Position numbers and translations under genes: made by a program
The notes under the pieces: model-generated
Database searches by the model: none
What the model saw: only the letters and a program-made list of their open reading frames with translations
Told to the model about the DNA's origin: nothing
Source: Octopus vulgaris
Taxonomy: Eukaryota
Length of the DNA stretch: 64,000 nt
Assembly: GCA_951406725.2 (NCBI GenBank)
Contig: OX597829.1
Span: forward strand, 23,684,001-23,748,000
Direction of reading: 5' to 3'
Shown here: in pieces, positions 1 to 64,000 of the stretch
Layout: the number at the start of each line of letters is the position of its first letter
How positions within the stretch are numbered: the stretch's first letter is position 1

Positions 1-332
1 AACATCATTTTTTATTCCATTTTAATGCATAATTTTTCGTGTGTCGATGGCGGCGGAGTTGGCGTCCATGGTCACACCTGCACCTGTTTGCTTCTCCCCC
101 TTCTTCCCTCCCTCGTGAAGCTGTGGGGAAGGGAGTGTAAGGAAATCAACGTCGTAAAGCGTTGTCAAGGAGACCAGCGTTCTTTTAGAACAACGACTTC
201 ATGGCTTGAAGACACCAAAACAGAAATGGCTAAGAAAGCCCGAATTGGCATCTATAAGGGAAGTAACTCTCTAAAAATGCTTATATAGTTATTTCCCTTA
301 CAAACCCGAGCAACGCCGGGCGATACTGCTAG
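1..332 (+). mobile_element. Non-autonomous Helitron, 3' part (family H1), truncated by the window start
   Basis: Ends CCCGAGCAACGCCGGG hairpin + CGATACTG-CTAG|T; near-identical to 61883-62395. Confidence 0.85.
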
Positions 333-384
333 TTTTTAATATTCCACTTACAGATTGTATGTATTTGTAAAGTGTTTGTTAGCT

Positions 385-774
385 ACTCTTTTTTTACTCT
401 TTTACTTGTTTCAGTCATTTGACTGCGGCCATGCTGGAGCACCACCTTTAGTCGAGCAAATCGACCCCAGGACGTATTCTTTGTAAGCCTAGTACTTATG
501 TTATCGGTTCTCTTTTGCCGAACCGCTAAGTGACGGGGACGTAAACACACCAGCATTGATTGTCAAGCGATGTTGGGGGGACAAACACATACATATATAT
601 ATATACATATACACGACGGGCTTCTTTCAGTTTCCGTCTATCAAATCCAATCACAAGGCTTTGGTCGGCCCGAGGCTATAGTAGAAGACACACCCAAGGT
701 GCTACGCAGTGGGAATGAATCCGGAACCATGAGGTTGGTAAGCAAGCTACTTACCACACAGCCACTCGTGCGCC
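385..774 (-). mobile_element. tRNA-derived SINE family A, full length
   Basis: Minus strand: tRNA-like head with A-box-like TGGCTGTGTGG and B-box-like GGATTCATTCCC, internal (TA) tract, tail GGTGCTCCAGCATGGCCGCAGTCAAATGACTGAAACAAG(TAAAAGAG)n; about 20 copies or fragments in the window. Confidence 0.9.
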
Positions 775-789
775 TATAAGCTAGTTTAT

Positions 790-2930
790 ATTTTTCTAAA
801 AACCTTAATTTTCTAGATTGTCATCTAGGCATGTACTAAGTGCACCAATTATTTTCTATAATCTGGATATAGAAACTGAAGGAATCGAAGTAGTTGTCTG
901 CAGTTATCCTCTTTCTCTTTGATTTTCAGAGACATTCACCTCAGCAGGGCAGCTGATCACTATGATGGTACATACTTTTCTTGTTTATTTGTAAGTTGTA
1001 GAAATTTGCAGTTTGTAGAAATTTTGACGGAAATTTCCACCAATATTCTTTGTGTTGATATTTCTTTGTGTATTCAGTAACAGGAGGATTCCTTATATTT
1101 ATTCCAGGTCAATCTTTTCCCCGATGACATTGTATACTCTTTTAGCAACATCATCATATTGCATTGGGAAGTTGTACCATGGTGATATTTTTCGGCAGAT
1201 GTTGATAACTGATGTAGCCAACATTTTCGGCTACATTTTGGGGTTCTAAAAGCTTCGTTGTCTTTTTATCTATTAGATATTCTGTAACGGCCTCCTCCTG
1301 GAAAAGCATAATCACTGAAATGTGATGTGATGTAGCAGTCACGTGTCTAAGAAAGGTTGCACTTCATGACGATATTAATGTCATGTTTTGTCTTTATGAA
1401 ACATATCCATGTATAACCTTTTTCCATATGTTGAGCATTTTACAGCTTTGAAGTATGTTAGAGGTATGTATGGGTGGTTATGTAAATCTTGTACATAATA
1501 TTTAGGCCAGCAATATTCTTTCTGCCAACTCTGTTGGTGCTGTAGCAAACCAATTGGGTATGTCAATGTGGCCTCCCATAGTTCTTTTAAATATACATAT
1601 TAATGAATTTCAGTAGAAACTCAACCTTTTGTACCAGTATCCAACTACTCAGCCTGTTCCAAATTCCTCCCCATTAAGTAGTTTGCTTACAGCTACGGAG
1701 AAGTTTCGGGCGAGGGGATGAGTGCGTGTATTTTACTATCGATGTTTGTACGCTATTCTTTCGTAACTGTATTTAGCCACTTTCTTTTCATTCCAGATTT
1801 TAGACCAAAATGATTTAAGATTTTTAGAAGAGCTTTCTTAACAATAATATTTTCTTCCTCACCTTGCGATGTAATGCTTGTGATTTAGAAGCAAACTTGT
1901 GATTTATACTGTCTCTCAGTTATTATTTTACGATAACGAAGTTTTTCGCTCTGCGTCAACGATAATGAAGTTTTTCGCTTAGCATCTACGATAATAAAGT
2001 TTTTCGCTCGTGCTTTAAAGTAATTAGTTTTCTCTAAAGAACTTAGCGTGAAGAGTCGCCATAGAGTTTTCTCACTTTTTGGATAAGATGTAAACTCATT
2101 ATTTTCCTTACATCTTATTATTGTGGTTAACCATCCAACATGGCGGCGCAGATTGTTGATGTTTTCTTTTTCCATCTTAGTTCTTCCGTTTAGTAATTTC
2201 ATTACCTTGGATACTGCTGGTTTCTCTTAAGTGTTATTTATGAATAACACCAGCTACGTATAGGAAAATATTAATTGTCCGGCAAGGAATCAGATAATTC
2301 CATGTGCTCTCCAGCAATGTCAATAACTCTTAACATGAGAGTAGTTGGTTGTCTCTTTTATCTTGTTGAGAATGGCCTGTTGCTCAACGAGAGCTTAGGA
2401 AAACTGGAAAACATTTTTACGAACTGTAGTTTCAACATCTTGAGTCTCTGTCGAATCAGTTACATGTGGAGATATACAGGAATTTAATGAGAGCAGAAAT
2501 GGTTTGTTTACATTAATTTCGATCTCTCTGTGTTTTGAAAAGATCGATTAGCATTTCGAGAATTGGAATAACTATTGCTATATGCAACAGACATTTGTTT
2601 TAAATGTTAAAAAGATGTTTGGTATTGAAGTTATTTTGCCCTAAAATAACTAAAGTTTGGGAGATCTTTGTTTCAGTATATTATTTTAGCCATCATTACG
2701 TACCTGATAGAAAGGTCATCTTAGGCTTTCTCATAATACCGAAGTAGATGTTGGATCAACTGAAGTGGGAAGAATACTTAGGTTGCCTTAAATAATATAA
2801 CAGTGTTGTACAGCTTGTGTTAGTGTTGTTATTAGTCTCAGCCATGATTGTGCTAGTGAAAGCCCATGTGGTGTAAGATATATTTTGTAATTCGGTCTGA
2901 ATAACGTTGTATTGGTAAGTAAAAGATATT
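790..2930 (-). pseudogene. Degenerate RLE-type (R4/Dong-like) non-LTR retrotransposon ORF
   Basis: Frame-broken motifs VVGYWYKRL, WKKVIHGY, FQEEAVT, DDVAKRVY, EYWWKFP, KVCTIIVISCP, IIGAL occur in the order expected for the R4 RT start and C-terminal RLE; RT core largely missing. Confidence 0.6.
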
Positions 2931-2974
2931 TCTAGCAGAAGAAATAAACTAGTTACTGATTTAGGTTTGACGAG

Positions 2975-3372
2975 AGATCTTTTCGGTTTGAACGGCAGTT
3001 TTTTCTAGCGGTGTCATATGAAATTGTCACCCATAATTATGACCCTAGTATCGATCTATTGCATTTCAATCTGTTTTAGGGTTAGGGTTAGGGTTAGGGG
3101 TGGGGGGAAGGGTATCTTTTTTTTCTTCAGAAATGTAAATAAACTCAATCTGTTTCTTAAACGAGGGACATATTCATACGGCACAGAATGTTTTTCAACT
3201 CAAAAGACGTCATTGATTGGTTGAAATTACATAAATTGAAGAAAAAACAACAACAAATATCTTACAAACTATAGAATTTTCTCAATAAAGCCAAGAGAAA
3301 AAGATATTTTATAAACACATTCTACCAGTATACGAAGTTTTTTAAAAACTGCCGTTCAAACCGAAAAGATCC
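2975..3372. mobile_element. MITE with ~28-bp TIRs and 8-bp TSD, Merlin-like
   Basis: TIR (G/A)GATCTTTTCGGTTTGAACGGCAGTTTTT at both ends; TTGACGAG at 2967-2974 and 3373-3380; internal (TTAGGG)4. Confidence 0.85.
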
Positions 3373-3460
3373 TTGACGAGTTGTCATAATTATTTAAAAA
3401 AAAGTTTAAAAAAGACTCTTTTAAACGGTCCTCTACACATCTCATGTTGATAGCGCTATT

Positions 3461-3600
3461 ATGTATGTATGTATGTATGTATGTATGTATGTATGTATGT
3501 ATGTATGTATGTATGTATGCATGGATACATGGATGATTGGATGCATGGATGCATGTATGTATGTATGTATGTATGTATGTATGTATGTATGCATGCATGC
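3461..3600. repeat. (ATGT)n microsatellite
   Basis: Directly visible. Confidence 0.95.
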
Positions 3601-3875
3601 ATACTGTATACTTCAATTAATGTGTGCATACACTTTTAATATGTACAATATGATGCAGTCACTCGTTTTTCTACATTGTTATTTTCTACAATAAATGCTT
3701 TACCCAATTTCACAAATCTTCTAAATGTATATGTTATTCAAAACTACTAGAATATATGTGTAATTACACACGGGAACATATAAATATGAAGCAAAATACA
3801 TATATATTCTTGTGTATGTGTATTTTGTTTCATATTTATAGTTGTTTTTTTATATTTTTATAATTGTACTTTATA

Positions 3876-4001
3876 ATCTCTGACAAGGCCTTGAGATATA
3901 TATATAAGTAACTCATTTTTAACTGCATATTATCTCAATACATCTGACTAATATAGGCAGAATGATATACCTTTATCTACAGACTGAAACAGCTGTAAGA
4001 T
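3876..4001 (+). ncRNA. Degenerate type I hammerhead ribozyme motif with expanded stem II, in a TA-flanked Penelope-like remnant
   Basis: ATCT-CTGACAA-(~100 nt)-GAAA-CAGCTG-TA-AGAT; stem I ATCT/AGAT, palindromic stem III ACAGCTGT; core has G8>A. Confidence 0.5.
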
Positions 4002-4178
4002 CCATTTTATGTGTATTATTTTTATGATATTATCTTACTTATTGATGTAAATTGTTTTATTTTGTCGGATTTGGATGTTCCTATTTATGTAGTTAATAAA
4101 TAATATGAACTGGTAATATCTGTAAGTCGATGATTGAAATGAATCTGTTCCTCCATTTTCTTATTTGTATTATATATA

Positions 4179-4250
<72 letters not shown>

Positions 4251-4313
4251 TATGTATATATATATGTATATATAATATATATGTATATGTATATGTATGT
4301 ATGTATGTATGTA

Positions 4314-4370
<57 letters not shown>

Positions 4371-4668
4371 ACTTTTGTCACTGTTAATCCTTTTGCACGC
4401 TGCTTTCAAACCGTAAAGTCATGTTTCCATGCGCTTGCCAGAACCTCTTCCGTCCCAGCCAGAACAAAGACTTTTTCGTTTGTTTTCTTGTTTATTTTGA
4501 ATTCTCGTATTGTATTTTATTTCTCGCTTTGTATTTTCTTGTACATGTATTTTTATCTTGTATTTTATTGTGCAGTTTTATTGTTACGTCCTGTTTGTGT
4601 TACATTTTTTTCGTGCTTGTTTTACCCCTCTGCGAGGTTATTTTATTTTAATTCTCTCGCAGGAAGGC

Positions 4669-4724
4669 CTAGTATTGACGAGTCGTGTCCTGTCTTGCCT
4701 TCGAAACACGCTTAAGTCTACTAG
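4669..4724 (+). ncRNA. Degenerate type I hammerhead ribozyme motif in TA-embedded element 4367-4890
   Basis: CTAGTA-TTGACGA-G..C-GAAAC..GTC-TACTAG; perfect 6-bp stem I, GUC cleavage triplet, C3>U. Confidence 0.55.
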
Positions 4725-5009
4725 CGACAGCTGATGATTGGGGATTTTCCTTGTGTAGCTTGTCCTGTACTTTGTTTTTCTGTTGTAAAAAAATGGCTTT
4801 TCCGTTTTCGTTTCTGTTGAGTTCTACGTCTTTTTGTGGTGTCCTGTACTTACGTATATATATTTATATATGCATGTATATATACATGTAGATGTAGGTA
4901 CGTACATATATATATATATATATAACCATCTTTCTTTCCTTCCCTGAGCATCTGCTAATACTTTACATGTATCACATGCTCGCGTTGTTGTTTTTTTTGT
5001 TTGTTGTTC

Positions 5010-5699
5010 TGTTGCCCTACGTTACTCATAAAGTAAATTTGGAGGAACTTTGCTTGTTCATCTGTGGGTAACAGGGAACCAATGAGATGATAGACTTGCC
5101 CTTGAACTTAGAATGTCGGCATAAATCCATGTTCAACTATATCCTTAGATGCACCAAACGAAGTCATTTCAAATATCTGATATTGTTCAGAAAATCCTTT
5201 GACTGGATGGAAGTGCCTTCCAGAAGATCTATAAGAGGTTGAGGAGGAGCTGGTAGTGCAGGCAATCTTAACTTTCTGCCTGAGCAGCACATGCCATTAG
5301 TTTCATTTGGAAATTTTAAAGCTTTGCAGAAACGACAATTTGAGTTTAGCACATCAATTTGTACAGAATAATCATTTTTATAAGAATGGGATGGGCCATT
5401 TCTGAATTTGCATGTGGTCTATTTCTGAGAGCTATTGTATTGGACCTCTGTCTAATTTGGCATGCGAAACGTTGTTCTAATGATTCAGCATTAAGTATTG
5501 CCGATTGCCTTAGCTGATCTTGGGAAAGTCTCATCTTCCTACTATCTTGAGACTCCATCTGACGTGCTGCAGCATGCCTTTGCTCATCTTGAGAAAGTCT
5601 TATCTCCCTTCTCTGTTGAGACTCTCGCCTTCGGTTTTCTGCAATTGTCCTCGCTTTATACGTGTTTGTGGAGAAATTACGTCCTTTCTTTAGCGGCAT
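5010..5699 (-). pseudogene. Helitron RepHel N-terminal fragment
   Basis: CRFCKALKFPNETNGMCCSGRKLRLP..PPQPL..LL, MTSFGA, F*VQGQVYHLIGSLLP..KFLQIYF are typical Helitron N-terminal motifs; frameshifts and a stop present. Confidence 0.9.
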
Positions 5700-6264
5700 A
5701 TTTTTTCGATATTGTAAACAAAAATCGTGAACAAAGAAAAAATATACTTTAATCTCTATTTTTGTAAGTTGTTGTATGTATATAGTATGTCTGCATTTTT
5801 GTATGCAGTGTAAATTAACGAAATATAAACAAATAAATGAAATAGAAGCGCATGTATGGAACTGCTAATTTAACAGTAAATGCCACAATGATTATTACAG
5901 AGCGACAAAGAATTTTATATTTTACCTTGCAACCTTGCAATTGCTGCGATGATTATTAACTGGTTAATGGAACTGTAAATGCGTATTGTTTTAAAGGAAA
6001 TGAAAATAAAATTTCGTATTGACACTGGCCAGCCCGCACTTCACGCATGTCAATCATCAGGTATGTATATGTAGATGTGTGTGTGTGTGTGTGTTTAAAA
6101 ACGTACCGTATATAGTATGTCTGTATTTTGTATGCAGCACAAATTAATCCCCCAAAATTACATGTTGACACTCCTGGGGACTCGTAGTATTACCATGTAA
6201 AATTTGATTTGATTTGGTTGAGCCGTTTGAGAATGCATTAGGAACAGACAGATACAAAGGATTT

Positions 6265-6283
6265 TCTATTATATAAAATCCGT

Positions 6284-6314
<31 letters not shown>

Positions 6315-6657
6315 TCTAGGATCTTGGGCATCCTCCATCCGATTGCGCTCAAATTTAATATGTAGATACCGACGGTATCAGGGCGTGTATAAGTCTTGAA
6401 AAAATTACAAAAATCGATTCTAGGTGAGAATGCGATCGATAAAGCCGTAGGAACGTGCATTTGTACGCGCAAGTACATCAGCTGTTGCGATCGATACTAC
6501 GCATACGCAAGGAAAATGCACATGCAGTTTGCGCAAAAAAGCTGGCTGGCTTGAAATAATGCCACAAAATGGGACGGTCGGAAAAGTTGTTTTGAGGAAA
6601 TTTGGTTTAAATGTTTGACAACTCAGCACCGTCCATTGGACGAGGGGCATTTTGCTC

Positions 6658-6658
<1 letters not shown>
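6265..6658 (+). mobile_element. Non-autonomous Helitron-like element (family H2)
   Basis: 5' TCTATTATATAAAA then (CTGT)n; 3' CGTCCATTGGACG hairpin followed by CTCG|T into (TA)n. Confidence 0.6.
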
Positions 6659-6742
<84 letters not shown>

Positions 6743-6965
6743 GGGTTTAGTTCACCAGTAATCTAAACGAATAGGTACGCTGAGCAAGTTCTGTAACTGG
6801 TCATCCGTTAGGTTCAAAGTTCACAGCTGAAGCTGGAGCTAGGGATCCGTATTAGGCTTCTGTGTTACCAGGTATATATTATACTAAGAGGAAAAGGACA
6901 ATAAAAACCAAGGCAGGACGAGTATCTCAAGTCATGTAGAATAATTTAATTAGTGTAAATTTGAA

Positions 6966-7041
6966 GTTTTACAGCTGTTTCTGAGATATCCCAAGGGATA
7001 GGATAACATGTCCGTTCACTGGGTGATCCGTCATCTGACAA
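6966..7041 (-). ncRNA. Degenerate hammerhead motif in TA-adjacent element 6739-7210
   Basis: Minus strand CAGATGA-(~50 nt)-GAAACAGCTGTAAAAC; same stem III as 3876-4001; U4>A, stem I imperfect. Confidence 0.4.
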
Positions 7042-7354
7042 GGTGAGTATGTATGAAAGTTCTAGATAGGGAAATTCACAGTTTATAAGGAATAAAATAG
7101 AAGAATAAAGAGTAAAGTAAATCGAAGAATACAAACCACTGTTGTTCCCGAAAGTTGTTTTTATACTTTCTAGAGACAGCTTGAAGCTTGCTAACTTTCT
7201 ACACCTGGACCTTGAATCTTACTTTTACATATCAGTATATACAAACAAACGAACAAACAAACATTCATACATACATACATACATATATACATACATACAT
7301 ACATACATACATACATACATACATTTACACACACATATATACACACAAATCCTC

Positions 7355-7881
7355 GTAACTTAGCGTTTCGGCAAAAGTGATCGATAGAATAAGTACTAGG
7401 CTAACAAAGAATAAGTCCTGGGATCGATTTGTTCGACTAAAGGCGGTGCTCCAGCATGGCTCCAGTCAAATGATTGAAACAAGTAAAAGAATGTGGTAAG
7501 TAGCTTGTTTACCAACCACATGGTTCCGGGTTCAGTCCTACTGCGTGGAACCATGGGCAAGTGTCTTCTACTATAGCCTCGTGCCGACCAATGCCTTGTG
7601 AGTGGATTTGGTAGACGGAAACTGAAAGAAGCCCGTTGTATGTATGTATATATATATGCGTGTGTGTGTGTTTCTGTGTTTGTCCCCCTAGCATTGCTTG
7701 ACAACCGATGCTGGTGTGTTTATGTCCCCGTTACTTAGCGGTTCGGCAAAAGAGACCGATAGAATAAGTACTGGGCTTACAAAGAATAAGTCCCGGGGTC
7801 GAGTTGCTCGATTAAAGGCGGTGCTCCATCATGGCCGCAGTCAAATGACTGAAACAAGTAAAAGAGTAAAAGAGTAAAGAG
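7355..7881 (+). mobile_element. SINE A: a 3' fragment followed by a near-complete copy
   Basis: Matches family A body and tail. Confidence 0.85.
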
Positions 7882-7941
<60 letters not shown>

Positions 7942-8460
7942 ACACTTGGAGATGGTCATCTTTTGCCAATTAAATATACGCGCTATTTATTTGATCTTCA
8001 CTTTATCTTTATGATTATTACTCTTAATTTTTTTTTGATCACTGTTCTTTCGTCACACGTACTATGACTGCTTCTATTCCATGGAATAGACAAGGCCAGA
8101 GAAAACACCTCGGACAGAACATCATTGGAGATTGATCCCCAAGTATAACAATATACTTGTAGTGAACCGTAAGCAAAAGATACGATTAGAGAAGTTATTG
8201 TCTACAATTAAGTGAACACCACATGTAGACGAACGCACACACGCATGCATGTATGTATGTATACATGCATAAACACCTGTTTTTGTTTCTGTTTCTGTCT
8301 ATCAAATCCTTTCATAAGGCTTTGACCAGCCTATAGTTATAGCAGTAGACGTGCAGTGGGACTGAACCGGATACCATATGGCTGGGAAGCGAACCTCTTA
8401 ACAATACAAATAATCGTCTAAACTATTGAAGTATACTAAACGTATAAAACTACTACAGTA

Positions 8461-8527
<67 letters not shown>

Positions 8528-8543
8528 TTGATAATGATGATGA

Positions 8544-8577
<34 letters not shown>

Positions 8578-8645
8578 GGTGGTGGTGGGTGGTGGTGGTG
8601 GTGGTGATGATGATGATGATGATGATGATAATAATAATATTAATA
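8461..8645. repeat. Compound (AAT)n(GAT)n(GGT)n(GAT)n(AAT)n microsatellite
   Basis: Directly visible. Confidence 0.95.
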
Positions 8646-8817
8646 ATATCTATGTATAATTAAAATGCAGTAAAACTTTATTTGTAATAAAAAATATTTT
8701 ATTTGGTAGTTACAAGCAGCTGCCAGGCCGTAACAAAAAATACGAAGCAGTTCGGTGGATGGCCATATTACAAACGGGACAATTTTTAAAAAAAATAATA
8801 TAAAACCACATTTAATA

Positions 8818-8876
<59 letters not shown>

Positions 8877-9245
8877 CCAAGAGAAGATGGAGACAAGATT
8901 AATAAAAATTTATTAATGCATTGATAAGACCTACATTTGTTTCAATTCATCACTTATAGTATAAAATCAATCAAATTTAATTTAATTAGATCGATTATGT
9001 TAATTATTATAAGCCAGAATATTATCATGGATGAACGTACAAAGAAATTTATATATATAATATTGAAAACAGTGAAAACATTAAATAAACAAACAGGAAA
9101 AATACAGGGTACCATTAAAATTAAAACATAATATTAAAGTAAATACAGTTATAAAAATAATAATTGTCTTAAATTAATATAAATAACAATAATGTTAATG
9201 CAGACATACCCATGCAAAAATACGATATATATATATATATATATC

Positions 9246-9790
9246 AACATCATTTAATGTTCGTGTTCTATGCTAGCATGGGTGGGACGGTACCACAAGA
9301 GCTGGCCAGGCGGAAGCTTGCACCAGACTTCTGTGACTGTTTTGGCTAGAATTTTACAGCTGGATGCCCTTCCTAACACCAACTACTTAGCAGAGTGGAC
9401 TTGGTGCGTTTTACATGGCACAAGCACAGGCGAAGTAAATAGTATTTTTTTTTTACCTGGCACAAGCACAGGTGAGGTTCATTTTTGTAAGGTTTTCACA
9501 TCTGGATGCCCTTCCGAACACCAACCACTTTACAGTGTGGACGGGGTGCTTTTAAGTGACACCTGCACTAACAGGGTCACAGAGTACTTGCGAGACAAAA
9601 TCTTCTAAGAGGGGAGGAGGCATTGGAGGAGGTGATGATGAAAAGGTTATTGTGAGACAGATATAGGTGTCTTGCTGTAGAGGAAGTACAAGGCTACCCA
9701 GCCAGAGAGAGAAAGATCAGGAATGAAGACAGAAACAGGTGTGCTACCGCAAAGAAAATACACAGTTGCCCAACCTGAGGAAAGTGCAGG
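9246..9790 (-). mobile_element. Family D retroposon ((GAT)n tail), old copy
   Basis: Shares GCTGGATGCCCTTCCTAAC.CCAAC and ATGCTAGCATGGG with 40146-41280 and 18993-19369. Confidence 0.65.
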
Positions 9791-9803
9791 AGAAGGAGAG
9801 AGA

Positions 9804-9904
<101 letters not shown>

Positions 9905-10257
9905 AAACCGCAGGATGGTGAGGGTGGAAAAATGCCAGGCACACTCGCCCTGTTTCTTTTCATCGCCATCTTGAATTTCAGCATCTTGTCATCATGATGC
10001 CAGCAGATTTTTTTCCCCCGTTTGTTACGATTTTATTCAACTTGCTTATCTTGGGAGCTTCACGTCCCATTTTTGCCACCATGCAACATCGTTGTTCACA
10101 GCAGCTACCGTAACTAGCTAATTTCAAAACCCTTTGTAGCAGTGTTTATTGTGAACCACCGTATCCACCACTGCAAGTCCAGCGTGCTACGACATTGCTT
10201 CGTGCCTACTGTTTGCATTTACTTACTGTATTTTATGAACTTACCGCATCGTTGATT

Positions 10258-11095
10258 TGTAAGGACCGTGCGATGTGAGGTGCAAGAATGGCTCTTTAGT
10301 ACATAACTCGGTCGATACAATAAATATAGATTGAATGGTACATATAAGTGCCAGAGGGGAAAAGGAGACACAACGGCGTAGAATGATTAAGAGAAGATTT
10401 ATTGATAAAATTACGTGGGTCTGTGCGTGCATCATGTATAAAGAATAATAAACAGGCTGTCATGAGAACATAGATGTATGTGTGCGTGTAAGCATAGATA
10501 TATGCGCGTGTTAAGAACATATAAGAATGGCAATGAAGACAACATCATATTAAGAAGTTCATAGACACAAGAAAGAGAATACCAGTTCGTAGTCAATTGT
10601 ACACGGTAGTTGAAATACTGTATCAAGAAGCCGTGGCCCTGATGCTGAGCCAGCTACTGGTAGAAGTCGTACGTGAAGTTGTGGCTGTGATGCTGCTGCC
10701 TGGGTCATTTCATACAGGAGTTCTTGCGGGTTGTATATTCTCTGTTAATCCATGGTGAAGTAATTCACGAACAGTGAAGTGTTAGAACCTGGGTGAATTG
10801 CTTGCTGTGGTGTGTACGTAGAGGGATGATGTTGATGACGTTAAGGACATGATGGTGGCGACGAAGAAGGAGGTTGCCGTAATGCTGTTGGACGAATTTG
10901 GTAAGTCTCAACGTGACTGCTGTGGTGTCGTCGCCGGAACCGGCTGTCTTGTGTGGTCAGTGGCTAGACCTTAAAAGGCCTGGCGTAATCGAGTAAGAGA
11001 CAAATTGCGCCAATACCAACCAACCAACCAACCAGATTAGTGGACACAACGGGATCCAAAGAGCGGCCAAAGGTTAGCTGTTACCTGCTACGTTA
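10258..11095 (-). mobile_element. LTR, 5'-truncated, related to the solo LTR at 25660-26593
   Basis: Shared blocks TATTGGCGCAATTTGTC and TTTTAAG.TCTAGCCACTGACCACA; minus strand ends in ..CCTTACA. Confidence 0.65.
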
Positions 11096-11105
11096 GAATG
11101 TACAC

Positions 11106-11213
<108 letters not shown>

Positions 11214-11442
11214 GTAAAAAAAATATATACAAACTGGGACAAGAACGTGAAACACCTAGAAGACGACACAAGAACCACAGGACGGGACATTCGAAGCCTT
11301 CAGTCATCAGTCAAGAACCGGATCATCTTCGCAATTTCGGCTGATTAATCTTGAGATTGCTCCGACCTGGGCAACCCCAAGGGAAATCTAAGCCAAGCGC
11401 ATTAGATCCCTTGGAAGAAAGCTTCGAATGTATACAACACAA

Positions 11443-11492
<50 letters not shown>

Positions 11493-11499
11493 AAAGGGG

Positions 11500-11930
11500 A
11501 AGAGGAATTTTACTCGAGTGTACGCGACAGATTCACTTTCTTTGGACTTTCTAAAAACTTGTATAATGAACACTTCACCACTGTATACAGGAATGACAAC
11601 CGAGTAAAACATTTTTGTAGAATGTTAGATGGACCGGCTTTTCTGCCTGTAGACAAAGTGGCCAGTGGGAGGGGTTATTTAATGGATAATGTACCTGATG
11701 TTCAAGGACTGAAAGATCTTGTGGATTATTTCAGTAGCACATATGTATTCAGCACTTATCATCACATCCAGCCATCAGCTCTTCTTGATGTAATAATTTC
11801 TCCAGTACGTATTAGAAATATTTCCCCCTTGTTTCTGCCGCAGTTGTGGAATGTCCACCAGGCAACCATTGATAATGATAGTCACACCAACAACCTATGC
11901 GAGAACTGGAATTTTTATTTCCATGAATAT
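11500..11930 (+). pseudogene. MULE/Mutator-like transposase C-terminal fragment
   Basis: FCRMLDGPAFLP..V, LVDYFSSTYV, PLFLPQLWNV, HTNNLCENWN match the MULE LAFLP / YFxxTY / FPPxxWN / RTNNxxEGWN pattern. Confidence 0.8.
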
Positions 11931-12114
11931 TCACTACCATTTGCAACACATACTTTCATTGCATCAGGAAAAGTACCAGACCTCTTATCAGGCCTCCAGA
12001 AATCCAGATATACTGTGCAATATAATTCAATATATACTGTATCCTGTGTTGAGTAAGCAAACCCTGTTTTCGATGTTGGTTAATTTGCATACAGTGGGTT
12101 AAGATAATTTTGTT

Positions 12115-12327
12115 CTCTTTTACTCTTTACTCTTTTACTTGTTTCAGTTATTTAACCGCGGCCATGCTGCAGCACCACGTTTAGTCGAGCAAATCGACCC
12201 CAGGACTTATTCTTTGGAAGCCTAGTACTTATTCTACCGGTATTTTTTGCCGAACCGCGAAGTTACGGGGATGTAAACACACCAGCATCGGTTGTCAAGC
12301 GATGTTGGGGGGACAAACACAGACACA

Positions 12328-12397
<70 letters not shown>

Positions 12398-12560
12398 CGA
12401 TGGGCTTCTTTCAGTTTCCGTCTACCAAATCCACTCACAAGGCTTTGGTCGGCCTGAGGCTATAGTAGAAGACACTTGCCCAAGGTTCCACGCAGTGGGA
12501 CTGAACCCGGAACCATGTGGTTCATAAGCAAGCTACTTACCACACAGCCACTCCTGTGCC
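12115..12560 (-). mobile_element. SINE A, full length
   Basis: Family A head to tail. Confidence 0.9.
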
Positions 12561-12989
12561 TTGCTGCACTTGTGGCTAACTCTTATCTTCATGACAACAT
12601 CCCTGTACATGGCTTGTATGACTCTTACACGCCATTCATCTACCCCCTATCTTCTTCGTATGTCACCAGACCACAAAGTAAATGACTCAGTGAAAGGCTC
12701 CCTTCAGGCTGATTAGGATGTGTGTAAAAGCAAATACATAACAAAAAACCTTGGCCCAGGAAGGTGAGTGATGTTTTGTATCTCTTATTATATTGAGTGA
12801 TATTTTGTATTTATTGGTGAAGTGCAAAGTTACTAAAGTTTGTGTGCTACTACTTTAGACAAATTCCTTTGTCAGAGTGTATAAGGAAAGTTTTTGTTTG
12901 TCCTAAATTCACGAGAGCATCAGTATAGAGGGGGAAAGAACTGGGAAACAGCTGAAAATTAGTTGCTTTGCATGCAGAGGAGGAACGTG

Positions 12990-13030
<41 letters not shown>

Positions 13031-13409
13031 AGAGAGAGAAGAGTTATAGGAGAGAGCAAGAGAGGAGGAGAATTTGGAAGCAGAGAGAAAATAAGGATGA
13101 TATAAGAAGGGAAGGATTAGAATGAAAAGGAAGGGAAGGAATATTGATAAGGTTAAGGCAGAAAATGCTTATTTTATTTCCTTGCTGGCCAGCAGCAAGA
13201 ATTTTGTCAATAATATTATCCACATACATGAATAGCTGGCACCCAATCTCTCTCTCTCTCTCTTTCACATACTCACACACATAGACTATGCCTCAATGTG
13301 ACTTGCAAAGATACTTGCATAATTCGGTTCCTTCTTAGTACTGATAGCAAACTCCATTGGCTCATTTCTAAAGTTTCACTTGAAAAAATTGTACACACAC
13401 GTACATATA

Positions 13410-13828
13410 GGCGCAAGAGTGGCTGTGTGGTAAGTAGCTTGCTAACCAACCACATGGTTCCGGGTTCAGTCCCACTGCGTGGCACCTTGGGCAAGTGTCT
13501 TCTGCTATAGCCCCGGGCCGACCGATGCCTTGTGAGTGGATTTGGTAGACGGAAACTGAAAGAAGCCTGTCGTATATATGTATACATATATATATGTATG
13601 TGTGTGTGTTTGTGTGTTTGTGTTTGTCCCCCTAGCATTGCTTGACAACCGATGCTGGTGTGTTTACGTCCCCGTCACTTAGCGGTTCGGCAAAAGAGAC
13701 CGATAGAATAAGTACTGGGCTTACAAAGAATAAGTCCCGGGGTCGATTTGCTCGACTAAAGGCGGTGCTCCAGCATGGCCGCAGTCAAATGACTGAAACA
13801 AATAAAAGAGTAACAAAAAAAAAAGAGT
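13410..13828 (+). mobile_element. SINE A, full length
   Basis: GGCGCAAGAGTGGCTGTGTGG head to AAAAGAG tail. Confidence 0.9.
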
Positions 13829-13837
13829 ATATATATG

Positions 13838-14002
13838 TACGACGGGCTTCTTTCAGTTTCCGTCTACCAAATCCACTCACAAGGCTTTGGTCGGCCCGAG
13901 GCTATAGTAGAAGACACTTGCCCAAGGTGCCACACAGTGGGACTGAACCCGGAACCATGTGGTTGGTAAGCAAGCAACTTACCACACATCCACTCCTACG
14001 CC
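13838..14002 (-). mobile_element. SINE A, 5' half
   Basis: Inverted relative to 13410-13572. Confidence 0.85.
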
Positions 14003-14934
14003 TATAAAAAAAAATCATTTATCTAGTCATTTATCAGTCAGTGCTTCATACAAGCTATATAGTTTTGTTTTCAGGGGATCCATAAAGGACCAAGGCATAT
14101 TAATCCAATATTTTGGTTTTACTGTAAACAGAAGCTGCTTCACAATAGCCATTGGTAAATACGTCCCTTGCTCCAGCTGGAAAAGAATCGTGCACAGAAA
14201 TGGCAGTCTCACCTTCTGCAAACACGATCTGCATTGCTAGTTGTAAAGATTGCTAAGCTCCCAAGAAATGTATTTGTAAGGTTGATCGCAAATGAGAAAC
14301 ATTTAGGAAAATGTACAGATAAATAAGTTATCTTTACAAACAATAATTATAATTATCTATATAATTGATAGTACAGTTGGTATAAAAGGAAATTAAATGA
14401 AGGTTTAGTCACAAATCGATTAAGTTGGTGAATTATTAACATTTTTGTAACAAGATAGTGTCTCCAAACATTCTAATGAAACTTTCTAATGAAACAGGCG
14501 CCAATATTTCTCTGGCTTACGATTGGCTAGATTTTCATTGGTTTTGAACGAACGTTTTTATAAATTCAACCTGCAACCAAATTGTTTTCTCTATTCTTTT
14601 TTCTTAAAAAATTTTTGACGGTTTGTTATGATTTTTTTGACTTTTAGTTTTATTTGTTGCTACTTTTTGAACTTTTTGTTAGTTTGAATATCTGAACTTT
14701 TTATTATTTTTTTTTTAACGTTGTTCTCGGAAGATTGATTGCCCCCAACTACAAATGGTAAAAAATTTATTTGACGAAAATTTCGTTAACTATCTGAAAG
14801 AAAATCAACTTATTAGTCCCGGGGTCGAGTTGCTTTATAAGTCCCGGGGTCGAGTTGCTCGATTAAAGGCGGTGCTCCAGCATGGCCGCAGTCAAACGAC
14901 TGAAACACGTAAAAGAGTAAAAGAGTATTGCTAA

Positions 14935-15355
14935 TCAGAAGTAGTATACATGTGGGAATGATATGGATATAAGACGCAGCGTGCAACAAACGGGGTGGAA
15001 TGGAGATGTAGAAAGTGTCGGAAAAGAGTCTCGATTCGAAAGAACACGTTTTTGGAGAAGAGTAAACTTTCTGTTTACCAAATATTGCATATTATTTTCG
15101 ACCTCATTTTCGAAATGCCGGTAACCAGTTCTGTGTGCGAACATTGTAAGTAAAGTCATGGCAATATAATGGTACGAACATTGCCGTGAAATATGTTCGC
15201 AGAAGTTATTGAAAGACAAAAAGAAATTGGGTGGCCCGAATCATGTCGTAGAATTAGACGCAAGTTTGATGTTTCGTAGAAAAAATGAAGTAGGGCGTGT
15301 GGTGCAGTCGTTCTGGGTTGTTGGCTTCTATGACAACACCTAGAAAAAAGGTTTG
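14935..15355 (+). pseudogene. Merlin/IS1595 (ISXO2-like) transposase fragment
   Basis: WRCRKCRKRVSIRKNTFLEKSKL, WYEHCREIC, LGGPNHVVELDASLMFRRKNEVGRVVQSFWVVG (consensus IGGxGxxVEIDES..RKYxRGR..WVxG). Confidence 0.85.
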
Positions 15356-17312
15356 TAGTGGATCTTGCGAGCAGAAATCAAAAACAGCGAGGAAAACTCA
15401 GTAATCAATTCGGTTAATGATTAGTAACAATACTTCCATCAGTTTTTGCCGCGAGACTTTTATTCGTATTTTGGAACGGATCTACAGAACCTGTAGCATC
15501 ATGAAGAATCTTAACAGCAGAAATTAGATAAACCTATATAAGAGATGTTGTAGTGGATCCAGATGGTTCAAATTTAGAATCGCTCTTGAACGCTTTTGGA
15601 GATTTACATGGCAAATGATACCAAATTTTATTAAATAAAACGAAATTGTTGTATGGAGGGACTACCAAAAACTAAGGCCGTATTAATCCTCAAAGTGACC
15701 AGTTTCTCAATGTCAATGGTCTGAATCATGAGAGAACCATATTGGCTGAACTTGGACGGCCACAAGACAAAGTGTCACTGTGGGAAACGTCTCACTGCAT
15801 GGCAGTAGTGAATTTGGAACTCATTGAGTGATTTGAGGTTTTGCAATTCTACAGGAATACCTTCTTTCAAGAGCTCGAGTTTGCCTTTAGGGCGACAAAG
15901 CGGTGGAATCATTAGAGCGTCGGGAAAGTGCATTGCGGTATTTATTTCGCTTGCGTTCTCTTCGAAGTTAGTTTTGACTTTTATTCTTCCAGGTGGGGTT
16001 GGGGGTTGGTCGATATATAAAGTATCAGTCTAGGACAGATACCATTTTGCATGTCATTAAAAAAAAATTAATTATTGTAACTATGAAATTACATCGAGAA
16101 GTAACTTTGAATTTGATCTATTACATACATAAAAAAAAACATGAGATTGTTTATAATATATTTAGGTACATCATCTTACGAACATTTCATTAACAAAAAG
16201 TAATTTTAGCTATAAAATGTAACTTGCATAATCAAGATATATTGTAAAACCTTCAGAGTCGTGTATTTATCTTACATAACATTACTGGATACTTGAATTA
16301 TTAACAGAAGTAACCGTCTTAGGGTTAGCAGCTCCACGACGGTTGTTTTTGCACAACAATCAATAACAGTAACATCTTATAATGAAAAACGAAAAAAAAA
16401 AAATGTGACAAAGAAAAAAAGGTAACAATAAAGGTGAGCAATAAATAACAAAAAGAGGTGGGAAGCGAGTAAAGTTAGGAGGATAAAGAGAATGAGACAG
16501 AATGGGAAAGGAAAGGAAGATTCGTTCCCAGGTTAAATTGTTTTTCACTAACTTCTACAGAAATGTTATTGATTGTTGAAGCCGACAATAGTTTTCACAG
16601 TGAAACAATACTAAAACGAGGGGATTAGTGGTGAGTGGTGGCGGTGGCGGCTTATATAGTTTTTTTTTTTCGCTAATGGCTACTGTTTCATACAGAAACA
16701 CAACTGACAAAACTAGTTTTTTTTTAATATTTATACACTAACACCACCACCACCACCACCACCACCACTACCGCCAATACCCGACCATAATCATCTCAAA
16801 GAACACCACTACCACAATAACACCATCAACAATAAAAACATCATCAGCATCACCACTACTAATACTATTTTATTACTCATCACCGTCACCACTGGAAACA
16901 CAACCGCCGCCGCCGCCGCCGCCATCTTGGACCATCCACTAACAACACCACCAACACCAATACCAATATCATCACCACCACTACCAACACCACCGCGAAT
17001 AATACTATCCCTCCTAACCATATACACACCCGCCACTACTACGGCTGCTAAACCAATAACAATGACTACGAGTCAATAATGACGTAATGCAATGAATGAC
17101 ATTTTTATATTGTATGCATTTGTACATGCATCAAAGGATGCGTTTGTGAATGTGTATGTGCAGGTATATGCAATACACATACATGTACACACCTGTGTGT
17201 GAGTGTATGTGCGTGTGTATGTGTGCGTTTGTATGTATGTGTGTGTGTGTGTGTGTGACTGCATATATTTGTGTGTATATGTCTGTATGTAGACTGAGCG
17301 TATAAGTAATCA

Positions 17313-17361
<49 letters not shown>

Positions 17362-17608
17362 TGAGATAGGGGTTGTGAGTGCAACCCACCATGGGATAAC
17401 ATCTATCCAATATACTGCCAGTAAAGCACCCAACAAGGTTAATACATAAATGTTGAGAATTGCGATGCAATTAATTCATTTATTGTATTATATGGGCGAA
17501 GGTAAAATGTTTTACCACAAATTTATAATACAAAATAAGAAAATGTACATTATATGTACATTAAAGAACATATATATCCATATATATATATCCATATATA
17601 TATACATA

Positions 17609-18690
17609 CGATGTGGTATCAAAAAGTTCCCGGACTGGTTCTGTAGCGCGCCAACAGATGGCAGAACACGGTGGTGTGTGCAGTGAGAATTACCAGTGAC
17701 CTTCATGGAGCAGTGTGCCGAGTGACATCGCAGTATTTACTTCGCAAATTGTGAAATTTGTGTCTTTGTGATCACGTGTATGTAGTAGTTTGAAATTTTT
17801 GTCATAGACAGGAACAAAGAGCTAACGTGAATTTATGCGTCAAACTTGGGAAGTCTGCTACAGAGACATTGAGCATGCTTTGGCAAGATTATGGCGACGA
17901 GGCTGTGGTATCCTCCTCCTCCTCCAATGTCGTGGTACCGCCGCGATATTGTGATAGGTGGTTTAGATACACTGTACCAGTGTTGTAACAGTAAACAAGA
18001 TAACGACGCAGCCGTAATAAGAACCAACAATCAATATTCCAAACAAATTAACCAAGCGACACCTTCCGACTTCACTGGAAACTCAACTCGACCTAACACA
18101 CAAATTTCACTCCGACCGCTACTATTTATAATCGCTGGCGCCAGTCTATTTCTCGCAAGAGGGCGTCCTGACTCTCATCACAACAGAGGCAATGGGTCGT
18201 ACACAATGTTTCGAGTGGCATGGGCGCTCTAAAAACGTAAGAACGTCCTTGGAAAACGTTGGGTGATCTGGAAGACCTTCCACGGGTGTCACCCCTGGAA
18301 ATGTGGGGAAAATTCATCAACTTGTACATGAGGATCGTCGGAGGATAATCAACGACATTGTTGATGTTGTTGGTCGGTCGTATGTGTCTGTGCAGGCAAT
18401 CCTAACGTCTGAATTGAACATGCAGCGTATCTGCTGAGTTTGTCTCCCTGCTGACCATTGAGTAGAAAGAACATCGCGTCGAAGTCTGTCGAGATCTTCG
18501 TCAGCGTGCTGCTGATGACTCATCCTTCATGTCGAGTATCATCACCGGGGTGACGAGATTTGGGTCTACGGGTACGACCCTGAGATGAAGCAGCAGTCAA
18601 TTACAATGGAAGAGCTCTTCATCTCCACGACCAGAGAAGGTACGACAAAGCCGCAGCTCAGGCAAGATCATGCTTATCGGTTTTTCCTAC
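17609..18690 (+). mobile_element. Mariner element, 5' part (TIR, HTH, first catalytic D)
   Basis: TA|CGATGTGGTATCAAAAAGTTCCCGGACT TIR; EQRANV..LGKSATET, SGRPST, ITGDEIWVYGYDPEMKQQS..W. Confidence 0.9.
17904..18185 (-). mobile_element. 282-bp solo LTR inserted in the mariner ORF
   Basis: TG...CA termini; 5-bp TSD GAGGC (17899-17903, 18186-18190); removing it restores DYGDEAMGRTQCFEW; TATAAATA on the minus strand. Confidence 0.8.
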
Positions 18691-18694
18691 TATC

Positions 18695-18903
18695 TCTCTT
18701 TACTCTTTTACTTGTTTCAGTCATGTGACTGTAGCACCACGTTTAGTCGAGCAAATTGACCCCAGGACTTATTCTTTGGAAGCCTAGTACTTATTCTATC
18801 GGTCTCTTTTGCCGAACCGCTAAGTTACGGGGACGTAAACACACTATCATCGGTGGTCTAGCAATGTTGGGGGACAAACACAAACACACAAACACATACG
18901 CAC

Positions 18904-18960
<57 letters not shown>
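18695..18960 (-). mobile_element. SINE A, 3' half
   Basis: Family A tail and body up to the internal microsatellite. Confidence 0.85.
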
Positions 18961-18992
<32 letters not shown>

Positions 18993-18993
<1 letters not shown>

Positions 18994-19369
18994 TAGCTGA
19001 AGGTGACCCGCTCTACGCGCGGGTAAGAGTGTGGGTGTTACTTTCTGTTGCTTCCTTTCAGCACGTAAAAAGCACCATCCGAACGTGGCCGATTGCAGCA
19101 CCGCCTTGACTTGCTTCTGTGCTGGTGGCACGTAAAAAGCACCAACCGATCGTTGCCACTGCGAGCCCCCTGGCACCAGTGCCGTCGGCACGAAAAAAGT
19201 ACTCACTACACTCATAGTGTGGTTGGCGTTAGGAAGGTCATCCACCTGTAGAAACACTGCCAGATCAGACTGGAGCCTGGTGCAGCCTCCTGGCTTCCGA
19301 GACCCGGTCACACTGCCCAACCCGTGCTAGCACGGAAAACGGACGTTAAACGATGATGATGATGATGAT
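18993..19369 (+). mobile_element. Family D retroposon, 3' part
   Basis: GGTTGGCGTTAGGAAGG.CATCC..., ends GGACGTTAAAC(GAT)n; internal ~60-bp subrepeats. Confidence 0.75.
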
Positions 19370-20193
19370 TCTCCGTATTTGTTTCTCTCTCCTTTCTCTC
19401 TCACTTTCCCACTCTCTTACTTTTCTTTTCTCTCTGACTCTCCCTCGCTTTCTCTTACTCTCTATCTTTATCTATCTCTCTCCCATTTATAAACAACAGA
19501 AGATCTTGAGTAAGTTGAGAAATAAAATATTTAGAAAGATCAATCAGAAATATGAGGCAGTGGCAATGGAAAAGTCTGCTTCAAGGCAGACAGCAAAACG
19601 CTAACATTCAAAAGGGACAGACGAACTTGCGAGCTGAATAAAAATAATAAAATATTGGAAACCAAAGTTTGAAGGGATAGAATCTGAGGATAGTAGAGTC
19701 ACCATGGTTGGCATTTGTTAACGACGGACAGCAACGTAGTGACAGTTTAACGGCTGGCGTAAAATTTTGAACTTGATGTAAAAGAAAATTCGTAAACACC
19801 AATTTTTGAAGTGATTCTTTCTCACGACAGTAGACTCACCATGGCAAGCATTCAAAACTTCTTTATCATGGACGGCAACACATTGACGATTAAAAGGCTG
19901 GCGCAAATTTTTTAGCTTGATGCAACAGAGAATTCCTAAACACCCGCTCTTTGAAATTTTAATCCCCTTCCAGCCCCATTTAGACCCCTTTTCACATTTT
20001 GGTTAATATAACCCGATTTCATTCGGGTGTACTGGGGCCACATTTTATAAGATGAGGAATTTTGTCCTAGAGGTGACGCCTTTCATTTGAGGAACAAAAT
20101 AGTTGTGATGCAAACTTGTCAGCACCTTTAACATAGGTGTGCATATTTTCAGGTGAATCGACCGACTACGTAATGCACACATATATATATGTG

Positions 20194-20250
<57 letters not shown>

Positions 20251-20392
20251 ACGCATTATATATACAAATGTATACAAATGAGATATATATCTGTATAAAT
20301 TAAATTAGAGATAAAACCACTAATAGGCAAATCAAACAGTGAAAAAACAAAAACAAAAACATAAAAAAAGAAAATATAACATAGAAAATATA

Positions 20393-21411
20393 TCTATATA
20401 TATAAAACTGTAGTTGTGTGAGTGTCTGTCCCCTTCGATTTAGATTCCTAACTACTCCCAAATTTTGCGGTGCAGTTTAACCAAATTCGGGTATCTTATA
20501 GTCGTGATTCATATCGAGCCCGTCTGGGTATTAGCGCGCGTCTACGATGAGTGTACGATTTTAAAAATAATTTAACATCATTTTTTATTCCATTTTAATG
20601 CATATTTTTTCGTGTGTCGATGGCGGCGGAGTTGGCGTCCACGCTCACGCCTGCACCTGTGTTGCTTCTCCCCCTTCTTCCCTCCCTCGTGAAGCTGTGG
20701 GGAAGGGAGTGTAAGGAAATCAACGTCGTAATGCGTTGTGAAGGAGACCAGCGTTCTTTTAGAACAACGACTTCATGGCTTGAAGTCGCCAAAACAGAAA
20801 TCGCTAAAGAAGCTGAAACAGATCCACAAAAACGGCAAAAACCGCCACACAGGGCAGGTTTCCTGTGCAAACAATTTGCACAACCGAATGTTTTAGTTGT
20901 TGCACAAATCTTTATATATAAAAGTAAGGTTGTGTGTCTGTCTCCTACGATTTAGATTCCTAACTACTCCCACATTTTGCGGTGCAGTGTAACCAAAACC
21001 GGGTATCTTATAGTCGTGATTCATATCGAGCCCTTCTGGGTATTAGCGCGCGTCTACGATGAGTCTACGATTTTAAAAAAAATTTACCATCATTTTTTAT
21101 TCCATTTTAATGCATTTTTCGCTATTATATAAGGGAAGTAACTCTCTAAAAATGTCTACGATGATTCAACGATTAACAAAAAAATTACCATCATTTTTTT
21201 ATTCCATTTTAATGCATTTTTCGCTATTATATAAGGGAAGTAACTCTGTAAAAATGTCTACGATGAGTCAACGATTTAAAAAAGAAATTACTATCATTTT
21301 TTTATTCCATCTTTAATGCATTTTTTGCTATTTTTTTTGCTATAACTCACTAAAAATGCTTGTATAGTTATTTCCCTTACAAACCCGAGCAACGCCAGGC
21401 GATACTGCTAG
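20393..21411 (+). mobile_element. Composite non-autonomous Helitron H1 (two 5' ends, one 3' end)
   Basis: A|TC at 20393, second TCTTTATATATAAAA at 20909, hairpin + CTAG|T at 21411; internal ~100-bp tandem duplication. Confidence 0.85.
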
Positions 21412-21559
21412 TAAAAAATAAAATTGAAAACTTTAAATTATTTAAATTGAAAATAAAAATTATGAAATTATATTTATAATTTGTTTAAAAATATATATAA
21501 CTATGAAAAAGTATGAAAAAGTATGAAAAAGTTTAATATACATAAATACAGATATATAC

Positions 21560-21800
21560 ACTTTGTATATATACATTATATATACATATTTATATATAGA
21601 ACACACACACACACATACATTATATATACATATTTATATATAGAACACACACACACACACACATACATTATATATACATATTTATATATAGAACACACAC
21701 ACACACATACATTATATATACATATTTATATATAGAACACACACACACACATACATTATATATACATATATATATATAGAACACACACACACACACACAC
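21560..21800. repeat. ~40-bp minisatellite built from (CA)n/(TA)n, about 5 units
   Basis: ACATTATATATACATATTTATATATAGAA(CA)n repeated. Confidence 0.85.
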
Positions 21801-22039
21801 ACATATAAATGAACGCAAGAATATCTGATTCATAATATTTGTTCTCATGCTCGTGTGTTGATTGTTGGTGACAGACATATACTTCAAAGAACGCCGCCGA
21901 AGTGATAGGAAGGTAGGAAACAGAGTCAGTGAAAAAGAAAGGAAATAGCGATAATGACAGATACTTTAAATAACCGTAGTGGCATTCTGAAAGTTATAAA
22001 TGAAGAGGAGTGACAGAGTACTGGAGGAAATAGGGTGAG

Positions 22040-22216
22040 GTAGGAAGATGGCCCCTAGAAACCACAGCTTTTAAGATAGGGATTTCTAAGGTAGCCCACG
22101 CGCATCGTCACCTCATTCTACATGTCCGTGTAAATTTTGGAGCGAATCGGAGGTGATGTAGTGGCATTGAAAGCGAACCAAGCGGTAAAAACGCATTTCA
22201 GTTTTATATATAGAGA
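22040..22216 (-). mobile_element. Helitron-like 5' end
   Basis: Minus strand A|TCTCTATATATAAAACTG ... CCGATTCGCTCCAAAATTT resembles the H1/H2 5' ends; no 3' end found. Confidence 0.45.
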
Positions 22217-22246
22217 TATATATATATACATATACATATATATATA

Positions 22247-22407
22247 TACAACGGGCTTCTTTCAGTTTCCGTCTACCAAATCCACTCACAAGGCTTTGCT
22301 CGGCTCGAGGCTATAGTAGAAAACACTTGTCCAAGGTGCCACGCAGTGGGACTGAACCTGGAACCATGTGATTGGTAAGCAAGCTACTTACCACACAGCC
22401 ACTCCTA
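22247..22407 (-). mobile_element. SINE A, 5' half
   Basis: Family A head region. Confidence 0.85.
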
Positions 22408-22831
<424 letters not shown>

Positions 22832-23545
22832 CAGGGTGATTGAAAAGTAACTCCCTATTTTAAAATACTTGTAATTTATTTATTAACTATGATTTTTAGA
22901 AAAAAACGAATATGTGAAGAAAGCGTATAGCATGGAGTTTTATTTAAAATTCGATATAGGCACCAGCATTTGGTAACAGCTTCTCAAGCCGCCCGGGAAC
23001 TGCATCAACTGATTTCATCAGGAACTCTTGTGAAATGGAAGACATAACTTCTTGTACTTGCCCTTCAAGTTCTTCCAACCCAAAGAAAAAAGTTGCAGGG
23101 TGTTAAATCAGGGCTTCTGACTGGCCAATCATGCAGACCTCGATTACCCATCCATCTCCCAGGGAAGTGAGCATTCAGCCATTCACAAAACAACAATAGT
23201 AAAATGTGGAGGAGCACCATCTTGCATAAAAATCAAATCTTCAGTATTCTTGCAAGTACTGGTAACTGGCCTAATTTTATCTTGCAGCTTCTTGGTGAGG
23301 TACCTTTCAGCATTTATGGTATTGCAGAGGATGAAAGGATCCACAATCCTGTCCAAAGTCATTCCACACCATACTGTTACCTTGGACCAATTCTGCATTT
23401 TTTTCAGAGGTAATATGAGGATCTTCTTCTACCCAGTAGAAGCAACTGTGACGGTTCACAAACCCACAAATGTGGAATACCGCTTCATCACACCAGAAGA
23501 TATTTTTAAAGAGATCAGACCATATTTGTAGGGCTTCTAAATTTC
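22832..23545 (-). pseudogene. Tc1/mariner-superfamily DD41D (rosa-like) transposase, 3' half with TIR
   Basis: KVTVWCGM, FMQDGAPPH, FPGRWMG..WPVRSPDLTPCNFFLW (about 41 residues D to D/N across a frameshift); TA|CAGGGTG terminus. Confidence 0.8.
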
Positions 23546-23663
23546 AAACAAAATAATCAAGCTGAAAAAAAAACAACATAGAATACATTAAAGAACATAT
23601 ATATCCATATATACATATGTATGTATATATATATACATATGTATGTATATATATATACATATG

Positions 23664-23724
<61 letters not shown>

Positions 23725-23727
<3 letters not shown>

Positions 23728-23935
23728 ATCCAAACATGAAAACACAAGGAGAAAACACAACAACGCGAGGAACAAGTATAGTGTTATTGGACGCTCAGGA
23801 AAGGAAAGAAAGAAGGAGGATTTAACGTTTCGATTTAACGTTTCAAGCTCTTCGTCAGAAACATAGAAAAAGGAAAGGTCCAAGGAAGGGAAGACGGAGG
23901 GAAAAATCGCCAACGATACACACACGGCCACATAT
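23725..23935 (-). mobile_element. TA-embedded Penelope-like terminal fragment (family P1) with a damaged hammerhead at 23821-23863
   Basis: Minus strand GTTT-CTGACGA-AGAGCTT-GAAACGTT-AAAT; homologous to 62409-62630 and 4925-5005. Confidence 0.65.
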
Positions 23936-23962
23936 TATGTATGTACGTATATATATATATGT

Positions 23963-24220
23963 GGAGGCGCGTGGCTTAGTGGTTAGTCTGTCAGCACTAT
24001 GATCGTAAGATTGTGGTTTCGATTCTTGGACCGGGCGACGCGTTGTGTTCTTGAGCAAAACACTTCATTTCACGTTGCTCCAGTCCACTCAGCTGGCAAA
24101 AATGAGTAATGCTGCGATGGAATGGCGTCCCGTCCAGCTTGGGGAACACATACGCCATTGCAACCGGGAAACCGGGCCCATGAGCCTGGCTAGGCTTTGA
24201 AAGGGCGCATTTATTTATTT
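23963..24220 (+). mobile_element. tRNA-derived SINE family B
   Basis: A-box TGGCTTAGTGG, B-box GTTTCGATTC, body CTTGAGCAAAACAC..CCAGTCCACTCAGCTG; (ATTT)n tail. Confidence 0.85.
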
Positions 24221-24225
24221 TTTAA

Positions 24226-24295
<70 letters not shown>

Positions 24296-25339
24296 TATTT
24301 ATTTATTTATATATATGTATATATGTATATTTATATATATGTATGCATGCATGTATGTATTTATGCATGTATATATATATTTATATATTTGTATGTATGC
24401 ATGTGTATATATATATATATATATATATCCAGTCTATCAGATATTGTTATACATCGCTGGTCACTGTGCAATTCGCATCGTTCTATCTTTCGAATGATGC
24501 CACCCCACTGACTGGGAGAGCAGACCAACATTTCTCCTGATCGGAAAGTTAGTCCGTCGCAGAGTTCTCCATTTACAACTGAGTGGAGTGGAGCAACGTG
24601 AAATGAAGTGTCTTGCTCAAGAAACACAATGCGCAACAACCAGTCTGAGAATCGAAAGCACGATAGTGACATCGTGAATGCAACACCTCTAACCATTAAG
24701 TCACGCGCCTTCACACAGACATATATGCACCATCCCCAACACACAAACACACACTCATTTCTATGCATATATATATATATATTGTACTTATATCTAGCTA
24801 TTAAGTTTGTACATGTGTGCGTGTGAGTGTGTGTATGTGCGTCATTGTTTTATTGTTTGAATCTTCAATTTCGTTTCTAGGCAACACTTCCGTCAATAAT
24901 GTATTTGTTATTTAAACAACATCGACAGATGTTTTCTTTTTTCATGACGTAGCCTCACTTTCAGTTTACTATTTATATAATTTGCTCTAATTGGTCACTT
25001 AAAACGATTGTTGACTTTGGTTTGACATATTTTTATTTTTAAAATATTTCTCTTCACTCACCTTATATTGATAAAAATTTCCATGTACTTTGAACAGTAG
25101 GACAAGAACAAGAAATATAATTTACCATCCCATAATTCGTTAATCCAGTTTTGAGAAGTCTTGAAGATAGGACCTATAAAATTGGGAATGTTCAACCGAT
25201 ATATAGATCTAAGAATCAATGACCCACAGAGGACACAAGAATATCTGAAGTGTAGGAAAGATTATGGCTCGTTGAGTAAGTCTTGTAACACCGAAATATG
25301 CCGGATAGTGTCACTGTGCTCAACCTTCATGCTCAGTTC

Positions 25340-25555
25340 AATATTGGTTTCAAATTTTGACACGAGGCCAGCAATTTCGGGGAGGGGTATAAGTCGATTA
25401 CATCGACCCCAGTGCTCCATTAGTACTTATTTTATCACCCCTAAAAGAGATGAAAGGCAAAGTAGATCTCTACGGAACTTGTACTCAGAACGTAGAGACG
25501 GATAAAATGCCGCTAAGCATCCTACCCAGCGTGCATTCTGTCAGCTCACCACCTT
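25340..25555 (-). mobile_element. SINE C, old subfamily
   Basis: GATGAAAGGCAAAGT, CGACCCCAGTG, GGTTTCAAATTTTG 3' end. Confidence 0.7.
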
Positions 25556-25585
25556 GCATATCTAGTTTAATATTAGCCACTTATC

Positions 25586-26781
25586 AAAGGTGGGCACGGT
25601 CCCGTTAATCGAAAAGTTAACTTCGTTAACCGTTAATCCGTTAACCAAAAAGTTAACTTTGTAGCGTAAGCTTGAGGGAATTTCCTCGATCTCTGTTATA
25701 CATACATAAATACGGACATAGTAGATAACAGCTATCCTTCGGCCGCACTTTTGGACCCTGTTGTGTCCACCACTCTGATTGGTTGTTATTGGCGCAATTT
25801 GTCTTTTGCTCTACCGCGCGCCAATATGCAACCCAACCAGTCGCAGCCTTCAAATAATGTCACGTGAGACAGTCTCTTCTAAACCTCAGTTTGAGCCGAC
25901 TGCACCCTATAAAACTCTAGCTTCACATCTAATCGAGGTCTTTCGGTTCCAGACCTTTTAAGATCTAGCCACTGACCACATAGGACACAGCCAGTTCCAG
26001 CTACAACACAACAACAGCCACATGGAGACTCATCAACTTCGTCCAGCAGTAGTCGAGGACCTCCATCTCTGTCGTCACCATTCGTCCTAACGTCAACCCC
26101 TGTAGCGTGATACAAGAAGCCAGCGCCATCTTGTACGAGATCTCGCCAGCGGCCATTGCCATGTCCAAGACAAGAGCGAGATCTCGCCTACAACCATATT
26201 TTGCCATGCACGAGACCACAGCGAGGCTCTCGTGGGCAACATTTATTAAGGAAGTGTAATTGAGAAACCCGTTCTCTTTTCTCGCGTTGGCGTTCACGTT
26301 GAACAACACTGCAACCTAGCAGCTCACAGGGGATTCTCAACCCGCTCTAACTTGACCCGTTATCTCCAGAGGTAATGTAACTCTCGTGAACGGAGCTAAC
26401 GGACTACGCGCTGACATACAGATGGTTGCCGGGAGCAAGCCCCCATGAAATGAGAACTAAATAAACAACCATTGAATTGCATCCGCCTTTAAGGCCTCTT
26501 CTTCGAGTTCCAGAATCCCAAGACTACGAAAAATAATTGTAATGGGAGAAAGAGATACTCGACAGGTATCAGGAACCTTCTAGTTCCATTATAACTTCGA
26601 TAACCGTTAATCAGTTAATTATTTCCTAATGTAACGGAAGTTACCAATAAACCGTTAAAGTTAATTTTTACTATAGATAAAAAAAAATTTTTTTGCTCTA
26701 AATCCATCTAAAAACATCTTTAAAAAGTATCAAAATTATAAAATCCGTTAACTTCAATTCAATTGTTTGGTGCCCAAGTTT
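25586..26781. mobile_element. hAT-like MITE with GTTAAC/CCGTTA subterminal repeats, split by a solo LTR
   Basis: CAAAGGTGGGCAC ... GTGCCCAAGTTT termini; repeated AACCGTTAA motifs on both sides of the insertion. Confidence 0.6.
25660..26593 (+). mobile_element. 934-bp solo LTR (Gypsy-like)
   Basis: TGTAG...TTATA (CA>TA); 4-bp TSD ACTT at 25656-25659 and 26594-26597; AATAAA near 26460; relative at 10258-11095. Confidence 0.7.
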
Positions 26782-26794
26782 TCCCCCTTTTATA

Positions 26795-27410
26795 GGCGGC
26801 GAGCTGGCAGAAACGTTAGCACGCCGGGCGAAATGCTTAGCGGTATTTCGTCTGCCGTTACGTTCTGAGTTCAAATTCCGCCGAGGTCGACTTTGCCTTT
26901 CATCCTTTCGGGGTCGATAAATTAAGTACCAGTTACGCACTGGGGTCGATGTAATCGACTTAATACCTATGTCTGTCCTTGTTTGTCCCCTCTATGTTTA
27001 GCCCCTTGTTGGTAATAAAGAAATAGGTATTTCGTCTGCCGTTACGTTCCGAGTTCAAATTCCGCCGAGGTCGACTTTGCCTTTCATCCTTTGAATAAAT
27101 AAGAACCAGTTACGCACTGGGGTCGATATAATCGACTTAATCCGTTTGTCTGTCCTTGTTTGTCCCTCTATGTGTAGCCCCTTGTGGGCAGTAAAGAAAT
27201 AAGAAACATTAACACGCTGGGCAAAATACTAAGCGACATTTCACCCGTCTTTACGTTCTGGATCCAAATTCCGTAGAGGTCTACTTTGCCTTTCGTCCAT
27301 TTTGGGGGGCGATAAAATAAGTACTAGTTGAATACTGGGGGTCGATGTAATCGACTTACTGCTCTCACGAAATTCCTTGCCTTGTACCAAAATATGAAAC
27401 CAATATTAAC
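26795..27410 (+). mobile_element. SINE C tandem array: two young units followed by an old-subfamily body
   Basis: Head GGCGGCGAGCTGGCAGAA, B-box GAGTTCAAATTCC, core GTCGACTTTGCCTTTCATCCTTTCGGGGTCGAT; junction GAAATA|GGTATTTC. Confidence 0.9.
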
Positions 27411-27468
27411 CCATGTTCTGATGTATTTTTTATAAATCCTACAGTGTGTATAATTTTTTTTTCATTAG

Positions 27469-27599
27469 AATTAAGTATAGCTCTATATCCCAAAGTCATT
27501 ATATTAGGTCTGTTGTGTTTTTATTTATTGAGGTTTTCACTGGGACATTCCACCAGTACACCTTCTTATTAGGAGTGGCTATGGCTTCCACCATTCTGT
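27469..27599 (+). CDS. Candidate exon of an unidentified membrane protein
   Basis: TTTTTTTTTCATTAG acceptor; open frame IKYSS..VFTGTFHQYTFLLGVAMASTIL; GTATGT donor supplied by the microsatellite. Confidence 0.3.
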
Positions 27600-28070
27600 G
27601 TATGTATGTGTGTGTGTGCGTGTGTATGTATGTATGTATGTATGTATGTATGTATGTATGTATGTATGTATGTATGTTATGTATGTTATGTATGTTATGT
27701 ATGTATGTTATGTATGTTATGTATGTATGTATGTATGTATGTATGTATGTATGTTATGTATGTATGTATGTATGTATGTATGTATGTATGTATGTATGTA
27801 TGTTATGTATGTATGTATGTATGTTATGTATGTATGTATGTATGTATGTATGTTATGTATGTATGTATGTATGTATGTATGTATGGATGTATGTATGTTA
27901 TGTATGTATGTATGTATGTATGTTATGTATGTATGTATGTATGTATGTATGTATGTTATGTATGTTGTATATGTATGTATGTATGTTATGTATGTTATGT
28001 ATGTATGTATGTTTGTGTGTGTGTGTATGTTGTATATGTATGTGTAAATATGCATGAATATGTGTATATG
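27600..28070. repeat. (TATG)n/(TATGT)n microsatellite
   Basis: Directly visible. Confidence 0.95.
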
Positions 28071-28274
28071 TGTGTGGAGTATTATGTCGTAACCTAAACA
28101 ACAACGTCTATTTTTATTGCTAGGAAATAAAGTTACTTATTAGTTGACAAAAACATTCCACTATGCTTTGTTCAATTTCTGCTACTCTCCATTAATATAT
28201 CGTTTTACTGGCATTTTATAAACACATTCTGTCATGTTTGTGTTTCAATGATTCCTTCTTTCTGTTTTTTACAG

Positions 28275-28405
28275 CTTTAATATATACTTTATCATTGTCT
28301 TACTTCATCGCAATCAAGCTTTATGGTCGACGCCATTCAACTGCATTGTCTCTTTCATATATAAATGACCGAACACAAACGTTAAACTACTCCATGTCAG
28401 TTTGA
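28275..28405 (+). CDS. Candidate terminal coding exon, phase-compatible with 27469-27599
   Basis: TTCTTTCTGTTTTTTACAG acceptor; SLIYTLSLSYFIAIKLYGRRHS...SV*. Confidence 0.3.
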
Positions 28406-28459
28406 TGGTAGCTGTAGGTAGGATTGACAAAGAATTTAGAATGGGTTATATCACGAAAA

Positions 28460-28837
28460 TCTTTATATATAAAACTGTAGTTGTGTGTCTGTCCCCTTCG
28501 ATTTAGATTCCTAACTACTCCCACATTTTGCGGTGCAGTTTAACCAAAACCGGGTATCTTATAGTCGTGATTCATATCGAGCCCTTCTGGGTATTAGCGC
28601 GCGTCTACGATTTTAAAAATAATTTACCATCATTTTTTTCCATTTTCATGCATATTTTTTTAAAGAGAAGTAACTCTCTAAAAATGTCTACGATGAGTCA
28701 ACGATTTAAAAAAAATTTACCATCATTTTTTTCCATTTTTAATGCATTTTCTTTGCTATTTTTTGGCTATAACTCTTTAAAAATGCTGTATAGTTATTTC
28801 CCTTACAAATCCGAGCAACGCCGGGCGATACTGCTAG
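28460..28837 (+). mobile_element. Non-autonomous Helitron H1, short form
   Basis: A|TC...hairpin...CTAG|T. Confidence 0.9.
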
Positions 28838-28964
28838 TTATTAATATATGTTTCCAAAGAATAATGTATTTTTTGCTCGCGGCCGTGTAAAAAGCAGATT
28901 ATCGAAACTTATCCTTCTTTTAGCTTGGACTCTTTTCAGTCATTGGACTGCAGTCATGCCGGGA

Positions 28965-29517
28965 CACGAAAATTTTTCCCACGAGAGTTCCCGACCCCAG
29001 TTATGAACTCATTTGTATACAGTCAATCAGAGATCAAATTATCAAACTAATTTACGAGCGCATAACAAGTGATGGGTGATCAGATAAGGTCACTTGGTTA
29101 AGGAATGACCATGCTTCTTTTCTCTTTTAAGAATGCTTGTTGTTCTTGTTCTTGTTTCAACCATGGCTGCCTCTGCGTAGTTATTTGTGTTGTTGTTTAC
29201 TTTGTAAAACAGTAAATGGAGAGGGTTGCTGGCACATCACCTTCTACCCACATTTTTCCCATCCACACCTTTACCATACGGGGCCCTAACTGAATTCGAT
29301 AATAGGTATAGATGCAAATCTATCTAATAACTTGTCCCCTTCTAAAACCAGACATAACTTGGTGATCGGTCAACTTACAATACCGTTCTTCGTCTTGCGT
29401 TTGCTTGGTAGAGTGTGTTTGTTAACTTGGCAAAAAGGTCAGGGTGAGTTCTGATTGGCTGTATGCAAATGAGTTCATTAATGGAGTCCGGAACTCTCGT
29501 GGGAAAAAATTTCGCTG
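28965..29517. mobile_element. MITE with ~65-bp TIRs inserted in an old SINE A
   Basis: CGAAAATTTTTCCCACGAGAGTTCC..ATGAACTCATTTG.ATACAG.CAATCAGA and its inverse; imperfect TSD CCGGGA/CCAGGA. Confidence 0.8.
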
Positions 29518-29654
29518 CCAGGATATCTCCTCGAGGGGTTTTAGTCGAACGCATCGAACCCAGTACCTATTTTTAATTTCTGGTTATATCATTCAGTATT
29601 TGCTGCCAAGTTTCGGGAACATAAACAAACCAACACCAACTGTCCAGCGGTGGT

Positions 29655-29975
29655 GAAGGAGCACTCCGTCGGTTGAGGGTCCCAGCTGATCCCGATCAAC
29701 GGAACAGCTTGCTCGTAAAATTAACATCCATGTGACTGAGCAATCCACAGACTCGTGTACCCCTAACGTAGTTCTCTGGGAGATTCAGCATGACACAGAG
29801 TGTGACAAGGCCGGCCCTTTGAAATACAGGTACTACTCATTTTTGCCAGCTGAGTGGACTGGAGCAACGTGAAATAAAGTGTCTTGCTCAAGGGCACAAT
29901 GCGTCGCCGGGAATTGAACTCACGACCTTGCGATCGTGAGCCGAATACCCAAACCATTAAGCCACGCGCCTTCAC
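29655..29975 (-). mobile_element. SINE B variant (long 3' part)
   Basis: tRNA head GAAGGCGCGTGGCTTAATGG; further copies at 33070-33330 and 33653-33980 (+). Confidence 0.8.
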
Positions 29976-30028
29976 AATGGTGAAGACACATACAACTACA
30001 GATACGCGCGCGCGCATACGTGCACACA

Positions 30029-30093
<65 letters not shown>

Positions 30094-30427
30094 ACACACA
30101 CACACACATTCTCTCACACACACACACACACGTTATATACACGACTGCTTCTTTCAGATTTTGTTTACCAAGTCCATTCACGAGAGTTTCATCGGTTCGG
30201 GGTTATAGTAACATAGAAGATACTTACCCAAGGTGCCATGTTGTGAGATTGAACCTGAAACCATGTGGTTGGGAAGTAAACTTCTCACCATACAACTATG
30301 TCTTTTAAAACTAAAATTCTGGAAATACCAACCGAATTTCAGTTACGCTGTCTGTCTGCCTGTCTGTGTGTATGTACGAGTATGTGTAGGTGTGTGTATG
30401 CATGTTTGTGTGTATGTATACATGTAT

Positions 30428-30841
30428 CTCTTTTACTCTTTTACTCTTTTACTTGTTTCAGTCATTTGACTGCGGCCATGCTGGAGCACCGCCTTTAATC
30501 GAGCAACTCGACCCCGGGACTTATTCTTTTGTAAGCCCGGTACTTATTCTATCGGTCTCTTTTTGCCGAACCGCTAAGTAACGGGGACATAAACACACCA
30601 GCATCGGTTGTCAAACAATGCTAGGGAGACACACACAGACACACAAACACACACACGCATATATATATATATAAATATACATATATACGACGGGCTTCTT
30701 TCAGTTTCCGTCTACCAAATCCACTCATAAGGTTTTGGTCGGCCCGAGGCTATAGTAGAAGACACTTGCCCAAGGTGCCACGCAGTGGGACTGAACCCGG
30801 AACCATGTGGTTGGTAAACAGGCTACTTACTACACAGCCAC
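30428..30841 (-). mobile_element. SINE A, near full length
   Basis: Family A match. Confidence 0.9.
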
Positions 30842-31679
30842 TGACGTATTTGTATGTATTTTTTAATTTTCTTTTCTAGTTCCAGATCGAGGGCTGCGGT
30901 CATACTGGGGCACCGCCGTTGTATGTGTTAACACTTAAAGAAGGGAAGGCCACACATAATGTAGATGTAGGTATGCGAAAATAAGTAAATAAATAAAATG
31001 GCGTGGTCATTGCTGGAATGTCTTTGAATATGAGTCTGTTCAGACATTTCTGACTTCGGGTTAATTACAGCATAAATCTATTTACTAGGAGTTAGAAATA
31101 CTCCCTCAAGCCAAATCTTTTACCTGTAGAGTTAAAAAAAAACAAATAGGGTTCCACGCACACGTACACACACATACACACATACTGACACCATACACAT
31201 ATTCACGCTCATACATACACATAAACACACATACAACGGCGGTGATCCAGTATGGCCGCAACCCTCGAGCTGGAACTAGAAGAGAAGAAAAAACATATAC
31301 ATACACATACGTACATATATACACACATACATACACGCACACACACATACATATATACATACATGCATACATCCATCCATACATGCATTATCCATCCATC
31401 CATTCATCGATCCATACATACATACATACATACATACATACATACATACATACATACATACATACATACATACATACATGCATACATACATGCATGTACA
31501 CCTACATGCATACATACATACACACATACATACATACATACATACATACATGCATGTACACCTACTTGCATAATACACATATACGACAATAGTGAGGAAA
31601 AGCATCTTACTCCCGACTGTACATACATGCACACACCTACGTACACACACATACGTACATATATACATACACACACACA

Positions 31680-32660
31680 TTCCTCCATCCATCCATCCAT
31701 CCATCAATCCATTTATCCATCCATCCATCCATCAATCCATTTATCCATCCATCCATCAATCCATTTATCCATCAATCAATCCATTTATCCATTTATCCAT
31801 CCATCCATCCATTTATCCATCCATCCATCAATCCATTTATCCATCCATCTATCAATCCATTTATCCATCCAACCATCCATCAATCCATCAATCCATCCAT
31901 CCATTTATCCATCCATCCATCCATCCATCCATTTATCCATCCATCAATCCATTTATCCATCCATTAATCCATTTACTCATCCATCCATCCACCCATCCAT
32001 CCATTTATCCATCCATCAATCCATCCATCCATCCATCCATCCATCCATCCATCCATCCATCCATCAATCCATTTATCCATCCATTTATCCATCCATCCAT
32101 CCATCCATCCATCCATCCATCCATCCATCCATCCATCCATTTATCCATCCATCCATCCATCCATTTATCCATCCATCCATCCATCAATCAATCCATTTAT
32201 CCATCCATCCATCCATTTATCCATCCATCCATCCATCCATCAATCCATTTATCCATCCATCCATCCATTTATCCATCCATCCATCCATTTATCCATCCAT
32301 CAATCCATTTATCCATTTATCCATTTATCCATCCATCAATCCATTTATCCATCCATCCATCCATCCATCCATCCATCAATCCATCCATCCATCCATCCAT
32401 CCATCCATCCATCAATCCATTTATCCATCCATCAATGCATTCTCCATCCATCCATCCATTTATCCATCCATCCATCCATCCATCAATCCATTTATCTATC
32501 CATTCATCCATCCATCAATCCATTTATCCATTCATCCATCCATCAATCCATTTATCCATCCATCCATTAATCCATTTATCCATCCATTTATCCATCCATC
32601 CATCAATCCATTTATCCATCCATCCATCAATCCATTTATTCATCCATCCATCTATCCATT
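31680..32660. repeat. ~1-kb degenerate (CCAT)n array
   Basis: CCAT/CAAT/TTAT units; source of the 480-aa and 356-aa pseudo-ORFs. Confidence 0.95.
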
Positions 32661-32785
32661 AAATTTCCTCTGCCTCGCCATGGGTGTTATTTAATGGGTC
32701 AATGTCCAAAACATGTCTTTAAACCCCGGTCTTCAAAAAAACCTTGTTACACCATGGTTAACTGACATTAAACCTTTTAAGTACC

Positions 32786-33013
32786 TATTTCTTTACCCAC
32801 AAGGGGCTAAACACAGAAGGGACAAACAAGGACAGACAAACGGATTAAGTCGATTATATCGACCCCAGTGCGTAAATGGTACTTATTTAATCGACCCCGA
32901 AAGGATGAAAGGCAAAGTCGACCTCGGCGGTATTTGAACTCAGAACGTAACGACAGACGAAATACGGCTACGCATTTCGCCCGGCGTGCTAACGATTCTG
33001 CCAGCTCGCCGCC
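32786..33013 (-). mobile_element. SINE C monomer with 9-bp TSD
   Basis: TTAAGTACC at 32777-32785 and 33014-33022. Confidence 0.9.
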
Positions 33014-33336
33014 TTAAGTACCGTCCACCATCCTAGTGGTGTTACTATCACAGACACTAGACATAACAACGGGTATTCGGCTCACGGTCATAAGGCAGTG
33101 AGTTCGATCCCTGGCGGCGCGTTGTGTCCTTGAGTAACAGGTTTTTTTTCACATTGCCCCAGTCCACTCAGCTGGCATTAATGAGTTGTACTTATAATTC
33201 AAAAGGCCAGCCATGTCACATTCTGTGTCGCGCTGAATCTCCCTGAGAATTACGTTAAGGGTACATGTGTCGGTGCTCGTTAATTTCACAAGCAGGCTGT
33301 TCCGTTGATCGGAACACTCGTCGTCGCAACAGACAG

Positions 33337-33454
<118 letters not shown>

Positions 33455-33464
33455 CGTCCGTCCG

Positions 33465-33531
<67 letters not shown>

Positions 33532-34417
33532 GTCTGTCTGTCTGTCCGTCTATCTGTCTGTCTGTCTGTCTCTATCTATCTATATCTGTCTGTCTGTCTG
33601 TCTCTATCTATCTATATCTGTCTGTCTGTCAGTCTGTCTATCTATCTATTGTGAAGACGCGTAACTTAGTTGTCAAGGTATTCAACTCATGGTCCTAAGG
33701 TCGTGAGTTCGATTCCTGGCGGGTGCATTGTGTCCTTGAGTAACAGACTTTACTCTCACCTTGCTCCAGTCTACTCAGCCTGTATAAATGAGTTGTACCT
33801 ATAATTCAAAAGAGCCAGCCTTGTCACATTCTGTGTCACGTTGAATCTCCCAGAGAATTACGTTAAGGGCACGCGTATCTACATGGAGTGCTCAGTCACC
33901 TGCACGTTAATTTCACGAGCAGGCTGTTCTGTTGATCGGATCAACTGGAACCCTCGACTTCGTAACCAACAGGGTGCCACTTAAAGACATAACAAACAAT
34001 ACTATATGATCACATGTCTATGAAAGGAGCATCTACGGGCACCCTCGATCTGCAAAACATGGTAAACAAATCTCGCCTATAAGGGATGATAGGTTGTGAT
34101 CTGAGGTATGGACACTTTAAAACGAGTGGTTTGTATTATTTCATAAAAAGCAAACTCTACTTCAACAATTTGTTCTCAAACAATTAACGTTAACCAGGAA
34201 AGAATCAATGCTTGTCGGTTGAAATCTTTAATACATTTCACTGGCTTAGAAGGCTTACTTCACGGGCTTACAAGGCTTAAATGCGATTGACGAAGGTTTG
34301 GAAGCGGGGATTAATAGATATTATTAGCCAGGAATGCAGCACAAATGAATTCCAAAACCCAGTTCTTGGTAATATTGCTGGAAAGAACAACCCGTTAATA
34401 TTGTCTTGTTTTCCTAG

Positions 34418-34504
<87 letters not shown>

Positions 34505-34506
<2 letters not shown>

Positions 34507-34715
34507 TTTTATGAAAGCTGCAAAATTATCACAAAACTGTTACTCAAAGTTTCACGTTCTCGTTAATCGGGAACGTGACGAACGGGAACGTGAAATTCTG
34601 AGAAACAGTTCTGTGAAAATTTTGCAGCTTTAATAAAAGCATATTCCTCTATCTTTGGTATTCGAGTACTCAAGTACTATTTTTTTTCCACCTTGTTTTG
34701 CATTTATGTGCTTAC
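34505..34715 (+). mobile_element. TA-embedded fold-back element (family P2), aged copy with degenerate hammerhead arms
   Basis: Inverted arms 34506-34565 / 34577-34639; TGACGAACGGGAACGTGAAA; homologous to 43862-44083 in the opposite orientation. Confidence 0.75.
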
Positions 34716-34775
34716 GTGTGTGTGTGTGTGTGTGTGTGTGTCTGTGTCTGTGTGTATACATATGAATACACATAC

Positions 34776-34876
<101 letters not shown>

Positions 34877-35359
34877 TGTATATATGTATACATACATACA
34901 TAATACATGCATGTATACACATAAACTACTCACACATATACACACCCAGCGTGCCTGCAGTCAAATGACTGAAACAAGGAAAAGAAAAGAATAAAAAGAA
35001 TATATATATATATATATTCATTATTATTATTATTAATCGGTAGAAATTTCTCTGAGACTCGAGTACCATAAGAGTATCGTCCGTGACGGACCTCCTCCTC
35101 CACCCCCACCTCACCGCACCCACTCCTTACTTACGATATTCTGGAAGATCATTGCTGAAAATGTCTTAGCCACCACCACCACCACCACCACCACCACCAA
35201 TTCCAACAACACCAGTACCACCATCATCACCTTCAACGCCGTCACCTCCGCCGCCGTCGCCACCTCAGCCACCGCAGCCGCTGCTGCCACCATCACCACA
35301 ACCATAATCGCAATCACCACCACCACCATTGCAACAACAGCAACAATACGGCTTGATTA

Positions 35360-36102
35360 CTGTCATGGGTAAACTGTAACTCGCAGGACTTTCTGAAATG
35401 CACGATTGAAATATTTGTTGATCATACTTTTGAAAATTTGTCATCGTATAATGTTTCAATCTATCTAATTCCCAAATTCCTTAATAAATAAAACTCACCG
35501 CATTTGTTAAATGTTTTGATTTTTAAAAATTCCATATAGCAGCAATTCACTAGATTCCAGAAAAGCTTCCTTCATTATTTCATCATCTTCAGATCGTTTT
35601 TACGTTTCACAATATTATATGATACTTGAAACGACATGCCAGTATCAGGCAGAGATTTAGAAACTGACGCATTAAAAAAATGACTGTTGCTTTCCCAAAC
35701 CTGGAATTTTAATTCTTTGTTTTTGTTTCCTCATTTCCGGTATCTGAAGGAAACTACGTTGCCAATGTTTTCGGAACATTATTAAAATGTCTTCTCATTT
35801 TGCATCACTTTAACGTAACAATATATGCGCGGTAAGTTTCATATGCAATCCCCTTTTATTCATCACGAATAAAAACTTTCTCTTTGTGATGAAATGTCTT
35901 TTTTCAGACCCTTTTAAGTTGTTGGAGATCCATCATTAATGGTATATTCTATATTCGTAGAAAAAGGCGTTTGTGTGTAATTATTATATATGTGATGTTG
36001 ATTTTGAGTATCTAGAAATATATTAACTTTTTTCCTCCGTCGTCTACAAATGTTCGTACACAAAATATTAGAAGATTGTGCCGCACATAAAAAAAAACCC
36101 TG
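35360..36102 (-). pseudogene. hAT (Charlie/GTF2IRD2-like) transposase N-terminal relic
   Basis: MRRHF..FPS..KQQSFF..SFQVSYNIVKRK / EDDEIMKEAFL; CAGGG-like terminus near 36102. Confidence 0.55.
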
Positions 36103-36559
36103 TAAAATATAAGCTGTAATTATATTAATTCTTATATCAACCAGCTCATTTTATTTAAAGAAATTATTTTAATTTCAGTTTATTTGAAACGTTTCCAATA
36201 TTCATTCTAATTTAATCACTAAATAGATAACAGAAAAAAAACAAGTTTTTTTTTTTGGGGGGGAGATGGGGTATTCGGTTGGGTGCCATTGCAGCATTAT
36301 AATCAAATAACCAATCATCTGGCGCTTTAGATTCTGTTTTCTCCATAATTTATATTATCATTTCATGAAATTGGGTTTCAGTAACTTTTCTCACTGTCAC
36401 CTGTTGGATACTATCTGAAAACAAACATATTTTTCGTTTTTTTTTTTTATTAAATAATCCAATAGTATAAATAAACATTCATTTTATTACGATTTTTGTC
36501 AGTCAGTCTGTGTTTTTCTTAGTACGAAAATCTTCCTACGAATGACTTTTTTAAAAATA

Positions 36560-37030
36560 AAATGGACGTGGAATAACCTGTGAGCAATGCATTCGGTACC
36601 CAGACAGACTGATTTCACAGTCGTCTAGCGCTATTTACATCGTAACCATTGCAACTGATTTTCATGTTTTCAACCAAAGGCTAGGATAAATTGTCGAGAT
36701 ATGCCGTGAAGTCTACCCTCACTAATTCCACGTGACCTCTAAATTGTCGGCGAAATGCAGTCCAAAACTATTGCTATCTGTTGGGGATCGGACACCAAAC
36801 AAATGACTTTCGACAAAAAACGTATAACGGCTTTGCTGCAACGTCGCATCTTTGTCAACTGGTATCAACGCACGAAATTTCCTTTGTAGCAAATTCGAAA
36901 CCGAATCGCCAAATTACCAAGAAAAAGCTGCGGCTTAGCAACAGCCATTTCATGTGACCAGCCGATTAAGTAATCAATCAGCATCGAGACACCATGTGAT
37001 GCAACTTTCTAGAATCTTCTAGAATTTCTC
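36560..37030. promoter_or_regulatory. CpG-retaining non-repetitive island with HSE, E-box, M-box and X-box-like motifs
   Basis: TTCtaGAAtcTTCtaGAA 37007-37024; CACGTGAC 36729-36736; TCATGTGAC 36950; GGCTTAGCAAC 36932. Confidence 0.35.
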
Positions 37031-37062
37031 CTAACGAGTTTAATAAATGTGCCAAATTTCAT

Positions 37063-38010
37063 ATTGATTGATTGATTGATTGATTGATTCTAGTTTCAGC
37101 TCATGAGCTGTGGCCATGCTGGGGCACCGCCATTTGGTGTTGCTACATGGTTTTACTTCACGAAAACTTTTTAGCAACTGCCATTTGGTGCATGAGAGAG
37201 TTCGATGCAGCTGCCCTCATCTGCACCTCCTGCCGTGAAGTTGGTTCATCTGGGACACCCGACAGGAAGAGATCCAGTTTCATTTTAAAGACATCTGCAT
37301 CCACCCCATGCAGGTCTCTCAGGTTCTTCGGGAGGATATTGAAGAGCTGTGGGCCTCGGAAGCCCAGGCTATCACAGTATCTTGTCCTACATCTTGATGG
37401 CAAATTTGGAGTCCTAGGCACCACGCAGTGGCGCCCAGTTCTGGCATTTGTGTAACTCTCGATGCCAAAGTTTGGGACACGTCCCTCCAGGATCTTCCAG
37501 ATGTATATTATGGCATATCTTTCCCGCCTACGCTCCAAGGAATATAGTTTTAATCTCTTGCGTCTTTCCCAGTAGCTTACATTCTGCATAGAGGCTATCT
37601 TCTTCGTGTAGCTACGCTGGATCGCCTCGAGCTCTGTGATCAACTTGACACTGGATGGTGACCATAACTGAGAGCAATAGTCAAAGTGGCTTAGGACAAG
37701 TGTCCTCCAGAGGACCATCATGGTTTCTTGTTCTCTTGTTCTAAAGGTTCTGAGAATCCATCCGGCCAGTCGTCTACATTTCATTGCCAATTTAGCAACA
37801 TGTACACGAAAGGTTGCGTCATCACTCATGTAAATACCCAGATCACGCACTGATTGTGCCTCTGGGATTGCTATTCCTCCGGGTCCAGTGTATTCATTGG
37901 GTATTGCATTTAGTTTTGCATGCTGATAGTATAAAGCTTGAAACTTTTCAGCATTGAACTGCATGCTATTCTTTTCAGCCCACTTGTATATTTTGTCCAG
38001 CTCATTGCTG
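37063..38010 (-). mobile_element. CR1/L2-clade LINE, 5'-truncated, with an uninterrupted ORF2 C-terminus (37158-38018)
   Basis: LDKIYKWAEKNSMQFNAEKF, VRDLGIYM, DYCSQLWSP, LEAIQRSYTKKI, LKLYSLERRRERY; (AATC)n tail. Confidence 0.93.
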
Positions 38011-39190
38011 CAATGCAAACTATATTCTCACGTAGCTGCATTTAATAATCGTTCTAACAAAGACAGGAGTTACAGTTTAGCTGTTCAGCGTGAATTTTTC
38101 TCCTGCCGTGGCAGCTTATTAACTAGAGTCTATATAACAAAGTATTTTGTAATAACTACAGAATTGCCCTTCCCAGTGTGTAAACTTAGTTTTTTTTTTT
38201 TTTTTTATTCAAGACCAACATTTAAAATATTTTGTGCTGTGAATAAAGTTCTGTTAATTGTTCATGAGTGTTAGGCCTCATTATATGCAGCCAAAACCTG
38301 ACTTAACCACCTGCATTTCATATCTTTCATTCTGTGACCTACGTGATAATATTTAACATCATACTTTCGTGAACCTTCTTTCGAATCTCAAATCACGTGC
38401 TTTATATATCAGATAACGCAGCCCTTGTAGATAGCCTCGAAATTAATCCCAGATGTTCTTGCAACCAGCTTTTCGGTGATGTTGCCACCGTTTCAGACCT
38501 ATTTCTAGTTTTCCAATCACTTCTTTTACTCCCCAACCTTAATCACTAGTGTACTTAATAGATAATAACCACTTCTTATTTGTTCATAACTGACCCCGTT
38601 ATGTTCCTTCTAACTAGATTTGTGCTCTGGTACAGGAAAGCATCCCGAATCTGAATGAAAACGTCACAGTTCTAGTATTTGGAACCTTGCCTAAAAATCT
38701 TATTCTATTATTGTCGGTCACAAAATTGTGAAACTTACTATTATCTAGGTGACTGCTTCGAGGAACAACTTCTGGAAGTTCGGAACCATACCCAAACACT
38801 CCCTCTAGACCTGTAACCCGACATTTCAATCGCCTCTTCCTCTTTAGAGAGTCATCTTATCGCACCCCGAACTTCAGCCGTTAACACAGGGAGAAAAAAA
38901 GATGCCTAGTGTATGCATTTTTTTCTCGTACGTATTAAAGCAGTGGTTCTTGACCCCACCCCACTTTTTTTTGTAGCGCCCCATTTTTAAGGAATTATTA
39001 TGCCTAGTGGCCCCACCCTTTGAGTAATTGTTATGCCTAGCATACACATAGTTATGCCTAGTGAGGTATTTGGACGAAACTAACTTAACATGGATGATGA
39101 TTTATAAATTTTTCTCTCTAAGTGGATTGTATAAGCTCATATTTTCTCTGGTTTAATCGGAAAATCAACTGCAACACACACGCACACACA

Positions 39191-39263
<73 letters not shown>

Positions 39264-39401
39264 ACACAAGCTTGTACCCAAGTGGTCACTCTCAATTTCG
39301 GTCACTTTTGGCTCGTTATTTTTCTCTATTGCACCAAATTTGATGTAGTTTTCAGCGTTAAATTCCTGTAATTTAGATCCATTTTTTTTCTTAAAAAAGT
39401 T

Positions 39402-39560
39402 GGAGTGGCTGTGTGGTAAGTAGCTTGCTAACCAACCACATGGTTCCGGGTTCAGTCCCACTGCGTGGCATCTTGGGCAAGTGTCTTCTGCTATAGTCCC
39501 GGGCCGACCAATGCCTTGTGAGTGGATTTGGTAGACGGAAACTGAAAGAAGCCTGTCGTA

Positions 39561-39617
<57 letters not shown>

Positions 39618-39835
39618 TTGTGTATCTGTGTTTGTCCCCCTAGCATTGCTTGACAACCGATGCTGGTGTGTTTACGTCCCCGTCACTTAGCGGTTCGGCA
39701 AAAGAGACCGATAGAATAAGTACTGGGCTTACAAAGAATAAGTCCCGGGTCGATTTGCTCGACTAAAGGCGGTGCTCCAGCATGGCCGCAGTCAAATGAC
39801 TGAAACAAGTAAAAGAGTAAAGAGTAAAAGAGTAA
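39402..39835 (+). mobile_element. SINE A, near full length
   Basis: Family A match. Confidence 0.9.
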
Positions 39836-40145
39836 ACTAAATTGTCCTTTAAAAATAACAGAGACATTTTGATTTAAAAACAATATCAGTGCTTACCTCC
39901 TTTCCGCTTTGGCCACTTTTTGTTTCATAAGATTTTTTTCCACTGCACCAATTTTGACGAGATATACAAAAATAGATTCCTCTTATTGGAATCTAATAAA
40001 AATAAAAATAATAATACTGAAAAACTAAGAAAACTATACAACTTAGAAGTTGCATCTATGCATTAGTCTACCATTTTTGAACACAAATTTTATTGTAACT
40101 TGTCTTTTCCAAAACAAATTTACTTCTTTAAAATCTCAAAGTATT

Positions 40146-41280
40146 CATCATCATCATCATCATCATTTAACGTCCGCTTTCCATGCTAGCATGGGTTGGA
40201 CGGTTCAACTGGGGTCTGGGGAGCCCGATGGCTGCACCAGGCCAGTCAGATCTGGCAGTGTTTCTACAGCTGGATGCCCTTCCTAACGCCAACCACTCCG
40301 AGAGTGTAGTGGGTGATTTTATGTGCCACTGACACAGGTGCCAGACGAGGCTGGCGAACGGCCACGCTCGGATGGTGTTTTTTATGTGCCACCGACACAG
40401 GTGCCAGACGAGGCTGGCAGACGGCCACGCTCGGATGGTGTTTTTATGTGCCACCGACACAGGTGCCAGATGAGGCTGGCGAACGGCCACGATCGGATGG
40501 TGTTTGTTACGTGCCCACAGCACGGAGGCCAGTCGATGCGGTACTGACTACGGCCACGTTCGGATGGTTTTCTTGTGTGCCACCGGCACCGGTACCACAA
40601 AGATACAAATTCCATTGATGTTCATCTATTTTGATTTGTTTTGATTTTAACTTGCCTCAACAGGTCTTTACAAGTGTCACAAGAAGGGAGGTATGCACAG
40701 GTGGACTGACTACGTCCCAGGTAGGGGCCACGGGTTATGGCCTGACTAGTCTTGCCGGGTCTTCGGATGGTGTTTTTATGTGCCACCGACACAGGTGCCA
40801 GATGAGGCTGGCGAACGGCCACGATCGGATGGTGTTTGTTACGTGCCCACAGCACGGAGACCAGTCGATGCGGTACTGGCTACGGCCACGTTCGGATGGT
40901 TTTCTTGTGTGCCACCGGCACTGGTACCACAAAGATACAAATTCCATTGATGTTCATCTATTTTGATTTGTTTTGATTTTCACTTGCCTCAACAGGTCTT
41001 CACAAGTGTCACAAGAAGGAAGGTATGCACAGGTGGACTGACTACGTCCCAGGTAGGGGCCACGGGTTATGGCCTGACTAGTCTTGCCGGGTCTTCGGAT
41101 GGTGTTTTTATGTGCCACCGACACAGGTGCCAGATGAGGCTGGCGAACGGCCACGATCGGATGGTGTTTGTTATGTGCCCACAGCACGATGGCCAGTCGG
41201 TGCGGTACTGGCTACGACCACGTTCGGATGGTTTTCTTGTGTGCCACCGGCACTGGTACCACAAAGATACAAATTCCATT
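40146..41280 (-). mobile_element. Family D retroposon with ~62-bp subrepeats and a 332-bp tandem repeat (~2.6 copies)
   Basis: (CAT)n tail at 40146; TCGGATGGTGTTTTTATGTGCC at 40431, 40763, 41095. Confidence 0.85.
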
Positions 41281-41631
41281 TGTGAAACGCTAATCCTTTT
41301 CTGTGAACTTTAACCATCTTTAATTTGGTCAAAAATTGAATTAGTTAGAGCGTGGAGAAATGCTCTTGAAAACGTATATGCTGACTTTTAAATGTATCTA
41401 CTATCGTGGATGCATGATAAATTTCAATAAAAAAAAAAAAACGACGCCAGAACATAACGGATTGCCTTCTGGGTATCTTTTTATGGAAACTTCAACCAAA
41501 AAATTGGGTAATCGATTTCATTGAATGTGCGATAAACAAATAAGAAATAAGTGGAAATTTTACAGGTGAGTGTGTTAAATTATAAGGCACAAAAAGAAAA
41601 TGACACTCCCCAGACACAATAAAACAAAGAC

Positions 41632-41683
<52 letters not shown>

Positions 41684-41749
41684 TTTGTAACAATTTTAAA
41701 AAACTTATTGGCACATGATCTTGTGACTTGGTATCTAGCAAACTTCAGT

Positions 41750-43195
41750 ATTTACATTTCAGCTTTTGTATATGGATAAAATCAGACAGTTTATTCTGGA
41801 CCTGAGGATAATTACCATACTTGCTTCATTGAACGATGAAGTTCCTAGAGTGTGAATCGTAAGAATTGACAGAGTAATCTCAGAACTGGAGTGATTGTCG
41901 TTCAGGACTTCAGCGTTTCTCTGCTGTCGGAACTTTTCAGTAGTTCTCTGGATATGCGCTCAATCTTGTTTTATCCTAATGACATTGAAGTCCAGATGAA
42001 GTGCAACAGAAGGCAGAACATGCTGCTACACTATTTGGTTCGATGTTTCCCTGAACACTTAAGTAGTATCCACGGTCAAACAAATATATTCTCGAAGAGG
42101 ATTGGCCCGAGATTGGTTGATTTTATTCAATCTTGCACCAATTACTACATTTAGACTTTTCCTTAGAACTTATCTCTGTCACTTAGACACCGTTTTATAA
42201 TATGACTACCAATCATCCAGGTTACTGCCTAACGCCAGTTCATTCTGGGTTGTACCCACAATAATCTAGCAAACTGATGTCTTTCAATTAGAACTTCAAT
42301 TTATAGGCGCAGTAGTGGCTGTGTAGTAAGAAGGTTGCTTACCAACCACATGGTTCCGGGTTCAATCCCACTGCGTGGCACCTTGGGCATATATGTTTCT
42401 GTGTCTGTTTGTCTCCCCACCCCCAACATCGCTTGACAACCGATGCTGGTGTTTTTTACGTCCCCGTAACATGCTAAGTACTAGGCTTACAAAGAATAAG
42501 TCCTGGGGTCGATTTTGCTCGACTAAAAGGCGGTGCTCTAGCATGCCCTCAGTCAAATGACTGAAACAAGTAAAAGAGTTATAGAGGATGCTTGTTTGCT
42601 CATCCATTCTCATAGAAGCGATACCGGATAGCACTGATGTTCACATATTGTTGAGGATGTCCAAGCAGCCGTACATTTGTTTTAGTACCTGTCTGAAGCC
42701 TGCCCTCTACGTATCATTTCACAATATGGTGATCTTTCACACATTCAATGAAAGTGAATGCCCATTTTTTCCGTTGAAATTTCTATAAAAAGATATCCAG
42801 AACGCAACCCGTTATGTTCTGGCATTTTTATGAAATTTATTATGCATTCACGATAGTGGGTACATGACATTTTAAAAGTCAGCATGTACTAAGGTAATTT
42901 GAGGATCTCCTGCTCGTAGATGGCCAACTCTAGTTCCAGCAACCCGAACACAATCATCAAAGAAGATATGGTGGTAAATGGTAGAAACAGTTACAGTGAA
43001 AGCATTCAGTTTGTCTAACTTTGACCTCCCCAAACGCCATGTAACCAAGGGATATATGAGGCATTTAGTAACTGACCTCCGTAGGCGCCTCAACTTAAAA
43101 ATCAAGAAAAACGCAATCAAAGTTTCGCGACGTTCAGAATGCGATATCTCAACAAGGAATGAAGCTAGGAAGCTGGTTTTGGTCTTACAATGACC
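41750..43195 (+). pseudogene. Very degenerate RLE-type LINE C-terminus, interrupted by SINE A at 42306-42578
   Basis: CFSTCLKPALYVSFHNMVI (zinc-knuckle/RHN-like), QPVMFW (RPD-like), FEDLL, W*MVETVTVKAFSL. Confidence 0.35.
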
Positions 43196-43861
43196 GTGAA
43201 GACCTCCTCTAATCATTCTACCTATGTAAAATTATTTATTTATGTATGTATCTGAAAGATGAAACAATGACTGCGTCTTTCTCATTTTGTAGAATATACC
43301 GGTACTACGAAACGGTGTATCGCATTGCATATTTTAGCCATAATACCTAGAAAAAAACATACAAAGACCCCATAAAGGTATTGTTTGTGTTTTAATATAC
43401 CAAGGTAAGTAAGACAAGATAGTAAGATAATTACCCATTATCGTTAAGATTGTAACGAGGAATATTAGAAAATTAGCCAAAACACCTCGGAAAACGATAC
43501 AGGGACCACATCAAAGTTACAGATTGAGCATGTGTGCTTATGATGGCGTGTTACTAAATTATCTGGTCCGAGATTGTGTGAGCGAGCGTCGTGTCAATTG
43601 CTGGTGTGCGTTTACGTCCCCGTAACTTAGCGGTTCGGCAAAAGAGACCGGTAGAATAAGTACTAGGCTTATAAAGAATAAGTCAAGAGGTCGATTTGCT
43701 CGACTAAAGGCGGTGCTCCAGCATGGCCGCAGTCAAATGACTGAAACAAGTAAAACAATAAAACAATAAAAGAGTAAAAGAGTATGTATGTATGTATGTA
43801 TGTATGTATGTATGTATGTATGTATGTATGTATGTGTGTGTATATATATATATATATATAT

Positions 43862-44082
43862 ACCGGAGTAAACATATAAATGTGAAACAAGGTGGAAAAA
43901 GAGTACTCAAATACCAGTGGTAGAGTAATATGCTTTATTTAAAGCAGCAGAAAATTCAACAAAACCTGTTACTCTGAGTTTCACGTTCCCGTTCGTCGGA
44001 CAGTAGCAAAAACAGTCCGACGAACGGGAACGTGAAACTCAGAGTAACAGGTTTTGTTGAATTTTCTGCTGCTTTAAATAAA

Positions 44083-44083
<1 letters not shown>
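43862..44083 (-). mobile_element. TA-embedded fold-back element (family P2): perfect 69-bp inverted arms, 13-nt spacer
   Basis: Arms 43933-44001 and 44015-44083; (TA)n on both sides. Confidence 0.85.
43966..44003 (-). ncRNA. Minimal type I hammerhead ribozyme motif (U4>C)
   Basis: CTGT-CCGACGA-ACG(GGAA)CGT-GAAA-CTC(A)GAG-TA-ACAG; all three stems pair; mirror copy on + at 44013-44050. Confidence 0.7.
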
Positions 44084-44148
<65 letters not shown>

Positions 44149-44263
44149 TTATAATCAAGGACAAAATCTAAAAGGTCATTTTATCAAGTTGCTTGTATGT
44201 AAAAGACCATTTAGGTAAAAAAAAAATCAATAAAAAGTATTTAATTTTATAAACGTAGTTATA

Positions 44264-44401
44264 AGGGCAACTATTGGGTAGCGCCACATGCTACAAGACA
44301 CCAAATGGTTGTAAAACTATCTTATTTATCATATGATAAATAAGGTAGTTTTAGAGCCATTTGGCGTCTTCATGCACGTAGCACTACTCAGGAGTTGCCC
44401 T
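44264..44401. repeat. Aged spacer-less palindrome (69-bp arms)
   Basis: Centre CAT|ATG at 44332/44333; AGGGCAACT...AGTTGCCCT ends. Confidence 0.85.
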
Positions 44402-44450
44402 AATTATAATTATAATTATATATTATATATTATATAATTATAATTATATA

Positions 44451-44840
44451 GGCGCAGGAGTGGCTGTGTGGTAAGTAGCTTGTTTACCAACCACATGGTT
44501 CCGGGTTCAGTCCCACTGCGTGGCATGTTGGGCAAGTGTCTTCTGCTATAGCCCCGGGCCGACCAAAGCCTTGTGAGTGGATTTGGTAGACGGAAACTGA
44601 AAGAAGCCTGTCGTATATATGTATATATATATATGTGTGTGTGTGTGTGTGGGGGGGGTTATGTGTCTGTGTTTGTCCCCCTAGCATTGCTTGACAACCG
44701 ATGCTGGTGTGTTTACGTCCCCGTCACTTAGCGGTTCGGCAAAAGAGACCGATAGAATAAGAGACCGATTTGATCAACTAAAGGCGGTGCTCCAGCATGG
44801 CCGCAGTCAAATGACTGAAACAAGTAAAAGAGTAAAGAGT
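44451..44840 (+). mobile_element. SINE A with an internal deletion
   Basis: GGCGCAGGAGTGGCTGTGTGG head; family A tail. Confidence 0.9.
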
Positions 44841-45114
44841 ATATATTTATATATTGTGTTCTTGAGTAAGGCACTTTATTGTGACATCACTGGTGCCAAG
44901 CTGTATCGGCCTTTGCCTTTCCCTTGAATAGCATCGGTGGCGTGGAGATGGTGTGGCCTGGAATTGTGCTTCAGAGGGAAAATTCTAGATGCAATCCCAT
45001 GGTCACTTATGAGCAAGGGAGGTCTTTTGCCGAACTGCTAATATTGCGGAGACGTAAACATACTAACACCGGTTGTCAAGCGATGATGGACGGGGGACAA
45101 ACCCAGACACAAAG

Positions 45115-45166
<52 letters not shown>

Positions 45167-45254
45167 GTGGAAGTTTTTCTACTATCGCCTCGGGCCGACA
45201 ATTGCCAGGTGAATGGATTTGGCAGACAGAAAATGTGTGAAAGCAGGTCGTAAA

Positions 45255-45308
<54 letters not shown>

Positions 45309-45612
45309 TGTGTGTGTGCGTGTGCGCGTGCATGTGTGCGTGCGCGCGTGCATGTGTGCGTGTGTTTGTCTTCGATCGCCGCTTGACAACCGGTGTTTGT
45401 TTGTAGACGTTCCCGTAACGTCTTGGTTCGGCAAATGAGACCGGCGGAATAGGTACTACTGGAATCAATTTGTTCAAACCAAACGCTTCAAAGTGATGCC
45501 CCAGTATGGCCTCAGTCCAATAACTGAAACAAAATGAAAAAGGTAAAAGATAAGGAAACAAGAAATTCTATCACAGTTACATCTGAAGTGGTGGAGGTGA
45601 TGGTAATGGTAA

Positions 45613-45835
45613 GCTGGCAGAATCGTTAGCACGCTGGGCGAAATGCGTAGCCGTATTTCGTCTGCCGCTACGTTCTGAGTTCAAATTCCGCCGAGGTCGA
45701 CTTTGCCTTTCATCCTTTCGGGGTCGATTAAATAAGTACCAGTTACGCACTGGGGTCGATGTAATCGACTTAATACCTATGTCTGTCCTTGTTTGTCCCC
45801 TCTGTGTTTAGCCCCTTGTGGGTAATAAAGAAATA
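45613..45835 (+). mobile_element. SINE C monomer with 11-bp TSD
   Basis: GGTAATGGTAA at 45602-45612 and 45836-45846. Confidence 0.88.
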
Positions 45836-46054
45836 GGTAATGGTAATGGTGATGGTGGTGGTAAAGGTGGCCACGATGGTTATGGTTGGTGAATGTGATG
45901 GTGGTTATAGGGTTTGTGGTAGTGGTGGGATGGGGCTGGGCGCGGGAGTGGAGTTGGTGGTGGTAATCATGGTTGTTGTAGTAGTAGTTATGGGTAGGTG
46001 GATAGATTGCGCGCGTGTGTGTTGTGCATACCTATATATATATATGTGTGTGTT

Positions 46055-46105
<51 letters not shown>

Positions 46106-46171
46106 GTGTGTATATCTATACTTATACCAATCTACCTCTCCTTACATCTGTCTCTCTATTTATCTATTTGA

Positions 46172-46241
<70 letters not shown>

Positions 46242-46408
46242 CAATATATATCTATATCTATATCTATCCATAAATATGAATATATATATTATATATATAT
46301 ATATATATATACTACTAATATAGGATGAAGTTTTTTTTCTACAGAAAAAAAATTCCATCAAAAAATGTGGCAGCATATTAAAATACCTTTACGGTTAAAA
46401 TTTGAAAC

Positions 46409-46564
46409 AACTTATAAGTAAGGGCTAAAGAAAATTATTTCAATGTCAATATGCTGATAACAGACTATTAAATCGTCAATTTCCACGTGGAAATTGACGA
46501 TTTAATAGTCTGTTATCAGCATATTGACATTGAAATAATTTTCTTTAGCCCTTACTTATAAGTT
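46409..46564. repeat. Perfect 156-bp palindrome
   Basis: 78-bp arms, no spacer, centre CCAC|GTGG; arms compared base by base. Confidence 0.95.
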
Positions 46565-46626
46565 ATATATATATGATATACATAGAAAATAACGACGGAC
46601 AAATCAATTCCGTTTCTCCCACTCAG

Positions 46627-46758
46627 TCACCTGGGATGGAATCATGGAGTCTAGAATGGCATACTGTACCATGTCCAAAGTTTCCAAGTTCTGCGACTGC
46701 ACGGGAAGATATGACAGATCGATGCACGATGTTCAATACTACTGTTGCTGCTACAGCA
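46627..46758 (+). CDS. Candidate 132-bp symmetric exon encoding a Cys-rich peptide
   Basis: TTCCGTTTCTCCCACTCAG acceptor, GTAAGG donor; phase 1-1 frame TWDGIMESRMAYCTMSKVSKFCDCTGRYDRSMHDVQYYCCCYS; unique, GC-richer island. Confidence 0.5.
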
Positions 46759-46811
46759 GTAAGGTGGGAAACACGCGCCCAGCACTGTAAAGCGCCTCGT
46801 GTTTTGCATAT

Positions 46812-46866
<55 letters not shown>

Positions 46867-46868
46867 GA

Positions 46869-46899
<31 letters not shown>

Positions 46900-47058
46900 G
46901 AGAGAAAGAAAGATAAAAAGAAAGAGGGAGAAAGAGAGGAGTAAACTGGAACCGCTTTGAAAGGAAACTGGTGTCTCAGAAATCTCTCAGCGTGTTTCCA
47001 AGAGGCAACCACCTGAAAGGTATTTAAATATGGTATATTTTGTTGTATATTTATGTGA

Positions 47059-47090
<32 letters not shown>

Positions 47091-47309
47091 ATGTATATAT
47101 GTGTAAGTTTGTATACGTTTACACATCGAAGGAAACAAAATACATCCCTATTCACAGGAATTTGTATTCCTTTTATTTTCCAAAAATCCTTGTTCTTTTT
47201 ATTCCATGTGATGCTTCCATGTGATCTTCATTTTCATTTAAATAATACAGGTTCTTCCTTTTTATTTTTTTCTTGATTGATCCACTTCCCTTTTTGCCTT
47301 ATCCCCCCT

Positions 47310-47770
<461 letters not shown>

Positions 47771-48174
47771 ATCAAACTAGCTAGCTGTCTATATATTTGT
47801 CTGCTTCTCTACATGCTTACTATGTATCTTTCGCTTATCTGTTTATGCTATCTCTTTGTCTTGCTCTATAAACTCTCACTCAACTATTTCTCTTACGCTC
47901 AAATCTCTTATACATATTTTACCTTTACCTTTAGTACACTACCTCGGACTTTCATATCTCCTCCACACACCTTGCAACATTCCTTAACCGCCAATTCTTT
48001 TCTCTCCCTTTCCTTTTTTTAATCCCCAACAATAATTCCCACCGAAGATAAACGGTATAATATACTTTAAAAATAGGTAAAAATCTCAGAGAAATTTAAA
48101 CCACTTTTGTATCCCCGTTCTTGTTTTGTTTCCATCTATTAGAACCCTTAGAATCAGAAAGAACCCTACAACAA

Positions 48175-48244
<70 letters not shown>

Positions 48245-49442
48245 TTTCATTTCATTAACCTCCTGTTGTTTATACGAGGCGTATTTCGCTCCTTACTGAA
48301 CTACTGTTGATGAATTCCCGCCAGTTCTGAAGGAAGGTGATAAAGAAGATGATGATGGTGGTGGTGTTGGTTATACGGTAGTTGTAGTCGTATCAATAGT
48401 GGGACGTACATTTCTTCGATATATATATATATATATATTTTTTTGTACTAATCGTTAATTTCCAACACTATTAAATTGATAGAATCTTTGACATTTTGGT
48501 TTATATTTGATTCTCGAAAAAAAAATTAGATAAATAAACAGGTCCTTACTTTATAATTATCTTAAATAATTTATTTAAATCGTTCAGCTATAAAGGTATT
48601 TTGGAGAGGTAAATTGCAAGCAAAGATAAAACAAAAGTATCTGTCACATGGCTGAGAACTAGGCTAGTTTCTCGCTTGTGTCACATTTTACGATAAGTCT
48701 AACAAGAGGAAAGACCTAAATGAATTGGTTAAACTAAAGCGTTACACCATTCAAAGAATCAAAAAAAAAAAATGCGTGTAATAGGTGTAAAACAACTTCC
48801 TGTGAACGAATATGAAAAAAAAAATGCGCGCACGCGAAAGGGGTGGGTGGGAGAAAGGCCTCGGAAAATTCACATCGGGAATTTCTGAAAGCGTCTGAGG
48901 GGCTGACCCAGGCACCAAAACAACAACAAAAAAAAAAAATAGTGTAATATGTGTAAAACAACTTGCTCTAAACGAATATTACTCAAACGAAAATCGAAAA
49001 CGCACTGAAGAAGCGGAGTTTTCCGGGAGTTTACCAATTCTTGACAAGTGTGTTAGGAAGGAAGCAGGAAAGAGAATAAGTAAACTTGAGTGCAATTTTT
49101 TTTATTTTTTTAAACAATTCATCTAATTTCCCGCACACGATAGAAGCTTCGGTTTCCGATCGAAACCATTGTAATTGAGTCGTCCGTAAACATAAATCCG
49201 AAAAAAGAAGCACGCCGGCCTCATCTACCTTTAATATATATATATATATATAATACATATTATATTATATCATATATTATATTATATATATGTATATATA
49301 TATTATATATGTATATATAACACACGTATGACTGAAGTGGCAATTGGCTGTGAATGATCCGTGTATCTTGTTTTGTCCTGTTTACCTTTGTCGCGCTATC
49401 GCTCTTTTTTCTGCATGTATATTTTTTTCTGTTCTACCTTTG

Positions 49443-49503
<61 letters not shown>

Positions 49504-49685
49504 TGTATGTATGTATGTATGTATGCATCATATATATATTACCTGCCCACCGTCACTAACATCCAAACCAATGCAACCCACATTATCCTCACTATCAACC
49601 GACCAACTTTTTGCATCCAACTGGCTGCAACAGATATCAACATGTACGCCAGCACGTGTGTGTGTGTGCAGGAGTGTGCATGCGC

Positions 49686-49733
<48 letters not shown>

Positions 49734-49949
49734 ATTTATGTCTTAAGTCATAAGAGCGAGGGGCGAATTGCCCGTATGATCTGGTGAACCTTCAGCCAAG
49801 AGTAATCATATTGTACTTTCACTTTCTCAGTCATTCACCTTTTCATCTCATTTTCGTTATTACAGACATAGAAATAGCGCAATTTTCCGCTCTCACAAAT
49901 CAGATCATTCCTGGGCCAATTTTCTTATCTTACATAAGTGTTGCAGTTA

Positions 49950-50195
49950 AGGCGGCGGACTGGGAGAATTATGCACATCGGACAAAATGCTTAGCGGCAT
50001 TTCGTCCGTCTTTATGTTATGAGTTCAAATTCTACCGTGGTCGTCTTTGCCTTTCATCCTTTTGGGGGTCGATAAAATAATTACCAGTTGAGCACTGGGG
50101 TCGCTGTAATCGCCTTACTCTCACCACCACTACCACCACCACCACCACCATCGTTCCACGATATTGCTGGCTTGGGGTAAAATTTGAAATCATTA
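49950..50195 (+). mobile_element. SINE C, old subfamily
   Basis: GAGTTCAAATTC, TTTGCCTTTCATCCTTT, AAAATTTGAAA 3' end. Confidence 0.75.
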
Positions 50196-51289
50196 CATAT
50201 TTGTTGTGGATAATTAATGACCGCTACTGTTGGATTTGCCTTCGATTTAAGATGTCTGGAAATAAATTATCAAGTAGATCTGAAGGCGGCAGCGCAAAAA
50301 GGAACGGTAAAAAGATCACGCGGTATATTAAACTTGAAGTTTTAAAAATACTTGATGCGGAAGTAAAACAAAGTTACACTGCTAAAACATTAAATCTTGC
50401 AACGTCTACAGAATGAAAGAACACGTGGCAACCAGTGAGAAAATTATGTCAAGTGCTCAAGAAGCTACTCCGCTAATTGACCGGATCCATACTTTCCCAT
50501 AGATCTAATATAACGCTTAAAGCGGAACGACATTTGAGTGTATGAATCGAGCATCAGAGAATTGGTGTAATGTGCCGATAAACATAATGGTTTAAAAAAA
50601 AAAGAGCGAAAAGTTTATATGACAATTTGCAGGGAAAGGAAAGTGAAACTTCCAATGAAAAAAATACTTTTTGGCTAGCAAAAGGCTGGTTGGAAAGGTT
50701 TAAGTAGGGAATGAATTTGCACAACATGGAAATGATTGATGGCGCTGCAAGTGCTGATACAGTGACTGCTGCTAATTATCCTGAGTAGTAGAAGAAAATG
50801 ATTGTTGAAGGGGGCTACATACCAGAGCAAGTATATAATGTCGATTAAACGGCACTTTTCTGAAAGCACATGCCTGCTAGGACTTATTTCTCGAGAAGAA
50901 AAAGCAACACCAGGATTCAAAGCTTCTAAATTTCGTCTGAACTTCCTATAGGAAGAAATGCTGTTGGTAATATGAAATTAAAGCCCCTACACATGCATCA
51001 CTCTGAAAATTCAAAGGTTTTTCAATAGTTTACACAATTTCATCTATCTTTGGTGTTCAAATAGGGAGGCGTGGATGGCTAAGAACCTTTTCAAAGATTG
51101 GTACATTGCCAGACACAATACTTCCAACAAAGCATTGCATTTTTTTTTTGGCAATGCACTGAACCACCCAGCGAACTTAGATGACCATTCTGCTAAGGTG
51201 AGAGTAGAATATATCCCCAAGAATGCAACTTCTTTGCTCCAGTCAATGGATCATGGAATGATAGCTAACTTCAAGGTATATTAAAACTT

Positions 51290-51690
51290 AGATAAAACTT
51301 AGATATGTTTCGACCAAAGAGTGGTCCAGGCCAAGTCTAACTTAATAGCACCACCTGATAGTATTATCTAAAGTTTTGTTTATGGTTCATTCAAATAGTG
51401 AGTTCTTGTTGAGTGAGTTGCATCCAGGTATGGGTGGCTTATCTGGTATTACTTGAAGAAATCTGTCCAGACTCCGTTTAAAGGTGATGGGATCATTTTC
51501 CTCTTTAATCAGTTTTGAGGCAATGTTAAACAGGCCAGAGCCTGCTGAAGAAAAGAAATTATGTCGCAGAGTACCTATATGTTGTGATCTTGAATTGGGC
51601 ACGGGACGTATGGCCCGTGGTCCCAGCCTTGGATGAACCTTGAAACTAATGTTCAAGTCATTTGGGCAATGCTGGCGGTATATTCTCCTG
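51290..51690 (-). mobile_element. CR1/L2 LINE 3' fragment
   Basis: HPRLGPRA..TLRHNFFSSAGSGLFN..FKRSLDRFLQVIPDKP, paralogous to the C-terminus of 37158-38018; tail repeat ATCTAAGTTT. Confidence 0.8.
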
Positions 51691-52038
51691 ACAGGGTAGA
51701 TAAATTTACGGCTAGATTTCTGGAAGAAATTTAACATAATGGATGCTGTGGATAATATAGCTGAGTCGGTATAAAGTGAAACTTTCAACTTTGAATAGTG
51801 CTTGAAAAAATATATGGCTAGACTGTATCCAAGACATTACAAGTTTTCCTCAAGCAGAAAGTCTGCATCAAATTCGGAAAGCTATTGTGACACTTGCAAA
51901 GGATGTAGGATATAAAATCATATAAGGAAGAGTGGGGGTGACTGAGTTGTTAGTGTCCCAGAAAGGAAGTTTATCTAACGAGGAACTGATGCTTTTAGAA
52001 AAAGAACAAGCTGAGAGTACTGATGAGCCACTTGAATT

Positions 52039-52235
52039 ACTCTTACTCTTTTACTCATTTCAGTCATTTGACTGCGGCCATGCTGGAGCACAGCCTTTAG
52101 TCGAGCGAATCGACCCCAGGACTTATTTTTTGTAAGCCTAGTACTTATTCTATCGGTTCTCTTTTGCCGAACCGCTAAGATACGGGGATGTAAACACACC
52201 AGCATCGGTTGTCAAGCGATGTTGGTGGGGGAAAA

Positions 52236-52295
<60 letters not shown>

Positions 52296-52458
52296 CGACG
52301 GGTTTCTTTCAGTTTCCGTCAACCAAATCTACTCACAAGGCTTTGGTCGGCCCGAGGCTATGGTAGAAGACACTTGCCCAAGGTGCCACGCAGTGGGACT
52401 GAACCTGGAACCATGTGGTTGGTAAGTAAGCTACTTACCACACAGCTAATCCTACGCC
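52039..52458 (-). mobile_element. SINE A, full length
   Basis: Family A match. Confidence 0.9.
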
Positions 52459-53298
52459 TACAAAAACTGGCTACAAAAATTATTGCTGAAGGCTTGGCAC
52501 TTCTAGAAGAAGGTTTGCAAGGTCTTTATTGATAATGATCCTAATCGCGAACGTAATATAAAAATTACAAGAGGAATTTACAATGAACTCAGTTCCTATA
52601 CTGAGCTGTACAAAGAAACGATGTGTCATAAACAACAAACAAATTTAGATAAGTTCGTTACCATTCAAGCTTATGTTGGTGATAATGAATTGCAAGAAAA
52701 TATTGTCCCCCATCCTCCAAGAAACTCTCATTCCAGTAGCCAATCTTTTTTGTGGTAAGAAGGTACTCTTACCATATTACGATTCGTATTAATTCCCTAA
52801 CGTATTCGTCTTGAAATGTTTTTGTGTTTTTACGTATCTATATTGTACCGAACATGTTTAAAAAATTGTTATTTTCATGTATAATAATTACTGGTATCTT
52901 TATATATTAATATATTTTATATGTATAGCATAATATGTTAAACATGTATGTATATTCTTGTAATTGTCATTTTAGTTAAATAAATAAGTTAACATAATAT
53001 AATGTCTAAAGGTTGATGAACCACCTATTGATCCCCTCCATTTTCTTATTAGTCTATAAATTAATGGTAAAATATCGCTTTACCCTCATCCATTTAGTAC
53101 ACTCGGTAATGTAATTGCAATGCAATAAAAAACACTTGTGTATTAATAATTGGGAATTCTACCAGCAGTATATTAGATAAATATTATTTATCCCTTAGTT
53201 GGTTGGATTCACAACCTCTCACTTTCTTGGAATTAATTTATATATATATATATATATATATAAATTTTATAAGCTTAAAGCTTATAAGCGATTACCGT

Positions 53299-53450
53299 GC
53301 AATGACTAAAAAAAAAAGAAGTCTAATATTGAGGCATATAAGGCCTCGACAGAAAAAAAAGTAGCTTTTCCCACGCGTACTGGAAAAACCTACTTTTTTC
53401 CGCCGAGGGCTTATAAGCCTCAATATTAGATTGTTTTCGTTAGTCATTGC
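53299..53450. repeat. Imperfect palindrome in a TA-flanked element
   Basis: GCAATGACTAA..TCTAATATTGAGGC / GCCTCAATATTAGA..TTAGTCATTGC. Confidence 0.85.
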
Positions 53451-53462
53451 CCTTATGGTATC

Positions 53463-53985
53463 TGCGGTCCGTGCGTATCACTTAGGCTTACGAGAAAGGG
53501 ATGACCTCTCTTTGCAAATACCATAAGAGCACAGACCGTGTGTCTAAAGCCAGCTGATCTCCTGGGGCTAAAAGCTACAGTAACACCCACCCTTTGTGGT
53601 TAGCCATATTGAGATGGCTAGTATACTTTACATTGTCGAGCGGTTACAGTTTACATCTCGTTCAGAGATTTATTATTGCTTGCAGACAGTTTTTCGAAAT
53701 CAGTGACGGAAGTTACTAGAAAAACACTTAAGTATTTGCATACAAGGTCTTCCTTTTCGTCGTAAACCGGTGATTACCGCCCGTTCACAAGAGGCAACAA
53801 CCTCGAAACTGCGGTCCGTGCGTATCACTTAGGTTTACGAGAAAGGGATGACCTCCCTTTGCAAATACCATAAGGGCACAGATAATGTGCCTAAAGCCAG
53901 CTGGAGACGATGATCTCCTGGGGCTAAAAGCTACAGTAACACCCACCTTAGTGGTTAGCCATATTGAGATGGCTAGTATACTTTT
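53463..53985. repeat. ~170-bp direct repeat pair (53463-53630, 53809-53985)
   Basis: CTGCGGTCCGTGCGTATCACTTAGG...GATGGCTAGTATACTTT twice. Confidence 0.85.
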
Positions 53986-53987
53986 AC

Positions 53988-54043
<56 letters not shown>

Positions 54044-54074
54044 CGAAATGTTACCGCCAAGCAGTGTTTAGGCA

Positions 54075-54324
54075 TAAGCAAAATTTAGATTAGTTAAAAA
54101 ATTTTTGTGACATATTTCAACTGCTAAAAAGTAAATCCCCTGCAATTACCATTTTCTGCATGATAACTGCAGTGAATTTGCCTTTTAGCAGTTGGAATAT
54201 GGTCACAAATATATGTCTACCTGGGACAGGAAGTAAATATGTGCCGGGATAACTGCAGTGAATTTGCCTTTTAGCAGTTGGAATATGGTCACAAATATAT
54301 TACAACTAACCTAAATTTTGCTTA
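54075..54324. repeat. Imperfect fold-back with a partly duplicated right arm
   Basis: TAAGCAAAATTTAG...CTAAATTTTGCTTA; GATAACTGCAGTGAATTTGCC...CACAAATATAT twice. Confidence 0.8.
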
Positions 54325-54659
54325 CACACACACACATATATATATATATAGAGAGAGAGAGGTGGGGGGAGATGTATGTATATATCACCATAGCCGTCAC
54401 CTGCAAGCAATTATGATCTGGTAAGTGAAACGTTCAGGATATGGCAACTTCTAGGCTGCATCATATTAGACTGATTCTCATTATTCAACTGAACAACTGG
54501 AACAACGAGAAAAGAAGAGTTTTGCTCAGGACTGCAATGCGTTGCCCTAGCTAGGAACTGAACCCATGAGCGTATGTATTTATAAAACATATACAAACAC
54601 ATTGCAAACATAATAGGCCGAATACAATTGTTTGGAACTAGCATGAAAAAGTATGTACC

Positions 54660-55257
54660 TATTTCTTTACTACCCACAAGGAGCTAAACACAGAGAGGAC
54701 AAACAAGGACAGACAAACGGATTAAGTCGATTATATCGACCCCAGGTGTAACTGGTACCTATTTAATCGACCCCGAAAGGATGAAAGGTAAAGTCGACCT
54801 CGGCGGAATTTGAACTCAGAACGTAACGGCAGACGAAATACCTATTTCTTTACTACCCACAAGGGGCTAAACACAGAGAGGACAAACAAGGACAGACAAA
54901 CGGATGAAGTCGATTATATCGACCCCAGTGCGTAACTGGTACCTATTTAATCGACCCCGAAAGGATGAAAGGTAAAGTCAACCTCGGCGGAATTTGAACT
55001 CAGAACGTAACGGCAGACGAAATACCTATTTCTTTACTACCCACAAGGGGCTAAACACAGAGAGGACAAACAAGGACAGACAAACGGATGAAGTCGATTA
55101 TATCGACCCGAGTGCGTAACTGGTACTTATTTCATCGATCCCGAAAGGATGAAAGGTAAAGTCGATCTCGGCGGAATTTGAACTCAGAACGTAACGGCAG
55201 ACGAAATACGGCTACGCATTTCGCCCGGCGTGCTAACGTTTCTGCCAGCTCGCCGCC
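54660..55257 (-). mobile_element. SINE C trimer (183-184-bp period, one head)
   Basis: TACCTATTTCTTTACTACCC at 54656, 54839, 55023; flanking ATGAAAAAGTATGTA duplication. Confidence 0.92.
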
Positions 55258-56221
55258 ATATGAAAAAGTATGTAAAAAGTGGTCAGTTGTTTTACTGAAG
55301 TGAATACCTCTTCGTAAATCAAAGAGGAATATGATAACTATGGACAACTACTTCAAAACCCTCATGCTCTATACCCAGATTATAAAGCCACATAAATACC
55401 AGGTACTTGGTTTTGCGAGTAAATACCTAAATGATAATCTTGAAAAACCAGGCTTTTTGTTTTTTTTAAAAAAAGGGAAATCAACCGGTTAACACGCGCT
55501 TTACAAATACGTACAATCCGTAAATGGAATTTTAAAAATTTGTGCAAGACTCTTAAGTTTAAAATGTGACATTTTTCCAATAAAGGAGCTTTGTAGCTTT
55601 ATTAGAAACCAGTTCCTTCCTTACAGGAAGACCTCAAATAATAAAAAGTAGAAGGGGACATGTGTGTGTGTGTGTGTGTGAGTGTGTGTACGCGCGCGCA
55701 CACACACACAGCTTAATTTAATAGAGCAACGGAATACTCAATACATTCTGTAAAGTATAGATAATTAAAATTAGTCACTTGACGAAATCATCTGACCGAA
55801 TTAATAGGAATAGTAATCCCTTCTACTAAAGGCAAAAAGGCCTGAAGTTTGGGAAGAGGGGGCTAGTTGATTCCATCGATCCCAGTGCATAATTAGTACT
55901 TTCAGTTTCCGTCTACCAAATCCACTCACAAGGCTTTGGTCGGCCCGAAGCTATAGCAGAAGACACTTGCCCAAGGTACCATGCAGTGGGATTGAACACT
56001 GAACAGTGTAGTTCGGAAGCAAGCTTCTTACTACACAGCCATGCCGGCACTTATTCGATGTTTAAAAAAGTCTCATTATAGCTTTATAATTAAACAGGAT
56101 TTGTATTTTAAAAAATTGTTGAAATATTTTGATTACTATAGAAGTATAACCATTTACTGCACATAAATTCTTATGTGGAACCGCGAGGGCCATGTGGACC
56201 CTGGTTAAGAACCACTGATCT

Positions 56222-56614
56222 AGAGACACCCAACCATATTTACAGACTTCTTAGGGGAATATTGTCAACACTTGGAGACTTCTCTGATTTTGCCTGAAAA
56301 ATGGTATCTGTGGGATACAGTCCAGAGTTTCAGTAGAAATTGTTGAGGCCCCATTTAAGAGTCGACTAAAATGTTCCCGCCAGCACTTCACGGTATCAGG
56401 AATATTTATATGTATCTGTGTGTATGCAATCGGCGTGGCTGTATGGTAAGAAGTTTGTCTCCCTATCACATGAATACGGGTTCAGTCCCACGGCGTGGAA
56501 CCTTTCGGCAAGTGTCTTCTACTGTTGCCGCGGGCTGACCAAAACCTTGTGAGTGGATTGGTAGACGGAAACTGAAAAGAAGCCCGTCATGAGTGTGCGT
56601 GTGTGTGTGTACTT

Positions 56615-56645
<31 letters not shown>

Positions 56646-56880
56646 CATGCGTGCGTCGTTGTGTCTGTCTGTTTGTTCCCCCCACCATTACCACTGCTTG
56701 AGAACTGTAACACAGTGGATCGGCAAAAGAGATCGATAAAATAAGTACCAGGCTTCAAACAAAAAACAAGTACTGGAGTTGATTCATTCGACTAAAAATT
56801 CATCAAGGTGGTGCCTCAGCATGGCCACAGTCTAATGACTGAAACAAGTAAAAGACTAATGATAAAAGATATACATGCGT

Positions 56881-56933
<53 letters not shown>

Positions 56934-57210
56934 CGTGTGTACGATTGTATACACGCAGATGCATACATATACATATGTATGGCGCACTTGAAACAAATGT
57001 AAACTTTGGTCAGGCGGAAGGAGTCGTAATGATGACTGTGTCCTTCTTTGGCGCTTCTCATCTGCCACAATTGTTTCGACCTTCTGAAAACTGCTTGCTG
57101 TGTAGCATGGATGCAATCTAGCCACACCTCTTCCTTTGTTGCGACTTCTTTCCTCCCTGAGGGATCGTGAGAAATGATGTTTGGAATGCCCATAAGACGG
57201 ACGCCCTCAT
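56222..57210 (-). pseudogene. RTE LINE fragment split by SINE A (56430-56860)
   Basis: KCWREHFSRLLNGASTISTETLDCIPQ is typical of the RTE pre-RT linker. Confidence 0.65.
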
Positions 57211-57315
57211 TATCTCTTTACTTATTCCTCTGTTGATGAAAAAACAAAAATATTGAGTTTCTTGAAGTGCTGCCACGACAAAAGTTCAGAATTTTCTAGG
57301 GTATGGGAAATACGT

Positions 57316-57622
57316 GGAGGCGCAATGGCCCAGTGGTTAGGGCAGCAGACTCGCGGTCGAAGGATCGCGGTTTCGATTCCCAGACCGGACGTTATGTGTG
57401 TTTATTGAGCGAAAACACCTAAAGCTCCATGAGGCTCCGGCAGGGAGTGGTGGCGACCCCTGTTGTACTCTTTCGCCCCAACTTTCTCGTTCACTCTTTC
57501 TTCCCGCGATGGAGTGGCGTCCCGTCCAGCTGGGGGGGGGGGGCATACGCCACAGAAAACGGGAAATCGGGCCCATGAGCCTGGCTAGGCTTGAAAAGGG
57601 CGCATAAATAAAAAAAGAAAAT
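57316..57622 (+). mobile_element. SINE B, full length with TSD
   Basis: tRNA head TGGCCCAGTGG / GTTTCGATTCC; 3' end shared with 23963-24220; ATGGGAAATA on both flanks. Confidence 0.88.
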
Positions 57623-57709
57623 AATGGGAAATATATATAAGTTGACGATCATCGCAACTCTTTCATTTCTACATCACTGTATTGCAGCTCCAATTTTTAA
57701 ATATTTTAG

Positions 57710-58520
57710 GGCGGTGAGCTGGCAGAATCGTTAGCACACCGTGCAAAATGCTTAGCGGTATTTCGTCTGCCGGCGAGCTGGCAGAAACGTTAGCACGCCG
57801 GGCGAAATTTCGTCTGCCGCTACGTTCTGAGTTCAAATTCCGCCGAGGTCGACTTTGCCTTTCATCCTTTCGGGGTCGATTAAATAAGTACCAGTTAAGC
57901 ACTGGGGTCGATATAATGGACTTAATCCGTTTGTCTGTCCTTGTTTATCCTCTCTGTGTTTAGCCCCTTGTGGGTATTAAAGAAATAGGTATTTCGTCTG
58001 CCGAAGTCGACTTTGCCTTTCATCCTTTCGGGGTCGATAAATTAAGTACTAGTTACGCACTGGGGTCGATGTATTCCACTGAATACCTATGTCTGTCCTT
58101 GTTTGTCCCCTCTATGTTTAGCCCTTTGTGGGTAATAAAGAAATAGGTATTTCGTCTGCCATTACATTCTAAGTTCAAATTCTGCCGAGGTCGACTTTAC
58201 CTTTCATCCTTTCGGGGTCGGTAAATTAAGTATCAGTTACGCACAGGGGTCGATGTAAGTCCTTTGGCTGTTTTTGTTTGTTCCCTCTATGTTTAGCACC
58301 TTGTGGTCAATAAAGAGATAAGAATCATTAGCACATCGGGCAAAATGTTTGGCGGCATTCCATCCGTCTTTACGTTTTTGAGTTCAAAATTCTGTTCAGG
58401 TCGACTTAGCTTTTCTTCCTTTCGGATAGATAAATGTGTACCAGTTGACCGCTGGGATCGTTGTAAACAAGTATCCTGCTCCCCTGAAATCGCTGGCCTT
58501 CTGTTAAAATTTGAAACCAA
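57710..58520 (+). mobile_element. Nested SINE C cluster
   Basis: Headed copy 57772-57987 flanked by GGTATTTCGTCTGCC duplications; further units; ends in an old-subfamily body. Confidence 0.9.
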
Positions 58521-58775
58521 TATTTAGACATGTAGATTCCTCTCACCACTCCGATTTCCACACATTTTAAGAACGGTTTTATTGCCATTGTTGGTTTACC
58601 TTCTGACTCACTGATTCCTACGTATCTTACAAATAAAGAATTTCAAGAATAAATGTTAATCCTTTATGAAAAATTCAATTATGTTCCAGAAAAACGCATA
58701 TATCTTCTTCAAGGACAATTCTGTATAGCTACTTTTATATACATACAAGCCTATATGTACACGCATGTATGTACA

Positions 58776-58864
<89 letters not shown>

Positions 58865-59409
58865 GTCTGTCTGTCTGTCTATTTGTTTCAGTCATTCGAC
58901 AGCGGCCATGCTGGGGCACGGTATTGAGGGATTTTAGTCGAACTAATCGACCTCAATAATTATTTTCTTTTCAAGCCTGGTAATTATTTTATCGATGTCT
59001 TGACGCAAAGTATTCCATAGATATAAAAGAAAAATGGTTGAGAAACAATGTGCAATCTTTGAAAAATGGATAATGTATTCCTCAGTACCCATAAAATCTG
59101 TACGGTCATGGATGGAACGCCTTTTATCACAGGTCTACTCTATTGGGTAACTTGCTGCTAAATAGTATTAGTGAGGCCCCCTCTCTCAAGTCACTCGAAC
59201 TACAAGAAGTGGCGGACAAAGGTTTCTCAAATCACACCCTACAATCTTTAAAAGAATATGTGTGCATGAATGGGTGGAAGATGTGATCCATGATATTATC
59301 AGATGGAATGGACACTGTCTGGAATATCCTTTGATTAAAGGCCTTCTCCATTAGGGTTGAAAAACAAGGTTAAATAAAAGACAAAGGGTTCACAGCAGCA
59401 GACGATCAT

Positions 59410-59542
59410 TAATGTTGCTACTACTACCGCCACCACGACCGACACCTACAACCACCACCACCATTACCACTGCCACTGCCACTTGCCACTGCCGCCGTTG
59501 CTGTGACTGTTGCTACTACTATTACTACTACTACAACTACTA

Positions 59543-59587
<45 letters not shown>

Positions 59588-59611
59588 CTACTACTACTGC
59601 TGCTGCTGCTG

Positions 59612-59699
<88 letters not shown>

Positions 59700-59720
59700 A
59701 GTAGTGGTAGCAGCAGCAAT
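59410..59720. repeat. (CTA)n/(CTG)n trinucleotide block
   Basis: Directly visible. Confidence 0.95.
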
Positions 59721-60134
59721 TCCAGCAACAGATTAGGAACAACCAGATGAGTGGCAATTTTCAGCGAGATTCCAAGGCAATAAATTTAACCATCTCTAAA
59801 TTCTGAGACGAAAATGTCGCTTCCTGATCTTAGCCAACTTTTTGGTTTTGCAATTTTACTGTCGCTGACTCTCCTCCTCCTCCCACTTAGTGTTGCCTCT
59901 TACACACCTTTTTCTTCCCTCTCTCCTCTCTCATTCTCGCTCTCTTCCCGAAATCCTCATTTATTTCATAATTCTTCTCAATCTTCATATTCTGCTCAGC
60001 AGAATCATTTCTGATGAATTTCTAATGAATTTGGAATAGGTCTGTCTGTCTATATGTCTATCTTTATGCCTTCATCTCATCTTTCCCTCCCCTCTCTCTA
60101 TATACATGCATATATGTGTGTGTGTGAGTGTGTA

Positions 60135-60184
<50 letters not shown>

Positions 60185-60341
60185 TTGTTGTTTCAGTCAT
60201 TAAAATGCGGCCATGCTGGAGCACCGCCTTGAAGAATTTTTAGTCAAATGAATCGAGCCCATTCTATCAGTCTATTTTGTCGAACTGCTAAGTTACGGTG
60301 ATTAAATGCACCAACACCAATTGTCAAGCAGTAATGGGGGC

Positions 60342-60390
<49 letters not shown>

Positions 60391-60540
60391 CAGGCTTCTT
60401 TCAGTTTCCGTCTACCATATCCACTCATAAGAGTTTGGCCGGTCCAAGGCTTTAGTAGAAGACACTTGCGCAAGGTGCCACGCAGTGGGACTAAAACCGG
60501 AAATATGTAGCTGAGAAGCAAGCTTCTTACTACACAGCTG
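60185..60540 (-). mobile_element. SINE A, older copy
   Basis: Family A match. Confidence 0.8.
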
Positions 60541-60686
60541 CATACATACACACATGCTTCTCAACCACATAATTCCGGGTTCAGTCCCACTGCGTGGCAC
60601 CTTGGGCAAGTGTCTTCTACTATAGCCTCGGGCCGACCAAAACCTTATGAATGGATCTGGTAGACGGAAACTGAAAGAAGCCCATC

Positions 60687-60740
<54 letters not shown>

Positions 60741-60764
60741 GACGTATATATACATATGTATATA

Positions 60765-61353
60765 TATATTTAAAGCTGTATGTGGTTATAATGTGGCCAC
60801 ATTTGAAATTTTCATCACCAGTCTGGAACCCTTATCTTGCTCAGGACATTGACCTCCTGGAAACTGTTCAGAGACGTGCAACCAAGCGAATACTCTCCAT
60901 CAGGTATCTACCATTCACTGAACGCCTTGCTTCCCTGGGCATGGCTACATTGAGGCTCCGACGTCGGGCATCTGATTTGGTAAGCACCACAAAATTATTA
61001 ACCATCGCACCTTGAACACCTTTTTGAGCTTCATGTGTCCGACACATGTGAGCATGTCAGAAACAGCACAGCTCCCATGACTTTCGGAAACATTCTTTCA
61101 CACCCAGAGTTGCTGAAGCATGGAACAAAATGCCTGCATCAGTTGTTAGTCGCCAAGAAATTGCATCCTTTAAAACCTCCATACTTCCTGAAATTCGCCA
61201 ACACTACACCTGATATACCCACTCCATCTGCATGCACACATGTATATCATGACTCGTATACTGTTCATTTTCCTGACTTTTGTACATAATTCTATGCACT
61301 GTACATGCACCTTTGATGAGTTGTAGTGCACCTGAGCACTATACACAATAATT

Positions 61354-61421
<68 letters not shown>
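60765..61421 (+). mobile_element. CR1 LINE 3' fragment with (ATT)n tail, inside a SINE A (60555-60690 and 61425-61655)
   Basis: PHLKFSSPVWNPYLAQDIDLLETVQRRATK..ERLASLGMATLRLRR..DL. Confidence 0.88.
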
Positions 61422-61425
<4 letters not shown>

Positions 61426-61655
61426 CTATGTGCGTGTGTGTCTTTCTGTCTGTGCTGGCCCCCTCCACCGATTGACAACCGGTGTTAGCGCGTTTATGTC
61501 CCCGTAAAATAGCGGTTCGTCAAATGAGACTGATAGCTTAAAAAAGGCACTTGTCTTTAAAAAAATATAAATCCTGGCGTCAGTTTATCCGAACAAAACC
61601 CTTTAAGGCGGCGGCCCAGCATAACTGCAGTCAAATCATTAAAACAAGTAAAAGA

Positions 61656-61868
61656 TGTGGGGTGTTGAAAAGTTTTGACTTAAGGGTGCCAGAAAAGGCC
61701 TGGATGGAGGCTCAACCTTCCAAGTTCTTTTACAAGGCTTAGAAAAAACTGAAGCACTGCTACAATAAGTGTGTGAATCTGAGGGAGGGATATATCGAAT
61801 AAAATCGTAATTAACTGATGTTAATGTGTTCTTTTACCCAAAGCCAGGAACTTTTCAGCACACTCTCA
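61656..61868 (+). mobile_element. Mariner-derived MITE (internally deleted)
   Basis: TIRs GTGTTGAAAAGTT / AACTTTTCAGCAC; residual C-terminus KAWMEAQPSKFF..LEKLKHCYNKCVNLREGYIE*. Confidence 0.75.
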
Positions 61869-61882
61869 CACACACACACATA

Positions 61883-62395
61883 TCTATATATATATAACTG
61901 TAGTTGTGTGAGTGTCTGTCTCCTACGATTTAGATTCCTAACTACTCCCACATTTTGCGGTGCAGTTTAACCAAATTCGGGTATCTTATAGTCGTGATTA
62001 ATATCGAGCCCGTCTGGCTATTAGCGCGCGTCTACGATGAGTCTACGATTTAAAAAATAATTTAACATCATTTTTTATTCCATTTTAATGCATAATTTTT
62101 CGTGTGTCGATGGCGGCGGAGTTGGCGTCCACGCTCACAGCTGCACCTGTTTGCTTCTCCCCCTTCTTCCCTCCCTCGTGAAGCTGTGGGGAAGGGAGTG
62201 TAAGGAAATCAACGTCGTAATGCGTTGTCAAGGAGACCAGCGTTCTTTTAGAACAACGACTTCATGGCTTGAAGACACCAAAAGAGAAATGGCTAAGAAA
62301 GCCCGAATTGGCATCTATAAGAGAAGTAACTCTCTAAAAATGCTTATATAGTTATTTCCCTTACAAACCCGAGCAACGCCGGGCGATACTGCTAG
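61883..62395 (+). mobile_element. Non-autonomous Helitron H1, complete
   Basis: A|TC...CCCGAGCAACGCCGGG...CTAG|T. Confidence 0.92.
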
Positions 62396-62516
62396 TATAT
62401 ATATAAAGTTAATCCAAACATGAAAACACAGAGAGAAGACACCAGAACGTGAGGACGTGGAACAAGTATAGTATTATTGGACGCTCAAGAAAGAAGGAAA
62501 GAAGGAAAGAAGGAGG

Positions 62517-62551
62517 GTTTAACGTTTCGAGCGGAGCTCTTCGTCGGAAAC
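62517..62551 (-). ncRNA. Minimal type I hammerhead motif (U4>C) in family P1 element 62409-62630
   Basis: GTTT-CCGACGA-A-GAGC(TCC)GCTC-GAAACGTT-AAAC; palindromic ACGT stem III. Confidence 0.65.
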
Positions 62552-62847
62552 ATAGGAAAAGGAAAAATCCAAAGGAGGGAAGACGGAGGGAAGACGGAGG
62601 GAAAAAAATCGCCAACGGTACACACGCGGTCTTCGTTTTGAGATTTGGTTTGCAAGATTCTTTATATGAGTTCATGTGTTGAAGCATATTCAGTTGTGTC
62701 TGGGGAGAGTCATCTTCTTTTTGTGCCTTATAATGTAACAGACTCACCGGTAAAATTTCCACTTATTTCTTATTTTCATTTTCCTAAAATTTTCGTTGTG
62801 TCTTGCAACCTTTTCAATAGTCTTGACTCTGTCCGTTATGTGTGGGT

Positions 62848-62889
<42 letters not shown>

Positions 62890-63579
62890 CTATACATGCA
62901 TGTACGTATGTATGTATGTGTGTGTTTGCATGTGTATGTATGTATGTATATATGTGTGTGTATGCATATGTATGTGTGTGTGTGCATCTGTATGTACGTA
63001 TCCTGCATATTTATGTGCTTGCCTGTCCGTGTTTGTGTATTTTCTATGTATGTGTGTGTGAGCATGTGTTTGTATATGTATGCACCTCTGTCTCCTTGTG
63101 TGTGCATGTGTGTGTGTGTGTGTGTGTGTTATGCAACTAAGTACCATGTTTGTATGTATGGACGTGCATCTTTATATGTGTGGCTCCATGTCTCCATATG
63201 TGTCTATTCTTGTAACCTATGTACCTATCCGTCTGTATGTTGATCTGTTTATTTTCATATCTATATGCTTACATACAGAAAAAAAGAAAAGAAAAAAGGT
63301 GCACACACACACACTCACACCCACACACATACATTTATCTACCTAACAGTCTACTAACTATTCTACTCTACTTGTGTAAACTGTGGGTATGGAGGTATTT
63401 GCATTTGGACAATAAATACCAATAAAGTTATATTAAATACTATACAAAGATACTTAAAAGTAGATGTCACTATACACACACACACACACGTGTGTGTGTG
63501 TATATGTATGTATATTTAGGCAAATAAAAAATAAAAACCAAAACAGTAAAAACAGGGGAAAAAAAGCGAAAGTCAAAAA

Positions 63580-63615
63580 GGTGTAACGTTTCGAGCATGG
63601 CCCTTTGGCAGAAAG
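63580..63615 (-). ncRNA. Decayed hammerhead motif, P1-related
   Basis: CTGCCAA-A-GGGC(CAT)GCTC-GAAACGTTA; core mutated. Confidence 0.4.
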
Positions 63616-63693
63616 AGGAAGGAGGAAATAGTCCAGAGAGAAGGAAAAGAATAGTCAGTGGATTTTGTAGACGGAAACGGAAAGAAGCCCGTC

Positions 63694-63759
<66 letters not shown>

Positions 63760-63762
<3 letters not shown>

Positions 63763-64000
63763 CCGGTCAACGAGAAGAGCGAGATGGAAAAAGTTTGTGA
63801 AGACTTCTACACCAAGCTCTTTAAGTCTACCAGAAATGTCCAGCCGTTACCACCACTCCAACAGGAAGAAAACGTGCCACCTATCCTTGTCAGTGAGGTT
63901 GAAAGAGCCATCGGCTCGATGAAAAACGGAAAGGCTCCAGGGAAAGACGGTATAACATCGGAGGTGCTAAAGTCAGGCAGAGACCAGCTCTGGAAAATCC
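63760..64000 (+). mobile_element. RTE LINE, 5'-truncated; open frame runs off the window
   Basis: CEDFYTKLF..PPILVSEVERAIGSMKNGKAPGKDGITSEVLK (RT domain 0). Confidence 0.9.

Follow-up and report, generated by a model that had tools for sequence, protein, structure and literature searches.

The window, by which we mean the whole 64-kb stretch of DNA that was analysed, is repeat-rich, animal-like DNA, and between two of its microsatellites lies a perfect inverted repeat. The arms of this hairpin, at 43933-44001 and 44015-44083, are identical at 69 of 69 bases, exactly as the original prediction had it, and are separated by a 13-nt spacer (44002-44014). Shuffling the bases of this 221-nt stretch 200 times never gave an exact inverted repeat longer than 12, so the arms are not a product of chance; the fold of the hairpin has z-scores of -21.7 and -22.7 (one per strand), at about -132 kcal/mol each. 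The extent first given to the hairpin, 43862-44083, holds for the arms (43933-44083) and not for the rest: 43863-43932 is a 70-nt single-copy tail that lies outside the hairpin on one side only, and 43862 is the final A of a TA run, the element itself starting at 43863. TA runs border both ends of the element. The left flank (43781-43862), which we read as the insertion target, is a (GTAT)n then (TA)n microsatellite inside which any TSD would be hidden, and the right flank (44084-44146) is a (TA)n microsatellite.

Both arms represent the same 3' segment, one with the tail and one without. The tail (minus strand) is the long 3' end of the element and contains a TTGAGYACT motif and a sequence predicted to form a small stem-loop. 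Arm 1 (minus strand) is a sense copy of the element's 3' end; arm 2 (plus strand) is the inverted sense copy, and it stops at a short, tail-less 3' end that lies 37 nt past the predicted cleavage site, as compared with 107 nt for the long end. The spacer is the head-to-head junction of two 5'-truncated copies, and within it lie the last stem I bases of arm 1 and, for arm 2, the outer part of the stem I 5' strand. An AATAAA hexamer (43933-43940) immediately precedes the short end, with no poly(A) after it. Among the neighbouring sequences are an imperfect inverted repeat just downstream (44230-44435; 103-nt arms, 72% complementary, no spacer) and, on both sides of the locus, copies of abundant SINE-like repeats (43606-43762 and 44450-44836), which we presume to be similar to known octopus genome repeats.

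Each strand of the hairpin carries a hammerhead motif, as had been claimed from the sequence. CCGACGA cores start at 44017 (plus strand) and 43999 (minus strand), and each is followed by stem II (ACG-GGAA-CGT), GAAA, the stem III sequence CTC-A-GAG and a GUA site. Arm 1 thus has its core at 43999-43993, with the C4 base at 43998, stem II at 43992-43983, the centre of stem III at 43975 and predicted cleavage after 43970, and the core of arm 2 occupies 44017-44023. Compared with the type I consensus (C3-U4-G5-A6-N7-G8-A9, G12-A13-A14-A15.1 and U16.1-H17), all positions match except U4, which is C here. The further claim, of a complete fold on each strand, does not hold: the identical arms include no more than 2 nt of the 5' side of stem I, the remainder lying in the spacer and differing between the strands. 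On the minus strand stem I has 4 bp and the helix then stops; on the plus strand it consists of 2 bp, an A·A mismatch at pair 3, 1 bp, an A·G mismatch and then 8 pairs including a G·U. Stem II has 3 bp. The very short stem III is palindromic (ACUC-A-GAGU), as in the dimer-type hammerheads of Penelope-like elements (PLEs), and would form only as a dimer, with a predicted duplex energy of -7.4 kcal/mol, in support of the dimeric folding proposed earlier from the 1-nt loop. Searches of Rfam returned no hammerhead family at the gathering score or at E<=10, giving only generic hairpin matches below the gathering score, and the predicted minimum fold of a single arm is, for either arm, not a hammerhead.

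The head-to-head joining of the two copies places the antisense arm 5' of the ribozyme whichever strand is read. The predicted pair probability of stem II is about 1e-18 on both strands, in the full hairpin as well as at nascent lengths that just complete the ribozyme. In this model the copy at 43863-44083 is masked: read-through RNA would zip into the 69-bp duplex before the ribozyme could fold, and no cutting would occur. As a prediction, then, self-masking by the antisense arm stands, although not as a special design, since the arrangement matches the known inverted 5'-truncated copy of PLEs, the tail-less end is minor in the family and the centres of the hairpins differ. Masking follows from the head-to-head geometry with no need for selection and is probably a by-product.

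A second, older copy, at 34501-34715 (minus strand), has the same hairpin build, short end and tail, with a different centre. It is 73% identical overall to the element at 43863-44083, and its short end also abuts a TA run. Its arms are identical to each other at 54 of 63 bases and to those of the younger copy at 48-51 of 63, and both of its cores are incomplete or damaged; variants of the AATAAA hexamer recur in it. The four arms of the two copies all end at the hammerhead core or slightly short of it, and a profile made from the two copies matched nothing in the 64-kb window apart from these arms. A reading frame beginning at the core was considered and rejected, as it is not kept in the older copy.

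The wider family was examined in public sequencing runs, and the stretch, in whole or in part, occurs in 21 of the 24 runs listed (10 studies, four organism codes). When contigs were aligned to a single arm with tail and spacer (43863-44014; likeness 80, variant share 3%), four of the 24 runs, from three organism codes, yielded 11721, 5005, 1869 and 530 aligned contigs. Summed depth reached 3.4 million in run X1, whose long contigs show depths of 34-55; summed depth is not copy number, as overlapping short contigs are counted many times, and we infer from these values a family of very high copy, thousands at least. The letter at 43932 that marks a tail-less end abutting TA made up 12.7%, 14.6%, 12.6% and 4.6% of depth in the four runs, shares that may be underestimated in that contigs with TA runs are possibly under-counted, and the short end stood beside TA in 77, 42, 15 and 3 contigs. 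Opposite-strand joints occurred at several places in all four runs (at least 8 among the best 15 of 23 joint rows), with the caveat that joints at a likeness of 80 are less reliable. The hairpin is therefore a minority form of its family, and its centres are variable. The best-supported opposite-strand joint, 43943/44004 (7, 2, 0 and 1 contigs), is, taken with the letters that bridge it, a lead to what may be another kind of hairpin, with its strand switch at stem I itself and one core left in the loop; single-core hairpins of this type, with no antisense core, would, if real, not be masked.

Beyond 44004 the loose ends of contigs start with T-runs and G, after which their agreement is poor (0.47-0.52), and they show the stem I of the family to be longer than either arm retains. 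We rejected the fall in depth towards 44004 as proof of truncation at the ribozyme, in that depth falls at the other edge too. An editing-like excess was not seen in run X14, where A>G at 43909 was 2.8% as compared with 2.7-5.2% in the other runs and no T>C place was listed; that comparison pools contigs from mostly non-hairpin copies and so carries little weight, and the assignment of X14 as RNA is a guess. Pattern scans of prokaryote genomes and viruses gave 0 matches, and a metagenome scan gave 3, which were GC-rich (57-69%), bacterial-looking and without flanking stems and were taken as chance.

These contigs also bear on the proposal that the C4 core is a natural variant, which a CTGA consensus would have contradicted. 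No such consensus was found: in the four runs, no letter other than C reached 3% of depth at 43998, nor did any alternative letter do so elsewhere in 43976-44004, and summed depth in the bin 43995-44000 was 645,000, 533,000, 36,000 and 12,000. Because common variants were reported at other places (e.g., 28-40% at 43965), a major U4 subfamily would have shown. Contigs drop rare variants and summed depth favours the consensus path; moreover, the site is 6 bases from the point at which the reference departs from the family, and the alignment covers only subfamilies at least 80% alike. C4 is the family majority; what can safely be stated is that, among close copies, there is no major U4 subfamily. 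We rejected as independent support the CCGA that the older window copy carries in its short arm, in that a 10-nt junction duplication could supply its CCG.

Within 43965-44004, the only places variable at 3% or more are 43975, the unpaired centre of stem III (4%, 20%, 18% and 18% in the four runs, and the sole variable place in 43966-44004), and 43965, a mismatch in stem I. The fold leaves some 8 of the 40 places unconstrained, and the chance of both variable places falling there is near 0.04, which lends weak support to selection on the hammerhead fold; the region as a whole is not less variable, having 2 variable places in its 40 nt as compared with 5 substitutions and 1 indel over the other 102 nt. 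The mismatch at 43965, stem I pair 5, is purine-purine and is kept in most copies as G or A, the pairing base making up 1-5% of depth. This mismatch could form a tertiary contact with the GGAA tetraloop of loop II (43986-43989).

The C4 core had also been linked to a second hammerhead-bearing repeat family in the window, P1, which is unrelated, ends at TA runs and has a minimal GAAA-CG-UU stem III. The parallel holds for one of its two cores: the copy at 62404-62631 (minus strand; core at 62547) reads CCGACGA, and the copy at 23722-23929 (minus strand; core at 23858) reads CTGACGA, with U4 and a short duplication in stem II. A P1 fragment lies at 4926-5002 (plus strand). The copy at 62.5 kb continues about 200 nt upstream, into what may be the decayed end of a reading frame, and Pfam searches of this upstream sequence gave no match, GIY-YIG included. 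Elsewhere in the window, 37158-38027 (minus strand) is an open stretch of 289 codons; it had no match in Pfam, and we take it to resemble the C-terminal region of a LINE reverse transcriptase.

What could have produced the hairpin? We consider it likely that it is a PLE insertion, consisting of two hammerhead-bearing 3' ends joined head to head in a TA microsatellite, and the element probably belongs to the Hydra clade, both assignments being drawn from its RNA motif, its ends and its target. According to Craig et al. 2021 (PMC8557442), PLEs commonly have a 5'-truncated copy inverted at their 5' end, carry a tail of 30-40 bp on one end and favour microsatellites; both window copies have the inverted, 5'-truncated, head-to-head copy and the one-ended tail, although this tail is longer than described. 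Insertion into (TA)n, together with a hammerhead near the 3' end whose stem III has the 4+1+4 form, is as in the Hydra clade, (TA)n targets not being unique to it.

The course of such an insertion can be envisaged from what is known of other PLEs. The endonuclease of the element would nick (TA)n; reverse transcription would begin at the long end, copy the tail and pass through an uncut hammerhead; synthesis would halt just beyond the core; a second, inverted copy would arise, through fold-back self-priming or with the other target strand serving as primer at the short end; and the centre would be trimmed during repair. Head-to-head junctions with palindromes have been described in PLEs and read as self-priming (Arkhipova et al. 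2013, PMC3846280). According to Frangieh et al. 2024 (PMC11167929), two start sites of reverse transcription bracket the PLE tail, both target strands are nicked in AT-rich DNA, uncut RNA serves as template and ribozyme cleavage is dispensable in vitro. This mechanism fits the locus because the 3' ends lie at 37 and 107 nt, both copies pass through an uncut ribozyme and the 5' ends are joined.

The closest known sequences are the hammerheads and 3' ends of Hydra-clade PLEs (Hydra-2_Amil, Hydra-2_Ajap, Penelope-3_HM and Penelope-13_HM; PMC8557442 Files S1, S2 and S7), with which the element shares a type I fold near the 3' end, a stem III of the form ACUC-N-GAGU with one unpaired centre base, a GUA site and a (TA)n target. 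There, the 4+1+4 palindromic stem III occurs in 17 of the 26 Hydra-clade rows of File S2, ACTC-N-GAGT in 5 of the 26, and (TA)n targets are listed for 26 of 27 Hydra families. In Penelope-13_HM, a 5'-truncated copy in inverted orientation puts the same hammerhead on both strands, and Hydra-2_aMil also has the stem I sequences ctgt/acag and the GUA site seen here. The distance from the cleavage site to the long end, 107 nt here, is about 97 nt in Hydra-2_Amil (counted from the supplement of PMC8557442). By eye, TTGAGCACT lies about 64 nt after the cleavage site of Hydra-2_Amil and TTGAGTACT at about 60 here, and the TTGAGYACT motif of the tail also occurs near the 3' end of that element. Differences are the CCGA core, as against CTGA in 34 of 34 File S2 rows, whose descriptor required CTGA; the 3-bp stem II with its GGAA loop; the tail of 70 nt rather than the 30-40 nt described in PMC8557442; and an extreme truncation that leaves nothing but the hammerhead and its 3' flank. 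The element is not of the Hydra-1_Obim family, whose core and stems differ.

Other known hammerheads share some of these features. For metazoan PLE hammerheads, Cervera and De la Pena 2014 (PMC4209133) report that activity is low and that a U3-A8 variant, dimer-type motifs and pairs on opposite strands occur; C4 was not found in the portions of that article examined. The short palindromic stem III that requires a partner is common to the dimer-type motifs (PMC4209133; Lunse et al. 2017, as reviewed in PMC6765202), which, as here, occur mostly as solitary truncated copies; in Schistosoma the opposite-strand pairs lie 100-700 bp apart rather than adjacent. Relative to the dimer-type motifs in these sources, the present one has the C4 core, A10.1-U11.1 rather than G10.1-C11.1 and no extra base after A9. 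Viroid and viroid-like U4C hammerheads also have CCGA for CUGA and are reported to cut. A viroid U4C variant had reduced activity in vitro that was sufficient in vivo (Ambros and Flores 1998, as cited in PMC3088659), and CCGA cores occur in zeta and betaviroid-like RNAs, with cleavage of both strands of ZV1 (10.64898/2026.09.16.752053). The latter are type III hammerheads of RNA circles without a DNA form, unlike the type I dimer-type motif of a genomic repeat, with C4 in the majority, seen here. Counting against the activity of C4, a mutational scan gave low activity for changes in the CUGA turn (PMC9901934). The literature searched contained no report of C4 as the consensus of an animal PLE family, a report that the survey of Lunse et al. 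2017 could contain, and C4 may be a known substitution in a new setting. In the parent element the motif would act as a dimer through ACUC-N-GAGU at a rate probably lowered by C4, and we consider measurable cutting somewhat more likely than not.

Several points speak against the Penelope reading: the tail has 70 nt and not the 30-40 nt described; stem II, which has only 3 bp, opens with A-U where G-C is usual; variability is no lower in the hammerhead region than in the rest; neither arm alone has a hammerhead as its predicted minimum fold; no reverse transcriptase (RT) or GIY-YIG frame is linked to the family; and the junction of the locus was not recovered in the four runs. At neither window copy (43863-44083 or 34501-34715) was an RT or GIY-YIG frame found, and the pattern scans found no relative.

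The hairpin might instead be mobile as a unit of fixed form, a MITE-like or retrozyme-like non-autonomous element designed with one ribozyme on each polarity. Both window copies are indeed hairpins with the same outer ends, with all four arms stopping at or just before the core, and viroid-like circles do carry mutually paired ribozymes on both polarities (10.64898/2026.09.16.752053). A fixed unit is nevertheless improbable, given that the centres of the two copies differ, that the older arms resemble one another (54/63) more than they do the younger copy (48-51/63), that the tail-less end accounts for about 13%, 15% and 13% of depth at 43932 in the three large runs and not about half, and that joints lie at many different places. 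The element also differs from non-LTR retrozymes, which are head-to-tail tandem units with a type I hammerhead (10.64898/2026.07.22.740005), in being head to head and dispersed.

Less probable still is a locus selected by the host as a self-masking ribozyme or source of hairpin RNA, feeding Dicer or ADAR and silencing the family. Either strand would give the perfect 69-bp duplex, and rotifer Penelope copies do give small RNAs (PMC3846280), but wherever substitutions vary in the family the copy has the most frequent letter, so that recent insertion explains the identity of its arms, the arms of the older hairpin have drifted to 86% identity, and no promoter or host gene was identified. That the palindrome is a fold-back artefact of sequencing or assembly, as its 100% identical arms, its position between microsatellites and the failure to recover its junction from four public runs (depth 0, 0, 1.5 and 0 at 44013-44014) might suggest, is the least credible reading of all, because arm 2 has stem I bases that are missing in arm 1 and differs from it at one overlapping base, because it ends at the short end of the family, found beside TA in 77, 42, 15 and 3 contigs, and because the diverged copy at 34501-34715 has the same build.

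Under the Penelope reading, the hairpin itself is ordinary retroelement debris, and the family-wide C4 matters modestly. Since surveys of PLE hammerheads used CUGANGA descriptors, CCGA families would have been missed and counts would be too low. More tentatively, and with the odds in our judgement against it, a recently active and very abundant PLE family may have fixed a C4 core; this core would retain dimeric cleavage and escape both Rfam and searches for CUGANGA, the same step may have been taken by another, unrelated family of this genome, and the hammerhead's own stem I may be the fold-back primer of inverted copies, as the recurrent strand-switch joints at stem I would suggest. The formation of inverted copies during Penelope transposition is named as unresolved in PMC8557442. 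Thousands of copies provide a natural data set for mapping the sites at which inverted copies form, and if stem I does act as a fold-back primer, it would be a testable cause of the unexplained head-to-head structures of Penelope elements.

Follow-up and report, generated by a model that had tools for sequence, protein, structure and literature searches.

Arrays built of short interspersed elements (SINEs) have been reported for the Dip SINE of the Gobi jerboa, which forms multimers, for squamates, in which SINE-derived satellites occur (PMC10702118), and for Scapharca broughtonii, in which arrays have the form TSD1-(SINE)n-TSD1 (PMC11481361). The accessible sections of these papers attribute the arrays mainly to unequal recombination. 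Nesting of a non-LTR element in its own copies is known from the Zepp LINE clusters of Coccomyxa C-169, described in the available part of PMC3446292 as an autonomous element with about one cluster per chromosome. In LINEs and SINEs the 3' end of the RNA overlaps the start of the target and probably pairs with it, according to excerpts of PMC6007223, and joining of the 5' junction by annealing is described for LINEs in excerpts of PMC4245944.

The locus analysed here (57710-58525) lies in a 64 kb window, the whole stretch of DNA that was analysed, which is microsatellite-rich animal DNA. Like the Dip, squamate and Scapharca arrays, as far as those sections describe them, it consists of head-to-tail partial SINE units of which the first is longer, and a trimer elsewhere in the window resembles the S. 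broughtonii arrays in that all of its units lie inside one target site duplication (TSD). It differs from them in that the unit boundary is the insertion motif and that units of mixed ages and subtypes are stacked. As in the CR1/L2/RTE-type elements, for which the excerpt of PMC6007223 cites Ichiyanagi and Okada, the 3' end of the RNA would overlap the start of the target and bias the choice of site, and the 5' junction carries short microhomology as in the annealing-type joining of PMC4245944. However, the CR1/L2/RTE cases use microsatellite-like tails, whereas here the pairing sequence would copy a site inside the element's own promoter. Zepp is likewise a non-LTR element nested in its own copies, but the octopus element is a non-coding SINE and also inserts in unique DNA; insertion at fixed internal positions was found (26809 and 26842, counted as contigs, not events), while confinement to its own copies was not. 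Neither nested or tandem SINEs nor 3' pairing is new; novelty may lie in an RNA end that refers to the element itself.

The SINE family and its copies in the window

The element is a tRNA-like SINE of ~230 bp. It is present as two families with a common head and body and different tails, the young tail ending in AAAGAAATA and the old tail in GAAACCAATATT. The octopus tRNA/CORE SINEs OR1 and OR2, which the SINE of the window may resemble, have a tRNA-like head and a central body in common and differ in their tails. Ten young units (~230 bp or less) were found at five loci, together with four old-tail copies and one old-type fragment, in a window that also contains 49 open reading frames of at least 120 aa. 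The copies outside the main locus that are needed below are the following:

26795..27407, + strand: second array; head with a subtype-B unit that ends at 27025; subtype-A unit at 27026-27201, beginning with GGTA; old-tail SINE at 27202-27407, from AGAAAC
54660..55257, - strand: trimer; head of the CCGTA type; GGTA at the joints of the three units; a single 15-bp duplication on the outside (55260-55274 and 54643-54657)
32786..33013, - strand: monomer with CCGTA head and a 9-bp duplication beginning GGTA
45612..45835, + strand: monomer with CCGTA head and subtype-B tail; 10-11-bp duplication beginning GGTA within a GGT-rich simple repeat (less certain)
25340..25555, - strand: old-tail copy, uninterrupted
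49950..50200, + strand: old-tail copy with uninterrupted head and a CAC repeat expanded in the tail

The family has a high copy number, with 620,823 and 303,881 contigs matched in two relatives. Pattern scans for the family gave no match in metagenome contigs (0 and 0) or prokaryote genomes, and none of the 54 loci with chance 18-mer matches (51 in prokaryote genomes, 3 in viral contigs) extended beyond 22 bp against the SINE. The A-like and B-like motifs were ~64 bp apart in intact heads and 52 bp apart in the guest copy described below. In the predicted fold of the head, 5' GGCGG pairs with CCGCC, and a predicted 13-bp hairpin (z = -2.77 for the head) has GGTA at the 3' edge of its loop. ARAGORN and Rfam found no tRNA match on the window sequence. 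Rfam gave no match at gathering over the window and none at E ≤ 10 over 26700-27500, and a hammerhead or retrozyme-type origin of the arrays was rejected on this result.

TSDs in the window were 9, 10-11, 15 and 16 bp long, and none was found for three older SINE loci. The first base of the duplication was G in three of four cases and T in one, a small sample; SINEs mobilised by RTE elements are marked by a TSD with T as its first base ~10 nt downstream of a T stretch, and the available part of PMC6007223 ties this base to the RNA tail. OR2 has been named a CORE-SINE in excerpts of PMC4758252 and PMC5804259. Self-nesting of this SINE family or of OR1/OR2 was not found in the main texts searched, which did not include the first descriptions of OR1/OR2 or any Repbase or Dfam entry; the words "nested" and "target" had no occurrence in the main text of PMC13282606, and three longer motifs of the family were not found in literature text among the matches listed.

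Architecture of the locus at 57710-58525

The locus contains a headed copy and a series of headless units between the head of an older host and the remainder of an old SINE:

57710..57756, + strand: host head with an A-box-like motif at 57720; 5/36 mismatches to the guest head, which is the younger of the two
57757..57772, + strand: putative TSD of 16 bp, left copy, beginning at the GGTA site, exact 16/16
57773..57987, + strand: headed guest SINE, subtype A; A box at 57779, B box at 57831; private substitutions 3/131
57988..58003, + strand: right copy of the 16-bp duplication, which is the start of unit 2, exact 16/16
57988..58145, + strand: unit 2, subtype B, headless; private substitutions 6/131; 26-bp deletion (B box) from the end of the 16-mer
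58146..58320, + strand: unit 3, headless, GGTA start; private substitutions 11/122
58321..58525, + strand: what is left of an old SINE that has the other tail; entry point AGAATC; 37/146 against other old copies

The preliminary description had placed a headed copy between two duplicates of the family's own head, and this was borne out: GGTATTTCGTCTGCCG, which is the family's own head sequence, occurs exactly (16/16) on both sides of the guest. The duplicated 16-mer sits between the A-box-like motif at 57720 and the B-box-like motifs at 57831 and 58173. The first 4 nt of the head are absent from the guest, and the letters CG are common to the guest and the end of the left copy. The host head and the old-tail remainder at 58321 have AATC, CACA and GCAAAATG in common. 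As a flanking duplication of the whole array, only a 7-bp match was found.

Two deletions were identified. The one in unit 2, which removes 26 bp (GCCG..GCCG) and the B box, lies directly after the right 16-mer and starts at the TSD end with a 4-nt ambiguity, so it may belong to the same event as the nesting, a "target deletion" variant of it. The guest head has a 12-bp deletion near 57808 (window 57800-57812) that takes out the predicted hairpin loop and the GGTA site; a perfect palindrome without a GGTA site remains there.

Evidence for a nested insertion

Comparison of the copies indicates that the segment at 57773-57987 is very probably a real nested insertion. The guest differed from the next unit at 18/145 positions and from subtype-A copies elsewhere at only 8-11/145, and its head differed from the heads of other copies at 0-1/36 and from the host head at 5/36. 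A simple local duplication is excluded here, because the two heads are so far apart and the guest is nearer to distant copies than to its neighbor. The 16-bp duplication is at the upper end of the TSD lengths in the window.

Sequential insertion at one head site predicts a 5' to 3' rise in decay, which was observed: private substitutions increased along the array from the guest to unit 3 (Fisher p = 0.026) and on to the old host, and in the second array the corresponding values were 1/131, 3/123 and 19/143. Neighboring steps of this gradient, however, were not significant (p = 0.21, 0.50 and 0.36). With its differing subtypes, its decay rising along the array and head-start joints at +15/+16 that recur in a relative, the locus agrees with the earlier claim that the SINE inserted here into a copy of its own family. 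Because the right 16-mer is an ordinary start of an array unit, the duplication is fixed by its left end alone, which makes it good but not stand-alone evidence. A tail-to-GGTA junction was present in 5 of the 10 young tails of the window, four of these without a headed left partner. When the locus at 57710-58525 was left out, the count of copies nested at GGTA fell to 1/3, which was not significant (p about 0.06-0.14).

The trimer and array growth

That new copies build arrays, as first proposed, agreed with the locus at 57710-58525, but the trimer at 54660-55257 did not consist entirely of fresh insertions: a single TSD encloses it, and its middle unit is a mosaic. The 5' half of that unit matches unit 3 (1/94) and its 3' half matches unit 1 (1/89), while units 1 and 3 differ from each other at 4/94 positions in the 5' half and 5/89 in the 3' half. 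Unequal crossing-over or template slippage would give such a mosaic unit within a single outer TSD. Private substitutions of the three units were 5, 3 and 3, with no age gradient. A proposal that private variants are common to all three units was weakened, since units 1 and 3 differ at 8/144 positions, like copies of other loci. Arrays in the window have two or three young units and only the trimer is homogeneous (4-8/145), so they are not the long, homogenised arrays of SINE-derived satellites.

Junction hotspots in related genomes

Joints were mapped in four sequencing runs on one reference unit (26765-27025 of the window), with organisms B and E as relatives. The joint counts that follow are from the best-supported 15 of 1148 joints and are contigs of the relatives, not independent events, and copying of arrays inflates them. 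The tail was joined to GGTA (26842) in 35 contigs of B and 2 of E, and to AGAA (26809) in 20 and 11. A joint to 26859 was found in 8 and 2 contigs, and the 17 letters in between resemble a GGTA 17-mer that has decayed. There was no other internal target among these 15 joints. The tail was joined to a head start with spacers in 42 and 10 contigs. In organism B, the head start followed 15-16 bp after GGTA at the joints 26856->26794 (5 contigs; 0 in X11) and 26857->26794, and these represent separate events since they differ in their extra letters (CGA and GAA).

Loose ends in B gave a similar picture: the tail stood before GGTA in 1336 contigs, compared with 3584 at the natural 5' end (27%). Because only 7 of the 378 GGTA sites in the window are of the head type, these junctions exceed the random-GGTA expectation more than tenfold. 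Uniform nesting along the element, or nesting at the level of random GGTA sites, had been named as grounds for discarding the idea; neither was seen, and the junctions in the relatives' contigs clustered at GGTA and AGAA. The GGTA preference first described was thus upheld as clustering at a fixed position, but the AGAA hotspot had been missed, and a pure target motif does not agree with the trimer, whose target is TTTA. Heads with GCG had been expected to be hit more often than those with GCC; 2/2 of the former and 1/3 of the latter lead arrays, which is in the predicted direction, but the numbers are too few and are confounded, since the RNA can supply the G.

Of the 12.9 million raw reads in each of the species-labelled runs X22 and X23, 20 and 225 were matched. 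This is few for a family that makes up ~3% of the window, and the reads may have been filtered or the runs mislabelled. The GGTA joint occurred in one of these sparse reads, and a partly tail-like loose end was found there in five. Nine X23 reads with loose ends before 26923 join the tail end to the AAATAAGTACC site of the body, possibly a third hotspot that resembles the tail end, and units 2 and 3 of the trimer have a GGTA variant at their AAATAAGTACC site.

Other joints were also observed. Those at 26820->26860 and 26823->26881 are head deletions of 39 and 57 bp that remove the hairpin and GGTA. Their high depth (1258 and 895 in X5, 641 and 54 in X11) suggests amplified deletion variants. 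Opposite-strand joints at 26794-26858/62/63 occurred in 45 and 36 contigs (22/11 and 16/11 for neighbors); here a head stands beside an inverted, probably old-type copy, and the two may be ordinary neighbors.

Origin of the GGTA bias

The sequence comparisons point to the 3' end of the element's RNA, and not to a pure target motif, as the likely source of the GGTA bias. GGTA follows each of the three tails that border on unique DNA, with 5-6 of 7 letters matching the head site. At the outer junction of the trimer the left target reads TTTA and the junction GGTA, so the GG was supplied by the element. In subtype B, the first letters of the tail and the junction are reverse complements of each other (9/9 in the inner part, 12/14 overall), and an exact complementary 9-mer arose in only 14 of 20000 shuffles. 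The predicted tail-junction duplex has -15.0 kcal/mol in subtype B and -3.6 to -5.6 kcal/mol in subtype A. In unit 2 the tail start at 58082-58094 is complementary to the junction at 58139-58151 (92%), and the stem arms of the second array lie at 26957-26974 and 27019-27036. The majority state of organism E would pair at 7/9 positions, and two subtype-B changes mend both mismatches; the share of subtype-B letters follows the frequency of the junction, at ~35-39% of the depth in B (junction common) and 3-8% in E (junction rare).

Several observations weigh against this reading. The subtype-B stem was found after the fact and in two species only, subtype-A copies without a strong stem also end in GGTA, and the subtype-B letters at 26965 and 26969 were seen in 0/27 X23 reads, though 4 of the 10 window units are B-like. 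The stem may have arisen through selection on an RNA stem or through hairpin-templated mutation, and the subtype-B source copy presumably carried GGTATT past its tail. The 8-mer GGTATTTC occurred seven times in SINEs and once outside them in the 64 kb. Taken with the tail complementarity, the element-derived GG indicates that the "GGTA preference" is likely pairing of the RNA end with the target, and we infer a bias encoded in the RNA for which the family's own head would be the best genomic match.

A proposed mechanism for self-nesting

On balance, the guest appears to have been placed by target-primed reverse transcription into an older head of its own family, leaving a 16-bp TSD, with the site revisited through RNA-end pairing. 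The SINE RNA is predicted to continue past the tail AAAGAAAUA into GGUA(UUU), and this extension would pair with matching nicked DNA, of which the element's own head is the best match. A founder copy may have landed at GGTA, probably in a head, whereby its transcript would have gained the 3' extension and passed the site bias to daughter copies; the AGAA hotspot would follow from an analogous AAGAAA end. Most nested insertions leave no second head; annealing of the cDNA to the homologous head of the host, or later recombination between the two heads, is the likely reason. Arrays may grow further by local duplication or be copied whole.

A more far-reaching scheme is doubtful, although possible. 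In it the founder nesting would have written into the RNA a heritable address that directs the family to its own promoter region, with 3' GGUAUUU(CG) as a priming guide and the LINE enzyme unchanged. In the lineage concerned, a subtype with a fold-back tail and a head variant in which the site is destroyed would have spread, and nested composites would have become source genes.

If the model of the RNA end is true, this is a natural, non-coding retroposon of very high copy number that retargets itself by a few acquired 3' bases, and the priming role of RNA-DNA pairing can be tested across species with and without the GGTA junction; the case would also show how interspersed SINEs seed arrays and satellites. 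If there is only ordinary nesting and duplication, the locus is a neat but ordinary example. In practice, array units that lack a head ought not to enter counts or datings as separate insertions.

Alternative explanations

It is unlikely that the endonuclease of a partner LINE itself prefers GGTA and AGAA or the head hairpin, with the RNA end being incidental. Two of the three unique targets do carry GGTA on the left, for which such a motif would account too, and GGTA lies at the 3' loop edge of the predicted hairpin, exactly the loop that the guest has lost. An enzyme preference is at odds, however, with the junction of the trimer and with a GGTA hotspot that is common in B and rare in E, whereas AGAA is common in both; it leaves the subtype-B complementarity unexplained, and no partner LINE was found in the window among the matches of the young tail, which are SINE copies only. 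That the arrays formed in one event is quite unlikely as a general account. Here cDNA ending in AAATACC would anneal to GGUAUUU of another RNA, or a multimeric RNA would be copied, and the 16-mer would be the jump point. L1 ORF2p makes concatemers in vitro according to the accessible part of PMC10830420, and the trimer, which has just one duplication around it and neither an age gradient nor a T4 run, fits this route, which probably accounts for some arrays. The units at 57710-58525, by contrast, differ in age and subtype next to a host remainder that is ~25% decayed, and head-start joints recur at +15/+16, a TSD-like distance. Local DNA duplication alone, with the head duplicated by slippage, the units by unequal crossing-over and no nested retrotransposition, is highly improbable. 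The mosaic middle unit of the trimer and the 26-bp and 12-bp deletions, which mark the main locus as prone to rearrangement, would suit it, but the difference between the two heads and the closeness of the guest to copies elsewhere contradict it at 57710-58525, while for the trimer it remains valid.

The preliminary description had also held that new copies disrupt older Pol III promoters as a self-limiting or safe-harbor strategy. Selected self-targeting of this kind is very unlikely. In its favor, nested insertions fall in DNA that is already inert, and the CCGTA head, in which GGTA is destroyed, makes up 17.5% of the depth in B and 0.6% in E, as expected if insertion is costly to source copies; this rise fits escape and fits hitch-hiking in a young subfamily equally well. 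Disruption of older promoters is not supported, since an A box and at least one B box survive in each of the three arrays, and with one such promoter kept at the locus no adaptive self-limiting strategy is needed. In a seamless nested insertion the host A box is paired with the guest B box at normal spacing, so that no promoter is gained by nesting, none is visibly lost, and sources may arise from it. One nested left junction in a relative had a depth of 977, compared with 40-61 for the long contigs listed, which suggests ~20 copies of it and runs counter to self-limitation. Three of the five loci with young SINEs end in unique DNA with TSDs, so self-targeting is far from exclusive. Return to the same head site through the RNA end, which we prefer, calls for no such strategy. 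T4 terminator runs were absent from the young units except the one labelled F_u3, and read-through multimers are therefore possible.

Other observations

CpG decay of GGTATTTCG (head 26842-26850) would place a T4 run, which could act as a Pol III terminator, just after a nested guest, and decayed GGTATTTCG forms were present in consensus lines of loose ends. Among the X23 reads with loose ends before 26972, 68 of the 225 matched reads join the tail plus G(C)TATTTCGTCTG straight to the tail start. The resulting short unit, without the central part of the SINE, is possibly repeated as a SINE-derived minisatellite. A different repeat family at 40317-41280 of the window is tandem, with periods of 63 bp (4.4 copies) and 332 bp (2.6 copies, 97%), and further tandem repeats were found at 21052-21332 (102 bp, 2.7 copies) and 21571-21799 (44 bp, 5.1 copies).
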